Made by a program: the position numbers and the translations under genes. The notes under the pieces were generated by a model, which saw only the letters and a list, made by a program, of their open reading frames with translations, had not been told where the DNA came from and did no database searches. Shown piece after piece: positions 1 through 64,000 of a DNA stretch of 64,000 nt. How positions within the stretch are numbered: position 1 is the first letter of the stretch; every line of letters begins with the position of its first letter. Source of the DNA: Bryobacterales bacterium. Lineage in GTDB: Bacteria > Acidobacteriota > Terriglobia > Bryobacterales > UBA6623. The stretch spans positions 608,001 through 672,000 of the forward strand of contig OY729428.2 of assembly GCA_963422375.2 (NCBI GenBank). The letters run 5' to 3'.

Positions 1-1
1 C

Positions 2-979
2 GCCCTGCTGATCGTCTTCGGAGGTGCGTGGGTCGTTGACGGCAGCGTCTCGCTGGGCGTGCTGCTGGCGTTCCTCCAGTACGGCACGAGGGTCTTCCGC
101 CCGATCCAGGATCTGGCCGAGAAGTACAACGTCCTGCAATCGGCGATGGCGGGCGCCGAGCGCATCTTCGAACTGCTCGACGCCCAGCCTCCGGATCCGC
201 CCAGCGCGGACGAGAAGCCCCGCGAGCTGCATGCCCCTAGCATCGAGTTCCGCAACGTATGGTTCTCGTACGAGGGCGAGGACTGGGTGCTCGAGGACGT
301 TAGCTTCAAGATCGAGCCGGGCGAGTCGCTGGCCGTGGTGGGACATACCGGGGCCGGCAAGAGCACCCTTGTCAACCTGCTCCTGCGTTTCTACGAGATC
401 GACCGCGGCCTGATCCTAGTAGGGGGCTCGGACGTCCGGGAGTGGACTCGGGAGGCTCTGCGGGAGCAATTCAGCGTGGTGCTGCAGGACCCGTGCCTGT
501 TCACCGGGACGATCGGGGAGAACATCGGGCTCGGCGACGAGAGCGTGCCGGACGAGACGATCCGCGACGCGGCCGCGAACGCCCACCTTGCGAGCCATAT
601 CGATTCCCTCCCGCGCAAGTACGACGAGCCGGTGCTGGAGCGCGGAACGGGTCTGTCCTCCGGCCAGAAGCAGCTAGTCGCGTTCGCGCGGGCACTGGCC
701 CGAGAGCGGCCGTTCCTCGTCCTCGACGAAGCCACGTCGAGCGTGGACCCCGACACCGAGCGAGACATCCGCGACACGCTCGCCACGCTGCTCGTCGGCA
801 GGACGTCGATCGTGATCGCGCACCGGCTCTCGACGATCCGGCGGGCAACGCGCATCCTCGTGCTGCACAGGGGCCGGGTGGCGGAAGTGGGCACGCATTC
901 GGAGTTGGTGGCCACGGACGGGATCTACTCCCGGCTGCATGCCCTGCAGGCCCTGGCCGACCCTGCTCCGGTGAGGTAG
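2..979 (+). CDS. ABC transporter permease/ATP-binding protein (MsbA/MdlB-like), 5'-truncated by window edge
   Basis: Frame open from base 2 (ALLIVFGGAWVVDG...); Walker A GHTGAGKS, signature LSSGQKQ, Walker B LVLDEA, AHRLST. Confidence 0.92.
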   Translation, partial: ALLIVFGGAWVVDGSVSLGVLLAFLQYGTRVFRPIQDLAEKYNVLQSAMAGAERIFELLDAQPPDPPSADEKPRELHAPSIEFRNVWFSYEGEDWVLEDVSFKIEPGESLAVVGHTGAGKSTLVNLLLRFYEIDRGLILVGGSDVREWTREALREQFSVVLQDPCLFTGTIGENIGLGDESVPDETIRDAAANAHLASHIDSLPRKYDEPVLERGTGLSSGQKQLVAFARALARERPFLVLDEATSSVDPDTERDIRDTLATLLVGRTSIVIAHRLSTIRRATRILVLHRGRVAEVGTHSELVATDGIYSRLHALQALADPAPVR

Positions 980-1059
980 CCCGCCGCCGCTCGGAGATCC
1001 CTGGCCGGACGGGAGCGGCAGCCCCTATCCGATAATGGAGCGGTCCGGGCCGGACGCCG

Positions 1060-1821
1060 ATGAAATCCGCGCTCGTCATACCAGCCCTCAACGAGGAGGC
1101 GGCGATCGGAACCGTGCTGGACCGAGTCCCGCGGGACCTGTTCGACACCGTGGTCGTCGCCGACAACGGCTCGACCGACGCGACGGCGCGGGAAGCCTCG
1201 GCCCGCGGCGCCTTGGTGGCGTTCGAACCGCGACGCGGATACGGCAGCGCCTGCCTGCGTGCGCTGGCCGCGCTGCCCGCCGACATCGAGGCTGTCGCGT
1301 TCATGGACGGCGACGGCAGCGACGACCCGCGCGAGGCCGGGCGGCTGCTGCGGCCGATCCTCGAGGGGAGCGCCGACCTAGTGCTGGGCTCGCGGGTCCT
1401 GGGCGAGGCCCGTGCGGGCGCGATGCCGGCGCACCAGAGGTTCGGCAATTGGCTGGCGACCAGCCTCCTGGGCATGACGCTAGGGCACCGTTACACTGAC
1501 CTCGGCCCATTCCGGGCGATTCGGACCGAGAGCCTGCAACGCCTCCGAATGTCTGACCGGGACTTCGGCTGGACCGTCGAGATGCAGATCGCTGCGCTGC
1601 GGGAAGGGCTGCGGATCGTCGAGGTGCCGGTGTCGAGAGGAGCCCGGATCGGGGGACGCAGCAAGGTCAGCGGGACCTTGCAGGGGAGCCTAGGGGCGGC
1701 CTGCAAGATTCTAGGGGCGATCTTCCGGGGCTTGGCCAGCGAAGCGCGAGGGCAGCCTGAACCGTCGTCTGCTGCGCGGAATGGACAATCGATCATCAAG
1801 AAGAGTCGGAGCCTCGCGTGA
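1060..1821 (+). CDS. Glycosyltransferase family 2 (DPM1-like)
   Basis: VIPALNEE, DNGSTD, RGYGSA, DGDGSD, TDLGPFRAI, GWTVEMQ motifs. Confidence 0.9.
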   Translation: MKSALVIPALNEEAAIGTVLDRVPRDLFDTVVVADNGSTDATAREASARGALVAFEPRRGYGSACLRALAALPADIEAVAFMDGDGSDDPREAGRLLRPILEGSADLVLGSRVLGEARAGAMPAHQRFGNWLATSLLGMTLGHRYTDLGPFRAIRTESLQRLRMSDRDFGWTVEMQIAALREGLRIVEVPVSRGARIGGRSKVSGTLQGSLGAACKILGAIFRGLASEARGQPEPSSAARNGQSIIKKSRSLA

Positions 1822-2804
1822 GCTTCTGCCGGCTATCGGGGCCATGGGCACACGCTGAGATTCCAAGGCTCGCTAGGGGATCGCCGTGACGTGGGGCTGC
1901 GGGCGCGAGGCGCGTGCCTGTGCGAGGTGTCCGCGCGATGCGCGGATGTCATTCCGACATGGAGGGTGCCGACCAACGAGCCTCCGATGAGAGCGCACGG
2001 GAGGGGCATTCGCGAGCGAAGGGCAGGAATCTCCGGGAATGACGAATTCGATGCCACCGAATCCCGGAAGCCGCTTCGGGCCGAGGTGATTTCGGCAGCT
2101 GTGTTTCCCTATGGGGCGCTGCGCCATCGGCGTGTCGGCCGCGAGCCGATACAGCGCCAGGACCGCCCATTCAAGGCATCGGACGCATCGGCTCAATGCT
2201 CTAGGGACAGATTCGGAATTCTATCGTACGTCCGTTGGCCCTAGGGAGATGCTGCCTGTCCGGGGGGCTACGAGACAACGCCCCAGCCCGGATGATGCGC
2301 GAGTGAACCGCGCACCCGAAGGCACGCTCGGGCTCAACGCGTTACTAGGATTCAGTTTGAACCATCGCCTGAGTGCAAACCACGTGCGGGCGGTCACTGC
2401 GACGGGCCCGTTGCCATCTCGCAGCTGCCGCAGCCACACCGCGGGAGCGTGCGCCTGTGCAGACATCGGTCCCTCCCGGGATGATGCACGTCCACGCACG
2501 GACAACCCGGACTTGCAATGTGATATGCTATGGTGCTGATGTGCTGAATCCAAACGGCGACCATCTCAATCTACAGCGACACCTCGCCTTGGCGTACAGA
2601 ATTAGAGAGGAATCAAGGTAGACATGGGACAAAACATGCACGAAGAAGAACTCTGAAGTTGGAAGCAATCAATTCCGTCACAGCACGTCCACGCTACGAT
2701 TCATATCTAGATTGTGAGTGGGCGTCATGTTTCGGGATTCACACTCGCTCATCCTTCCTTGATTCCATGGATCTTCGATACGAGACTCAAGGCCTCATGG
2801 GAGA

Positions 2805-3269
2805 TTGAAATGGCCGAATTGTGTCCTGTTTCTGTTCTTTCCAACATTGTGCCGAGCATCTTATAGAAAAGGATCGACGATTGATGGAATATTCTATTCC
2901 AACTCTTTCGATTTCTATCCTTGGATGCAAGAGAGACAAATGATGAGGATGGCTTCTTCTGCACTTCTATCTATACAAGACTTGGAGTCATTCCATGGTC
3001 AGTGTTCACCAGAGGTTCCATTCTCAACCATCGATGAGAGGGATGATGTGTGTAAATTGCTTGAGAAAGTCAGTATCAATGGTAGTTTGGGTAACGACCA
3101 GAGCGGAGATTTTCGCAGATTATATAAGCAGATATATATACTGAGAAACCAATTTCTCCATGGGAATAAGATCGCCGATGATGCGTTGTCATTCAATGGA
3201 ATGAATATACTGAACAGTGTGGCACAGATCTATCGTATTGCATTGGATGGCCATCTCGGAATCCATTAG
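2805..3269 (+). pseudogene. Remnant of a HEPN-like (RxxxxH) protein in a low-GC patch
   Basis: YILRNQFLHGN carries the RX4H motif near the C-terminus; ~2560-3520 is visibly AT-richer; no convincing start and broken upstream frames. Confidence 0.5.
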
Positions 3270-3800
3270 GATCTTGAGGCATCATGTATGCCTATGACTC
3301 ACGGTTCTAAGAATTTATACAAGGAAGTGTATTTCAGTTATCTCAACTCTGTTTCCGCACTGGAGTGTGTGATAAATTCTCTATTCTAGGAAGATAATTG
3401 AAGCCAGTTCTCAGATGTATAGCGACAATAATTCCATTACTGATGAAGTATCCTATCCTAAACATGATTGGACCAAATCATCTTACGGGTTTGCAACCAT
3501 GAAGGGATGCGGTTATAGGATTACGACAGAGTCGGAGCGTCGCATGAGCGGCGACTCATCCAAGGCGGAATCGCCGGTCGGCGCACTCGTTGGCCTAGGT
3601 TCGACTCCCTCCGTCGCCTTGTCCGGTGCCCCGGCGGTGACACTCGTGGGGCATGTCCTCGGGAGGCGGGCGGCTCGCGAGCTGCCAGCCGGCAGCGACG
3701 GCACCTCCCATCAGTGAGGAGTTTGGATCAACCCGGTGCCATGGGCCGCGAGTCCACGTTATGCGCCCGGCACGGATGATTGGTACTGTGTAGATAACTC

Positions 3801-5666
3801 ATGCAACGAATATTGGACAAACTGATGTGCCGCCACCATTCCATACTGACCAGCCCCATTTGGGCGTTTGCCTTCGCCTGGCTGCTCGCTACTCCGGGCG
3901 CAACACCGGGTGCCGTTGAAGTCGCCCCCGACCGGCCCGTCCGCTGGCAGCCCGTCACGCTGACTTTCGACGGGCCGCACTCCGCCGAGAGCGGGACTCC
4001 GAATCCGTTCCTAGACTACCGCATGGCCGTGTCGTTCTCGCACCGGCAGTCGGGCGAATCGCGCTCGGTGCAGGGATTCTACGCGGCCGACGGCAACGCC
4101 GCTGAGACCTCGGCAGATTCCGGGAACAAGTGGCGGGCCCGGTTCACGCCCCCGCTCGCAGGCACCTGGGTGTGGCGGGCCGAGTTCCGCTCCGGTCAGG
4201 GGATCGCTCTGAGCGAGGCCGCCGGGCAGCGCGAGGCGTTCGACGGGGAATCCGGGACGCTGACGGTCGGCCCCTCGCCCGAGGGCGCCCCGGGCTTCGC
4301 GTCCAAGGGCTTCCTGACACCGTCCGGCGGGCACTACCTGCAGTTCTCCAACGGGGAGCACTTCCTCAAGGGCGGCGCCGACTCCCCCGAGAACTTCCTA
4401 GGCTATTTCGAGTTCGACGGCACCGCGGACACCGCCGCCCACGGCGGCGTCTCGACAGACACGGGCTCGTTTCTGCATCGTTACGAGCCGCACGCGGGGG
4501 ACTGGAAGGCCGGTGACCCGACTTGGCAGGGCGGCAAGGGCAAGAACATCGTCGGAGCCCTGAACTACCTCGCGTCCAAGGGCATGAACAGCGTCTACTT
4601 CATGACCTACAACATCGACGGCGGAGACGGCAAGGACACGTGGGTGTGGACCGGTCCGAGCGTCCGGGACCGCTTCGATGTCTCGAAGCTCGCCCAGTGG
4701 GACATCGTGTTCTCCCACATGGAGCGGCTCGGCATCGCGATGCACCTAGTGATCCAAGAGACCGAGAACGACGAGAACCTAGGCGGCGGGCCCGATCTCA
4801 ACGATGTCCGCAAGCTCTACCTCCGGGAGCTCGCGGCGAGGTTCGGGCACCATCTGGCCATCGTATGGAACCTAGGGGAGGAGAACGACACCCCCCATGC
4901 CGATCGCTTGGCCATCGCCGACTACATTCGGCAGGTCGCCCCGAACCGCCACGCCATCACGGTCCACACGCACAATACGCGGAGCCTGCGCAGCTACACC
5001 GGCCTGATCGGGTCTTCGCTGTTCTCCGCAACGTCAATCCAAGGCCGCATGGAAGACAGCAACCGCGAGGCAGTCATGCTGCGCATGCGCTCCGCGGCCT
5101 CCGGAGCGCCCTGGGCCATCTTCCACGACGAGCAGACGCCGGCGTCGGCGGGAGTGATGCCTGACGCGGACGACCCGCAGCACGACAAGCCCCGCAAGCA
5201 GGCGCTCTGGGGCAACCTCATGGGAGGAGGCTCGGGGGTGGAATGGTACTTCGGGTACCAGTACGACCACATGGACCTGAATTGCGAGGACTGGCGCTCT
5301 CGCGACACGATGTGGGACCAGACGCGCTACGCGCTCGAGTTCTTCCAAGAGCACCTGCCCTTCTGGGAGATGTGGCCCGCCAACGACCTGGCGAGCGACC
5401 GCGACGCCTACGTCTTCGCCAAAGAGGGGGAGATCTACGCGGTGTACATTCCGGAAGCTAACAGGACCACTGTCACGCTCGCGCCGGGGGAATACAGCCT
5501 GCGGTGGTACGATCCCCGCAACGGCGGCGCACTCCAAGAAGGCCGCGAGGGAACTGTCGCGGCCGGTCAGATGCTCATGCGGAACGACGGCACCGTGCAG
5601 GTCGCTCCGCCGAGCCATCCCGGCCAGGACTGGGTAGCGCTGTTCCGGCGCACCGGTCCTCGCTGA
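3801..5666 (+). CDS. Secreted DUF5060/DUF4038-type putative glycoside hydrolase with C-terminal collagen-binding-like domain
   Basis: Signal-like hydrophobic N-terminus; NPFLDY, GFYAADG, WNLGEEN, WGNLMGGG, WYDPRNG motifs. Confidence 0.75.
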   Translation: MQRILDKLMCRHHSILTSPIWAFAFAWLLATPGATPGAVEVAPDRPVRWQPVTLTFDGPHSAESGTPNPFLDYRMAVSFSHRQSGESRSVQGFYAADGNAAETSADSGNKWRARFTPPLAGTWVWRAEFRSGQGIALSEAAGQREAFDGESGTLTVGPSPEGAPGFASKGFLTPSGGHYLQFSNGEHFLKGGADSPENFLGYFEFDGTADTAAHGGVSTDTGSFLHRYEPHAGDWKAGDPTWQGGKGKNIVGALNYLASKGMNSVYFMTYNIDGGDGKDTWVWTGPSVRDRFDVSKLAQWDIVFSHMERLGIAMHLVIQETENDENLGGGPDLNDVRKLYLRELAARFGHHLAIVWNLGEENDTPHADRLAIADYIRQVAPNRHAITVHTHNTRSLRSYTGLIGSSLFSATSIQGRMEDSNREAVMLRMRSAASGAPWAIFHDEQTPASAGVMPDADDPQHDKPRKQALWGNLMGGGSGVEWYFGYQYDHMDLNCEDWRSRDTMWDQTRYALEFFQEHLPFWEMWPANDLASDRDAYVFAKEGEIYAVYIPEANRTTVTLAPGEYSLRWYDPRNGGALQEGREGTVAAGQMLMRNDGTVQVAPPSHPGQDWVALFRRTGPR

Positions 5667-5738
5667 TAGGGCGGTCGGATGGCAATACGATAGGCTTGTC
5701 AGGCCGTCCGGGCGCTCGGACGGGGGCGGACACGAAAG

Positions 5739-7592
5739 ATGACCCGGCGCTTGACGATGGCGCAAGCCACGATCGAATTTCTCAAGAACCAGTACGTAGA
5801 GCGGGACGGCACGATCCGGCGCTTCTTCGGAGGCTGCTTCGGCATCTTCGGGCACGGCAACGTGGCGGGCCTCGGCCAGGCCCTGCACCAAGACCGATCC
5901 TTCCCGTACTTCCTCTGCCGCAACGAGCAGGCGATGGTGCATACAGCGACGGGCTACGCCAAGGTGTCGAACAGGCTACGGGCGCTAGCCTGCACGACCT
6001 CGATCGGCCCCGGCGCAACCAACATGGTGACGGGCGCGGCCGCCGCGACCATCAACCGCCTGCCCGTGCTGCTCCTGCCGGGCGACATCTTCGCGAGGCG
6101 GAACGTGGCGCCCGTGCTGCAGCAACTCGAGTCGCCGCAGACCCAAGACGTCTCCGTCAACGACTGCTTCAGGGCGGTCTCCAAGTACTGGGACCGGATC
6201 CAGCGGCCGGAGCAGATCGTGACGGCCCTGCCGGAAGCGATGCGCGTGCTGACCTCGCCCGCCGAGACCGGTGCCGTGACGCTAGGAATGCCGCAGGACG
6301 TCCAAGCGGAAGCGCACGACTACCCGGCCGCGCTGTTCGAGCGAAGGGTCTGGCCGATCCAGAGGCAACGCGGCGACACGCGCGCGGTCGAGCTCGCGGC
6401 CACTTGGATCCGCGCCGCCAAGGCGCCCTTGATCATCGCGGGCGGCGGCGTCCTGTACAGCGAGGCCTGCCGGACACTGGCCGACTTCGCCGCCGCGACC
6501 GGCATCCCCGTCGCGGAAACGCAGTCGGGCAAGGGAGCCCTGCGCTACGACCACCCCCTGTCCCTCGGCGCGATGGGCGTCAGCGGCACGCCGGGCGCGA
6601 ACGTCCTCGGGCGCGAGGCGGATCTCGTCATCGGCATCGGCACTCGCTACAGCGACTTCACGAGCGCCTCGAAGACGGCGTTCCAAAATCCGGACGTGCG
6701 CTTCCTGAACATCAACGTCGCCGAGTTCGACGCGTTCAAGCACGCGGCCCTGCCGCTCGTGGCCGACGCCAAGTCGGCGCTCGAGGAGCTGGCCATCCTC
6801 GTCTCCGACTACCGCGTTCCGGACGAGCATGCGCGGAGCGTGCGCGAGTTCCGGGACATTTGGGAGCGGGAGGTCGACCGGATCTACGGGCTGGGCCACG
6901 GGCCGCCGATCAGCCAAGGAGAGGTGATTGGGACAGTGAACGCGGTCGCCGGCGACCGCGACGTGGTGGTCTGCGCCGCCGGCAGCATGCCGGGCGATAT
7001 GCACAAGCTCTGGCGGACGAAGAGCCCCAACTCGTATCACATGGAATACGGCTACTCGACCATGGGATACGAGATCGCCGCGGGCCTCGGCATCAAGATG
7101 GCCGAGCCGGACAGGGAGGTCTACGTTCTGGTCGGCGACGGATCGTACCTGATGATGGCTCAGGAGATCGCCACCTCGGTCCAGGAGGGCGCGAAACTGA
7201 ACATCGTGGTCGTCGACAACCACGGATTCGCCAGCATCGGCAGCCTGAGCGAGGCGTGCGGGAACGAAGGATTCGGCACGCGCTACCGCTGCCGCGCGAA
7301 CGGCCAGCTGAGCGGCCCGCCGGTCGGAGTGGACTTCGTCGAGAACGCCCGTAGCCTCGGAGCCGAGGCCTGCCGGGCCGCCAGCCGCGACCAGCTCGCG
7401 AAGGCGCTGGGCGCGATGGGCGAATGCGACCGGACGAGCGTAGTCGTAGTGGAGACTGACCGGAATGAGATGGTGCCGGGATACGAGTCCTGGTGGGACG
7501 TCCCGATTGCGGAGGTGTCCGACGTGCCCGCCGTGGAATCGGCGCGCGAGGCCTGGCTCGAGGGCCGAGCCAAGGAGCGCGACTACCTCTAG
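5739..7592 (+). CDS. iolD: 3D-(3,5/4)-trihydroxycyclohexane-1,2-dione acylhydrolase (ThDP enzyme)
   Basis: RLTMAQA, GIFGHGNV, RNEQAM, YHMEYGYSTMGYE, GDGSYLM, WWDVP motifs. Confidence 0.95.
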   Translation: MTRRLTMAQATIEFLKNQYVERDGTIRRFFGGCFGIFGHGNVAGLGQALHQDRSFPYFLCRNEQAMVHTATGYAKVSNRLRALACTTSIGPGATNMVTGAAAATINRLPVLLLPGDIFARRNVAPVLQQLESPQTQDVSVNDCFRAVSKYWDRIQRPEQIVTALPEAMRVLTSPAETGAVTLGMPQDVQAEAHDYPAALFERRVWPIQRQRGDTRAVELAATWIRAAKAPLIIAGGGVLYSEACRTLADFAAATGIPVAETQSGKGALRYDHPLSLGAMGVSGTPGANVLGREADLVIGIGTRYSDFTSASKTAFQNPDVRFLNINVAEFDAFKHAALPLVADAKSALEELAILVSDYRVPDEHARSVREFRDIWEREVDRIYGLGHGPPISQGEVIGTVNAVAGDRDVVVCAAGSMPGDMHKLWRTKSPNSYHMEYGYSTMGYEIAAGLGIKMAEPDREVYVLVGDGSYLMMAQEIATSVQEGAKLNIVVVDNHGFASIGSLSEACGNEGFGTRYRCRANGQLSGPPVGVDFVENARSLGAEACRAASRDQLAKALGAMGECDRTSVVVVETDRNEMVPGYESWWDVPIAEVSDVPAVESAREAWLEGRAKERDYL

Positions 7593-7649
7593 CCTCGAGC
7601 CGGCGGTTCGGAGGCACCGAACCGCGCGGAGGCGCCCGACGGACTCGAT

Positions 7650-9272
7650 GTGCTTGTAACCACTGCTTCGTTCTTGGGCTTCACCCTGCTGGTGGCGGCG
7701 ATCTCGTACGCCTACACCCGGCACGACCGGATGACGACCTGGGACGCGTACTTCCTCGGCGGCCGCAGCCTGACCGCTTGGGTCATCGCCGGGTCGCTGA
7801 TGCTGACCAACCTCTCGACCGAGCACCTGATCGGCCTCAACGGCGACGCCTTCAACCACACCATCGCGGTCACCGCGTGGGAGACCACGGCAGCCCTCGC
7901 GATGGTCGGCACGGCCCTGTACTTCCTGCCGCGCTTCCTGCGCATGGGCCTGTCCACGATCCCGGAGTACCTGTCCGGCCGCTACGACGCGGCCACCGGT
8001 GTCATTGCCGCCTCCCTGTTCCTGTTCTCCTACGTCCTGGCGATCCTGCCGGTCGTATTGCTATTCGGCGCGAGCGGCATCGACAGCCTGTTCGGCCTGC
8101 GGGAGGCGTTCGGCCTCAGCCAGACCCAAGTCACCTGGCTGCTCGTCTGGGGTGTGGGGACGCTCGGCTCGCTGTACGCGATTCTCGGCGGGCTGAAGGC
8201 CGTCGCGATATCCGACACGATCAACGGCGTCGGCTTCCTGATCGCTGGCCTGCTCGTCCCGGTGCTCGGCCTGCTCCAGATCGGCGACGGGAACGCGTGG
8301 GCCGGCTTGGAGACCGTGTACGCGGAGGAGCGTCCGAAGTTCGACATCACGGGCGACGAGCCCGGCTCTTTCCTGCCGTTCGGCGTGCTGTTCACGGGCA
8401 TGGTGGTCAACCAGATCTTCTTCTGGTGCGCGGGGCAGCAGATCGTCCAGCGGGGCTTCGGGGCCAAGAATCTCAAGGAGGGGCAGAAAGGCATGCTGAT
8501 CGCGGCGTGCTTCAAGCTGCTCGGCCCCTTGGTGATCGTCCTGCCGGGCGTGATCGCCTACCACATGTTCAAGGACACCCTAGGCCCCGAGGACTACCTC
8601 ATGGCCTACCCGACGCTGGTCAAGGCCGTGCTGCCGGCCTGGCTGAGCGGCTTCTTCGCGGCGGTCATGGTCGGCGCGGTCCTGAGCACCTTCAACAGCG
8701 TCCTGAACTCGTCCGCGACGCTATTCTGCCGAGACATCTACGGCCTGGTCCTGCGACCTGGCGCCAGCCAGAAGGAGTTCGTCTTCGCGGGGCGGGCCTG
8801 CAGCATCGCTCTCGCTGTCGGCGCGATGCTCATCGCGCCGATGATCGACACTTCCGGCAGCCTCTACAACTACTTGCAAAGGATCAACGCCACGGTGTTC
8901 GGTCCCATGCTGGCGGTCATCCTGCTCGGAATGCTGCACCGCCGCGTGACGGCCTTCGCCGCCAAGGCCGGCCTCGTCGGCGGCCCAGTGCTGTTCTTCC
9001 TGCTGGTGTTCACGTTCGACAGGCCGGTGCAGGCGTTCCTGCTAGGGCTGCTCGGCACGTCCGACGAGGTCCACTTCCTGCACTTTCTCGCGGTGGTCTT
9101 CGTCGCCGTTGTCGCCTTCATGCTCGTCTCGAGCGCGGTCCGACCGGCCCCGAGGCCCTACGAGGAGCGGGACGACCCGCGCGTCAGCATGACCCCTTGG
9201 AAGCACGCCAAGGCCATGGGCGCCTTCGTGTGCGTCTGCACGGTGGGCTGCTACGTGCTGCTCGCTCAGTAA
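7650..9272 (+). CDS. Sodium:solute symporter (SSS, YidK-like), probable inositol/sugar uptake
   Basis: YFLGGRSL, SLMLTNLSTE, GGLKAVAISD, QQIVQR; many TM segments. Confidence 0.9.
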   Translation: MLVTTASFLGFTLLVAAISYAYTRHDRMTTWDAYFLGGRSLTAWVIAGSLMLTNLSTEHLIGLNGDAFNHTIAVTAWETTAALAMVGTALYFLPRFLRMGLSTIPEYLSGRYDAATGVIAASLFLFSYVLAILPVVLLFGASGIDSLFGLREAFGLSQTQVTWLLVWGVGTLGSLYAILGGLKAVAISDTINGVGFLIAGLLVPVLGLLQIGDGNAWAGLETVYAEERPKFDITGDEPGSFLPFGVLFTGMVVNQIFFWCAGQQIVQRGFGAKNLKEGQKGMLIAACFKLLGPLVIVLPGVIAYHMFKDTLGPEDYLMAYPTLVKAVLPAWLSGFFAAVMVGAVLSTFNSVLNSSATLFCRDIYGLVLRPGASQKEFVFAGRACSIALAVGAMLIAPMIDTSGSLYNYLQRINATVFGPMLAVILLGMLHRRVTAFAAKAGLVGGPVLFFLLVFTFDRPVQAFLLGLLGTSDEVHFLHFLAVVFVAVVAFMLVSSAVRPAPRPYEERDDPRVSMTPWKHAKAMGAFVCVCTVGCYVLLAQ

Positions 9273-10225
9273 CCGGCACCGAGCACCGCAGCACCGTCGA
9301 GACTCGCCTGCCGCGAGCTCGGCCGCGCGCTCAGGGCCAAGCCGACGGACCTGAGGAAGCGGAGGTTGGCGACGGCGTCGGCGAACGAGGACTGGACGCT
9401 CAGCGGGCCGCGGTCCTGTTCCACGGTCGCCCAGCCTTGGTAGCAGGCGGCCTCCAAGGCCGCCTTCAGCGCGGGAAAGTCCATCGCTCCGTCGCCTAGG
9501 TGGCAGAAGACCCCGCGCGCGCAGGCCTCGTAGAATCCCACGCGCTCCGCCACGGCCTGCCGGAGCTTCGCCGCGTCGAGATCCTTGAGGTGGATGTAGC
9601 TGACTCTCGCGGCGTGGCGGCGGAACAGGGCGACGGGATCGAAGCCGGCGTACAGGCTGTGACCGGTGTCGAGGCAGATCCCCAGCAGGGTCTCGTCAAC
9701 CGCGTCCAGCACGCGCTCCAGCTCGTCCTCGAACTCGACGCATCCACCCGCATGCGCGTGGATGCTCGGCAAGAGACCGTACTCGTCCCTGCCGATCACC
9801 GCCGCGGCGCGGATGCGCTCGTGCATTCCGGCTAGCTGGGTCGCATCGAGGCGCGGGGCCCGTGCCTGATCGCCGGCATATGCGGAGCGCTCCGCCGAGA
9901 GGCTGTCAATGAACACGAGGTGCCGTGCCCCGAGAGGACGAAGCATGCGGCACGTGCGACGGACGGCGTCCTGCAGCTCCTCCCAAGCGTCGGGGTCGTG
10001 GAAGGGCCGGAACACCACGCCCGCCGTCAGGGCCAGGCCTCGCTCCGCAAGTTCCTCGCCGAGCGCCGCAGCGTCTTCCGGCATGAATCCGATGGGTCCC
10101 AGCTCGGTTCCGCGGTAGCCCGCGCGGCTCGTCTCTGCCAGCACGTCCTGCCAAGGCGGATTCGACGAAGCGTCAGGAAACTCGACTCCCCAAGAGCAAG
10201 GGGCGTTACCGATGTAGAGAGGCAT
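9266..10225 (-). CDS. IolE-like myo-inosose-2 dehydratase / sugar phosphate isomerase-epimerase TIM barrel
   Basis: GNAPCSWGV, GTELGP, LDTGH, HLKD, WATVEQD; start taken at ATG 10225. Confidence 0.8.
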   Translation of the reverse strand: MPLYIGNAPCSWGVEFPDASSNPPWQDVLAETSRAGYRGTELGPIGFMPEDAAALGEELAERGLALTAGVVFRPFHDPDAWEELQDAVRRTCRMLRPLGARHLVFIDSLSAERSAYAGDQARAPRLDATQLAGMHERIRAAAVIGRDEYGLLPSIHAHAGGCVEFEDELERVLDAVDETLLGICLDTGHSLYAGFDPVALFRRHAARVSYIHLKDLDAAKLRQAVAERVGFYEACARGVFCHLGDGAMDFPALKAALEAACYQGWATVEQDRGPLSVQSSFADAVANLRFLRSVGLALSARPSSRQASLDGAAVLGAGY

Positions 10226-10363
10226 CGCTATCTCAGCCAACGAAGATACAGCAGCGGGGCGGCCGGCGGACCGCCAAGCATCGGCTAGGTCGAGTCTCCG
10301 TCCGATCCGGCCGCTCGATCCCGACGCAGCGACGCGGGCTTGAAAGAACCGTCGGCAGGAGCT

Positions 10364-11821
10364 TCAATTGCCGAGTTGGCGCTCGATGTAGCGCACGTAC
10401 TCGGGCCGTTCGCGCCACTCCTCAATGTAGGGAGCGTAGCCGTCCTCGACCATCCACCAAGCGGGCTTCGATTCCTCCGGGTCGAAGTCGCCGTCGGCGT
10501 AGTCGCGGCCGGCAGCGCTGGCCTCGACAGAGGCCTCCCAAGCGTCGACAGCCTCTCGGAGTCGCGTCGCGTCTTCCGGCCGCTCCGCGGCCAGATCTCT
10601 AGTCTCGCTCGGATCATTCGCTACGTCGAACACCTCGTAGACGCGGTTCTCGCGGTCATTGGCAACAATCTTGAGCTCGTTGTCAATCAGCGCGACCCGT
10701 CGGGTGTGCCGGAACGCGATCGGCTTGTCCCGTCTTTCGAGCTCGCGCTTAAACAAGGGCTCCAAGTTCATGCCGTCCTGCGGCTGCAGCGCGGCCGCGT
10801 CCTCGAGGCCGGCGACCGCCGCCACCGTGGGAAAGATGTCCATCGTGACGGCCGGGAACGGCGTGACCCGGGGCTGCGGGATGCCCTCGGGCCATTCGAT
10901 GACCGCCGGAACGCGAATGCCGCCTTCGTAGAGGCTGCCCTTGAAGCCGCGCAGGTTGCCGACCGTGCCGGGCTTGATCCGTGGCAGGCCCCCGTTGTCG
11001 CTGGTGAACCAGACCAAGGTGTTGCGCTCGACCTGCAGCTGCCGCAGGCCGGCGCGCAGCGCACCGACGCTTCGATCCATGGCGACGAGTTCCCCGTAAT
11101 GGTGCTGCGAGTTCTCGTCAAGGTCGGCGAACGGGGCGCGATCCGCATCGGACGCGATCCAAGGGGAGTGCGGCGTGCCGTACCAGATCACGACGAAAAA
11201 GGGACGGTCCTGCTGCGCCTGCCTAGCGATGAATTCCAAAGCCTCGTCAACGATGACCTCGGACGAATCGCCCTCCATCTGCGCGAACAGACCGTTCCGG
11301 CTCATCAGCGGGTCGCGCTCGAAGAAGTTCGTGACCGACAGCCACTCGTCGAATCCGAATGCTCCCGGAGCGTGCTCGTCCGCCGCCAGGACCGGGACGC
11401 CCGGACCCCGCAGGCCGTTCAGGTGCCACTTGCCGAAATGCCCTGTAGCGTATCCCGCCTCGTCCAGCGCCCGCGAAATCGTTCTCTCCTGGCGCCGGAG
11501 AGCATGTCCGTGGTCCGCCACGCCCGTGCGGTCGTTCGTCCTGCCGGTCAGAACGGTCGCTCTGGTGGGAGAGCAATTCGGAGCTCCCGCGTAGAACCTA
11601 TCGAAGCGCAAGCCGGCGGCGGCCATCGCGTCGAGGTGCGGTGTCTTGAGGGCAGGGTGCCCGTAGTAGCCGGTCTGCCCCCAGCCCATGTCGTCGGCCA
11701 TGACGAGAACGAGGTTGGGCCGTGGGTCACCCACAGCGCTTTCCGGCGCCGGGCAGCCAACAGAGACCGCAAGCACGAGCGCCGAAGCCAAGGGTAGAAG
11801 GAGCCGCAACGAATTGGACAT
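10364..11821 (-). CDS. Arylsulfatase (Cys-type formylglycine sulfatase), probable lipoprotein
   Basis: PNLVLVMADDMG, CSPTRA, GKWH, SDNG, KGSLYEGGIRVP; lipobox-like VSVGC. Confidence 0.93.
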   Translation of the reverse strand: MSNSLRLLLPLASALVLAVSVGCPAPESAVGDPRPNLVLVMADDMGWGQTGYYGHPALKTPHLDAMAAAGLRFDRFYAGAPNCSPTRATVLTGRTNDRTGVADHGHALRRQERTISRALDEAGYATGHFGKWHLNGLRGPGVPVLAADEHAPGAFGFDEWLSVTNFFERDPLMSRNGLFAQMEGDSSEVIVDEALEFIARQAQQDRPFFVVIWYGTPHSPWIASDADRAPFADLDENSQHHYGELVAMDRSVGALRAGLRQLQVERNTLVWFTSDNGGLPRIKPGTVGNLRGFKGSLYEGGIRVPAVIEWPEGIPQPRVTPFPAVTMDIFPTVAAVAGLEDAAALQPQDGMNLEPLFKRELERRDKPIAFRHTRRVALIDNELKIVANDRENRVYEVFDVANDPSETRDLAAERPEDATRLREAVDAWEASVEASAAGRDYADGDFDPEESKPAWWMVEDGYAPYIEEWRERPEYVRYIERQLGN

Positions 11822-13296
11822 GGGAAATCTTCAAGCGCCGATTCTATCAAGGACCCTGTTGCACAACTGCGAATAAGGCGGCAGTGCCGCGTAGCGTCCG
11901 GAGTCCTCTCTCGGTTGACCGGCGGCCGAGCGCACCTCAGGGCGCGCTCGCTCTAGTCGGCCCTCCTTCGTGTCTGCCCGTCTGTGCGTCGTCGGTGTTC
12001 CGCGAGCGACTGCTGGCTTCTCTTGCGAACGGGCCGCCGACCGACACGATGCGCAGTGGGCATGGCGGGAGCTTCCCCGTGGCATACTCGCGTCAGTTAG
12101 CCAAGCGAACACCCGCATCGCCCGCCCCCAGCCCACCGTCGCTCGGGCAAAGACCTCCATTCGATGACCAGTTGGCCGGACGCGACTAGGAGCATGGGGC
12201 TGGACGGATTACGAACTAGTCGGCCTCGGGCGATGTCCTTCGTTCCGATCAGCGCGATCCTGCTGGGCATGCTAGCTATGTTGGCATCGGCACCGGTCAA
12301 GATCGACCGCTCGCTGCCGGATGTGAAGAAGAATCCTCTCGATGGCACAATCAAGGGGTTCGCGAGCTTCCGCAGTTCAAAGCTGCGCCGATTCCGTTGC
12401 CAGACGAGAAATTGCTGTCGGAGTCAAATTACAATCATGAAGCAAATTGGCCTATGGTTCAATCCCTTCCATCGGTCTTACGAACTACCATGAAGTTATT
12501 CAATGGCAAATGTAGTTCATCGAAGACATCTTTCAAGGGCATCTTTTTGCCGATAATTACGGATTCAATTACTCTTCAATATAAACGCCCTAACATACGA
12601 ACCGTTGCAGAAATATTTGGATCATAGACTTCGAGTTATTCATCCTTAATATTGGGAGATAATAGACATCGATTATGACGGAAATTGTGCCTTAGTATCA
12701 TACGGAATATTCCCCAAGACTTCCAGTTCTTTGGTCACCTACAATATAGCGAGAACGGACCTAAGTTCCTCCGATTCAGACTGCACAGACATGAACCCCA
12801 TGTGTTGAACCAGATGCACATCAACTGCGATTGGAAGGGATGCGACTGCAACCCAAGCACGACTTGGAGCGAGACCGGCACGGTCATCCCAATTCCCCTT
12901 CGCTCGCCGGAGATCGGCAAGAGCCGCACCTCCCATATCCCGTCTTCGAACAGGCGCTTGGCCTCCCGCAGGTCCGCGATTTCCGCTTCCGGCTCGGGCT
13001 GCACCTCACCCACGCCCGCCTCGGACCGGCACCGAGATCGTCGAGCGCTCCGAACGCCGCGTCTTCGGGCGCGACCCGCAGGGACGCCCATCTCGCCATG
13101 TTGCGGGAGCGGGTGCGCCGCGAGCGAGCCAGTTTCTGGAGCCTGCCGGCCCCGTTCGGCACCACGGCGACCGAATCAAGCAGCCGACCGCTGCCGGGTA
13201 TTTCTCCGCGACTAGTCCAGTCGACACCGCCGGGCATCTGCGCTGGGATGGCAGGAACGAGCCACAGGGCGCTACGGACAAGGGCGTTGTCTAGCG

Positions 13297-13373
13297 TGGT
13301 GGGCGGCGCCGGATTCGAACCGGCGGCCTCCTGCTTGTAAGACAGGCGCTCTGACCAACTGAGCTAGCCGCCC
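13297..13373 (-). tRNA. tRNA-Val(TAC)
   Basis: Reverse complement GGGCGGCTAGCTCAG...CCTGT-CTTACAA-GCAGG...GGTTCGAATCC...GCCGCCCACCA folds into a cloverleaf with encoded CCA. Confidence 0.98.
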
Positions 13374-13525
13374 AAGTTCCTTCCCTCGCCATGGCACTCG
13401 CAGCCATTCTTGCGGAACGCCGAGCCTCGAAGCGCCCCGAGCTCAGTTTCGCAGGTGACGGCACGGTGAAGCAACGCAGCCGTGGAGCGACGTCCGCACC
13501 GTCGCGATCTCGTCTGGGCCCTCAG

Positions 13526-14677
13526 TCACTGGCAGTAAACCGATTCCGCCGCTCGGACCCCGCCGCTCGATCCCAGGCAAGTCTCCAGCGCGCCAAGGAG
13601 CAGCAGGACGTAGTTCCGTTGCGAGGACGCCCCCATCAGCCCTACCCGCAGGATCTTGCCGGCTAGCGGGCCGAACCCGCCCAGTACCTCGATGCCGAAC
13701 TCCTCGAGCAGGCGCCTGCGCAGAGCGGCGTCGTTGCAGCCGTCCGGCAGCGCGGGCGTGTTCAGGGTCCAGAGCCGGTACTCCGGCGCAACGTGCATCC
13801 GGAGTCCGATCGCCTCGATCCCGGCGACGAACGCCCGGTGGTTCAGCCGGTGCCGGGCGAAGCGAGATTCGAGCGTTTCCTCCTTGCAGAGCCGCAACGC
13901 CTCCCGCAGAGCGTAGAACATGGTGATCGGCGTGGTGTGGTGGTAGCGGTGCGACTTGCCCCAGTACTCGTCGATCAGCTTCAGGTCCAGATACCAGGAA
14001 ACGCAGGGCGTCGCTCGCGCCCGCAGCCGCTCCAAGGCCCGCGGCGACAACGTGAGCGGGGCAAGGCCCGGAGGCGCGCTGAGGCATTTCTGCGTGCCGC
14101 TGTAGGCGATGTCTATCCCGCTCGCGTCGACGCCCACCGGCATGCCGCCTAAGGATGTGACACAGTCCCCCACCACAAGGGCCCCGCAGGCACGCGCCGC
14201 CTCGCAGATTGCCGCGCCGGGCTGCAGCGCCCCGGTTGAAGTCTCCGCGTGAACGAACATGACTACGTCGGGACGCTCCCGGCTGACGAATTCGCGGGCC
14301 TCGTCGTCGGTGAACACGCCGCCCCATGCCTTCTCTAAGCGCGCGATGCTCGCCCGCTGGCGTCTGCACATCTCCGTGAAGCGGTCGGAGAAATAGCCGT
14401 TGGCGAAGACCGCGACCTTGGTTCCGGGCTCGACGAAGTTCACCACCGAAGCTTCCATTCCGGCCGAGCCCGTGCCGGGCACGGCGATCGTGAACTCGTT
14501 CTCCGTGCCGAACACGTAGCGCAGCAGGTCCGCCGTGTCCTGCAGCACTCCGAAGAAGTCCGGGTCGGTGTGCCCGACCAGGGGGGAGGCCATTGCCTGG
14601 TACACGCGCGGGTCCACCATGCTCGGGCCGGGCCCAAGCAGGATGCGATGGGGAGGCTGATAGAAGTCGATGGCCAT
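13526..14677 (-). CDS. Alanine-glyoxylate / serine-pyruvate aminotransferase (class V PLP)
   Basis: [33 protein letters not shown]; likely start MAIDFYQ at 14677. Confidence 0.93.
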
Positions 14678-14847
14678 GAATCCCTGCCAGCGCCGCGACG
14701 CCAAGCGCCTCGCAGCGGACTCGGAAGCGCCCGCACCAAGGACCGGGGCCCGGCGCGATACCGGGCGACCGGACGCGTCGCCCGCCACGCCTAATGACAA
14801 GATAGCGCAACGCCCGGCCGGGTTGCGGGCATGGTACGCTCTCTGAT

Positions 14848-16044
14848 ATGCAAGCCCTGATCGAACGGCGGACGCTGTTCCGCTCCGCGGCGGCCTTCAC
14901 GGCAGCGTCCTACGCTCGGATCCTCGGCGCGAACGAGAAGGTGAACATGGGCCTCATCGGCTGCGGCGGCCGCGGCCGCGGGGTGTTGGGGTCGTTCGTG
15001 AAGAATCCGAGCGTGAACGCGACCGCGCTCTGCGACGTGTTCAGCGCCCGCATCGACGAGGCGTCCCAAGTCGCTCCGAACGCGAAGGGCTACAAGGAAC
15101 ACGAGAGGCTGCTGGAAGACCAAGACGTGGACGCCGTCTTGATCGCCACCCCCGACCACTGGCACGCAGGGACTTGCATCGACGCGGCCAACGCGGGCAA
15201 GGACATCTACTGCGAGAAACCGCTGACCCTGCGCATCGAGGAGGGCCCGGAAATCGTCAAGGCGGTGCGCCTGAACAAGCGGGTCTGCCAGGTCGGCATG
15301 CAGCAGCGGTCAGCCAAGCACTACCTCATGGCGAAGGAGAAGTTCTTCGACAGCGGAGCGATCGGCAAGGTCACCTTGGCGAGAACCTGGTGGCACGGCA
15401 ACGGCGCCCATCTCCGGCCGTTCCCTCCCCAGTACACGCAGCAGCCGTCGAACCTCGACTGGGGACGGTTCCTCGGACCCGTCAAGTGGCGCGAGTACGA
15501 CCCCAAGCAATACTTCAACTTCCGGGCCTACCTCGAGTACGGCGGAGGCCAGATCACCGACCTGTTCACCCACTGGATCGACGCGGTGCATATGTTCATC
15601 GGGCAGGACAACCCGGTCGCGGCCGTGGCGTCAGGAGGCATCTACCACTACAAGGACGGTCGCACCGCGCCCGACACGATCGCGTGCTACCTCGACTATC
15701 CGGGGGAGTGGACCGCCACTTTTGAAGGTACCTTGGCGCCGGGCCTGCGCGGCGCCGGGGTCGAGGTCATCGGTACCGAAGGCCGGCTCTGGATCACTCG
15801 CCAGCGATACGAGTGGTACCGGCCGGACAAGAACCGGCCCGCCGAGACGCAGCCGAACATCGGCAACATGACTCAGGACCACGTGGACAACTTCATCGAC
15901 TGCGTCAAGAGCCGGGAGAAGCCCAACGGAGACGTATGGATCGGCCACCGCTCGGCGCAAGCGTCCCATCTCGGCAACATCGCCTACCTGCAGAAGCGCC
16001 GACTCAAGTTCGATCCGGACCGCGAGGAGATATTGCCGCTGTGA
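14848..16044 (+). CDS. Gfo/Idh/MocA oxidoreductase with twin-arginine signal
   Basis: RRTLF, IGCGGRG, IATPDHWH, YCEKP, QVGMQQRS. Confidence 0.92.
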   Translation: MQALIERRTLFRSAAAFTAASYARILGANEKVNMGLIGCGGRGRGVLGSFVKNPSVNATALCDVFSARIDEASQVAPNAKGYKEHERLLEDQDVDAVLIATPDHWHAGTCIDAANAGKDIYCEKPLTLRIEEGPEIVKAVRLNKRVCQVGMQQRSAKHYLMAKEKFFDSGAIGKVTLARTWWHGNGAHLRPFPPQYTQQPSNLDWGRFLGPVKWREYDPKQYFNFRAYLEYGGGQITDLFTHWIDAVHMFIGQDNPVAAVASGGIYHYKDGRTAPDTIACYLDYPGEWTATFEGTLAPGLRGAGVEVIGTEGRLWITRQRYEWYRPDKNRPAETQPNIGNMTQDHVDNFIDCVKSREKPNGDVWIGHRSAQASHLGNIAYLQKRRLKFDPDREEILPL

Positions 16045-16069
16045 CAGACGGTCCGGGCCACGTCCCGGA

Positions 16070-16912
16070 CTAGCGCAGGAGACCTTCGACGAACGGGACC
16101 TCGAACACTTTCTCGTGCTGGATGGGCCCGTGTCCGAAGTACCCGTCCTCTCCGAACAGTTCGCCGTGGTCAGCGGTGATCGTGATATAGGTGTTGGCAG
16201 GCACTAAGTCGAAGAGTTCCTCGACCACCCGGTCCAGGTACCGCACCGCGCCCACCTGACGGTCGCGCAAGAGGTCGAGCTTGGTCTGATCGAAGAAAGC
16301 CTGCGTGCCTTCGACCAGCTTGCCGCCGACGATGTGGTCGTCCAAGTGCCGGAACACCCCGTGGACACCGCTGACGCGCGGCCACTTGTCCGGCGGCTCG
16401 TCCGGCAGCGCGTAGGGATAGTGCGTCTCGCCGACGTTCAGGATGTAGAACGAGGGGCGGTCCTCGGGGAAGCGCATCTCGCGCAGCATGGCTCGCATGT
16501 CGTTGTGGGCGGGCATGAGCCGGAAGGTGTCGAAGCCGGTGTTGAGGATCGTGCGGGGGTTCAGCACGGGCAGGGAGACCATTGCATGGGTCCGGTAGTT
16601 GAAGCGCTTCTGCAGGAAGCTCGGGAAGTAGAGCTGGGGCACCAAGGACTTGAAGCCGACGTCGTCGACGCCCAGGCGCTCGTTGAACTTGAAGAAGTCC
16701 TTCTTGTAGTACTCCGACGCGTAGACGTGCTTGGGGCTGACGTGCGGGAGCAGGCCCATCAGGAGATTGTAGTGGGACGGGGCCGTCCACGAGGCGTACG
16801 ACCAGCGCGCCTCGACGTGGCCGAGCTTGTCGATGGTCCGAGGGCGGGCCTCGAGGAACGTGTCGTACCGGCAGCTGTCGAAGATGACGAGAATGTAATT
16901 GTTGGGGCGCAT
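16070..16912 (-). CDS. Alkaline-phosphatase-superfamily (sulfatase-like) metalloenzyme
   Basis: VIFDSCRYD, SWTAPSH, ETHYPY, TADHGELFGE, GHG. Confidence 0.8.
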   Translation of the reverse strand: MRPNNYILVIFDSCRYDTFLEARPRTIDKLGHVEARWSYASWTAPSHYNLLMGLLPHVSPKHVYASEYYKKDFFKFNERLGVDDVGFKSLVPQLYFPSFLQKRFNYRTHAMVSLPVLNPRTILNTGFDTFRLMPAHNDMRAMLREMRFPEDRPSFYILNVGETHYPYALPDEPPDKWPRVSGVHGVFRHLDDHIVGGKLVEGTQAFFDQTKLDLLRDRQVGAVRYLDRVVEELFDLVPANTYITITADHGELFGEDGYFGHGPIQHEKVFEVPFVEGLLR

Positions 16913-17238
16913 CGAGAGTAGACTCCGATTGTAGAGTCACCCGTTTGTCGGTCAAGCCCACCGGGAATCAGTGGCTCACGGAAACGATGGACTCTCCCTT
17001 CGGATTAGGAAATACTTACGTGTTTACCCAAGACCGCCCGGAGCGTGCATGGCTAGCATCTGCGGCCCGATATCTTCAGCAAGTCCCAGTCCTGCTTGGG
17101 AGGCCCTGCCATTATCGCTCGAGAGATATTTTCGGGCGTGTCCGGGATGGAAGGCGGCATCTTGTACTTCAACGGTCGTCCGCGCTTGCCCGCGCCAATT
17201 CCTCGGTTCCCGAGCGTGCACCTGACCGCTCCCGCTCC

Positions 17239-18386
17239 CTATCCGCGACCCGCCCGATGATCCACCCGATGTCCGCATCGCCGGACGTCTGACGTTCTCA
17301 AGCTCACGCCGCAATCGCGCGCGCCGGAGGACAGTCGGTGGCCCTTGCTCAGGCTCTTGTGCCGGACCTGCTTTCCACTCAGGGCGTCAGCCATCACGCA
17401 CATCTGCTTGATCGTATCGAGATCTCGGATATTGTGCCGTCCGGCGAACTCGGTCACGTAGCGCTCGAAGTGCTTGCAACTCATCTTGTGAAACGTGCCT
17501 TAGAACCCTCGCTTCAGCATCGACCGGAAGGACTCCATGCCGTTGACCTGAGCCTTGCCGCTGGCGTGCTCCCCGACGCTGCGATTGACGGATTTGTGAT
17601 TCAGCAGGCCAGCGCACACTCCCCTCTCGTCCGTGTACGCCGCAGCGTCCCTGGGCGGACGTGTCCGCGAGGATCCCTCCCGCCGTGTCCTTCGTCACGC
17701 ACTCGACCGGAGTGGCGGGAACCCTGCTGGAATTCCGATCCTTCACGCCGACCGTGGCGCTCTTGCCGACCGGCCCGCGCCCGGCCCTCAACTTCGTCGA
17801 CTCGTGCTTGTTCCTCTCCTTGCCGCCGAGGCTAGGCTCGTCCATCTCCACCGGCCCGGAGGTCGGCTCGCCCTGCGCTTGCCAGGTCTCGTGGATGCGA
17901 TGCGCGAGGAACCAGGCCGTCTTCCGGGTCGCGGTGGATTCTCATGCTGGACGTTCCTTCAGCCCAGTCGAGAGCAGGTAGAGCGCGATCACCTAGGTCT
18001 GGAGACCGAGGTTGGAGTTACTGAAAGCGTCAAATGCAATCGCCACACACTGCCCTACATCTAGGGCTTGCCGTTGGCAACTCGCAACATACGGCACTTA
18101 CCGCCTTTGGTCCGGGAGAAGACTTTTTACGCCCTCTATATGCATGCATCAGCGTTCCGGTCTTGACCGAATGGTCCTGGCGGCAGCCGCGGCAGCGGTA
18201 CGTCTAGGGCTTGCGCGTTGGCCGCTCCCGCACATTCGGCGATCCGCGTTGACGGCGGTACACAGCGACAGGCCAGCGATGCCCGACGAACCAGCCCTCA
18301 GCCGCTGCATTGTCCAAGAACCTCCGCATGACGTCAACCAGCGAAAGCCCTTCACGCTCGCGGCGTCCGGGTGCCTTGCGTGCCAC
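17239..18386 (-). pseudogene. IS1595-family transposase with multiple frameshifts, stops and an insertion
   Basis: Fragments MARKAPGR..GLSL, YRCRGC..SVKTGTLMH, TAWFLAHRI, GPVEMDE..GGKERNKH, KHFERYVTEFAGRHN. Confidence 0.88.
18021..18138. mobile_element. MITE-like ~118-bp insertion inside the transposase pseudogene
   Basis: Interrupts GTLMH|SNLGL; TA on both flanks; imperfect terminal IRs CTGAAAGCGTCAAATG / TAGAGGGCGTAAAAAG. Confidence 0.5.
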
Positions 18387-18599
18387 CCTTAAGAGGTCAG
18401 GTCACCCAACCCCGGGCTGCGGCGTCAATGGCGTCTTGGGTAAGCACGTATAGGATCCCCTTCGGATTCGCCGAGCGGAGGGTCGCACTTCGGCCCACCT
18501 CGGGTGGTGCCGGTCGACCGCACGCTGGATCCTTGAGCGGGGACACCCGAAGACAATCCATCACTCTCGCAATAGGTTCGGCCAACGTTCATCATCGTA

Positions 18600-19222
18600 C
18601 ACTGAGGTGCCAAGTGGAAGTATTGGTTCAGATGTCTCGACAATTCCTTTCATCCAATCTTGTACCGGATAAGGTGGACTTGGATTTCTTGGCCGATATG
18701 TGGTCTCAAATTGCCCTAACAGATGACGATGAATACTCCCTTGAAGCGCTGAATTTAGTGTTCAATAAAAGAATCGATAGAGTCGCCGTTATTAGCCATA
18801 CAGACGTTCGTTCAATGCGCTTCAAGCGGCAGATTCTTGTCAGAACTCAAAGCTCGCATAGACCCGTTCCTCTCTTAGGTCTCGGTGACGGAGCAACACG
18901 ATTCTTTGGCACTAGCATAGCACTCGCTAACGGAAAGAATGGATTCGTTGTGATTGACGAAGTCGAGAATTGAATTCACCATACTCTTCAACACGACTAT
19001 TGGAAATTGATCCTTGCCTCGGCAATTCGAAACAACGTCCAAGTTGTGGCTACTACACATAGTTGGGACTACGTGAAGGGATTTGCAAGTGCCGCTACCG
19101 AGCTGCAATCTGCTGATTTTGCACTCGTGCGGATTGAGAAAGACAACCAAGATACTTGGGAATTCCAGTACTCTCAAGACGAGATTCCCGTAGCTGCAGA
19201 GCAAGTGATTGAAGTAAGATAA
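18600..19222 (+). pseudogene. C-terminal half of an AAA_21-type ABC ATPase
   Basis: LGDG signature, Walker B VVIDEVEN*IHH (TGA at 18971-18973), VQVVATTHS; no Walker A seen; 5' boundary approximate. Confidence 0.82.
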
Positions 19223-19443
19223 GCATCGTGTCGAAGCTCATCACTCAAGCAACAAACTGTACTCTCGTTGTTGAAGACAACGATGATGAGCGTGCGATTT
19301 CGGAAATCTTGAAGAAAGCGAACCGTGACTTATCCCCAAATTAAGCAGAGGGGTGGAAGCGAGAAGCTATTAGAGTCCATCTCGAGCGAAATGAAGGCAT
19401 CTAAACGCACTGCAGTTGGGATCATCGTAGATGCAAATCACAA

Positions 19444-20476
19444 CCTGATTACCCACAAGACTCAGCCAAGGTTAGGAGGCGGTACGGCCTGGGCGGGGTG
19501 CGCACGGAGGCGTGGAGCAGGCGGGGGACCAGCGCCTCGAGATCGTAGCGGCGGTTGAAGCGGTAGCGGAACTCGGCGAGGTAGCGCGGCAGGTGCTTGC
19601 CGTCGAACGAATGGCAGGTTCCCGCCAGGGACTGCTTGACGTTCCCCAGCATCGTGTTGACCCGGACGAAGCGGGAATCCCCGCAGCTCCGCTTCCCGCC
19701 TCCGGTGACGGTCGGCACGTGCTCGCAGCCGGCGTCGGCCACGCCCCGGAAGCAGGCCGGGCCGTCGGAATGCACCTTCGTGCCGGGCTGCAAGTGCCGC
19801 CCGGCCCACGCTGCCAGCGTCTTCTTGCGGAAGCCCGCCACGCTGCTCAGGCGCATCCTTGCCGGCTGGCCGGCGGCGCTGACCTGCACGGCGGCCACGA
19901 ACGGCGTCTTGCCCGCCGCGCCGCGCCCGCGCTTGCCGCCGCTCCGCTCCCCGCCCCAGCAGGCGTCGTCCACCTGCACGATGCCGCCCGGCGGCACGCG
20001 CTCGTCGCGCTCCTTCATCACTTGCAAGAGCTTGTGCTTCATCTTCCAGGCGGTATTCCGGCTGACCCCCAGCTGCCGCGCCAGTTCCAGCGACGAAACG
20101 CCGTGCTTGCCCTGCGTCAGCAGGTGGAGCGCCAGGAACCGGACGGTCAGCGGCAGCTTGGTGGCGGCGAAGATCGTGCCGGCGACGAGGGAGGTCCGGC
20201 GGTGGCAGGCATGGCACTGCCGGAGCTTGCGGGAGCGGATGCGGCAGTGCCGCCGGGAGCCGCACTCCGGGCAGCGGAAGCCGTCCGGCCAGCGGGCCTT
20301 GAAGACGGCGTGCTCGCATTGCCCCTCGCTGCCGTAGCGCTGCAGGAACTTGCCCAAGCTGAGTCCCTTCTGGAATTGCACGCGATTGCGTTTCAGCTGC
20401 TAGCCCCTTTCCTGTCAGAGGTTTCCGACCTCCTCCAGTATAGCATATCCTCGGCTGATGTTCGTTGGTAATCAGG
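19444..20476 (-). mobile_element. IS1595 family (CCTGATT ends), copy 1
   Basis: Ends CCTGATTACC / GGTAATCAGG; 8-bp TSD AATCACAA; 1033 bp. Confidence 0.97.
19449..20396 (-). CDS. IS1595 transposase (start codon CTG here versus ATG in copies 2 and 3)
   Basis: Zn ribbon CPEC..CHAC, HTH SSLELARQLG, QVDD, HSDG, RYLAEFRYRFNRR. Confidence 0.9.
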   Translation of the reverse strand: MKRNRVQFQKGLSLGKFLQRYGSEGQCEHAVFKARWPDGFRCPECGSRRHCRIRSRKLRQCHACHRRTSLVAGTIFAATKLPLTVRFLALHLLTQGKHGVSSLELARQLGVSRNTAWKMKHKLLQVMKERDERVPPGGIVQVDDACWGGERSGGKRGRGAAGKTPFVAAVQVSAAGQPARMRLSSVAGFRKKTLAAWAGRHLQPGTKVHSDGPACFRGVADAGCEHVPTVTGGGKRSCGDSRFVRVNTMLGNVKQSLAGTCHSFDGKHLPRYLAEFRYRFNRRYDLEALVPRLLHASVRTPPRPYRLLTLAESCG

Positions 20477-20700
20477 AATCACAATATCATCAACCGTTGG
20501 AGATCGATACAAAGTCACTTGTCGGAATTCGAACTAGATTTTCCTGCAGAGCCAATTGTTGGAGGAACTGTATTAGATCACTCAATTCAATTGGAAAGCG
20601 GTCGAATAAAGCAATACCGAGTCGGTATCTGGATCATGTCAGACAATCGCTCTACCGGTGAATCTGAAGATTTTCTTGTAGAAATGATTCCAAATCGAGA

Positions 20701-21728
20701 CCTGATTACCAACGAACGTCAGCCGAGGATATGCTATACTGAAGGAGGTCGGAAATCTCTGACAGGAAAGGGGCTAGCAGATGAAACGCAATCGCGTGCA
20801 ATTCCAGAAGGGACTCAGTCCGGGCAAGTTCCTGCAGCGCTACGGCAGCGAGGGGCAATGCGAGCAGGCCGTCTTCAACGCCCGCCGGCCGGACGGCTTT
20901 CGCTGCCCGGAGTGCGGCTCCCGCCGGCACTGCCGCATCCGCTCCCGCAAGCTCTGGCAGTGCCACGCCTGCCACCGCCGGACCTCCCTCGTCGCCGGCA
21001 CGATCTTCGCCGCCACCCAGCTGCCGCTGACCGTCCGGTTGCTGGCGATCCACCTGCTGACGCAGGGCCAGCACGGCGTTTCGTCGCTGGAACTGGCGCG
21101 GCAGCCGGGCGTCAGCCGGAATACCGCCTGGAAGGTGAAGCACAAGCTCCTGCAAGTGCTGAAGGAGCGCGACGAGCGCGTGCCCCTGCGCGGCATCGTG
21201 CAGGTGGACGACGCTGACTGGGGCGGGGCGCGGACCGGCGGCCAGCGCGGGCGCGGCGGGCAAGACGCCGTTCGTCGCCGCCGTGCAGGTCACCGCCGCC
21301 GGCCAGCCGGCAAGGATGCGCATGAGCAGCGTGGCGGGCTTCCGCAAGCAGACGCTGGCAGCGTGGGCCGGGCGGCACTTGCAGCCCGGCACGGAGGTGC
21401 ATTCCGACGGCTTGGCCTGCTTCCGGGGCGTGGCCGACGCCGGCTGCGAGCACGTGCCGACCGTCACCGGAGGCGGGAAGCGGAGCTGCGGGGATTCCCG
21501 CTTCTTCCGGGTCAACACGATGCTGGCGAACGTCAAGCAGTCCCTGGCGGGAGCCTGCCATGCGCTCGACGGCAAGCACCTGCCGCGCTACCTCGCCGAG
21601 TTCCGCTACCGCTTCAACCGCCGCTACCACCTGGAGGCGCTGGTCCCCCGCCTGCTCCACGCCTCCGTGCGCACCCCGCCCAGGCCTTACCGCCTCCTAA
21701 CCTTGGCTGAGTCTTGTGGGTAATCAGG
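20701..21728 (+). mobile_element. IS1595 family (CCTGATT ends), copy 2
   Basis: Same ends as copy 1; 8-bp TSD AATCGAGA; 1028 bp. Confidence 0.97.
20781..21723 (+). pseudogene. IS1595 transposase, frameshifted
   Basis: N-terminal ORF from 20781 loses frame around 21225-21260 through small deletions relative to copy 3; C-terminus in ORF 21283-21723. Confidence 0.92.
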
Positions 21729-22004
21729 AATCGAGATAATGATCCGGTTTGGAGTCTAGTAGTTGATTTTCGTGGAAAGAATCAAGAATGACCAACGTGA
21801 GTTCAAGAAAAAGAAGGTACAAAAAGCTCGCTTGTACACATGGCTTGCGGTTCGATCTCATCCTATCTTTCCATGATCTGCGATTTTCAGAGGTCATCTC
21901 GAGCTGACAGGACCCCTAGTGCGCTCCTTCGTCAATTGGATTGACCGTTTGGTTGAATGATGAGGAATCTGACTGAACGATTCGATTTGCCGGAGATAGA
22001 CTTA

Positions 22005-23332
22005 GGACGTTGTCGGAAATTAGATTTCCATGTTCTGAGTTTTGTGTTCTCATCATCCGATGAGACGCAATCTTGAACTCGAAGCGACAATTGTTGAGCA
22101 GTACGCGGCGGTGGAAGCGTTTCTCGACGAGCGCGGGCGTCGGCTATGGGCGGCGACGGAGTCGCGTGCCATCGGGTATGGGGGAGATGCGCTGGTATCG
22201 GACGCGACTGGGTTGTCGCGCCCGACCATCCGCGCCATCCGCGCGGGGCGTCGAGAGCTGGAATCCGGCAGTGTTGAACGCGGTCGGATACGCCGCCCGG
22301 GCGCCGCCCGGCCCGGCATCGAGCAGTCGCGGCCGGGCATCGAGCAAGCGCTGGAGAAGCTGGTTGACCCGTTGACGCGCGGTGACCCGGAGTCGCCGTT
22401 GCGCTGGACATGCAAGAGTCGGGCGAAGCTCACCGCGGCGTTGTCGCAGGCGGCGTTGTCGCAGGCGGGTTGGCAGGTGAGTTCGAAGACGGCGAGCCGT
22501 TCACTGCACGAGCTTGGCTGCAGCCTGCAATCGGTGCGCAAGAGTCTCGAAGGGACAACCCGCCCCGACCGGGACGCGCAGTTCGAGCACATCCATACGA
22601 AGGCGGATGATTTCCCGCAACGTTGTCAGCCAGTGGTCTCGGTCGACACCAAGTCGACACCAAGAAGAAGGAACTGGCGGGTGAATTCAAGAACGGCGGG
22701 CGGGCATGGCAACCGCAGGGGAGCCCCGGGAAATCACTGGTGCATGATTTTCCCAAGGACTCGTCCGGCAAAGCGATGCCGTATGGCATCCATGACATGG
22801 GGCGCAACGAAGCCTGGGTGCATGTCGGACGTGATCACGACACGCCCGCGTTTGCCGCGGCCTCGCTGCGACGGTGGTGGAACGAGACGGGGAAGCGCCG
22901 CTACCCCGAGGCTGGCGAGCTGTTCATCGCTGCCGATGCGGGCGGTAGCAACGGGTATCGCTCTCGCGCCTGGAAGCATCGACTGCAGAAGTTCGCTGAC
23001 CGGACATGTCTTCGCATCCACGTCAGCCGCTTCCCGCCGGGGACCAGTCCATGGCATAAGATTGAGCGCCGCCTGTTCTGCCACGTCACGCAGAATTGGC
23101 GAGGCAAGCCACTGCGTACATTTGAGACCGTTGTCGACTTGATCGGCGGTACGCGCACAGCCGCCGGCCTTCGGGTCAAAGCCGAACTTGACAATAGAAA
23201 GTACCCGACCGGTGAGGCAGTAACGAAGGCGGAGATGGACGCCCTGTCGCTCCATCGGAACGAGTTCCACGGTGATTGGAACTACGAACTACATCCACGA
23301 TGAAGTTGGAAACTTAATATCGATCAAAGTCC
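22005..23332 (+). mobile_element. ISAzo13-family insertion sequence
   Basis: Imperfect IRs GGACGTTGTCGGAAATTAGATTTCCA / GGACTTTGATCGATATTAAGTTTCCA; 3-bp TSD TTA. Confidence 0.9.
22060..23303 (+). pseudogene. ISAzo13 transposase, frameshifted by an 11-bp duplication
   Basis: RGDPESPLRWTCKS, SVDTKKKE, ADAGGSNG, PPGTS.W.KIE.RLF, FHGDWNY; GTCGACACCAA duplicated at 22642-22663. Confidence 0.93.
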
Positions 23333-23416
23333 TTACTTCGTGAATCGCAAGTCAACCAGAGTTGCCTGTCAGAGAGACACGAGATGATCGGGGTGAGGGC
23401 CTGCTAGAATAGGTGT

Positions 23417-23785
23417 TTGGCCCTGCGGTCCGACAACTTCCACAGGACCGTCGGGATCGAGTTGGCGGAGCTGCACGAGGACGGCGCGACCATGCGCCTT
23501 GCGCTGACGGACCGGCACAAGAACGCCGCTGGGGTGGTTCATGGAGGCGTCGCGTTCACGCTGGCCGACTCGGCCTTGGGATACGGCATTCATGAGGCCC
23601 TAGGCAAGCGCTGCACGACGGCAGAGATGCAGATCAACTTCCTCCGGCCTGTTGCCGGAGACGTCTTGGAGGCACGCTCCCGCGTTCTCAAGGCGGGTCG
23701 CCGGCTGGTGGTCGCCCGCGCCGAGGTGCATTGCGGGGACTCGCAGGTCGCGGAGGTCCTCTCGACGTTCGCGATCCTAGACTGA
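23417..23785 (+). CDS. PaaI-family hotdog thioesterase
   Basis: NAAGVVHGG..TLADSA, TAEMQINFLRP. Confidence 0.88.
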   Translation: MALRSDNFHRTVGIELAELHEDGATMRLALTDRHKNAAGVVHGGVAFTLADSALGYGIHEALGKRCTTAEMQINFLRPVAGDVLEARSRVLKAGRRLVVARAEVHCGDSQVAEVLSTFAILD

Positions 23786-23807
23786 GTCCGTGCCGAGGCC
23801 CAATCGC

Positions 23808-24233
23808 ATGGAATCCATGAGGCATCCCCCACGAGTGTCCGAACAGGAGCTCGCCGAGATCCGGCGCACTTTCATGACGTCGCCGTTCAACAGGCTTGTG
23901 GGCATCGAATTCGGAGAGTATCACGCGGACGGCGTGACGCTTGTCCTGCCCGTCTCCGAGCATCACCAGAACGGCGCCGGCGTGGTTCACGGCGGAGTCA
24001 TGCTGACCCTTGCCGACGCTGCCCTCGGCTTCGGCATCGCCCGATCCGTCGGCAGGCGCTGCACGACGGCGGAGCTCAAGATCAACTACCTGCGGCCCGT
24101 GACGCAGGGCGTGCTGAAGGCGCGCTCACTCGTCATCCGGGCCGGCAGGAAGCTCGTGGTCGCACGGGCCGAGGTCCGCTGCGAGGGCAAGCACGTGGCC
24201 GAGGTGCTCTCGACGTTCGCTGTCTTGGACTAG
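23808..24233 (+). CDS. PaaI-family hotdog thioesterase (tandem paralogue)
   Basis: NGAGVVHGG..TLADAA, TAELKINYLRP; start uncertain. Confidence 0.9.
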   Translation: MESMRHPPRVSEQELAEIRRTFMTSPFNRLVGIEFGEYHADGVTLVLPVSEHHQNGAGVVHGGVMLTLADAALGFGIARSVGRRCTTAELKINYLRPVTQGVLKARSLVIRAGRKLVVARAEVRCEGKHVAEVLSTFAVLD

Positions 24234-24265
24234 GCCCCTGGTCTCGGGATTCCTCGAGCGACCCT

Positions 24266-24288
24266 ATAATGTTCGGCGTGACGCGATA

Positions 24289-24305
<17 letters not shown>
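24266..24305 (+). repeat. Perfect 20-bp tandem duplication spanning a -10-like box and start codon
   Basis: ATAATGTTCGGCGTGACGCG x2. Confidence 0.9.
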
Positions 24306-26814
<2,509 letters not shown>

Positions 26815-26838
26815 ACCGCAGCCTCGAGATCCGCTGCA

Positions 26839-28698
26839 ATGCGCGCCGCCTGCCTCGCCGCACTCCTGATGCTCCCGTCATGCTCTAGGCCCCCGGACGG
26901 GACCGAAGATCCGTCCCGCGACCTGCATTCCTACGCGAACGCGGCCGAGGCGCGCGCCACCCACCTCGATCTCGATCTCGAGGTGGACTTCGAGGCGCGG
27001 CAGCTGCGGGGAACCTGCACCCTAGACGTGGTGGGGCCGGGCACCGACTTGGTGCTCGACACCCGCGACATCGACGTGGAGCGGGTCGAGGTCTCCGAGC
27101 GCGGCGAGCCGTTTCGCGACACCGCCTTCGAGGTGGGCTCCCGCGACCCGATTCTCGGAGCTCCTCTGCGCGTTGCGCGCGGCACCGCGGCGAGAGTGCG
27201 GGTCACCTACGCGACCCGCGAGCGAGCGAGCGGCCTGCAGTGGCTCGCGCCGACCCAGACGGCGGACGGGCGCTATCCGTTCCTCTACAGCCAGTCGCAG
27301 GCCATCCACGCACGCAGCTGGATCCCCCTGCAAGACTCGCCCGGAATCCGAGTTACCTACACCGCTCGGATCCGCGCCCCGACGAACCTGCTGGCGGTCA
27401 TGAGCGCCGAGGCGCTGTCTGGGGACGGGCGCGGCGGCGACTACCGCTTCCGCATGCCGCTGGCAATTCCCCCCTACCTGATCGCCCTCGCGGTCGGCGA
27501 CCTGGCCTTCGAAGCGACGGGCGAGCGAACGGGCGTCTACGCGGAACGGAGCGTGCTCGAGGCGGCCGTCCGCGAGTTCGCGGACACCGAGGCCATGATG
27601 CAGGCCGCCGAGGCGCTGTACGGACCGTACCGCTGGGGACGCTACGACATCCTCGTGCTGCCGCCCGCCTTCCCGTTCGGCGGCATGGAGAACCCCCGGC
27701 TGACCTTCCTCTCCCCGACCGTGATCGCGGGGGACCGGAGCCTAGTGAACATCGTCGCCCACGAGCTGGCCCACTCCTGGTCGGGGAATCTGACGACCAA
27801 CGCCACCTGGCGGGATTTCTGGCTGAACGAGGGTTTCACGGTCTACTTCGAGGAGCGGATCCTGGAGGCCGTCTACGGCCCGGACCGGGCCGCGATGGAG
27901 TCGGCGCTCGAAGTCGCGCAGCTCAAGGTGGAAATGGCGGGTCTTGATGAGCGAGACCAAGTGCTCCACGTGAATCTGGCAGGCCGCGACCCGGAGGACG
28001 GCCTCACCGACGTGCCGTACATCAAGGGCGCGATGTTCCTGCGAACCGTCGAGAAAGCGGTCGGAAGGGACGAGTTCGATCCGTTCTTGCGTTCGTACTT
28101 CGACAAGCACGCCTTTCGCAGCGTGACCACCCCCGAGTTCGAGCGCTACCTGCGCACGGAACTGCTCGCGAAACATCCCGTCGCGGCGGCGATCCCGGTC
28201 AAGGAATGGCTAGGGGCTCCCGGCCTGCCCGAAAGCCGTCACGAGCCGGCCTCTGCCGCGCTAGACCAGGCCGACGCCAGCGCGCGGGAGTGGCTGGACG
28301 GAGCCGCGCCCGCCGCCCGCCTGCGGACCGCGGACTGGACGACGCAGCACTGGCTGCGATTCCTGCGCGCCCTCCCCGAGACTCTCGAGACCGCCAGGCT
28401 GGACGAGCTGGACGCGGCGTTCGGGCTCACCGAAGCCGGCAACGCCGAGATTCTGACCGAGTGGCTGGTCCTTTGCGTGCGAAGCGGGTACGGCCCGGCC
28501 GAGGCGGCGCTAGAGCGCTTTCTCCGCTCGGTCGGCCGCATGAAATTCCTGCGGCCGCTCTACAACGAGCTGGCGAAGACCGACGGCGGTCGCCGGCGCG
28601 CCGAGGAGATCTACCTCGAGGCGCGTCCGGGCTACCACCCGATGGCAGCTGGCCTAGTCGACAGCATCCTCGAGAGTGACGAGTCCCCGGATCCCTGA
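26839..28698 (+). CDS. M1 aminopeptidase (leukotriene A4 hydrolase-like), probable lipoprotein
   Basis: GGMEN, HELAH...WLNEG, VGRMKF; lipobox-like LPSC. Confidence 0.93.
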   Translation: MRAACLAALLMLPSCSRPPDGTEDPSRDLHSYANAAEARATHLDLDLEVDFEARQLRGTCTLDVVGPGTDLVLDTRDIDVERVEVSERGEPFRDTAFEVGSRDPILGAPLRVARGTAARVRVTYATRERASGLQWLAPTQTADGRYPFLYSQSQAIHARSWIPLQDSPGIRVTYTARIRAPTNLLAVMSAEALSGDGRGGDYRFRMPLAIPPYLIALAVGDLAFEATGERTGVYAERSVLEAAVREFADTEAMMQAAEALYGPYRWGRYDILVLPPAFPFGGMENPRLTFLSPTVIAGDRSLVNIVAHELAHSWSGNLTTNATWRDFWLNEGFTVYFEERILEAVYGPDRAAMESALEVAQLKVEMAGLDERDQVLHVNLAGRDPEDGLTDVPYIKGAMFLRTVEKAVGRDEFDPFLRSYFDKHAFRSVTTPEFERYLRTELLAKHPVAAAIPVKEWLGAPGLPESRHEPASAALDQADASAREWLDGAAPAARLRTADWTTQHWLRFLRALPETLETARLDELDAAFGLTEAGNAEILTEWLVLCVRSGYGPAEAALERFLRSVGRMKFLRPLYNELAKTDGGRRRAEEIYLEARPGYHPMAAGLVDSILESDESPDP

Positions 28699-29033
28699 GT
28701 CCCCCCGCCCATTGGCCGCAGGACGGCCCGGCCGTGAAGCACGTCGCACGGCTCGGACGCGACAGGCGGCGAACGGGCACGCGCCCTTGCTGCATCCTGG
28801 CCCAACGGTCCGCAAGGCGCGGCCGAGCTGCTTCGGCGGTCACGGCAGCGCGGTGCCGGGGGCGCCATACCGAGGCGCAGCCTCCGCTATCCCGCTCCCG
28901 ACCGTCGCAGCCCCAGCCTCCCGCGGACCGCGACGGCCGCGCGCAAGGGGCTCTCTCGGCCGGACAGGACGGCCTCGAATGAGTCTCCCTGACTGGACCG
29001 GCCTCGCGAGCGAAGGGCTGGACGCCCGGCCGC

Positions 29034-30542
29034 TCAGCACTTGGCGTTGATCGTGTCCGCCTGCCGCCCGCTCTGGTCGACCGCGCGCACCTTGTAGTAG
29101 AGGCCTCCGCTGTGGCCGCCGGGAGCCGACTTGTCCTCAAAGGAGAACGGCTCCAAGGACGTCTGCGGGCGGAACGGCACCGAGCCGATGCGCTCGTGGC
29201 GCCGGAAGATCTCGTAGCGCACGATCGGGTCGCCCGCGGCGTAGGCCGAATGCCATTCCAAGCGAACGCGGCCGTCGGACCTACGCTCTGCGGAGAAGCC
29301 CTGCGCGGGCTGGAAGCCGGCCGAGGGCTGCTGGAAGAAATTGGTGCGCGTGCCGTGGAGGTCCGCCACCGTGCGCTCGATGTCCCTCTTCTCCCGGGCG
29401 GAGAGGGGCTTGGCAACCTGGGCGGCCGCTAGGTTGGCGACCAGCTGGTCGCGCTGCGGGTCGCTGTCCTTGTCGATCAATCCGATGCCGGTGATGATCG
29501 TCGCCATCCCCGCGGGATTCAGAGAGTAGCGGATGAAGTCCTCGTAGGGCAGCTTGTCGGGCTGGCCGACCGTCGGCACGCTCTGGCCGGGCCGGTGGGC
29601 GTACTCCTGCTTGAGGCCGTACATCACGCCGTCGGCAAAGACCTTCATGCCGATGACGCCCATGCCCTTGGCGTGGGCCACGGGAATCGAGTTCGTCTGG
29701 TGGCAGAAGTAGTTGGGGTCATTGGGGTTCACCGCCACCAGCAGGGTGTCGAGGACGTTCTTGGTGTCGCGCTGGATGGCGTACATGTGGGCGGCGGGGC
29801 TCTCGTGGCCCGTGATGCCGATGTGGCGGATCCACTTGCGGTGCTTGGGGTTTAGCCCCGTCAGGTTGGTGCCGTCGCGGTAATCCAGCAGGCAGGCGAT
29901 GGCGCCCACGCGGGGCAGCGAGCTGTCGCCGGGGCTGTCCAGTCCCTCGAAGGCCGCGTCGACCTCCTCGTTGCTGCCGATGTGATGGACCTGCATCAGA
30001 TCCAAGTACGCGCCCTCCGGGATGTGCCCCTTGCCGTCGCCGAAGAACTGCGTGAGGGAGCGCTCGATGTCGTCGAGGACCAGCGTGCCGCCGCCCGAGG
30101 AACGCCCCATGGGCTTGGAGCCGTCGCGCACGATCGCGTGGCGCAGCGCGGTCTTGGTCGCGACGAACAGCCTGCCGCGCAGGCTGTGGTCGTATCCCGG
30201 CAGGCCCGGCTTGAGGTTCAGGATCTCGAAGGCCTTGCCCATCTTCTCCTGGCTCAGGAAGTAGTTGTTGGCCGTCTCGATGTAGGTCATGCCCGCCCGG
30301 ACGGCCTTGACGACGATCTCTACGGCTTCGTCGCCAGGCAGCTCCCACTGGACCTTGTTGCCGCCGGCCAGGCCGAACGTGGTCACCTCGCGTCCCGTGC
30401 GGCCCAGCAAGCGCGTCGCGAGCGGCTTCTCCGCGGGATGGGACCAAGCCGCGAACCTGCCGCCGACCGGCAGGAACGTCGTGGCCATGGCAGCGCCCCC
30501 CGCCCAGCGGACCGCGTCGCGTCTCGTGAAGTCTCTCGCCAT
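29034..30542 (-). CDS. Aldo/keto reductase with twin-arginine signal and C-terminal Fn3-like domain
   Basis: FTRRDAV, RLLGRTG, ETANNY, ATK, IGITGH, GMGVIGMKVF; C-terminal VRLEW..YEIFR..YYKVRAVD. Confidence 0.8.
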   Translation of the reverse strand: MARDFTRRDAVRWAGGAAMATTFLPVGGRFAAWSHPAEKPLATRLLGRTGREVTTFGLAGGNKVQWELPGDEAVEIVVKAVRAGMTYIETANNYFLSQEKMGKAFEILNLKPGLPGYDHSLRGRLFVATKTALRHAIVRDGSKPMGRSSGGGTLVLDDIERSLTQFFGDGKGHIPEGAYLDLMQVHHIGSNEEVDAAFEGLDSPGDSSLPRVGAIACLLDYRDGTNLTGLNPKHRKWIRHIGITGHESPAAHMYAIQRDTKNVLDTLLVAVNPNDPNYFCHQTNSIPVAHAKGMGVIGMKVFADGVMYGLKQEYAHRPGQSVPTVGQPDKLPYEDFIRYSLNPAGMATIITGIGLIDKDSDPQRDQLVANLAAAQVAKPLSAREKRDIERTVADLHGTRTNFFQQPSAGFQPAQGFSAERRSDGRVRLEWHSAYAAGDPIVRYEIFRRHERIGSVPFRPQTSLEPFSFEDKSAPGGHSGGLYYKVRAVDQSGRQADTINAKC

Positions 30543-30702
30543 CGTGCTTGCCCCCCGCCGGCCTCGCCCGGCCCGGATCTTCCAAGCAATGTACCACGCC
30601 CCTCGCGCGGCCGCGCCGCGAAGCCCTAAGATGGGAGCAGCCTCCCGTGCCCCGGCGATTCCGGGGCCGGCCGCGGGGCCCGCGGCTCCCTTCGCTTTCC
30701 CG

Positions 30703-31623
30703 ATGCCCGCCCCGGCCCTAGCCCTCGCCACCAGGGTCTTCGACCTGATTGGCAACACGCCCATGATCCGCCTGGCCGGCGTCACCGCGGGCTGCGGCAG
30801 CGCGCGTGTCTACGGGAAGGCGGAGTACTTCAATCCGGGCGGCTCCGTCAAGGACCGCCCGGCGGCCGGCATGATCCGGGCCGGGCTGGCGGACGGCAGC
30901 CTGCGCCCCGGGCAGACGATCATCGACGCCACCAGCGGCAACACCGGCATCGCGTACGCCATGCTCGGCGCCGCCCGAGGCCATCCGGTCAAGCTCTTCC
31001 TGCCGCGCAACGCCTCGCCCGAGCGCAAGCGCATCCTCAAGGCCTACGGCGCGGAGCTGGTCCTGACGGATGCGGCCCTCCAGACAGACGGCGCGATCCG
31101 GGCCTGCCGCGCCGAGCACGCGGCTCGCCCGGGCACCTACTTCTACCCCGACCAGTACGGCAACCCCGCGAACTGGAGGGCCCACTACGACACCACCGGC
31201 CCGGAGATCTGGCGCCAAACGGGCGGCGAGATCACCCACTTCCTAGCGGGCCTGGGCACGAGCGGGACGCTGATGGGGGCCGGCCGGTACCTGCGCGAGC
31301 GCAACCCGGGCATCCGGATCGTCTCGATGCAGCCCTCGACGGGATTCCACGGGCTCGAGGGGCTCAAGCACATGGCGACGGCCATGCAGCCGGAGATCTA
31401 CGATCCCGCGCTGGCCGACGAGAGGGTCTTCGTGGACACCGAGGACGCCTACGACATGGTGCGGCGGCTGGCGCGCGAGGACGGCCTCATGGTGGGCATC
31501 TCCTCCGGGGCGAACGTGGTGGCCGCGCTGCGAATCGCGCGCGCCCTGCGCGAGGGCACCATCGTCACCGTGCTCTGCGACGGCGCGGACAAGTACCTGA
31601 GCGAGCGCTTCTGGGACGACTGA
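30703..31623 (+). CDS. Cysteine synthase (CysM/CysK family, PLP)
   Basis: IGNTP, KAEYFNPGGSVKDR, TSGNTG, GTSGT; start uncertain (30631 or 30703). Confidence 0.92.
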   Translation: MPAPALALATRVFDLIGNTPMIRLAGVTAGCGSARVYGKAEYFNPGGSVKDRPAAGMIRAGLADGSLRPGQTIIDATSGNTGIAYAMLGAARGHPVKLFLPRNASPERKRILKAYGAELVLTDAALQTDGAIRACRAEHAARPGTYFYPDQYGNPANWRAHYDTTGPEIWRQTGGEITHFLAGLGTSGTLMGAGRYLRERNPGIRIVSMQPSTGFHGLEGLKHMATAMQPEIYDPALADERVFVDTEDAYDMVRRLAREDGLMVGISSGANVVAALRIARALREGTIVTVLCDGADKYLSERFWDD

Positions 31624-31630
31624 GGGGCCC

Positions 31631-32053
31631 ATGCTGCGGATTGCGAGAATCCCCTTCGCCGTGATGCGGGCGCATGCCGAGGCGGCCTACCCGAACGAGT
31701 GCGTCGGGGCGATGCTCGGCAAGGCCGGCGCGGACGCGAAGTCGGTGGGGCTGGCGATGCCCTTGGAAAACTCAGCCGGCGGGTCGCAGCGCGCCTTCTA
31801 CGAGCTGTCCGCGGATAGCCTGCTGGCCGCCGACGCGGCCGCTCGGAAGATGGGACTGGACGTGATCGGCATCTATCACTCCCATCCCGACGCGGACGCC
31901 TACTTCTCCGAGACCGACCTGAAGCACTCCTGCCCCTGGTATTCGTTCGTCGTGCTCTCGGTCAAGGGCGGCCGCTACGACCACGCCAGCAGCTGGCTGC
32001 CGGACTTCGAGCAGACGCGGGCGGACCGCGAGGAGCTGGAGGTCGCCGAGTAG
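31631..32053 (+). CDS. JAB/Mov34 (M67, Mec-like) metallopeptidase
   Basis: YPNECVG, GIYHSHPD..AYFSETD. Confidence 0.9.
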   Translation: MLRIARIPFAVMRAHAEAAYPNECVGAMLGKAGADAKSVGLAMPLENSAGGSQRAFYELSADSLLAADAAARKMGLDVIGIYHSHPDADAYFSETDLKHSCPWYSFVVLSVKGGRYDHASSWLPDFEQTRADREELEVAE

Positions 32054-32067
32054 CGGCCCTGCGAGCC

Positions 32068-33366
32068 ATGAAGATCACCGGACTGCGCGTGCGCGACATC
32101 CGCTTCCCGACCTCGCTCGACCTAGCGGGATCGGACGCCATGAACCCCGACCCCGACTACTCCGCCGCCTACGTGGTCCTCGAGACGGATACCGGCCCCA
32201 GAGGCCACGGGCTCGCCTTCACTCTCGGGCGCGGCACGGAAATCGTCGTGACCGCCGCCGAGGCCATGCGCTCGCTGGTATGCGGCCGCTCGCTCGAGGA
32301 GTTCGTCGCGGACATGGGCGCGTTCTGGCGCCGCGTGACCGGCGACTCGCAGCTGCGGTGGATCGGCCCCGACAAGGGGGCCGTCCACCTTGCCACGGCC
32401 GCCGTGGTGAACGCCGTGTGGGACCTGTGGGCCAAGAGCGAGGGCAAGCCCGTGTGGCGCCTGGTCGCCGACCTGACTCCCGCGGAGTTCGTGCGGCTCG
32501 TCGACTTCCGCTACATCACCGACGCGCTGACTCCGGAGGAGGCGCGGGACCTGCTCGAGCGCAGGGCCGACGGCAAGGCGCGTCGCGCCGCCCTCGTGGA
32601 GCGCCGGGGCTACCCGGCCTACACGACCTCCGCGGGCTGGCTGGGCTATCCCGACGAGAAGATCCGCGCGCTCTGCCGCCAAGGGCTCGCGCGCGGCTGG
32701 GACCGCTTCAAGATCAAGGTCGGCCGCGACCGAGCCGACGACCGGCGGCGCTGCGCCATCATCCGCGAGGAGATCGGCCAGGGCGGCACGCTGATGACGG
32801 ACGCCAACCAGGTCTGGGACGTAGGCGAGGCGGTCGACTGGATGAGGGATCTAGCCCCGTACCGACCGCTCTGGATCGAGGAGCCGACCAGCCCCGACGA
32901 CGTGCTGGGGCACAGGGCCGTGCGCGAGGCGCTCCGGCCCCACGGGATCGGCGTCGCCACGGGCGAGATGTGCCAGAACCGCGTCCTCTTCAAGCAGTTC
33001 CTGCAGGCCGACGCGCTCGACTACGTGCAGGTCGACGCGACCCGGCTGGGCGGCGTCAACGAGGTTCTGGCGGTCCTGCTGCTGGCGGCCAAGTTCGGCA
33101 AGCCGGTTTGCCCGCACGCGGGCGGCGTGGGCCTGTGCGAGCACGTGCAGCACCTGGCGCTGATCGACTACATCTGCGTGTCGGGCTCGCTCGAGGGCCG
33201 CGTGCTCGAGTACGTCGACCACCTGCACGAGCACTTCGTCGATCCGGTGGCGCTGCGCGAGGACAGCTACATGCCGCCAGCGGCCCCCGGCTACAGCATC
33301 GAAATGAAGCCGCGATCGCTCGACCGCCACGACTTCGCAAACCGGGCGGAATACGCTAGCCTGTAG
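32068..33366 (+). CDS. L-fuconate dehydratase (enolase superfamily, ENOSF1-like)
   Basis: DIRFPTS, GSDAMNPDPDYS, SQLRWIGP, YTTSAGWLGY, KIKVG, CPHAGGVGLCE. Confidence 0.9.
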   Translation: MKITGLRVRDIRFPTSLDLAGSDAMNPDPDYSAAYVVLETDTGPRGHGLAFTLGRGTEIVVTAAEAMRSLVCGRSLEEFVADMGAFWRRVTGDSQLRWIGPDKGAVHLATAAVVNAVWDLWAKSEGKPVWRLVADLTPAEFVRLVDFRYITDALTPEEARDLLERRADGKARRAALVERRGYPAYTTSAGWLGYPDEKIRALCRQGLARGWDRFKIKVGRDRADDRRRCAIIREEIGQGGTLMTDANQVWDVGEAVDWMRDLAPYRPLWIEEPTSPDDVLGHRAVREALRPHGIGVATGEMCQNRVLFKQFLQADALDYVQVDATRLGGVNEVLAVLLLAAKFGKPVCPHAGGVGLCEHVQHLALIDYICVSGSLEGRVLEYVDHLHEHFVDPVALREDSYMPPAAPGYSIEMKPRSLDRHDFANRAEYASL

Positions 33367-33386
33367 GCGTGGAGGGTCACGCTCCG

Positions 33387-34799
33387 ATGAAGCCGACCGT
33401 TGCGTTGAACCGCAGAGAGCTGCTGAAGGTCCTAGGGGGCGGCCTCGCCAACGTCGGCTTCGCCGCGGTCCTGGCGGGCGACCGAGGGCTCGCCGCCACC
33501 GAGGGGACGGATCTGCCGGCCGCGCACTTCGCCCCGAAGGCTAAGAGCGTCATCTCGATCTTCTGCTACGGCGGCCCCAGCCAGGTCGACACGTTCGACC
33601 CCAAGCCGGAGCTGGCGCGGCACGCCGGCGAGGTGATGAGCGGCGTCGGAGAGGTCGTCGTCTCGCAAGGCAATCCAGGCGGGCTGATGCCCTCGCCGTG
33701 GAAGTTCTCCAAGCACGGGCAAAGCGCCATCGAGGTTTCCGAGCTGTTCCCGAGCGTGGCCGGGCACGTCGACGACCTGGCCGTCGTCCGGTCGATGCAC
33801 ACCATGTCGAACGATCACGGCCCGGCGCTGTACCAGATGAACACCGGCACCGTACTGGCGGGCCATCCGAGCGTGGGCAGCTGGCTGACCTACGGCCTCG
33901 GTTCGGAGAACCAGAACCTGCCGGGGTACGTCGTCTTCACCGATCACCGCGGCGGGCCCATCAACGGCCAGCCGAACTGGGGCGCGGGCTACATGCCCGC
34001 GGCCTTCCAAGGCACGCAGTTCCGCTCGACAGGCGACCCGATCGTCGACCTGCGGCCGCCGAAGGAGATCAGCCGGGAGCGCCAGCGCAAGTGGCTGGAC
34101 CTGCTCCGCGACCTGAATCGCGAGCACCTAGCGCTGAATCCGGAAGACAACGAGCTCTCGGCGCGGATCGAGTCCTACGAGCTGGCGTACAACATGCAGG
34201 TCCACGCGACCGAGGCGATCGATATCTCCAAGGAAACCGAGGGGACCCGCAAGCTCTACGGACTGGACGACGACCGCACGCGCTACTTCGGCCGCCAGGC
34301 GCTGATGGCGCGCCGGCTAGTGGAGCGCGGCGTGCGCGTGGTCCAGCTGTACTCCGGCGGCGGCAACCATGAGCCGACCTGGGACCAGCACTGGTCGCTG
34401 GAGCACTTCCACACGATGCATGCGGGCGAGACCGACGGCCCGATCGCGGGCCTGCTGACCGACCTCAAGCAGCGCGGGCTGTTCGAGGAGACGCTTGTGA
34501 TCTGGCACGGCGAGTTCGGCCGAATGCCGATCAGCCAGCGCCTGGACGGCAGGGACCACAATCCGTACGGCTTCACGGTCTGGCTGGCCGGAGGCGGCGT
34601 GAAGGGAGGCACCGTGGTCGGGGCGACGGATCACTTCGGGTACAAGGCCGTGGAGAACCCCAAGTCGGTGTACGACCTGCACGCGACGCTCCTGCACCTG
34701 ATGGGACTGGACCACGAGAAGCTGACCTATCACCACAACGGCCGCGACATGCGCCTCACGGACGTTCACGGGAACCTCATCCGCGAGATCATCGCGTAG
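33387..34799 (+). CDS. DUF1501 domain protein with twin-arginine signal
   Basis: RRELL, GGPSQVDTFDPKP, ARRLVERGVR, GEFGR, GRDHNP. Confidence 0.93.
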   Translation: MKPTVALNRRELLKVLGGGLANVGFAAVLAGDRGLAATEGTDLPAAHFAPKAKSVISIFCYGGPSQVDTFDPKPELARHAGEVMSGVGEVVVSQGNPGGLMPSPWKFSKHGQSAIEVSELFPSVAGHVDDLAVVRSMHTMSNDHGPALYQMNTGTVLAGHPSVGSWLTYGLGSENQNLPGYVVFTDHRGGPINGQPNWGAGYMPAAFQGTQFRSTGDPIVDLRPPKEISRERQRKWLDLLRDLNREHLALNPEDNELSARIESYELAYNMQVHATEAIDISKETEGTRKLYGLDDDRTRYFGRQALMARRLVERGVRVVQLYSGGGNHEPTWDQHWSLEHFHTMHAGETDGPIAGLLTDLKQRGLFEETLVIWHGEFGRMPISQRLDGRDHNPYGFTVWLAGGGVKGGTVVGATDHFGYKAVENPKSVYDLHATLLHLMGLDHEKLTYHHNGRDMRLTDVHGNLIREIIA

Positions 34800-34838
34800 G
34801 GCCCGCTGCCCGGCCGCGGGCGCGTCCCGCGAGCCGCG

Positions 34839-35609
34839 TCAATTCCCGCGAGACCGGCGCCCGTCCCGCGACCGGCGCTTGGCCTCCTCCTCGTCGATCA
34901 CGGTGAGGTTGAAGTTGACCTCGATCAGCGTGATGACCTCGACCTCCCGTCCGTTGAGCCTCGTCGGGCGGTACCTCCACTGGGCGACTGCCTGCATGGC
35001 CGCGAGGGCGAGCAGCGGGTGTCCGTCGATCAGCTTCAGGTCGCGCACGTTGCCGTCCACGGCGACGATCGCCTCCAGCCGGACCCTGCCGGAGACATAC
35101 TGCTCGACGGCCTCCGGCGGGTAGACCGGCTGGACCCTGCGCGTGAGGCGGGCATGCTGGACCTTGCCTCCGACGCGGACCGGCGGCGGCAGAGCAAGGC
35201 TCGCGGAGTCGATCGGGAACATGCCCAGCACGCCCTCGACGCCGGCCTTGCCGAGGCCGCCGTCGAGCCCCCGACCGGCGGGCAGGCTCGCGACCGGGGA
35301 GGCCGGGGCGCCGGTGTCGTGCAGGATCGAGACCTTGTCCGGTATCGCCGCGGGAGCCAGGAACTCGGCCTCGTAGCGAGCCCGCGGCGGACTCGGCGCG
35401 GGCGGAACGGCGGGAGGGGGCGGCGCCGGCGGCGGGGGGACCGCCAAGGCGATCGAGCCGCGCGGCCACATGGCGAGGTCGATCTCGTACGTGTTGACAA
35501 GCGGCGCCATGAGCAGGCCCGCGAGACCGAGAGCCTGGATCGCCAGGGACGCGGCGAAGCTCCACCCCTTGCGAGCGGCCGAATCCGAGAGAACCTGCTG
35601 TTCGAACAC
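34839..35609 (-). CDS. Energy transducer TonB-family protein
   Basis: GTG start after AGGAGG; TM segment, Pro-rich linker, C-terminal PVYP..A....VSG.V.L...QWRYRP. Confidence 0.88.
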   Translation of the reverse strand: MFEQQVLSDSAARKGWSFAASLAIQALGLAGLLMAPLVNTYEIDLAMWPRGSIALAVPPPPAPPPPAVPPAPSPPRARYEAEFLAPAAIPDKVSILHDTGAPASPVASLPAGRGLDGGLGKAGVEGVLGMFPIDSASLALPPPVRVGGKVQHARLTRRVQPVYPPEAVEQYVSGRVRLEAIVAVDGNVRDLKLIDGHPLLALAAMQAVAQWRYRPTRLNGREVEVITLIEVNFNLTVIDEEEAKRRSRDGRRSRGN

Positions 35610-35831
35610 GAACCCTCCTGCTTGTCTTGATTCAATCCCCGCGCGCTTGGTTACGGCCCTGGGCGTTCCTGGCAGCCTTCGACTCGCGATCGCGCATGGC
35701 GGAAGGGCGGTCACGCGCCGAGGGATACGCGGTGACGCGTTCACGCGCGGGCGGCCGACGATGGAATGTGCTGTACGGAACATCAAGAGAGGACATGATC
35801 CGTACGGGACCAGCTTACGCCGATATCCCTA

Positions 35832-36864
35832 CCTGATTACCAACGAACATCAGCCGAGGATATGCTATACTGGAGGAGGTCGGAAACCTCTGACAGGAAA
35901 GGGGATAGCTGATGAAACGCAATCGCGTGCAATTCCAGAAGGGACTCAGCCCGGGCAAGTTCCTGCAGCGCTACGGCAGCGAGGGGCAATGCGAGCACGC
36001 CGTCTTCAAGGCCCGCTGGCCGGACGGCTTCCGCTGCCCGGAGTGCGGCTCCCGGCGGCACTGCCGCATCCGCTCCCGCAAGCTCTGGCAGTGCCATGCC
36101 TGCCACCGCCGGACCTCCCTCGTCGCCGGCACGATCTTCGCCGCCACCAAGCTGCCGCTGACCGTCTGGTTCCTGGCGCTCCACCTGCTGACGCAGGGCA
36201 AGCACGGCGTTTCGTCGCTGGAACTGGCGCGGCAGCTGGGGGTCAGCCGGAATACCGCCTGGAAGATGAAGCACAAGCTCTTGCAAGTGATGAAGGAGCG
36301 CGACGAGCGCGTGCCGCCGGGCGGCATCGTGCAGGTGGACGACGCCTGCTGGGGCGGGGAGCGGAGCGGCGGCCAGCGCGGTCGCGGAGCGGCGGGCAAG
36401 ACGCCGTTCGTGGCCGCCGTGCAGGTCACCGCCGCCGGCCAGCCGGCAAGGATGCGCCTGAGCAGCGTGGCGGGCTTCCGCAAGAAGACGCTGGCAGCGT
36501 GGGCCGGGCGGCACTTGCAGCCCGGCACGAAGGTGCATTCCGACGGCCCGGCCTGCTTCCGGGGCGTGGCCGGCGCCGGCTGCGAGCACGTGCCGACCGT
36601 CACCGGAGGCGGGCAGCGGAGCTGCGGGGATTCCCGCTTCTTCCGGGTCAACACGATGCTGGGGAACGTCAAGCAGTCCCTGGCGGGAACCTGCCATTCG
36701 TTCGACGGCAAGCACCTGCCGCGCTACCTCGCCGAGTTCCGCTACCGCTTCAACCGCCGCTACGATCTCGAGGCGCTGGTCCCCCGCCTGCTCCACGCCT
36801 CCGTGCGCACCCCGCCCATGCCTTACCGCCTCCTAACCTTGGCTGAGTCTTGTGGGTAATCAGG
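35832..36864 (+). mobile_element. IS1595 family (CCTGATT ends), copy 3, apparently intact
   Basis: Ends CCTGATTACC / GGTAATCAGG; TSD TATCCCTA at 35824-35831 and 36865-36872. Confidence 0.97.
35912..36859 (+). CDS. IS1595 transposase
   Basis: Uninterrupted 315-aa ORF, near-identical to copy 1. Confidence 0.95.
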   Translation: MKRNRVQFQKGLSPGKFLQRYGSEGQCEHAVFKARWPDGFRCPECGSRRHCRIRSRKLWQCHACHRRTSLVAGTIFAATKLPLTVWFLALHLLTQGKHGVSSLELARQLGVSRNTAWKMKHKLLQVMKERDERVPPGGIVQVDDACWGGERSGGQRGRGAAGKTPFVAAVQVTAAGQPARMRLSSVAGFRKKTLAAWAGRHLQPGTKVHSDGPACFRGVAGAGCEHVPTVTGGGQRSCGDSRFFRVNTMLGNVKQSLAGTCHSFDGKHLPRYLAEFRYRFNRRYDLEALVPRLLHASVRTPPMPYRLLTLAESCG

Positions 36865-37661
36865 TATCCCTATGATTTACTTGCCTATTGACAATTCAGC
36901 GAAGTCGGAATAAAGGTAGAAATAACGAGCCGATGTAATAGGGGCCAATTCAGTGATAATTAGTGTCAATAATCGTTTGTGAATCGGCCGCTATACTCTC
37001 ATTTTACGTACAGTTATCCTCAAGAATATAGGCAAATCGTTCTTGCGTGAAAGGACTGAGAATTTATGCAAGTCTACGGCTGATCAATTACCGATGACGG
37101 TTCCCATTTCCGCCGGTTTCTCCGTCTTGTACAAGCTTGCTATGACGGAACCTCCGGTGCCTATCCCTCGAACTTCGGACCGCCGTTCCTCTCCATCGGA
37201 ATATTGTCCTAGGAAGCTGGTCGCTAGGAATTCAATCCGCAGCAAACCAATCTGATACGCTTACCAGATCATCGTCTGCAGCTGCCTATCCACTAAAGGG
37301 TATCTAGCGATATCTCCGTACACCGATTATCGTCCAAGCACGCTTGCTTGAAGCCTTCTCCCGATAGGAACCTTGGATGGACACTCCTTTCGAATCGTGC
37401 AAGTCGTCCCTGCAATTCCCAACCGCGCAGCGATTCATGCTTGGTCGGGACGTTCATCCTCAGCCGCAGATCAACCTAGGCGTCGGTTCTCGATGAACTG
37501 CCGGGTCAACCCGGTCCGATGTCCCCCGGTCGCAGGCGGCGGCGAATTCCCGCCGTTACGCGCCGACGGCAAGGCCCCGATCCATGCGTCCGCGGCCGGT
37601 CGCCCCGGACACACCTTCGCGCTCTGACGCGAGCTTCCTGGCCACCCCGGAGCGGCCCGCG

Positions 37662-38450
37662 TCAGGTTCCGAGTTGGTCGGCCAGGTCCAGGAAGTCGCG
37701 CGCGTTCAGGTCGAACTTGTCTTCGAACGAGAGGTCGATCCGGCGGTTCGGCCGCTCCTCCGGCCGCGGCACGAAGGCGGTGCGCAGGCCCGCCGCCGCC
37801 GCGCCCCGCAGATCGCGCTTGTGCGCGGCCACCATCATGACCTCCCCCGGCGCCAAGCCGAGCAGGGCCGCCGCCTTCAGGTAGACCTCGCGGTCCGGCT
37901 TGTAGCGCCCGGCCAGCTCCGCCGACAGCACGGCGTCCCAAGGCAGGCCGGCGCGCTTGGCCATGTTGACGAGCAGGGCCACGTTACCGTTGGAGAGCGA
38001 CGCGATCACGTACTTGCGCTTCAGCCTGGCGAGGCCTTCGACGGCGTCCGGCCAAGGGTCGAGCCGATGCCAGACGCGATTGAACCGCTCCCGGTCCGAC
38101 TCGCGCAGCCCGGCGAGGCCGAAACGGTCGAGCAGCTCGTCTAGAATCAGGCGATGCAGCTCGTCGATCGTCTTCCACGGCAGATCGCCCCTCCGGACGC
38201 GGCCCATCGCGGGCCCGTAGCCGTCGCGCCAGGCATCGGCGAAGGCGGCCCAGTCGACCTGCAGCCCTCGCTCGCGCCCGAGCGACTCGCCCTCGCGGAT
38301 CACGGACGAGCGCCAGTCCACCACAGTGCCGAACACATCGAACGCCAGGGCGCCCACCTCGGGCGGCGGTCGGCCTTGCATGGAAGCGGATCCCGCGACG
38401 GCCAGCGCGAACGCCCGCCGCGTGAGGCCGGGGAGCGTCGAGAGGCCCAT
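37662..38450 (-). CDS. Haloacid dehalogenase type II (HAD)
   Basis: FDVFGTVVDW, LSNGN, YKP, MVAAH..DL; TRRAF N-terminus. Confidence 0.9.
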   Translation of the reverse strand: MGLSTLPGLTRRAFALAVAGSASMQGRPPPEVGALAFDVFGTVVDWRSSVIREGESLGRERGLQVDWAAFADAWRDGYGPAMGRVRRGDLPWKTIDELHRLILDELLDRFGLAGLRESDRERFNRVWHRLDPWPDAVEGLARLKRKYVIASLSNGNVALLVNMAKRAGLPWDAVLSAELAGRYKPDREVYLKAAALLGLAPGEVMMVAAHKRDLRGAAAAGLRTAFVPRPEERPNRRIDLSFEDKFDLNARDFLDLADQLGT

Positions 38451-38543
38451 CGCCAAGAGTATACTTCCGGGCGACGGGAGCGCTTCGCGGGAGGCGGGAG
38501 CGATCGGCGCGCTAGGCTAAAGCTAGGCTAAAACTGAGCGCTA

Positions 38544-40433
38544 ATGGGCCGGATCCGCATACTGCCCGACCGCGTCGCCAACCAGATCGCCGCGGGCGAG
38601 GTGGTAGAGCGCCCCGCCTCGGTCTGCAAGGAGCTGCTAGAGAACTCGCTCGACGCCGGCGCGACGCAGATCCAGATCGAGCTGCACGCGGGCGGTCGCA
38701 GCCTGATACAGGTGAGCGACAACGGCTCGGGCATGAGCCGCGACGACGCGATGCTCGCCTTCGAGCGCCACGCCACGAGCAAGCTGCGACAAGCAGACGA
38801 CCTGCTGGCCATCGCGACGCTGGGATTCCGAGGCGAGGCCCTGCCGGCGATCGCGAGCGTTTCCCGCCTGACCCTGCGAACCTGCGCCGCGGGCGACGGC
38901 TCCGGCACGGCAGTGGAGATCCAGGGAGGCCGCCTGAAAGAGGTGCGCGACGAGGCGGCCGCGCCCGGGACGACCGTCACGGCCCGCAGCCTGTTCTACA
39001 ACGTGCCCGCCAGGAGGAAGTTCCTGAGGACGGAGAAGACCGAGCTCGGGCACGCGCTGCGCACCGCGACGCACTACAGCCTGGCCCATCTGGACAAGTC
39101 GTTCCAGCTGCGCAACGAGCACGGCACGCTGCTGGGCGTGACGCCCGTCAAGACGCTGCGCGAGCGCGTGTACCAGGTCTTCGGTGGCGACGCTCTCGAC
39201 CGCCTGGTGGAGCTGCCGCCGGGCGAGGGCGGCGCGAGCGCGGGAAGCCTGCGCCTCGCAGGCTTCGTGTCGGAACCGCAGTCCCAGCGCTCGAACCGGA
39301 ATTCCACCTACACCTTCGTTAACCGCCGCCTCGTGCGGGACCCTCTGATGCAGAGGGCGATTTCCGCCGCGTACGTGAACCTGATGCCGAACGGCGCCTA
39401 CCCCATGGCGCTGCTGTTCCTCGAGCTGCCTCCGGAGGAGGTCGACGTCAACGTTCACCCCGCCAAGACGGAGGTTCGCTTCCGCAATCCGTCCGCCGTC
39501 TTCGAGTTCGTCCGGGAGACGGTTCGCGAGCGCTTGGTCGAGTCCAAGCCGGCGGCGAGCCTGCCGCACCCGACGGCGACCGCCGGGCACGCGCTGCCTC
39601 CGCAGGCCCCGGCTGGCGGCGGGTGTCCCGGCCCGACCCCGTCCGTCGGGCAGGGGGCGCGACGGCCGGAGCGTCGGCCCGGCCGCCTAGCCTTCCCGCG
39701 GGGCCCGGCCCCTGCCGCCGGCACCACGCAGGACTCCGCGCAGCGCGAGCCCGCTCTCTCCCGGCCCGCGAACCCGGCGGCGGACGGCACCGCCGCCGTC
39801 GACGGCCACAGCAGGTCCCCGCTGGTGGAGCGCGGCCCTTCGAATCTCGGCCGCATCGGCGGACTGGACCTGCTGGGGCAGCTGCACGACAGCTTCATCG
39901 TCGCGGCCGGCGACGACGGAATCTGGATCATCGACCAGCACGTCGCCCACGAGCGCATCCTGTTCGAACAGGTGCTCGCGGCGCGCCTGCACGGCAAGCC
40001 CCCGATGCAGGCCTTGCTCACCCCGATCGTGCTGACGCTCACCCCCGACCGCATGCTGGCCTACGACGAGCTCTCGGAGGAGTTCCGCGGGAACGGCTTC
40101 GAGATCGAGCCCTACGGCGGCCGCACGGTCGCGGTCACCGCCACCCCGATGGAGCTGGCGGCCCAAGACGTCGAAACCCTGATGCTCGAGATCCTCGACC
40201 ACGCCGGCGACGGCGGGCCGGCGCCCTCGCTGGGGGACGTGCGCAAGCGCATGGCCGCCACCATCGCCTGCCACGCGGCCATCAAGGTCAACATGCCGCT
40301 GACAACGGAGAAGATGCGCTGGCTCCTGGAGGAGCTGGCCCGGTCGGACTGCCCCATGTCCTGCCCCCACGGCCGGCCTATCGCGCTCAAGTACGGCATG
40401 CGCGACATCTTGAAGGCGTTTCACCGCATCTGA
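38544..40433 (+). CDS. mutL: DNA mismatch repair endonuclease MutL
   Basis: QIAAGEVVERP, GFRGEAL, DVNVHPAK, DQHVAHERI, CPHGRP. Confidence 0.98.
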   Translation: MGRIRILPDRVANQIAAGEVVERPASVCKELLENSLDAGATQIQIELHAGGRSLIQVSDNGSGMSRDDAMLAFERHATSKLRQADDLLAIATLGFRGEALPAIASVSRLTLRTCAAGDGSGTAVEIQGGRLKEVRDEAAAPGTTVTARSLFYNVPARRKFLRTEKTELGHALRTATHYSLAHLDKSFQLRNEHGTLLGVTPVKTLRERVYQVFGGDALDRLVELPPGEGGASAGSLRLAGFVSEPQSQRSNRNSTYTFVNRRLVRDPLMQRAISAAYVNLMPNGAYPMALLFLELPPEEVDVNVHPAKTEVRFRNPSAVFEFVRETVRERLVESKPAASLPHPTATAGHALPPQAPAGGGCPGPTPSVGQGARRPERRPGRLAFPRGPAPAAGTTQDSAQREPALSRPANPAADGTAAVDGHSRSPLVERGPSNLGRIGGLDLLGQLHDSFIVAAGDDGIWIIDQHVAHERILFEQVLAARLHGKPPMQALLTPIVLTLTPDRMLAYDELSEEFRGNGFEIEPYGGRTVAVTATPMELAAQDVETLMLEILDHAGDGGPAPSLGDVRKRMAATIACHAAIKVNMPLTTEKMRWLLEELARSDCPMSCPHGRPIALKYGMRDILKAFHRI

Positions 40434-40445
40434 CGCCGCGGCCCG

Positions 40446-41957
40446 TCACCCGTAGGTCCCGAACACGTCCCGCAGGGCGTCCGAAATCTCGCCGACGGTC
40501 GCCCCCGCTTCGACCGCCGCTCGGATCGGCGGCAGGAGGTTCGCCTCGCCGGACGCCGCGGAGCGGAGCCTGTCGAGTGCCGCCTCGCTCGCCGCCCGGT
40601 CCCGGCCGGCGCGGAAGGCCTCCAGCTCGGCCGCCCGCTCGCGCTCCTCGCCCTCGCCGATCCGGAGAAGCGGCAAGGCCGCGGCCTCGTCGGACCGGTA
40701 GGCGTTCACGCCGACGATCACCTGCTCGCCGGACTCGACACGGCGCTGGAAGGCGTAGGCGCTCTCCTGGATCTCGCGCTGCACGTAGCCCTGCTCGATC
40801 GCGGCCACCATCCCGCCCATCCCGTCGATCACCCGCAGGTACTCGAGGGCCCGCTCCTCCAGCTCCGAGGTCAGCCCCTCGATGCAGTGCGAGCCGCCGA
40901 GGGGATCGACGGTCGCCGTGACGCCGGACTCGAAGGCGACCACCTGCTGGGTGCGCAGCGCGAGGGCGGCGGCCTGCTCGCTCGGCAAGGCCAGCGCCTC
41001 GTCGAGGGAGTTCGTGTGCAGGGACTGGGCCCCGCCCAGAACCGCGGCAAGGGCTTGGTACGCCGTGCGGACGACATTCACCCGGGGCTGCTGGGCAGTC
41101 AGGCTCGAGCCGGCGGTCTGGGCGTGGAAGCGGAGCTTCATCGAGCGGGGGTCGCGGGCGCCGAAGCGCTCCTTCATGAGCCGGGCGTACATGCGCCTGG
41201 CCGCCCGGAACTTGCCAATCTCCTCGAGGAAGTCGCGGTCGGCGCTGAAGAAGAAGGAGAGACTGGGGGCGAACTCGTCCACGTCCATACCGGCCCGAAC
41301 TGCGGACTCGATGTAGGCGACGGCGTTGCCGAGGGTGAACGCCAGTTCCTGGGCAGCGCTCGCTCCCGCCTCCCGCATGTGGTAGCCGCTGATCGAGATG
41401 CCGTTCCAGCGGGGAGCCTCGCGCGCCGCCCACGCCAGCAGGTCGGTCACGACCCGCATCGAGGCCTGCGGCGGATAGATGTAGGTCCCGCGAGCGACAT
41501 ACTCCTTGAGGATGTCGTTCTGGACGGTGCCGCGCAGGGCTGAGGTGGGCACCCCCGCGCGGTCCGCCGCCGCCGAGTACAGGGCGAGCAGAATCGCCGC
41601 CGTGGAATTGATCGTCATCGACGTAGACACCCTGTCCAGAGGGATGCCCCGGAAGAGCGCCTCCATGTCGGCCAGGCACGAGATCGCGACGCCGGCGCGC
41701 CCCACCTCGCCGAGCGCGAGCGCATGGTCGGAGTCGTATCCCATCTGGGTGGGAAGGTCGAAGGCCACCGACAGGCCGGTCGTGCCGCGTTCGATCAGAT
41801 AGCGGTAGCGCTCGTTCGACTGCCGGGCGTTGCCGTAGCCGGCGTACTGGCGCATGGTCCACAGGCGGTCGCGATACATCCCCGCGTGGATCCCGCGGGT
41901 GTAGGGGTACTCCCCAGGATCCGGCTGGGACGGCGGCGGCTCGTACAGGGGCTTCAT
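40446..41957 (-). CDS. Methylmalonyl-CoA mutase, substrate-binding subunit (no B12-binding domain)
   Basis: [48 protein letters not shown]. Confidence 0.93.
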
Positions 41958-41974
41958 CTACCCGCGGGACTTCC

Positions 41975-42256
41975 CTAGCGCGCGCGGGCTATCTTCTTCG
42001 CCTTGCGGAACGAGTCGATTCCGAACCACGCGAACATGAGCGCGCCGACCCCCGACACGACGAGCCTAGTGAAGCTGTCGGGCAGCTGGCGGTACGCCTG
42101 GATGAACCCGAACGGGCCGAAGACGAAGAAGGCACCGAACGACAGGAAGACGAAGCCGACGATCTCGAGGCCCAGCTCGCGAGCGATCGACAGGAAGCGG
42201 GGCACCATCCTGCGGACGGCGTCGAGGCCCGCGCCGAAGGCCTTCGCGACCTGCAT
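41975..42256 (-). CDS. Small membrane protein, two TM helices
   Basis: Hydrophobic segments, basic C-terminus; -10-like box 7 nt before ATG. Confidence 0.7.
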
Positions 42257-42347
42257 AACGAGAATGCTACCAGCAGCGGCGGCGTCGCGGCCGGGCGACC
42301 CGCTCGAGGCGGCCTGGGTCCGGCGAACCGAGACTATGCTGAGGCCC

Positions 42348-43403
42348 ATGGCAGGCTGTCACCGAGGTCGGTCCGCGATCTCGCTCGGTCGCGGCGCGCC
42401 GCGACCGCTGGCCGCCCTCGCCGCCTGCGCCGGGCTGCTCGCCGGTGTCGCGGGCGGCGGGGCGACGGAACGCGACTTCGAGCGACTGGTCGCCGAGGAG
42501 CCCCACATGGGGACTGTGGTGCGGATCGAAGCCTACATCCCCGGGGACGCGAGCGCTCCCAAGGCGTTCCGGGCCGCCTTCGACCGGATCGGATTCCTAG
42601 CGCGCAAGTTCTCGAGCTACCGGGAGGATTCCGAACTGCGGCAGGTCGAGAAGCGGGCGGGCCGCGCGCGGGTTTCCGTCTCCCACGAGTTCGCGTTCTT
42701 GCTCGGAGCGGCCCTGCGGATCGCTCGCGAGTCCGGAGGCGCGTTCGACCCCACGGTGGGCCGGGTGACCCGGCTCGCTCGCGCGGACGGATGGCGACGC
42801 GAGGGCCCGTCGGCGCGAGCCCTGCGCGAGGCGTGGCGGCGCACGGGGTGGCGGCGCGTGCGTCTTGACGAGACCAGCCGAAGCGTCCGCTTCGCCCGAC
42901 GGGGGATGCAGCTTGACCTAGGCGGAATCGCCAAAGGGTACATCGCCGACGAGGCGCTCGAGGCGCTCGCCAAGGCGGGGGCGCATCGGGCGATGGTTGC
43001 CGTGGCGGGCGACATCGCGGCGGGTGATCCGCCGCCGGGCGACTCCGGGTGGAGGATCGGCGTAGACGCCTCCGGGCCCGCCGGAAGCGTGGAGCGCCAC
43101 CTCCTGCTGGCCCGCCAAGCGGTGTCGGCGTCGGGAAGCCGGGAGCGACACTTCTACTCGGGCGGCCGCCGCTGCTCGCACATCGTCAACCGCAGGTCTC
43201 CCGAATGCACGGAGTCCCGGTCCGCGGTCAGCGTCGTCGCGCCGACCGGGCTGCTCGCGGACGGGCTGGCGACAGCCCTCGCCGCTCTGGGGCCGGACCG
43301 GGCCGAGCCGCTGCTGGCGAGGCATCCGGAAGTCGTCGCGTACTGGTCCGCCGACGGCCCCGGCGGGACCGAGGCAAGCGCCCGTTCGGGCCGGGAGCGA
43401 TGA
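42348..43403 (+). CDS. apbE: FAD:protein FMN transferase (ApbE family)
   Basis: [31 protein letters not shown]. Confidence 0.9.
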
Positions 43404-43811
43404 CCAGCGCTGCTGCGCCCGACATGGGTGACGCTCCTGCACGTCAGGCACGGGCCGCCTAGCTGCGCGAGCGCGGCGCACAAGCGAAGGGACACGGGGC
43501 CGCCGGCACCGGGGCCCGACAGGTCGGGCCGACCGGCAGTCCCGGCGGTGCGCGGCGACCACCGCAGACGCCAAGCGATCACGGACGGCCCACGCCCGCA
43601 ACGGTGCCGGGAGCAGAGACGGCCCTTCCGCCGCCGCGCGCTTCACTTGCTGCCACCTCGCGCGTCGCTGGCAGCCGGGATCATGGCAGCCCCGTCGCCG
43701 ATGTGCTCCCGGAGCTCGGGGGCTCAAGCGTCGGGGGAGCCAGCGTTCCGCCCCCGGGGCTGATGCACTTCCAGTGCGGCCAATGGATTCCTCGTGCTGA
43801 ACGCGTGATAG

Positions 43812-45037
43812 TCATCGCCAACTCAGACGTTTGCCGACGGTACCGCGGTCATGGCCGAGGTTCGAGGCTACCGCAAGCGCGTTGAGAGCCTGCAAGATGT
43901 TGATCGGGGCGATTGCGTCCGCATCGCCGGAGTAGCCGCAGAGCTTGCACGCGTACCTCTTGCTCTGGCGATGGCTCGCCTCCACCTCGGCGCAGCGATG
44001 GCACCGCCGCGACGTATAGGCGGGATCGACTTGCTCGAAGATGCGACCGGCCCGCTCTGCCTTGCATGCAAGCTGCCCTTGCGACAATCCACGGGACTGG
44101 CTCGGAATCGAGCGACTCAAGCCAGCCTTGTGCCTGACGTTCGATCCGGTCGCCTCGGCCGTGCCCTTCGGGGAACGAGTCATGGCGTTGATCCTCAAGT
44201 CCGCGGCAACCAGCGCGCCGTGCCGGTGGACCAGGCGCGTGGAGGCGCGATGGCGGGCATTGCGCTTCGACTCATGCCGCTTCCCATGCACCCTCGCCAG
44301 CGGGCGCACGCGCTTGCTGCGAGTCCGGCGGCCCTTCTTGCACCGCCCGACCGCCCGGCTGCGCTTGCGGATCGTCTGGCGTTGCTGCGAATCGTCCACT
44401 CTCGTGACCCGCTCGCCCTCGCGGGTGGCGAGTTGATCCGCCACGCCCAGGTCGATACCGATGGCCGGGCCGCTCGGCGCCAGCGGCTGCTCGTCCGCGC
44501 CGTCGAGCACGAGATCGACATTGATGCCGACATCCGTGCGAGTGGTGCGCACGAGCTTCGGCTCGAGAGTCGGAACCTCCCGCTGCGGCTCGACAGCGAC
44601 CCTTGGCAGACCCTTGATCCGCGGGACGTAGCGACCGTTGCCGCGTGCCCATAGCGTCGGAGAACGCAAGCACTCAATCGCGCGCAACCGGCTGGTCAGC
44701 TTGAATCGCGGAAAGCCCTGCTTCGCGCCGTCCCTGCGGGGCTGGAAGAAGGCATTGAACACCTTGTCCACGCGAGACGGCGTGGCTTCGAGCACATTCC
44801 CGTAGACGCTGCCGAGCTGGTCGAGCTCCGCCTTGCGAAGCTGGGGCAGGCATTCGGATTGGTCGAAGTACGTGACAGACTTGGAGCGCTCCTCCCAGGC
44901 CGCCTTCCTCCCGGCTAGCGCCGAGTTGTAGAGCCAGCGCAACCAGCCCGGCACGGCATCGATGCGAGCGCATCCGGACTTGCGACACTACCCGCGCTCT
45001 TGGATTGTGACCGTAGCGTAGCCGTCACTGGCTTCAT
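43812..45037 (-). pseudogene. tnpB: Solo TnpB (IS200/IS605 RNA-guided nuclease), degenerate
   Basis: LYNSAL, GFPRFK, RuvC-I GIDLG, Zn finger CHRC/CKLC, DAD.IA.INIL; in-frame TAG at 44988-44990 and 5-bp duplication at 45013-45022; no tnpA. Confidence 0.88.
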
Positions 45038-45155
45038 CCTGTGGTCTGCAAGACGCCCCGTCAGCCGTCGGCACGGAATCGGTGCGACTACTGTCGACTC
45101 TCTCTGAAGCCGAGTGCCGGTCTAGACTAGTGGGGACCGGTACCGTCGCAAGTTC

Positions 45156-46843
45156 GTGCAGATCATCGCCAAGGACGACCGCATCTACGAGGCCGTAGTC
45201 GTCGGCTCCGGCGCGACAGGCGGCTGGGTGGCCAAGACGCTGGCCGAGGCCGGAATGCGCGTGGCCCTGCTGGAAGCCGGGCATCGCACGACCGAGGCCG
45301 AATTCACCGAGCATCTGCGGGCCTACGACCTCAAGTACCGAGGCAGGTCCCCGGAAATCGCCCGCAACCGTCGCATCCAAAGCATGAAATACGCCTGCCG
45401 GGAGTCGAACTTCGAATGGTTCGTCGACGACGTCAAGAATCCCTACACCTACCCCGAGGGCAAGCCTTCCAGTGGACCCGCGGCCGCCAGCTCGGCGGCC
45501 GTTCGCTGACGTGGGCCCGCCAGAGCTACCGCCTCTCCCCGCTGGACTTCTCCGCCGCGAGCCATGACGGCTACGGCGAGAACTGGCCGGTGACCTACGA
45601 GGAGATGGTCCCCTACTACGAGAAGGTCGAGCGCTACGCGGGAATCAGCGGCGAACCGCTCGGCTTGATGCAGTTCCCGGACAGCGTCATGCAGCCCCCG
45701 ATGGCGATGACATGCGGCGAGAGGCACTTCAAGGACCGAGTCAGCGCTCGCTTCGACCGGCATGTCACGATCGGCCGGAGCGCGGTCCTGACCAAGGCGC
45801 TCAACGGGCGGCAGCCCTGCCATTACTGCGGGCCGTGCGAGCACGGCTGCGTCACGCATTCCTACTTCTCGAGCCTCTGGACGACGGTCGCCGACGCCGA
45901 GAGGTCGGGGAACTGCGACGTCCTGACCGATGCCGTCGTCTCGCACGTAACCGCTGACAGGAACTCGGGTCTCGCGAACGGCGTCGCCTACTTCGACCGG
46001 CTGACGCGCGCTCCGAGACAGATTCGAGCGAAGGCGGTCGTCCTGTCGGCGTCCGCCTTGGAATCGACGCGCATCCTGCTGAATTCGGGCAAGGGCTTCT
46101 GCAATTCGTCCGGCGCTCTCGGCCGCTACGTGATGGATCACATGTACGGCGGGGTTTCGGGAGTCCTGCCCGTGAAGGAAGACAGGAGGTGGGCCGGCCC
46201 TCCGAGCCGCCCCAACGGGCTGTACCTGCCGCGCTACCTCAATGTCGACCGCTCCCACACTGACGGCATGATTCGCGGCTTCGGCGCCCAGATGCGCAAC
46301 GGCTCCAGCTACGGCTCCCCCGGCGCGATCACCCGCGTGCCCGGCTTCGGGGCCCGCTTCAAGCAGGCGGTGCGCGAGTCGGAGAACTGGTGGCGCTTCG
46401 GGATCAGCACGTCAAGCGAGTGCCTGGCCCGCCACGAGAACTACGTCGAGCTCGACCCTCATGTCAGGGACGCTTGGGGCATTCCGGCGCTCCGGATGAA
46501 CGTGACTTGGGGAGACAACGAGATACGCTTGTTCCGGTACTCGGCGGACGCCGGCGAGGAAATGCTGCGGGCCGCCGGCGCCCGTGACATCCGCAAGATC
46601 GAGACCCCGCGCTGGCCCGGCGGCGCCACCCACGAGGTCGGGGCGGCGCGCATGGGGAACGACCCGCGCAAGTCCGTCCTCAACAAGTGGAACCAAGCTC
46701 ACGACTTGAGAAACTTATTCGTGACGGACGGTGCCGCGTTTGTGTCGATCGGCTGCGTGAATCCGACGCTGACGATGATGGCCCTCGCCCTCCGAGCATC
46801 GGAGTACCTCGTGGACGCTGCCAAGCGCGGCGATCTAGGCTGA
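45156..46843 (+). pseudogene. GMC-family flavoprotein oxidoreductase with one frameshift (or sequence error)
   Basis: VVGSGATGG in ORF 45156; after a shift near 45465, LGGRSLTW, CHYCGPC, HEVGAARMG, NPTLTMMAL in ORF ending 46843. Confidence 0.85.
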
Positions 46844-46903
46844 CGCCAACTGGCGGCGCAGCGCTATCGATGAGGCTCCGCGGGATGCTAGAGGGATATT
46901 CCA

Positions 46904-47340
46904 GTGAATCTAGGCGATCTAGAGCGTGTCGCTGCGGGCGGAGTGTCGGATCAGGTAGAATTCAAGAAATCGACTGCTCTTCTCAAGAGCGCATCTGAGA
47001 CAACCTGCGATTTCCTCCATGCAAATGGCGGCATAGTGCTGATCGGTGAAACGCTTGGCAGCAAGATTCTGGGCTAGGATGTCGGTTCGTTCTGCTTGCG
47101 ATTCCTCGCCCGAAATCATGTCACTCTCCTAGGTCTTACGTATCGCCTGACGGATCGGCAGCGTGAAATCTTGCGGCTCATCGCCCGGGGGCACAGACTT
47201 CCCGAGGTCGCGGAGCGGAGCGAGTCTCGGACCTGCCGAGAGTCCTGTTTTCACATGTAGTTTCCGGGATCGGCCGAATAAAGTCAGACTCATTCGTCCG
47301 GTCGCGGTCTTGAGACGGGTCCACTCGTCTGGAGCCCTCA
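46904..47340 (+). pseudogene. AlbA_2 (Schlafen-like) regulator remnant joined to an HTH-like tail
   Basis: Not in ORF track: MNLGDLERVAAGGVSDQVEFKKST...NGGIVLIG...G*DV, then LTDRQREILRLI; 3' boundary approximate. Confidence 0.7.
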
Positions 47341-48378
47341 TCCTAGGCGTCGAAACTGTCACTGCCGGGCCGAGAGTCCGCGCCGGGGCTGTTGGACGCG
47401 GCGCGACGCGCCTCGACGGCGGCGATACCGGTCCGTCGTGATCCTTGCCGGGCCCGCTTGCGGCTGGTGCGCTGCTCCCGGTCCGTCGGAGCCGTCCCAT
47501 ATTGCGACATCGCTAACGAGACGACCACGGGACGTCCGGGGACAGGGCAACCCTGCGGTCCATCGTCCTAGGCTGGGCGAATGCCCCGGCAACGGCGACA
47601 GCCCGGAATGACCCGTACGGCTCGAAGCGACTCGGTCTCCATGTTTCCGGGGGCTACGGCCGCGGTGCCGCGTGGCACATCCGGCAGAGCGCCAGCAACG
47701 GGGGAGTTAGGCTGCCGACGTGCGGCAATGCGCGGATCCGGGCTTGGAACCATGTGCCAGATGGTTGCTGGATTCGGTGCCAACGGCTGGCGTTCTGGCT
47801 CGCGCTTGAAGCGTGGAACTCTTGTGACTCCCCGGTGCGCTTGCAGTCGAGCGCGTCGCCTGCTCCGGACCGGACTGGACCCCTTGGAGCCTCGGCTTCC
47901 AACCTTGGGTGGGAACGCTACCACCCGGCCCGAAGGGGCGGCGCTGGGGCTTGACGGCCCGAGTCAGCACTCGAACGGACCGCGCTTTCCCGAATCGATC
48001 TCTCGGGCGCCTCGGGACTCGGTGCGTCCCGTGAACCTGTCCCGTCCTCCGGCGAGGTCGCCGCGACAAGCCCCGAGGGAGCGAGCCCCTAGTTCGGGCC
48101 GTTCGCCGGCCTTGGACCGGCTTCGACGTACCGCTGCAGCGCGAACTTCACCGTGCGGCAGGATGAGCGCCGTTCCCTAATTCGCGGACTTCGCGGTGCC
48201 GATGGTGCTCGGCGCCCGCGGCGATGGCTCGACTCGGCTCCAGAAATAAGCTGGCAATAGGCTGGAATTCGACGATCCATCCTTGATTGCCACGTGGCTT
48301 CCCTACCTGCACGAAATCCAACTGTACCTATGCTAGCCAGCGTTCACTCTCGCAGATTCTTCGGGATCACCCTCCTCG

Positions 48379-49261
48379 CTACAAGCGGCCGGAGGGACCG
48401 CTGACAGGAGATCCGCCAGTGACCTGAAAGATGCCAAGGCCGAACATGCCGGGAATGGCAAACGGAAGAGCGCCGAGCTCCGCCCGCAGAGGAGCCTCCA
48501 AGTCCTTGAGACCGAAATTCTCTCGCGTCACCAGTCCCTGCCCCGCCATCAGATCGTCCATCCCGCGTACCGAGTACGCGCTGCGCATCGGCTCGTAGCA
48601 CGAGTCGACCAAGGCCAAGAGCGCTTCCCGAATCCGTCGGCAGCGCGGATCGGAAGAATCCTAGTCCAGCAAGTAGTCCACAGCCACACGTGTCCCGGGA
48701 GCCAGGCGCGTCGCGATGGAACTGGCGGCTTGCGCCAGCTCACCGGGCGTCAGGCAGTGGGCCACGCCCAGCATCGAGACGAGGGCGGGCTGCGAAGCGT
48801 CCAACGCCGAGCCGTCCATCGCATCGGCCACCGGGACGTCGGCCAGATCGGCCGCTACGGATGCGACCAAGCTTCCTTTCCTGCTCCCGCGGGCGGTCGA
48901 TCTCGAAGACGGCCGCGCGCCCCAGCGGGTCGGCCCGGCGCCAAGCGAAGGAATCCATGCCGGCACTCACGATGACGCACTGGGCCACTCCTTCCCGGAT
49001 CGCCTCTTCCAGCGCCTGCTCAACGTAGCGAGCCCGTACCACCACGCTCATGCTCGCCGGCACGATCAGGCCCAGCCAGTACCTCGTCACGAGCCACCCT
49101 AGTGAGCAGTACCGCAGCGCGAGGCCGAGCGCGGGCCCGCAGGGCAGCCTCGGGTACGGATCGCGCATCACGGGCGAGCGGTAGAGCAGGTGCCATGCCC
49201 GCTCGAATGCCACGAAGTCCGCCTTGGAAGGGGCCCAGTGCCTGCTGCCTGGCATTTGCAC
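48379..49261 (-). pseudogene. Class I SAM-dependent methyltransferase (LCM/ML2640-like), fragmented
   Basis: RARYVE, QCVIVSAGMDSFAWR, VFEID, VAADL, MLGV spread over three ORFs. Confidence 0.8.
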
Positions 49262-49458
49262 TCCCGGCTCGCTTCGGAGACCCGACGCGGTGCGCGAGCT
49301 TGCCTGAAGGCAGGGGCAGTCTCGCGGGACGGTTCGGTACTGGCGGCCCCGGGCAAGCCTGCGGGCGACTGGCGTGCCTCACGCCAAGGCCGCAGCCGGG
49401 GCGGCGCGCACGCCGCTAGCTGAAGCCGGAACCGAGCTCTCGAGACGCCCCGAGGCAA

Positions 49459-49533
<75 letters not shown>

Positions 49534-49565
49534 GATTTGCCGGACCTCCTAGCCCTTCGGTAGCT

Positions 49566-49641
49566 TGGAGCGGGAGACGGGACTCGAACCCGCGACATCG
49601 ACCTTGGCAAGGTCGCACTCTACCAACTGAGTTACTCCCGC
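49566..49641 (-). tRNA. tRNA-Gly(GCC)
   Basis: Reverse complement GCGGGAGTAACTCAG...CGACC-TTGCCAA-GGTCG...GGTTCGAGTCC...CTCCCGCTCCA. Confidence 0.98.
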
Positions 49642-49822
49642 TGGCTAGATCTGAGTGTAGCCTAACACACGCGGTGCGTCAACACCCCGGCAACGGAATC
49701 CCGCCTGCCAACGCGTCCGATACCATCGACTGGCCCGCCCGCGGGGAATACACGCGGGGTATAATCGGGTCACGGGGACGGCTCGCAGCCGTTCCGGCGG
49801 GCCTTCCGGCGAGGCGCTTGCC

Positions 49823-50818
49823 ATGCCGAGCATGGAGTTCAGAATCCGAGTTCGTCGAGCGGCTCTGCGCCTGCACCGCTCGATCCGCGAGGCGCGGATG
49901 ATCGCCAAGGCGCTGGTGGACACCGACCATCCGGTGCTGGCGCACCTAATTCCTACCCGGCGCTGCAACATCGCTTGCGCGTACTGCAACGAGTACGACG
50001 ACTTCTCGCGGCCGGTGCCGATCGACGTCCTCTGCCGCCGGACCGACCGCCTCGCGGACCTAGGCGTCAGCGTCGTCACGCTCAGCGGCGGCGAGCCGAT
50101 GCTCCATCCGCAGCTCGACGACCTGATCCGCCGCATCCGGGAGCGCAGGATGATCGCTGGCCTGATCACCAACGGGTACCTGCTCGGGCCCCGTCGCATC
50201 AGGCAGCTCAACGACGCAGGCCTGGAGTACCTCCAGATCAGCATCGACAATGTCGTGCCCGACGAGACGTCCATGAAGAGCTTGCGCGTGCTGGACCAAA
50301 AGCTCGCCATGCTATCCGAGCACGCCGACTTCGACGTGAACATCAACTCCGTGGTGGGCGCAGGCATCCCGAATCCCGGGGACGCCTATGCGGTGGCTCG
50401 GCGGGCGCTGGATCTCGGCTTCACCAGCACCGTCGGAGTCATCCACGACAGCGACGGCCAGCTGCGGCCGCTAGGAAGGACCGAACGGCAGGTTTACAAC
50501 CAAGTCAAGGCCCTCTCCAAGCGCGGCTACAGCCGCCTGACTTTCTTCCAGGACAATCTCGTGGAAGGAAGAACGAACAAGTGGTCCTGCCGGGCGGGCG
50601 CCCGCTACCTCTACGTGTGCGAGGACGGCCTGGTCCACTACTGCTCGCAGCAGAGAGGCACCCCGGGCATTCCCTTGGAAGAATACGGCGTCGCGGACAT
50701 TCGCGGGGCGTACAAGACACCCAAGTCCTGCGCTCCGGCCTGCACGGTGTCGTGCGTCCACAAGGCGTCCGCCGTGGACTTCTGGCGGGATCACCACCGG
50801 CCCCCCGCCCGAGTTTGA
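49823..50818 (+). CDS. Radical SAM protein with Cys-rich C-terminal (SPASM/twitch-like) region
   Basis: CNIACAYC, SGGEP, ITNG, ISID; CRAG..C..C..CAPACTVSC. Confidence 0.9.
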   Translation: MPSMEFRIRVRRAALRLHRSIREARMIAKALVDTDHPVLAHLIPTRRCNIACAYCNEYDDFSRPVPIDVLCRRTDRLADLGVSVVTLSGGEPMLHPQLDDLIRRIRERRMIAGLITNGYLLGPRRIRQLNDAGLEYLQISIDNVVPDETSMKSLRVLDQKLAMLSEHADFDVNINSVVGAGIPNPGDAYAVARRALDLGFTSTVGVIHDSDGQLRPLGRTERQVYNQVKALSKRGYSRLTFFQDNLVEGRTNKWSCRAGARYLYVCEDGLVHYCSQQRGTPGIPLEEYGVADIRGAYKTPKSCAPACTVSCVHKASAVDFWRDHHRPPARV

Positions 50819-50838
50819 GGCACGGGCCGCCCGGTCCG

Positions 50839-52170
50839 TCAATCGGTCGGCAGCCAGCCGCAGTCCCTGCCCTCCGCGCATAGAAACACGCGACCCCCGG
50901 GAATCGGGTGCGCCCGCGCCCAAGCCTCGCCGTTGACGAGCAGCGCCGTCGACCAAGCCTCCGTGTCGATGGCCAGCGGGGCGATAACAGAAACCGCGGC
51001 CACTCCGGCCGCGGGCCGCCCCGAGCGGGGATCGATAATGTGGCCGTATCGCTTCCCGCCCTTCTCGAAGAACGATTCGTACGACCCCGATGCCGAAAGC
51101 GCCTCGTCCCTTAGAGTCACGGTGGCCACCGGCCTGCCGTCGCTCCGCGGGCCGCGCAGGTCCAAGCTCCATCCCCCGCCGTCCGGAGGCGCCCCTAGCG
51201 CGAACACGCTGCTGCCGCCCGAGCTGACCAGCGCGGCCTCGATGCCCCGCGCGCGAAGAGCTGCGACCGCCCGGTCCACCGCGTAACCCTTCCCGATCCC
51301 GCCCGGATCCAGCAAAAGGCTCGACCGCCGGAATCGAACGGTGCGCTCGTGCCGGTTCAACTCGAGGTGGCGGTAGCCGCTGTTCCGCCGGGCCCGCCAG
51401 AGGGTCCAAGGCCACGGCATGACCCCATCGCCCTTGTAGAATCCCCACGCGCTGACCAAGGCCCCGACCGTGATGTCGAAGGCCCCTTCGGTTTCCCGCG
51501 CATAGCGCAGGCAGCGGTCGAGCAGGTCCGCCATCTCCGGCGAGATCTTGACCGGGCCGCGGGCCGCCTCGCGGTTGATGCGGCTGAGCTCGCTGTCCTG
51601 CTTGTAATTGCTCAGGAAGGCGTCCACGCGGCGGGCCTCGTCAAAGGCCGCGGTGACCGCGCCGGCCGCCGCGCTCTTGGTGGATGCGTAGCAAGCGATG
51701 CGGAACTCGCTGCCCATGATGGCCGACGACAACTCCAAGCGCTCCAACCCGAGCGCGTAGGCTGGCGAGGCGAACTGCAGGGCCGTCGCGGCCAAGACGG
51801 CAGCCAGTCCCTTGCGGATCCGCTTGCGGATCCGATCCAGCAGCTCGTCCATGCGCCGCGCATGCCGCTCTCCCAGGTCGAGCGCGAAGCGCAGCTCCGG
51901 GACGTGGCGCATGCGCAGGCTCTGCGCCAGCGCCTTGCGAATGAAGGGGGTGGCCCGCTCCAGCGCCTCCACCGGCCGCGGGTCCGCTTCCGCAGGGGTC
52001 GCCGGATCCCACGGCGCGACGAAGACGCGGGCGGAGCGCTTGTCCGGCGACAAGACAACCCGGCTTACACGCACGGCCGCCACGTCCGGGTCGCGAACTT
52101 CGCCCGCCACGATCCGCGTCAGCTCCCGCAGAAGCGTGCTCTCGGCGCGGTCGTGCCTGAACGACGGCAT
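50839..52170 (-). CDS. rbfA: Fusion: ribosome-binding factor A (aa ~1-116) + signal/TM segment + ApbE flavin transferase
   Basis: RbfA: EVRDP, VVLSPDKRSARVFV, LRMRHVPELRF..D; ApbE: IMGS, FDITVG, LDPGGIGKGY, SGSYE, HIIDPRSG; one ORF. Confidence 0.88.
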   Translation of the reverse strand: MPSFRHDRAESTLLRELTRIVAGEVRDPDVAAVRVSRVVLSPDKRSARVFVAPWDPATPAEADPRPVEALERATPFIRKALAQSLRMRHVPELRFALDLGERHARRMDELLDRIRKRIRKGLAAVLAATALQFASPAYALGLERLELSSAIMGSEFRIACYASTKSAAAGAVTAAFDEARRVDAFLSNYKQDSELSRINREAARGPVKISPEMADLLDRCLRYARETEGAFDITVGALVSAWGFYKGDGVMPWPWTLWRARRNSGYRHLELNRHERTVRFRRSSLLLDPGGIGKGYAVDRAVAALRARGIEAALVSSGGSSVFALGAPPDGGGWSLDLRGPRSDGRPVATVTLRDEALSASGSYESFFEKGGKRYGHIIDPRSGRPAAGVAAVSVIAPLAIDTEAWSTALLVNGEAWARAHPIPGGRVFLCAEGRDCGWLPTD

Positions 52171-53144
52171 TCCTCGTGCCCATCATGGCACAGGGCTTCC
52201 GGCCCGCGGGACGTAGGAACGGCGGGGAGCGCGGCGGGGAGACGCGGCGACAGGATCGAATCGGGCGGAAACCGAAGCGGATCGGAGTTGAGCGAATCCG
52301 GGCTCAAGCCAGATTCATCTGCCCCCAACACTTGGCGAGGAGCGGGCGGACTGGATGGCATGCAGGTACTCTTCGCCGGCCCGGTCAACCGGCCGCCGTA
52401 CTCCCGTGCGTGCGAATTCCGAGCAGTGCAGTGCGCAGGACAGGAAACCATCATGGCGGTCGGCTCGCCTTGCCCGCCGAAGGTGAGTTTCCGCCCTACC
52501 CTTCGCGCCTCTTGGACTCGATTACCGACACTATTCTTCGCAGAAATTCTTTGCAGAATGCGATCTCAACTAGAGGCACCAATAGGCTTCTACTTCGACT
52601 GACTCGTAGATTCATTGTCTTTCAGTCGTGACAGCCATCGCCGAAAGACTTCACCGAAATCGCTGGCGAGACCGTTCTGGGCGGGGTGGCGCCGGGCCGC
52701 CACTTGCCAGCGAAGCGCTGGATCGCCTGCCTGCTCGACGCCGGCACCGCGGTCACGCTTGCGCGGCGATCGACCGGCCCTCGAAGGGAAGGTCGCTCAA
52801 GCGTTCGAAGCGCGCGAGGGCCTTGGGCAGGGACACCGGGCGGCGGCAGTCCACGCGGGCCGCTCGCAGCAGCGTCACGCCGCAGAGCGCAGTAGCGCCC
52901 GAAGGGCCGCCTCCGGCTCAAGCGGACGACCGCCGGTCTGAGGCGGGACAGCGCACGGCGGTGACCGGGAAGGCATTCGCGTTGCCCCTGACGCCTGCCG
53001 ACATGTCCTCCGGCGCCAGCTCGTGCAGGCCTGGCACCGCGGGCGGCAGCGGCGGGAATCGCAGCGCGGTCCGCACACAAGCCGCGCGGCCGCGGACCGC
53101 CCCGCAGGGAGCCGGTGTGCAATTCTGAGAAGAGTGGGGCGTGC

Positions 53145-53816
53145 GTGGAGGAAGGCGGTTCGGGGGAGACGATCGCGCTCGCGCTAGAGGTCGCGGGGGA
53201 CGGAGACGCGCTGCGCTCCATCTCCGATGTGATCGCCAGACGGGGCGCTCGCGTCACGTGGATCTCGATACTTGACCCGCAGAAGGTCATCGAGACGATT
53301 CTGGTGGAGCTGGTCGGCGTGCCGGACCTGCCCAGCCTGGTCGCGGCGCTCCACGCGCTCGACTGCGTGCGCTCCGCGTCGAGGAAGCACGCGCTGCATC
53401 AGATTTTCGGCAAGCGTATCATCATCATCGGCGGCGGTTCGCAAGTGGGCCAAGTCGCCCTAGGCGCCGTGTCCGAGGCGGACCGGCACAACCTCCGCGG
53501 CGAGCGGATCTCGATCGACACGATTCCGCTGGTCGGGGAGCCGCGACTGGCGGAGGCGGTCCGCGCCACGGCGAGGCTCCCGCGCGTGGAAGCGGTCGTC
53601 CTGGCCGGAGCCCTGATGGGCGGAGAGATCACGGAGGCGGTGAAAGAAGTGCAGGCCAAGGGCCTGCTGGTGATCTCGCTCAACATGGCAGGCTCGGTGC
53701 CGGCCGCGGCCGACCTCGTCGTGACGGACCCGGTCCAGGCCGGCGTCATGGCGGTCATGGCGGTGGCCCACACCGCGGAATTCGACGTCCCGAGGCTCGG
53801 CGGACGCCGCTTCTGA
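53145..53816 (+). CDS. ACT-domain / DUF5612-like protein
   Basis: IFGKRIIIIGGGSQV, EADRHNLRGERISIDTIPLVGE, SLNMAGSV, VTDPVQAGVMAVM. Confidence 0.78.
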   Translation: MEEGGSGETIALALEVAGDGDALRSISDVIARRGARVTWISILDPQKVIETILVELVGVPDLPSLVAALHALDCVRSASRKHALHQIFGKRIIIIGGGSQVGQVALGAVSEADRHNLRGERISIDTIPLVGEPRLAEAVRATARLPRVEAVVLAGALMGGEITEAVKEVQAKGLLVISLNMAGSVPAAADLVVTDPVQAGVMAVMAVAHTAEFDVPRLGGRRF

Positions 53817-53864
53817 AGCCGGAGCGACGGCGCGGCACCGTGCCGCGAGTTGGTACACTTTGGC

Positions 53865-54872
53865 TTGCCCGCCAACCGGAGAATCGTCCTCGCATCCCGC
53901 CCCGTCGGCATGCCGACGCCGGACGACTTCCGCCTCGAGGGCAGGCCCGTGCGAGAGCCCTCCGACGGAGAATGCCTCGTGCGCGTGTCGTACCTTTCGG
54001 TCGACCCCTACATGCGGGGGCGGATCAGCGGCCGCAAGTCGTACGCCGCGCCCGTTGCACTCGGGCAGACGATCGTGGGCGCGGCCGTCGGGCGCGTCCT
54101 CCAATCCAAGTGCGAGGAATTCAAGGCCGGGGAGTACGTGACCGGCAACCTCGGCTGGCAGGAGTACGCCACCCCGAGGGCCGACATCCTGCGGCGCGTC
54201 GAACCCGATGCCGCGCCCCTTTCCGCTTACCTCGGCGTGCTCGGCATGCCCGGGCTCACCGCCTACTACGGCCTGCTCAAGGTGGCCGGCGTGTCGCCGG
54301 GCGAGACCGTATGCGTTTCCGGGGCGGCCGGCGCCGTGGGCTCCGCCGTCGGCCAGATCGCGCTTCTGAAGGGCTGCCGGGCGGTCGGCATCGCCGGAGG
54401 CCCGCGCAAGTGCGCGTGGATCGCCGAGAGGCTAGGCTTCGATGCGGCGGTCGACTACAAGGGAGAGGACGTCGGCAGGGCCCTCGCGAGCGCCTGCCCC
54501 GACGGCGTGGACGTGTATTTCGACAACGTCGGCGGCCCCGTGACCGACGCCGTGTTCCCGCATCTTAACGTCAGGTCCCGGGTGGCGATCTGCGGCCAGA
54601 TCTCCCAGTACAATGCCATCGACGCGCCGGTGGGCCCGCGGCTGCTGTGGCATTTCATCGTCAAGCGCATCCGGGCCCAAGGCTTTCTGGTATTCGACTT
54701 CCGGGAGCACGACCGCGAAGCGCTCGCCGAAATGGCCGCCTGGGTCCGCGACGGCCGCGTCAAGTACGCAGAGACCGTCGCGGAAGGCATCGCGAACGCC
54801 CCCGCAGCCTTCATCGGCATGCTCGGCGGCGCAAACACCGGCAAGCAGGTTGTGAAGATCTCCGACGCCTGA
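53865..54872 (+). CDS. NADP-dependent oxidoreductase (CurA/prostaglandin reductase-like MDR)
   Basis: LASRP, SVDPYMR, LGMPGLTAY, SGAAGAVG, FDNVGG, CGQISQY. Confidence 0.93.
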   Translation: MPANRRIVLASRPVGMPTPDDFRLEGRPVREPSDGECLVRVSYLSVDPYMRGRISGRKSYAAPVALGQTIVGAAVGRVLQSKCEEFKAGEYVTGNLGWQEYATPRADILRRVEPDAAPLSAYLGVLGMPGLTAYYGLLKVAGVSPGETVCVSGAAGAVGSAVGQIALLKGCRAVGIAGGPRKCAWIAERLGFDAAVDYKGEDVGRALASACPDGVDVYFDNVGGPVTDAVFPHLNVRSRVAICGQISQYNAIDAPVGPRLLWHFIVKRIRAQGFLVFDFREHDREALAEMAAWVRDGRVKYAETVAEGIANAPAAFIGMLGGANTGKQVVKISDA

Positions 54873-54901
54873 CCGGCCCGCCAAGGACAAGAAACGAGGA
54901 A

Positions 54902-55330
54902 ATGCACATGACCAAGACCACGAAGGCGCTCCTGCCGCTGCTGCTCTTAGTGCCGCTCGCGGCCAGCGCTGACGATCACGAAGGCCGCGACGGCGACGGG
55001 CGCGTGTTCGAGATGCGCATCTACACCGCCGCCGAGGGCAAGCTGCCCGACCTGATGGCGCGGTTCCGCAACCACACCAACTACCTGTTCGTGAAGCACG
55101 GCATGGACCTGATCGGCTACTGGACGCCCACCGAGGGGGAGGAAGCGGGCAACACGCTGGTCTACCTCCTCGCCCACGACAGCCGCGAGGCCGCCAAGAA
55201 GTCCTGGGCCGGATTCGGATCCGATCCCGCATGGAAGAAGGCCGCGGCCCAATCCCGCCAGGACGGCAGGCTGGTCGCCAAGATCGAGAATCAGTGGCTC
55301 AGGGCCACCGACTTCTCGCCGCTCAAGTAG
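54902..55330 (+). CDS. NIPSNAP-family protein with signal peptide
   Basis: FEMRIY...GKL...RF..HT..LF.KHGM..IGYW, DP.W, TDFSP. Confidence 0.88.
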   Translation: MHMTKTTKALLPLLLLVPLAASADDHEGRDGDGRVFEMRIYTAAEGKLPDLMARFRNHTNYLFVKHGMDLIGYWTPTEGEEAGNTLVYLLAHDSREAAKKSWAGFGSDPAWKKAAAQSRQDGRLVAKIENQWLRATDFSPLK

Positions 55331-55352
55331 CGGGCGGGGCACCCACTCCGCC

Positions 55353-55871
55353 ATGGAATTCGGAGCCGAGTTGGTGCGCGTGGCCCGGCACGAGCTGCGG
55401 GAGGGCTGCGAGCGGATCGGCGCGTGCTTGGACAAGCTGACCGCTGAGCAGATCTGGCATCGCGACCACGCCATCGAGAACTCCGTCGGCAACCTCGTCC
55501 TGCACTTGGCCGGCAACCTCCGCCAGTGGATCGTCAGCGGCGTCGGTGGGGCGGAGGACGTCCGGCGGAGGGACTGGGAGTTCGAAACGCGCGTCCCTCT
55601 CTCGGCCGCTGTGCTCCGACGCAGCCTCTCCGCAGCGGTGGACGCGTCGGACGCGGTGCTTGCCGACCTAGATGCAGCGCGCTTCCTCGAAACGCGACGC
55701 ATCCAGATCTTCGAGGTGACGGTGCTGCACGCAGTCGTTCACGTGCTGACCCACTTCGCCGGGCATACGGGGCAGATCATCTGGGCGACCAAGCACGTCA
55801 CCGGCCAAGACCTCGGATTCTACGCGTACCTCAAGAAGGCCGGCGACAGAACCGTGGACCGCTCCCCCTGA
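55353..55871 (+). CDS. DinB-superfamily protein
   Basis: NSVGNLVLHLAGNLRQW, H...HTGQI. Confidence 0.85.
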   Translation: MEFGAELVRVARHELREGCERIGACLDKLTAEQIWHRDHAIENSVGNLVLHLAGNLRQWIVSGVGGAEDVRRRDWEFETRVPLSAAVLRRSLSAAVDASDAVLADLDAARFLETRRIQIFEVTVLHAVVHVLTHFAGHTGQIIWATKHVTGQDLGFYAYLKKAGDRTVDRSP

Positions 55872-55971
55872 ACCGCCGCGCACGGGGGCGCGCCGCCCCG
55901 GTGCCGGGCCGCCCGGCGGGCACCGGGCGCGGGACTACAATGGAACTCAGTTCCGGGAAGCGTTCGGACCG

Positions 55972-58753
<2,782 letters not shown>

Positions 58754-58767
<14 letters not shown>

Positions 58768-59803
58768 CCGGTCGGTTCCCCGGCACCGGGCAACCGGGGC
58801 GGCCGTTGCGGCGCTTGCGGCCGTGCTGGCACCGGCGCGGGGGGCGCTCCTGCACGAGGCGCTCGGGCCGTTCGAGCGGACGCAGGCGCGCCCGTACGAG
58901 ACGTCCGAGCCCGCCATCTTCGACGAGTTCGGCCTCGAGGAGTCCGAGGAAGCGGAGTACAGAACCGCGGACGGCCGCTCGCTGACGATGCGTGCGCTGC
59001 AGTTCTACGACGACACCGGAGCGTTGGCGGCGTTCTCGTGGCTCCGGCCCGCCGGCGCGACGGAAGTCGAGCGAGGCGAGCGGGCCGCGGAGAAGGGGCA
59101 CCTGATCCTGATCCACTTCGCCAACTACGTCGTGTCGATCGAGGGCGACACACCGGACGAGGAGGATGTCGAGGTCGCGCTCGCCTACCTGCCGCGTCCC
59201 AAGCCCACGGCCGACCCGCCGGTGCTGCAGTACGTGCCGGCCGACGCACTGGTTCCCGACAGTGGGCGCCACATTCTGGGTCCGGCCTCGCTAGAGCGGC
59301 TCGCGCCGCAGCTTCCGCCGTCGGTCGTCGGATTCCACTTCGGCACCGAGGGCTACTTCGGCCGCTACCGCATGCCGGGCGGCGAGACGCGCATGATCAT
59401 CTGGACCTATCCGTCCAACCCGATCGCCCGCGGCCAAATCGAGGAGTTTCGCGGGATCGGGAGCGTTGTCGCCAAGCTAGACGGCCCCCTGATCGCCGTC
59501 GTGCTGGACTCGGGCTCGCCGGACGACGCCCAGCAGCTTCTGGCGCGCGTGCGCTACCGAGCGGAGGTGACCCAGCACGTCGAGGAGCAGAAGCGGTACG
59601 ACAACCTGCGGAACATCATCCTCGACACGTTCATCCTGTGCGGCCTGCTCGCCACGCTCATGCTCCTAGGCGGAGTGCTCGTGGCCGGCACTCGCCGGCT
59701 GGCGGGCCGGTTCGCCCCGGACTCCATCCTCGCGCCCCCGCACGGGCCCGACATGCAGCGTCTGGGAATCGACGCCCCTCTCGGGCGCGACGAGCGCGAC
59801 TGA
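58754..59803 (+). CDS. Hypothetical exported protein with C-terminal TM anchor
   Basis: Coding-like composition, signal-like N-terminus, hydrophobic C-terminal helix; overlaps secA end. Confidence 0.72.
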
Positions 59804-59808
59804 CGGCG

Positions 59809-60462
59809 CTACGGCGACGAGCCGACCCCGTCGCCCGACGGGCGGGCACGGTTCCGACGGGCAGCCACGGCCAGCGACCGCGTCCGTCGGTAGGAGGCGA
59901 GCGCCACGGCGCGCATCGCCATGCGGCCGTACGACCAGCCCGAGCACAGGACCATGCCCGCCCCGACGTGCGTCATGAGCCCGAGCGGCAAGGCGGCCAG
60001 CCGCAGCAGCGTGGCGCCGAGAATCACCGCGAGCGCGGCGTCGGTCACCTTGCCGAGCTTGTTGGGCAGCAGCCTGACGCCGAAGCGCCTGTAGACCATC
60101 GTCCAGCCGAGAATGATCGCGCTGTCCCGCGCCACGACGAGCGTCGCGAACCAGTCCGGGAACTGGTCGGTCAAGGCCAGCGTCACGAACGCCGCGCCGA
60201 TGTACAGCTTGTCGGCGATCGGATCGATCATCTCACCGAAGTAGTTGCGGACCGCTAGCTTCCGGCTGCCCTTGCGCGCCAGGTAGCCGTCCAGCATGTC
60301 GCCGGCGTGGAGGAAGGCGACCAGCCAGAAGGCCGCGTAGCGGGACGAGTCGACCTCGGCCGCCCGCCAGATCAGAAACACGATGGCGGGCACGGCGAAT
60401 ACCCGGATCAGGCTGAGACCGTTGGCGAGGGAGACGAGCAGCGCTGCGGACCGCTTCGACAC
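59809..60462 (-). CDS. CDP-alcohol phosphatidyltransferase (PgsA-like)
   Basis: ANGLSLIR, DMLDGYLAR..FG..IDPIADK. Confidence 0.92.
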   Translation of the reverse strand: MSKRSAALLVSLANGLSLIRVFAVPAIVFLIWRAAEVDSSRYAAFWLVAFLHAGDMLDGYLARKGSRKLAVRNYFGEMIDPIADKLYIGAAFVTLALTDQFPDWFATLVVARDSAIILGWTMVYRRFGVRLLPNKLGKVTDAALAVILGATLLRLAALPLGLMTHVGAGMVLCSGWSYGRMAMRAVALASYRRTRSLAVAARRNRARPSGDGVGSSP

Positions 60463-60533
60463 AACTTGGGATTATTATCTTACGACACGAGACCTCGTGC
60501 CATGCTACGGTGCCCGGCGCGGCGGCGGGGTAC

Positions 60534-61478
60534 TCAGCCGGTGCTCTTCGCGCGGCGGTCGCCCGCCCCCGCTGCCTCGTTGACGGCGACCCGCGCGAGA
60601 CGATCACAGCGCTTGGTGTCCGTGCGATCAGGCCCCTTGTTCGCGCCGTCCCAGGTCACGCGATGCCTCGCGACGGCGGATTGCAACTCCCGCCAGAGGT
60701 CCGCGTTCTTGACCGAATCGCCGGAAGCGGTCTTCCAGCCGCGGCGCTCCCAGCCGTGAATCCAGCTCGTGGCACCGTTCCTGACGTAATCGGAATCGAG
60801 CTCCACGGTGACGTTGCACGGTTTCCGTAGGGCCTTGAGGCCGGCGATCACCGCGGTCAAGTGCAGCCGGTTGCTCGTGGTCCGTCTCTCGGACCCGCAC
60901 AATTCCTTCTCGTCGGCTCCGTATTGCAGGATCGCCGCCCAGCCCCCCGGCCCGGGGCTGCTCGCACATGTGCCGCCCGCGATGATCCTGACCTGCTTGC
61001 CGGCATCGATGGCGTCCGGGGCCGCATGCTTCGCCTGCTTGGCAGCTGCGCGGGCAAGGCGGTCGCAGCGGTTGTTGTCCGCGTGGTCGGCATGACCTTT
61101 CACCCAAGTCCAAGTCACCTCGTGCGTCGCAGCCGCCGACAGAAGCTCCTGCCAGAGGTCCGCGTTCTTCACCGGATCGCCGGAAGCTTTCCTCCAGCCT
61201 TGACTTATCCAGCCATGAATCCAAGTCGTGACTCCGTTCCGGACGTACTCCGAGTCCAGCTCCACATTGACTCGGTGCGGCCCGGAAAGGCGCTTAAGCC
61301 CCTGGATGACGGCGGTCATCTCCATGCGATTGTTGGTGGTCCATTTCTCGGAACCGCTGAGCTCCTGCTGCCGGTCCTTCCCGTCCTTGCGGTCGCGCAC
61401 GATGGCCGCCCAGCCGCCCGGGCCGGGATTGCCGAGACAGGAGCCGTCCGTGATGATCTTGGCACGCTTCATGCCCAA
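60534..61478 (-). CDS. rnhA: Ribonuclease HI with a second, degenerate RNase H domain
   Basis: Domain 1: TDGSCLGNPGPGGW, TTNNRME, DSEYV, VKNADLW, WVKGH, NNRCD; domain 2 repeats the scaffold. Confidence 0.93.
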   Translation of the reverse strand: MGMKRAKIITDGSCLGNPGPGGWAAIVRDRKDGKDRQQELSGSEKWTTNNRMEMTAVIQGLKRLSGPHRVNVELDSEYVRNGVTTWIHGWISQGWRKASGDPVKNADLWQELLSAAATHEVTWTWVKGHADHADNNRCDRLARAAAKQAKHAAPDAIDAGKQVRIIAGGTCASSPGPGGWAAILQYGADEKELCGSERRTTSNRLHLTAVIAGLKALRKPCNVTVELDSDYVRNGATSWIHGWERRGWKTASGDSVKNADLWRELQSAVARHRVTWDGANKGPDRTDTKRCDRLARVAVNEAAGAGDRRAKSTG

Positions 61479-61537
61479 TTGGGAATTCTAACCAACGGCG
61501 AGATCCTAGCCGCGACGCCTTCCGCTACGCTGTTGGT

Positions 61538-62830
61538 TTGCCGCCCACACGGAGGTCGTTCCTAGCTGCGCCGTTCGCGCCGGCCCTCTCCAGCGGCGCG
61601 CTCGGCGAGCCCGCGGAGGCATTCGCAGAGCGGCGCCGCAGGCTGGCCGAACGTGTAGGCAGGGGCCTCCTGGCGCTGCTCGGACACGACGAGCACCGCG
61701 GGCGGTCCGGCTTCACGGGCTTCCGCCAAGAAAGCAACTTCCATTACCTCACGGGCCATGCCGAGCCCGGCGCGGCCCTGCTGATCGCACCTGCCCGGGG
61801 AAGGGATCCGTACCGGGAGGCACTGTACCTTCCGCGTCGGGACGCGGGCTCCGAGAAGTGGCTCGGACGCTCGCTGTCGCCCACCGACGCCGGGCACCTA
61901 GGCATTGCGCGGGCTGCCGGCGCCGAACGCCTGCGCCGGGACCTGCGGACTCTGCTGCGGGATCGCAAGATGCTCTTCGGGCTGCGACCGCGGGACATCG
62001 GAGAGACGGGCCGGGAATCCGACCCGCGGCTGGAAGAGCTGGCCGGAACGCGCGACATCCGGGACCTGTGGTCCGAGCTCGCGGCGATGCGCAGCGTCAA
62101 GTCCGAATCCGAGATCGCGCTGCTGCAACGAACGGTCGATGCGACCGCGGCCGCCTACCGCACCGCGTGGAAGGCGGTCGAGTCAGGGACCACCGAGCGC
62201 TCCGTCGTGGCCGAGTTCGTGTGCGGAGCGTTCCGCGCGGGCTGCGAGCGCCTGGCGTTCGCGCCCATGGCGGGAACCGGCGCGAATGCCGCGATCCTGC
62301 ACTATCGCAAGCACTCCTCCGTGCTGCGGGAGGGGCAGCTGCTCCTGATGGACGCGGGCGGCGAGCTCTCGCGCTACTCGGCCGACATCGCCCGCACGGT
62401 TCCGGTCGGCGGCAGGTTCAGCTCCGAGCAGCGCCGCCTGTACGAACTAGTGCTCGGCGCGCAGCACGCAGCGATCGCAGCGGCCGGGCCCGGCACGGTA
62501 CTGAACGGGCCCGGGCCGCGCAGCCTGCTGGCCGTCGCGGAGCGCTACATGCGCGAGCGCGCCCCCCGGGGCGTGGACACGCACCTGCCGCACGCGCTAG
62601 GCCACCACGTGGGCCTCGACGTGCATGATCCCGCCCCGCCCCGGGCCGTGCTGAAGTCAGGCATGGTGGTCGCAATCGAGCCGGGCATCTACCTGCCTAA
62701 GCGAGGAATCGGCATCCGGGTCGAGGACATGGTCGAGATTACGGCCGACGGCTGCCGCGTAATGAGCGGCGGGCTGCCCTCGTCGGTCGACGCGATCGAG
62801 AGGACGGTGCCGACCGCCGAGGCACCGTGA
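61538..62830 (+). CDS. Xaa-Pro aminopeptidase (M24B)
   Basis: FRQESNFHYLTG, ILHY, DAG..YSADIART, HALGHHVGLDVHD, EPGIY, GIRVED. Confidence 0.92.
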   Translation: MPPTRRSFLAAPFAPALSSGALGEPAEAFAERRRRLAERVGRGLLALLGHDEHRGRSGFTGFRQESNFHYLTGHAEPGAALLIAPARGRDPYREALYLPRRDAGSEKWLGRSLSPTDAGHLGIARAAGAERLRRDLRTLLRDRKMLFGLRPRDIGETGRESDPRLEELAGTRDIRDLWSELAAMRSVKSESEIALLQRTVDATAAAYRTAWKAVESGTTERSVVAEFVCGAFRAGCERLAFAPMAGTGANAAILHYRKHSSVLREGQLLLMDAGGELSRYSADIARTVPVGGRFSSEQRRLYELVLGAQHAAIAAAGPGTVLNGPGPRSLLAVAERYMRERAPRGVDTHLPHALGHHVGLDVHDPAPPRAVLKSGMVVAIEPGIYLPKRGIGIRVEDMVEITADGCRVMSGGLPSSVDAIERTVPTAEAP

Positions 62831-62836
62831 GCGCGG

Positions 62837-64000
62837 TCAGCCGAAGCGGCCGGGGGAGCTGTCGCGTCGCGGGGGATGCGCCCGGAGCGCCTCCTCGCGG
62901 GGTTCCGTGCCCCACCCCGGAGAGTCGGGAAGCGCGAGGCGGCCGTTCTCGAGGACGGGCTCGCGGGTGAAGATCTCCCCGTCCCACGGTATCCGGTCGA
63001 CGTCGATCTCCATGATCCGCAAGTTTGGAACGGCAGCGGCGAAGTGCGCGTTTATCATCGTCGCCAGATGCCCGTAAAAGTTGTGCGGAGCGACGTTCAC
63101 TTCGTACGCCTCGGCGCAGGCCGCGATTTTCAGGCTCTGCCAGACGCCGTTCCAGATCGCGTCGATGATCGCGACGTCGACGGCCTCCTCCTCGAAGTAA
63201 GGCAGGAAGCTGCGCATGCCGATCAGTGTCTCGCAGGAGCTCACCGCGCAGCGCGCCTGACGCCGGATATGCGCTAGGGCGCGAGGGTTGCACGTGTCGA
63301 TCTCGGCCCAGAACAGGTCGAATCCGCCGAGGTCGCGCAGAATCTTGAGGAAGCCTTCCGTCGCGCAGTTGAAGTTCAGATCGAGGAGAATGTCGATGTC
63401 CGGGCCCGCGCCGTCGCGCAACGCCTCCAAGTGAGCCCGCAGGTCGCGCAGGATTTCGCGTTCGACGTTCCGCCCCGGTTCAAACGGCGTGCCGAATCCC
63501 GGCCGCCAGCCGCGCGCCGCTGCGGCCCCGTACCGAAACACGTTGGTCTTGAGCGCCGTGAAACCGGCCTCTCGGACTTCCGCTCCGATCGCGCGCACGC
63601 CGGCCAGATCGGCGATGGGAGGCCCGTAGTGCTCCGGGTGGTTGATGCGCCAAGTGGCGCAGTGCGACCAGTACACGCGGATCCGCTCGCGAACCCGCCC
63701 TCCCAGCAGGACGCAGCAAGGCACGCCGAGCGTCTTGGCCTTGGCGTCGAGTAGGGCGTTCTCGATCGCGCCCAGCGCCTGCCCGATCACCCCCCCGGCC
63801 GCGGGCCGCGTCGCGCAGAACAGGTCGGCGCGAATCCGCTCGTGGTCACTTCCTTCGCGGCCCTCGACCCGCTGGGCGAGGCTCCGGATCGCGGCCGTGA
63901 CGCCGGGCGAGCCGAAGTCCTCGTCGTACTCGCTCCAACCCGTGACACCCTCGGCGGTGGTCAGCTTCACAAAATTGTAGTTGCGCCAGCCGGCGTCGCA
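62837..64000 (-). CDS. Mandelate racemase/muconate lactonizing enzyme family protein, 5'-truncated by window edge
   Basis: GWSE, AIENALLD, VYWSHC, DLNFN, VAPHN, PGWG. Confidence 0.9.
   Translation of the reverse strand, partial: CDAGWRNYNFVKLTTAEGVTGWSEYDEDFGSPGVTAAIRSLAQRVEGREGSDHERIRADLFCATRPAAGGVIGQALGAIENALLDAKAKTLGVPCCVLLGGRVRERIRVYWSHCATWRINHPEHYGPPIADLAGVRAIGAEVREAGFTALKTNVFRYGAAAARGWRPGFGTPFEPGRNVEREILRDLRAHLEALRDGAGPDIDILLDLNFNCATEGFLKILRDLGGFDLFWAEIDTCNPRALAHIRRQARCAVSSCETLIGMRSFLPYFEEEAVDVAIIDAIWNGVWQSLKIAACAEAYEVNVAPHNFYGHLATMINAHFAAAVPNLRIMEIDVDRIPWDGEIFTREPVLENGRLALPDSPGWGTEPREEALRAHPPRRDSSPGRFG

Follow-up and report, generated by a model that had tools for sequence, protein, structure and literature searches.

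Can one bacterial gene serve both a protein that works inside the cell and one that works outside it? RbfA is a ribosome-maturation factor that acts inside the cell, ApbE is a flavin-attaching enzyme that is normally exported, and to our knowledge the partners in a bacterial gene fusion normally share a compartment. In the window analysed here, the whole 64,000-nucleotide stretch of a Bryobacterales genome, the two lie in a single reading frame. This raises the questions of whether the frame is real, how it arose and what products it would yield.

RbfA and ApbE share one continuous reading frame

The fused rbfA–apbE frame, P0001, encodes 443 residues with zero internal stops (Table 1). Pfam RBFA matches residues 5–111 (E 3.4e-22; 79 bits against a cut-off of 34.7), TIGR00082 rbfA matches at 69.8 against a cut-off of 51.15, and Pfam ApbE (PF02424) covers residues 152–418 (E 4.9e-72; 243 bits); both halves also resemble solved structures in sequence and in fold. 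The original prediction of a 443-residue RbfA–ApbE protein is thus borne out, and the junction elements that it named, RIRKRIRK, the hydrophobic segment GLAAVLAATALQF, A137-Y138-A139 and the exact 12-bp repeat, are all present. The stand-alone apbE that it listed also exists and is one of three apbE genes in the genome, together with the fused copy and a copy beside the nqr operon on contig C3. No rbfA was found outside the fusion when the 96% complete source genome was searched in six frames with Pfam and a clade-specific HMM.

An exact tandem repeat at the junction is the one feature that would suit an assembly artefact or a recent stop-codon loss in the source genome, the latter having been proposed with an ApbE start at Met107. 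The frame is nevertheless uninterrupted in 65 further genomes, which belong to two families, and is carried by 33 more protein clusters, and contigs from public sequencing runs show no differences at the junction. Specifically, assembled contigs of runs X1 and X3, possibly the source data, cover the whole stretch with 0 differences, and run X5, from a second study, provides one 602-base contig over the junction with 0 differences. Within the genus, the same frame is open between the two halves in 29 of 30 other genomes (28 at full length, one cut by a contig end), and the remaining genome (G021) has neither half. Among 67 non-redundant fused sequences with an ApbE score above 300, the residue at position 107 is Ile in 42, Val in 18 and Met in only 7. 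Artefact or recent stop loss is accordingly left with a negligible probability. The 12-bp duplication was likewise rejected as a cause or artefact, since a tandem repeat of at least 9 bp occurs at the junction in 0 of 29 other genus loci and the repeat adds no linker length relative to relatives; being private to the source genome, it loses the role once suggested for it. The fusion, joined through a signal-peptide-like linker, is genuine, old, clade-wide and unusual.

Table 1. The fused gene, its parts and other features of the window (positions in the window)
Feature	Position	Strand	Basis or remark
Fused rbfA–apbE ORF P0001, 443 aa	50839..52170	-	Domain matches; single frame kept in relatives
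RbfA domain, KH type II fold, the genome's only rbfA	51838..52158	-	Pfam 5–111; fold match
RbfA C-terminal helix, basic, residues 98–120	51811..51879	-	AlphaFold model, low confidence; charge
Exact 12-bp tandem repeat	51811..51834	.	Repeat check across genus loci; linker length
Hydrophobic h-region, residues 121–131, putative retained ApbE signal-peptide core	51778..51810	-	Linker statistics; dN/dS 0.14
Polar c-region, residues 132–139, candidate signal peptidase I site after Ala139	51754..51777	-	Sequence; hydrophobic-to-polar gradient
ApbE (FAD:protein FMN transferase) domain, residues 144–439	50854..51741	-	S361, H377, E404; C431/C437 pair
Extended -10-like motif	52182..52192	-	11 nt ahead of start codon; 29/29 genus loci
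Convergent radical SAM gene	49823..50818	+	Usual neighbour in genera g1 and g29
Separate apbE paralogue, own signal-like N-terminus, canonical Asp	42348..43403	+	Not part of the fusion
TnpB/IS605 OrfB-like gene	43812..44954	-
GMC oxidoreductase	45156..46843	+	Apparent start (45156–45509) in another frame than the main ORF
Leucine carboxyl methyltransferase-like gene	48661..49261	-	Apparently split over two frames
DUF5612 protein	53115..53816	+
ORF, presumably a tandem pair of RNase HI domains	60534..61478	-	From translation

The frame splits in the GMC oxidoreductase and methyltransferase-like genes are possibly frameshifts or assembly errors.

The fusion extends across two families of Bryobacterales

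The fusion was surveyed in 150 other genomes of the order, in tallies that take in four genomes flagged unpublished; the source genome belongs to family f1. RbfA lies in a frame of at least 436 aa in 59 of 60 matches in f1 (72 genomes scored) and in all six matches in f3 (7 scored), and in an unfused frame of at most 242 aa in all 71 matches in f2. All 65 long frames were retrieved, and each contains ApbE; in G119, the ApbE half breaks off at about two thirds. Two protein-cluster searches, which reach close relatives only, returned 33 and 31 other clusters, with both Pfam domains in every one. The ESM Atlas gave ordinary ApbE clusters only, at 0.84, and serves as a lead only. Records titled Bryobacteraceae or Solibacteraceae fall with f2 in the IF2 tree described below. 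One fused locus labelled g31 (L143, genome G122) has a linker identical to that of a g4 genome (compare L156, genome G077) and groups with g4 by IF2; bin contamination or a mislabel is possible.

Outside the order, a class-level sample of 122 genomes yielded 120 RbfA matches and a phylum-level sample of 140 genomes, overlapping with the first in some genomes, yielded 126. No ApbE fusion occurs among the three checked frames longer than 400 aa, and the remaining frames measure at most 316 aa. The long RbfA frames of G220 and G308 were discarded as candidates, being standalone RbfA with open upstream frames. An independent RbfA-DHH-DHHA1 fusion was seen in another class of the phylum (L222; G362:C166, 1267–2772, minus strand).

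The fused genes were probably operon neighbours

The usual gene order in f2, nusA-infB-DUF503-rbfA-apbE-hemE-(hemH)-hemY, places the two genes next to each other. The rbfA end in f2 consists of a basic helix and a short polar tail, and apbE starts with a typical signal peptide about 60–280 bases further on (817 in one gap). Across the f2 loci L045–L134, apbE is tightly linked to hemE-hemH-hemY, with stop and start codons often overlapping. The fused gene keeps its place behind infB-DUF503 in f3 and in most f1 genera; in genera g1, which includes the source genome, and g29, it has been relocated and faces a radical SAM gene. Hence the claim that infB neighbours are missing holds in g1 and g29, infB of the source genome being on another contig, and fails elsewhere, where the fusion sits within the nusA-infB-DUF503 operon.

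From the observed adjacency and junction, we infer the order of events. The genes would have been neighbours in a nusA-infB-DUF503-rbfA-apbE(-hemE) operon, and because the fused junction places the basic helix directly on a hydrophobic core, the RbfA tail, stop codon, spacer and ApbE start would have been lost, bringing the basic C-terminal helix of RbfA up against the signal-peptide core of ApbE. An IF2 tree of 40 rows, obtained by a quick search with L039 dropped as too short and g29 outside the sample, groups f1 with f3 and leaves f2 outside (SH-aLRT 92). The three families are unresolved in an ApbE tree of 46 selected rows, in which f1+f3 is not rejected (AU p 0.43). A first ApbE tree, built with distant paralogues, had nested f2 inside the fused families; this placement was lost with closer outgroups and was dropped. 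A single fusion event in the ancestor of f1 and f3 is the simplest reading; an older fusion with later fission in f2 may have occurred instead.

Several lineages depart from the fused state or from the ancestral pair. In G062 (L153), a stop follows RbfA and a 278-base gap precedes ApbE, whose frame has a signal-like segment and no clear start codon that we could see. Ten f1 genomes have no detectable rbfA (3/3 in g7, 1/1 in g3 and 6/7 in g31; loci L043, L044 and L175–L184), and four of them are single contigs; in all ten, the same gene for ApbE comes straight after DUF503 and begins with a free signal peptide. G108 has one weak rbfA match with two stops (E 0.04). Four f2 loci have lost apbE from the locus. 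Nothing observed links the two functions: adjacency came before fusion, and among relatives RbfA has been lost (f1), apbE has been lost from the locus (f2) or the two have separated again. No direct sign of the proposed connection of ribosome maturation to flavinylation in the envelope was seen, and either half is lost or uncoupled in some relatives; most likely, the fusion has been retained because it is workable and hard to undo, not because the functions are linked.

Both halves keep the fold of their family

The RbfA half adopts a KH type II fold matching 1jos, 8bxa and 7afq. The kink alanine (A73) is kept in 60 of 67 sequences, and position 76 is aromatic (F/Y/W) in 64, with Phe (F76) in 49 and Tyr in 13. 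E. coli RbfA Phe78 is reported to stack on the 3' end of 16S rRNA (PMC8177701), and the F76 aromatic is its predicted equivalent. The AxG kink reads ATP in the source genome, the third position being Gly in 31/67 and Pro in 27/67, and unfused relatives deviate at this kink too. A standalone cytoplasmic RbfA of about 13–15 kDa is not encoded as such, the ORF being fused; such a form may arise after processing. A complex prediction for the RbfA and ApbE parts returned no answer (score 0.00) and favours neither side.

The ApbE half gives a Foldseek E of about 1e-21 and a TM of about 0.8 over the target. The catalytic triad of V. cholerae ApbE is reported as S241/H257/D285 (PMC12052999). At the corresponding positions here, S361 is present in all 67 sequences and H377 in 66, and the Asp position is occupied by Glu404 in 66, as mapped by spacing on E. 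coli/Salmonella alignments. Glu404 lies in a D-[ST]-E-A-W motif that unfused orthologues share and most outgroup ApbEs lack, so the Asp-to-Glu change predates the fusion. C431 and C437 are both kept in 66/67. Neither DsbB (PF02600) nor VKOR (PF07884) was found in the 96% complete genome; the cysteine pair is thus not good evidence for a periplasmic disulfide, and this argument for a periplasmic location was set aside. No dedicated flavinylation target for the fused ApbE was found in the genome, where clear flavinylation motifs occur only in NqrC and NqrB, beside another apbE. According to the source for the V. cholerae triad, ApbE requires a periplasmic location and not a lipid anchor (PMC12052999).

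The linker resembles an internal signal peptide

Mean identity over the 67 fused sequences is 44% for RbfA, 57% for ApbE and only 23% for the linker, yet the layout of the linker is maintained. A net charge of at least +1 precedes the hydrophobic core in 65/67. The core itself, scored as a best 8-residue hydropathy of at least 2.3 within an uncharged run of at least 12 residues (Kyte-Doolittle values), is present in 66/67 fused linkers against 22/401 control windows from the ApbE domain. Unfused orthologues (n=58) carry typical signal peptides, and a hydrophobic-to-polar gradient follows in 62/66 fused and 54/57 unfused sequences. The best 8-residue window is 2.95 in fused linkers versus 3.28 in unfused signal peptides, a comparison of sequences that are not independent; the slightly weaker core could reflect relaxed export. 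Over 19 residues, the best hydropathy of the linker is 1.52 versus 2.58 for the anchor of the genome's NqrC, so that in this respect the linker is signal-peptide-like rather than anchor-like. In L046 (G044), also fused, some 45 extra Ala/Pro-rich residues lie between the h-region and ApbE and resemble the stretch found behind signal peptides of exported proteins.

Substitution rates were calculated from 33 of the 406 genus pairs, those whose synonymous sites are unsaturated (the pairs are not independent). dN/dS is lowest in the h-region and in ApbE (0.14 each), followed by RbfA residues 2–97 (0.17), the c-region (0.26) and the last RbfA helix (0.34). These values indicate purifying selection on both domains, the genome's only RbfA included, and on the hydrophobic core of the linker. 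Export of the ApbE half is suggested by the signal peptides of unfused orthologues, the kept n/h/c layout and an h-region dN/dS equal to that of ApbE, and is further favoured by the rbfA-less f1 genomes, in which this apbE is retained and its signal peptide stands free. In such an arrangement, the RbfA C-terminal helix (98–120) would double as the n-region of an internal signal peptide.

The source genome has the A-Y-A site of the original prediction, but across homologues AxA shows no enrichment (30/67 observed versus 26 expected from linker composition). Relaxed (-3,-1) sites occur in 60/67 versus 60.5 expected, which is not above composition either; this enrichment test also fails on true unfused signal peptides and thus has no power. 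A lipobox-like Cys was found in only 1/67 fused sequences and 1/58 unfused orthologues, and P0001 falls below the PRK10461 equivalog cut-off. A lipoprotein or Tat signal was rejected, as there is no lipobox and, by eye, no twin-arginine consensus in the linkers.

Topology and products of the fused gene

The reading that we favour, with a probability of about 0.55, is an N-in/C-out precursor that would be cut by signal peptidase I to release periplasmic ApbE; Sec insertion as such, with RbfA inside and ApbE outside, appears likely on the features of the linker. RbfA would fold in the cytoplasm, its basic helix would act as n-region, and ApbE would pass through Sec. Signal peptidase I would then cut the c-region (after Ala139 here), giving a soluble periplasmic ApbE as in unfused relatives. 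RbfA would be left on a signal-peptide stub, which RseP, by analogy, probably clips to yield free RbfA, and the outcome would be a two-product polyprotein made 1:1. The genome encodes the needed peptidase families, with two genes of the signal peptidase I family and three of the M50 (RseP) family. Precedents for the cutting steps have been reported: signal peptidase and then RasP act in turn on RsiV (PMC6066255), RsiP is cut by signal peptidase behind its cytoplasmic domain (PMC8844934), and RseP clears remnant signal peptides, with HA-MBP-tagged signal peptides as described substrates (PMC10470546).

The linker might instead remain whole, leaving a type II membrane protein with RbfA tethered inside and ApbE anchored on the periplasmic face; the linker would then replace the lipid anchor of ApbE, and 30S maturation would take place at the membrane. 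This arrangement, which we consider rather unlikely, would accommodate the uncharged run of the linker (mean 19 residues), the single helix over residues 100–129 in the AlphaFold model and a cleavage motif that is not demonstrably conserved, and most characterised ApbEs are described as membrane-anchored (PMC12052999). The linker has, however, gained neither length nor hydrophobicity over the ancestral signal peptide, and a polar Gln/Pro/Ser c-region has been kept. In addition, the C-terminal helix of S. aureus RbfA is reported to contact uS7 on the 30S subunit (PMC9917171). Here, 12–19 residues separate the R106 position from the membrane segment, with no spacer; the corresponding helix would run straight into the membrane, making a permanently tethered RbfA sterically awkward.

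In another reading, export was lost altogether: both domains would stay in the cytoplasm as one soluble protein, the linker would be vestigial, and ApbE would act on cytoplasmic targets or be a passenger. The folded 115-residue domain ahead of the signal, the slightly lower linker hydropathy and the failure to find DsbB or VKOR are compatible with it, as are the cytoplasmic ApbEs mentioned in the same source (PMC12052999). We nevertheless regard it as improbable: a vestigial linker would be expected to gain charges or shrink, yet all but one of the 67 keep the uncharged hydrophobic core, which is under purifying selection in a segment of such low identity, and in lineages where RbfA is lost or detached, this ApbE begins with a segment like a signal peptide.

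Two products could also be made during translation, by an internal start for exported ApbE or by a frameshift or early stop for free RbfA. An ATG, GTG or TTG lies near the linker in 50/67 sequences (up to h+3), including Met107 here. No start position is shared among them, any start upstream of the hydrophobic core is limited to 30/67, an upstream ATG to 8/67 and a Shine-Dalgarno-like site to 2, and 17 have no start at all. An internal start at Met107 was rejected on the residue distribution at this position given above, and a programmed frameshift for want of a conserved slippery site or stop: slippery heptamers occur in 4/67, and out-of-frame stops within codons 10–35 in 8 (-1) and 14 (+1) of 67. 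Translation as the source of both products is accordingly very unlikely.

Returning to the cleaved precursor, the fusion might be a selected device in which the supply of RbfA is tied to secretion capacity or envelope state via signal peptidase and RseP. We hold this to be doubtful; if true, regulated intramembrane proteolysis would act on ribosome biogenesis and not on a sigma factor.

An extended -10-like motif lies close to the rbfA start

In the printed upstream sequences of all 29 genus loci (L005–L033), an extended -10-like motif lies 10–11 nt ahead of the rbfA start, and the usual Shine-Dalgarno spacing is absent ahead of this start in the same 29 loci. The motif was not picked up by a two-hexamer scan. 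Genome-wide, extended -10-like motifs show a small peak 7 nt ahead of ATGs (11/440 sites). The arrangement suggests that the mRNA of this factor, which binds the anti-Shine-Dalgarno end of 16S rRNA, is nearly leaderless.

Significance and comparison with known systems

Both domains belong to known families. Their architecture, which places an export signal between a ribosome-maturation factor and an enzyme that is exported, is not described in the open-literature listings searched, and a literature search on bacterial internal-signal polyproteins returned mostly viral papers. Annotation by the larger domain hides rbfA, as in the source name 'thiamine biosynthesis lipoprotein'. A cytoplasmic ribosome-assembly factor and an exported enzyme are fused clade-wide, and the chain retains the export signal internally. 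A product that is cut would be a naturally occurring polyprotein of bacteria, matured by the housekeeping secretion machinery; one left whole would be a membrane-tethered RbfA, allowing a direct test of whether late 30S maturation can run at the membrane. Natural controls exist in relatives that are fused, unfused, re-split or RbfA-less.

Compared with known RbfA (PF02033, TIGR00082; PDB 1jos, 7afq, 8bxa/8byv), P0001 has the same KH type II fold with its C-terminal helix, apparent counterparts of the 16S-stacking Phe (F76) and of the kink Ala (A73), and the same ancestral place behind infB-DUF503; it differs in being fused to a signal peptide and ApbE, in its altered AxG kink and, in the source genus, in lying outside the infB operon. 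Compared with ApbE/Ftp (PF02424; PDB 3pnd, 4xgv, 6nxi, 4xdr), the whole fold, DxG..KG, the Ser and His of the triad and a signal-peptide-like N-terminal segment are kept, whereas here there is no lipobox, the signal segment is internal and D-x-E stands where E. coli ApbE has E-x-D, a trait common to unfused Bryobacterales orthologues.

Among other fusions, RbfA-DHH-DHHA1 (G362) likewise joins RbfA to the next operon gene, and in the ApbE-fumarate reductase reported from trypanosomes (PMC12052999) ApbE is likewise one domain of a larger protein; unlike P0001, both combine same-compartment partners and have no internal export signal. Parallels in layout are the anti-sigma factors RsiV and RsiP (PMC6066255; PMC8844934), described as having a cytoplasmic N-terminal domain, one membrane segment with a signal peptidase site and an extracytoplasmic domain, the cytoplasmic part being released in two steps. 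As reported there, they are regulated switches that destroy the cytoplasmic part, whereas the two parts of P0001 are housekeeping proteins, and both would be useful after cutting.
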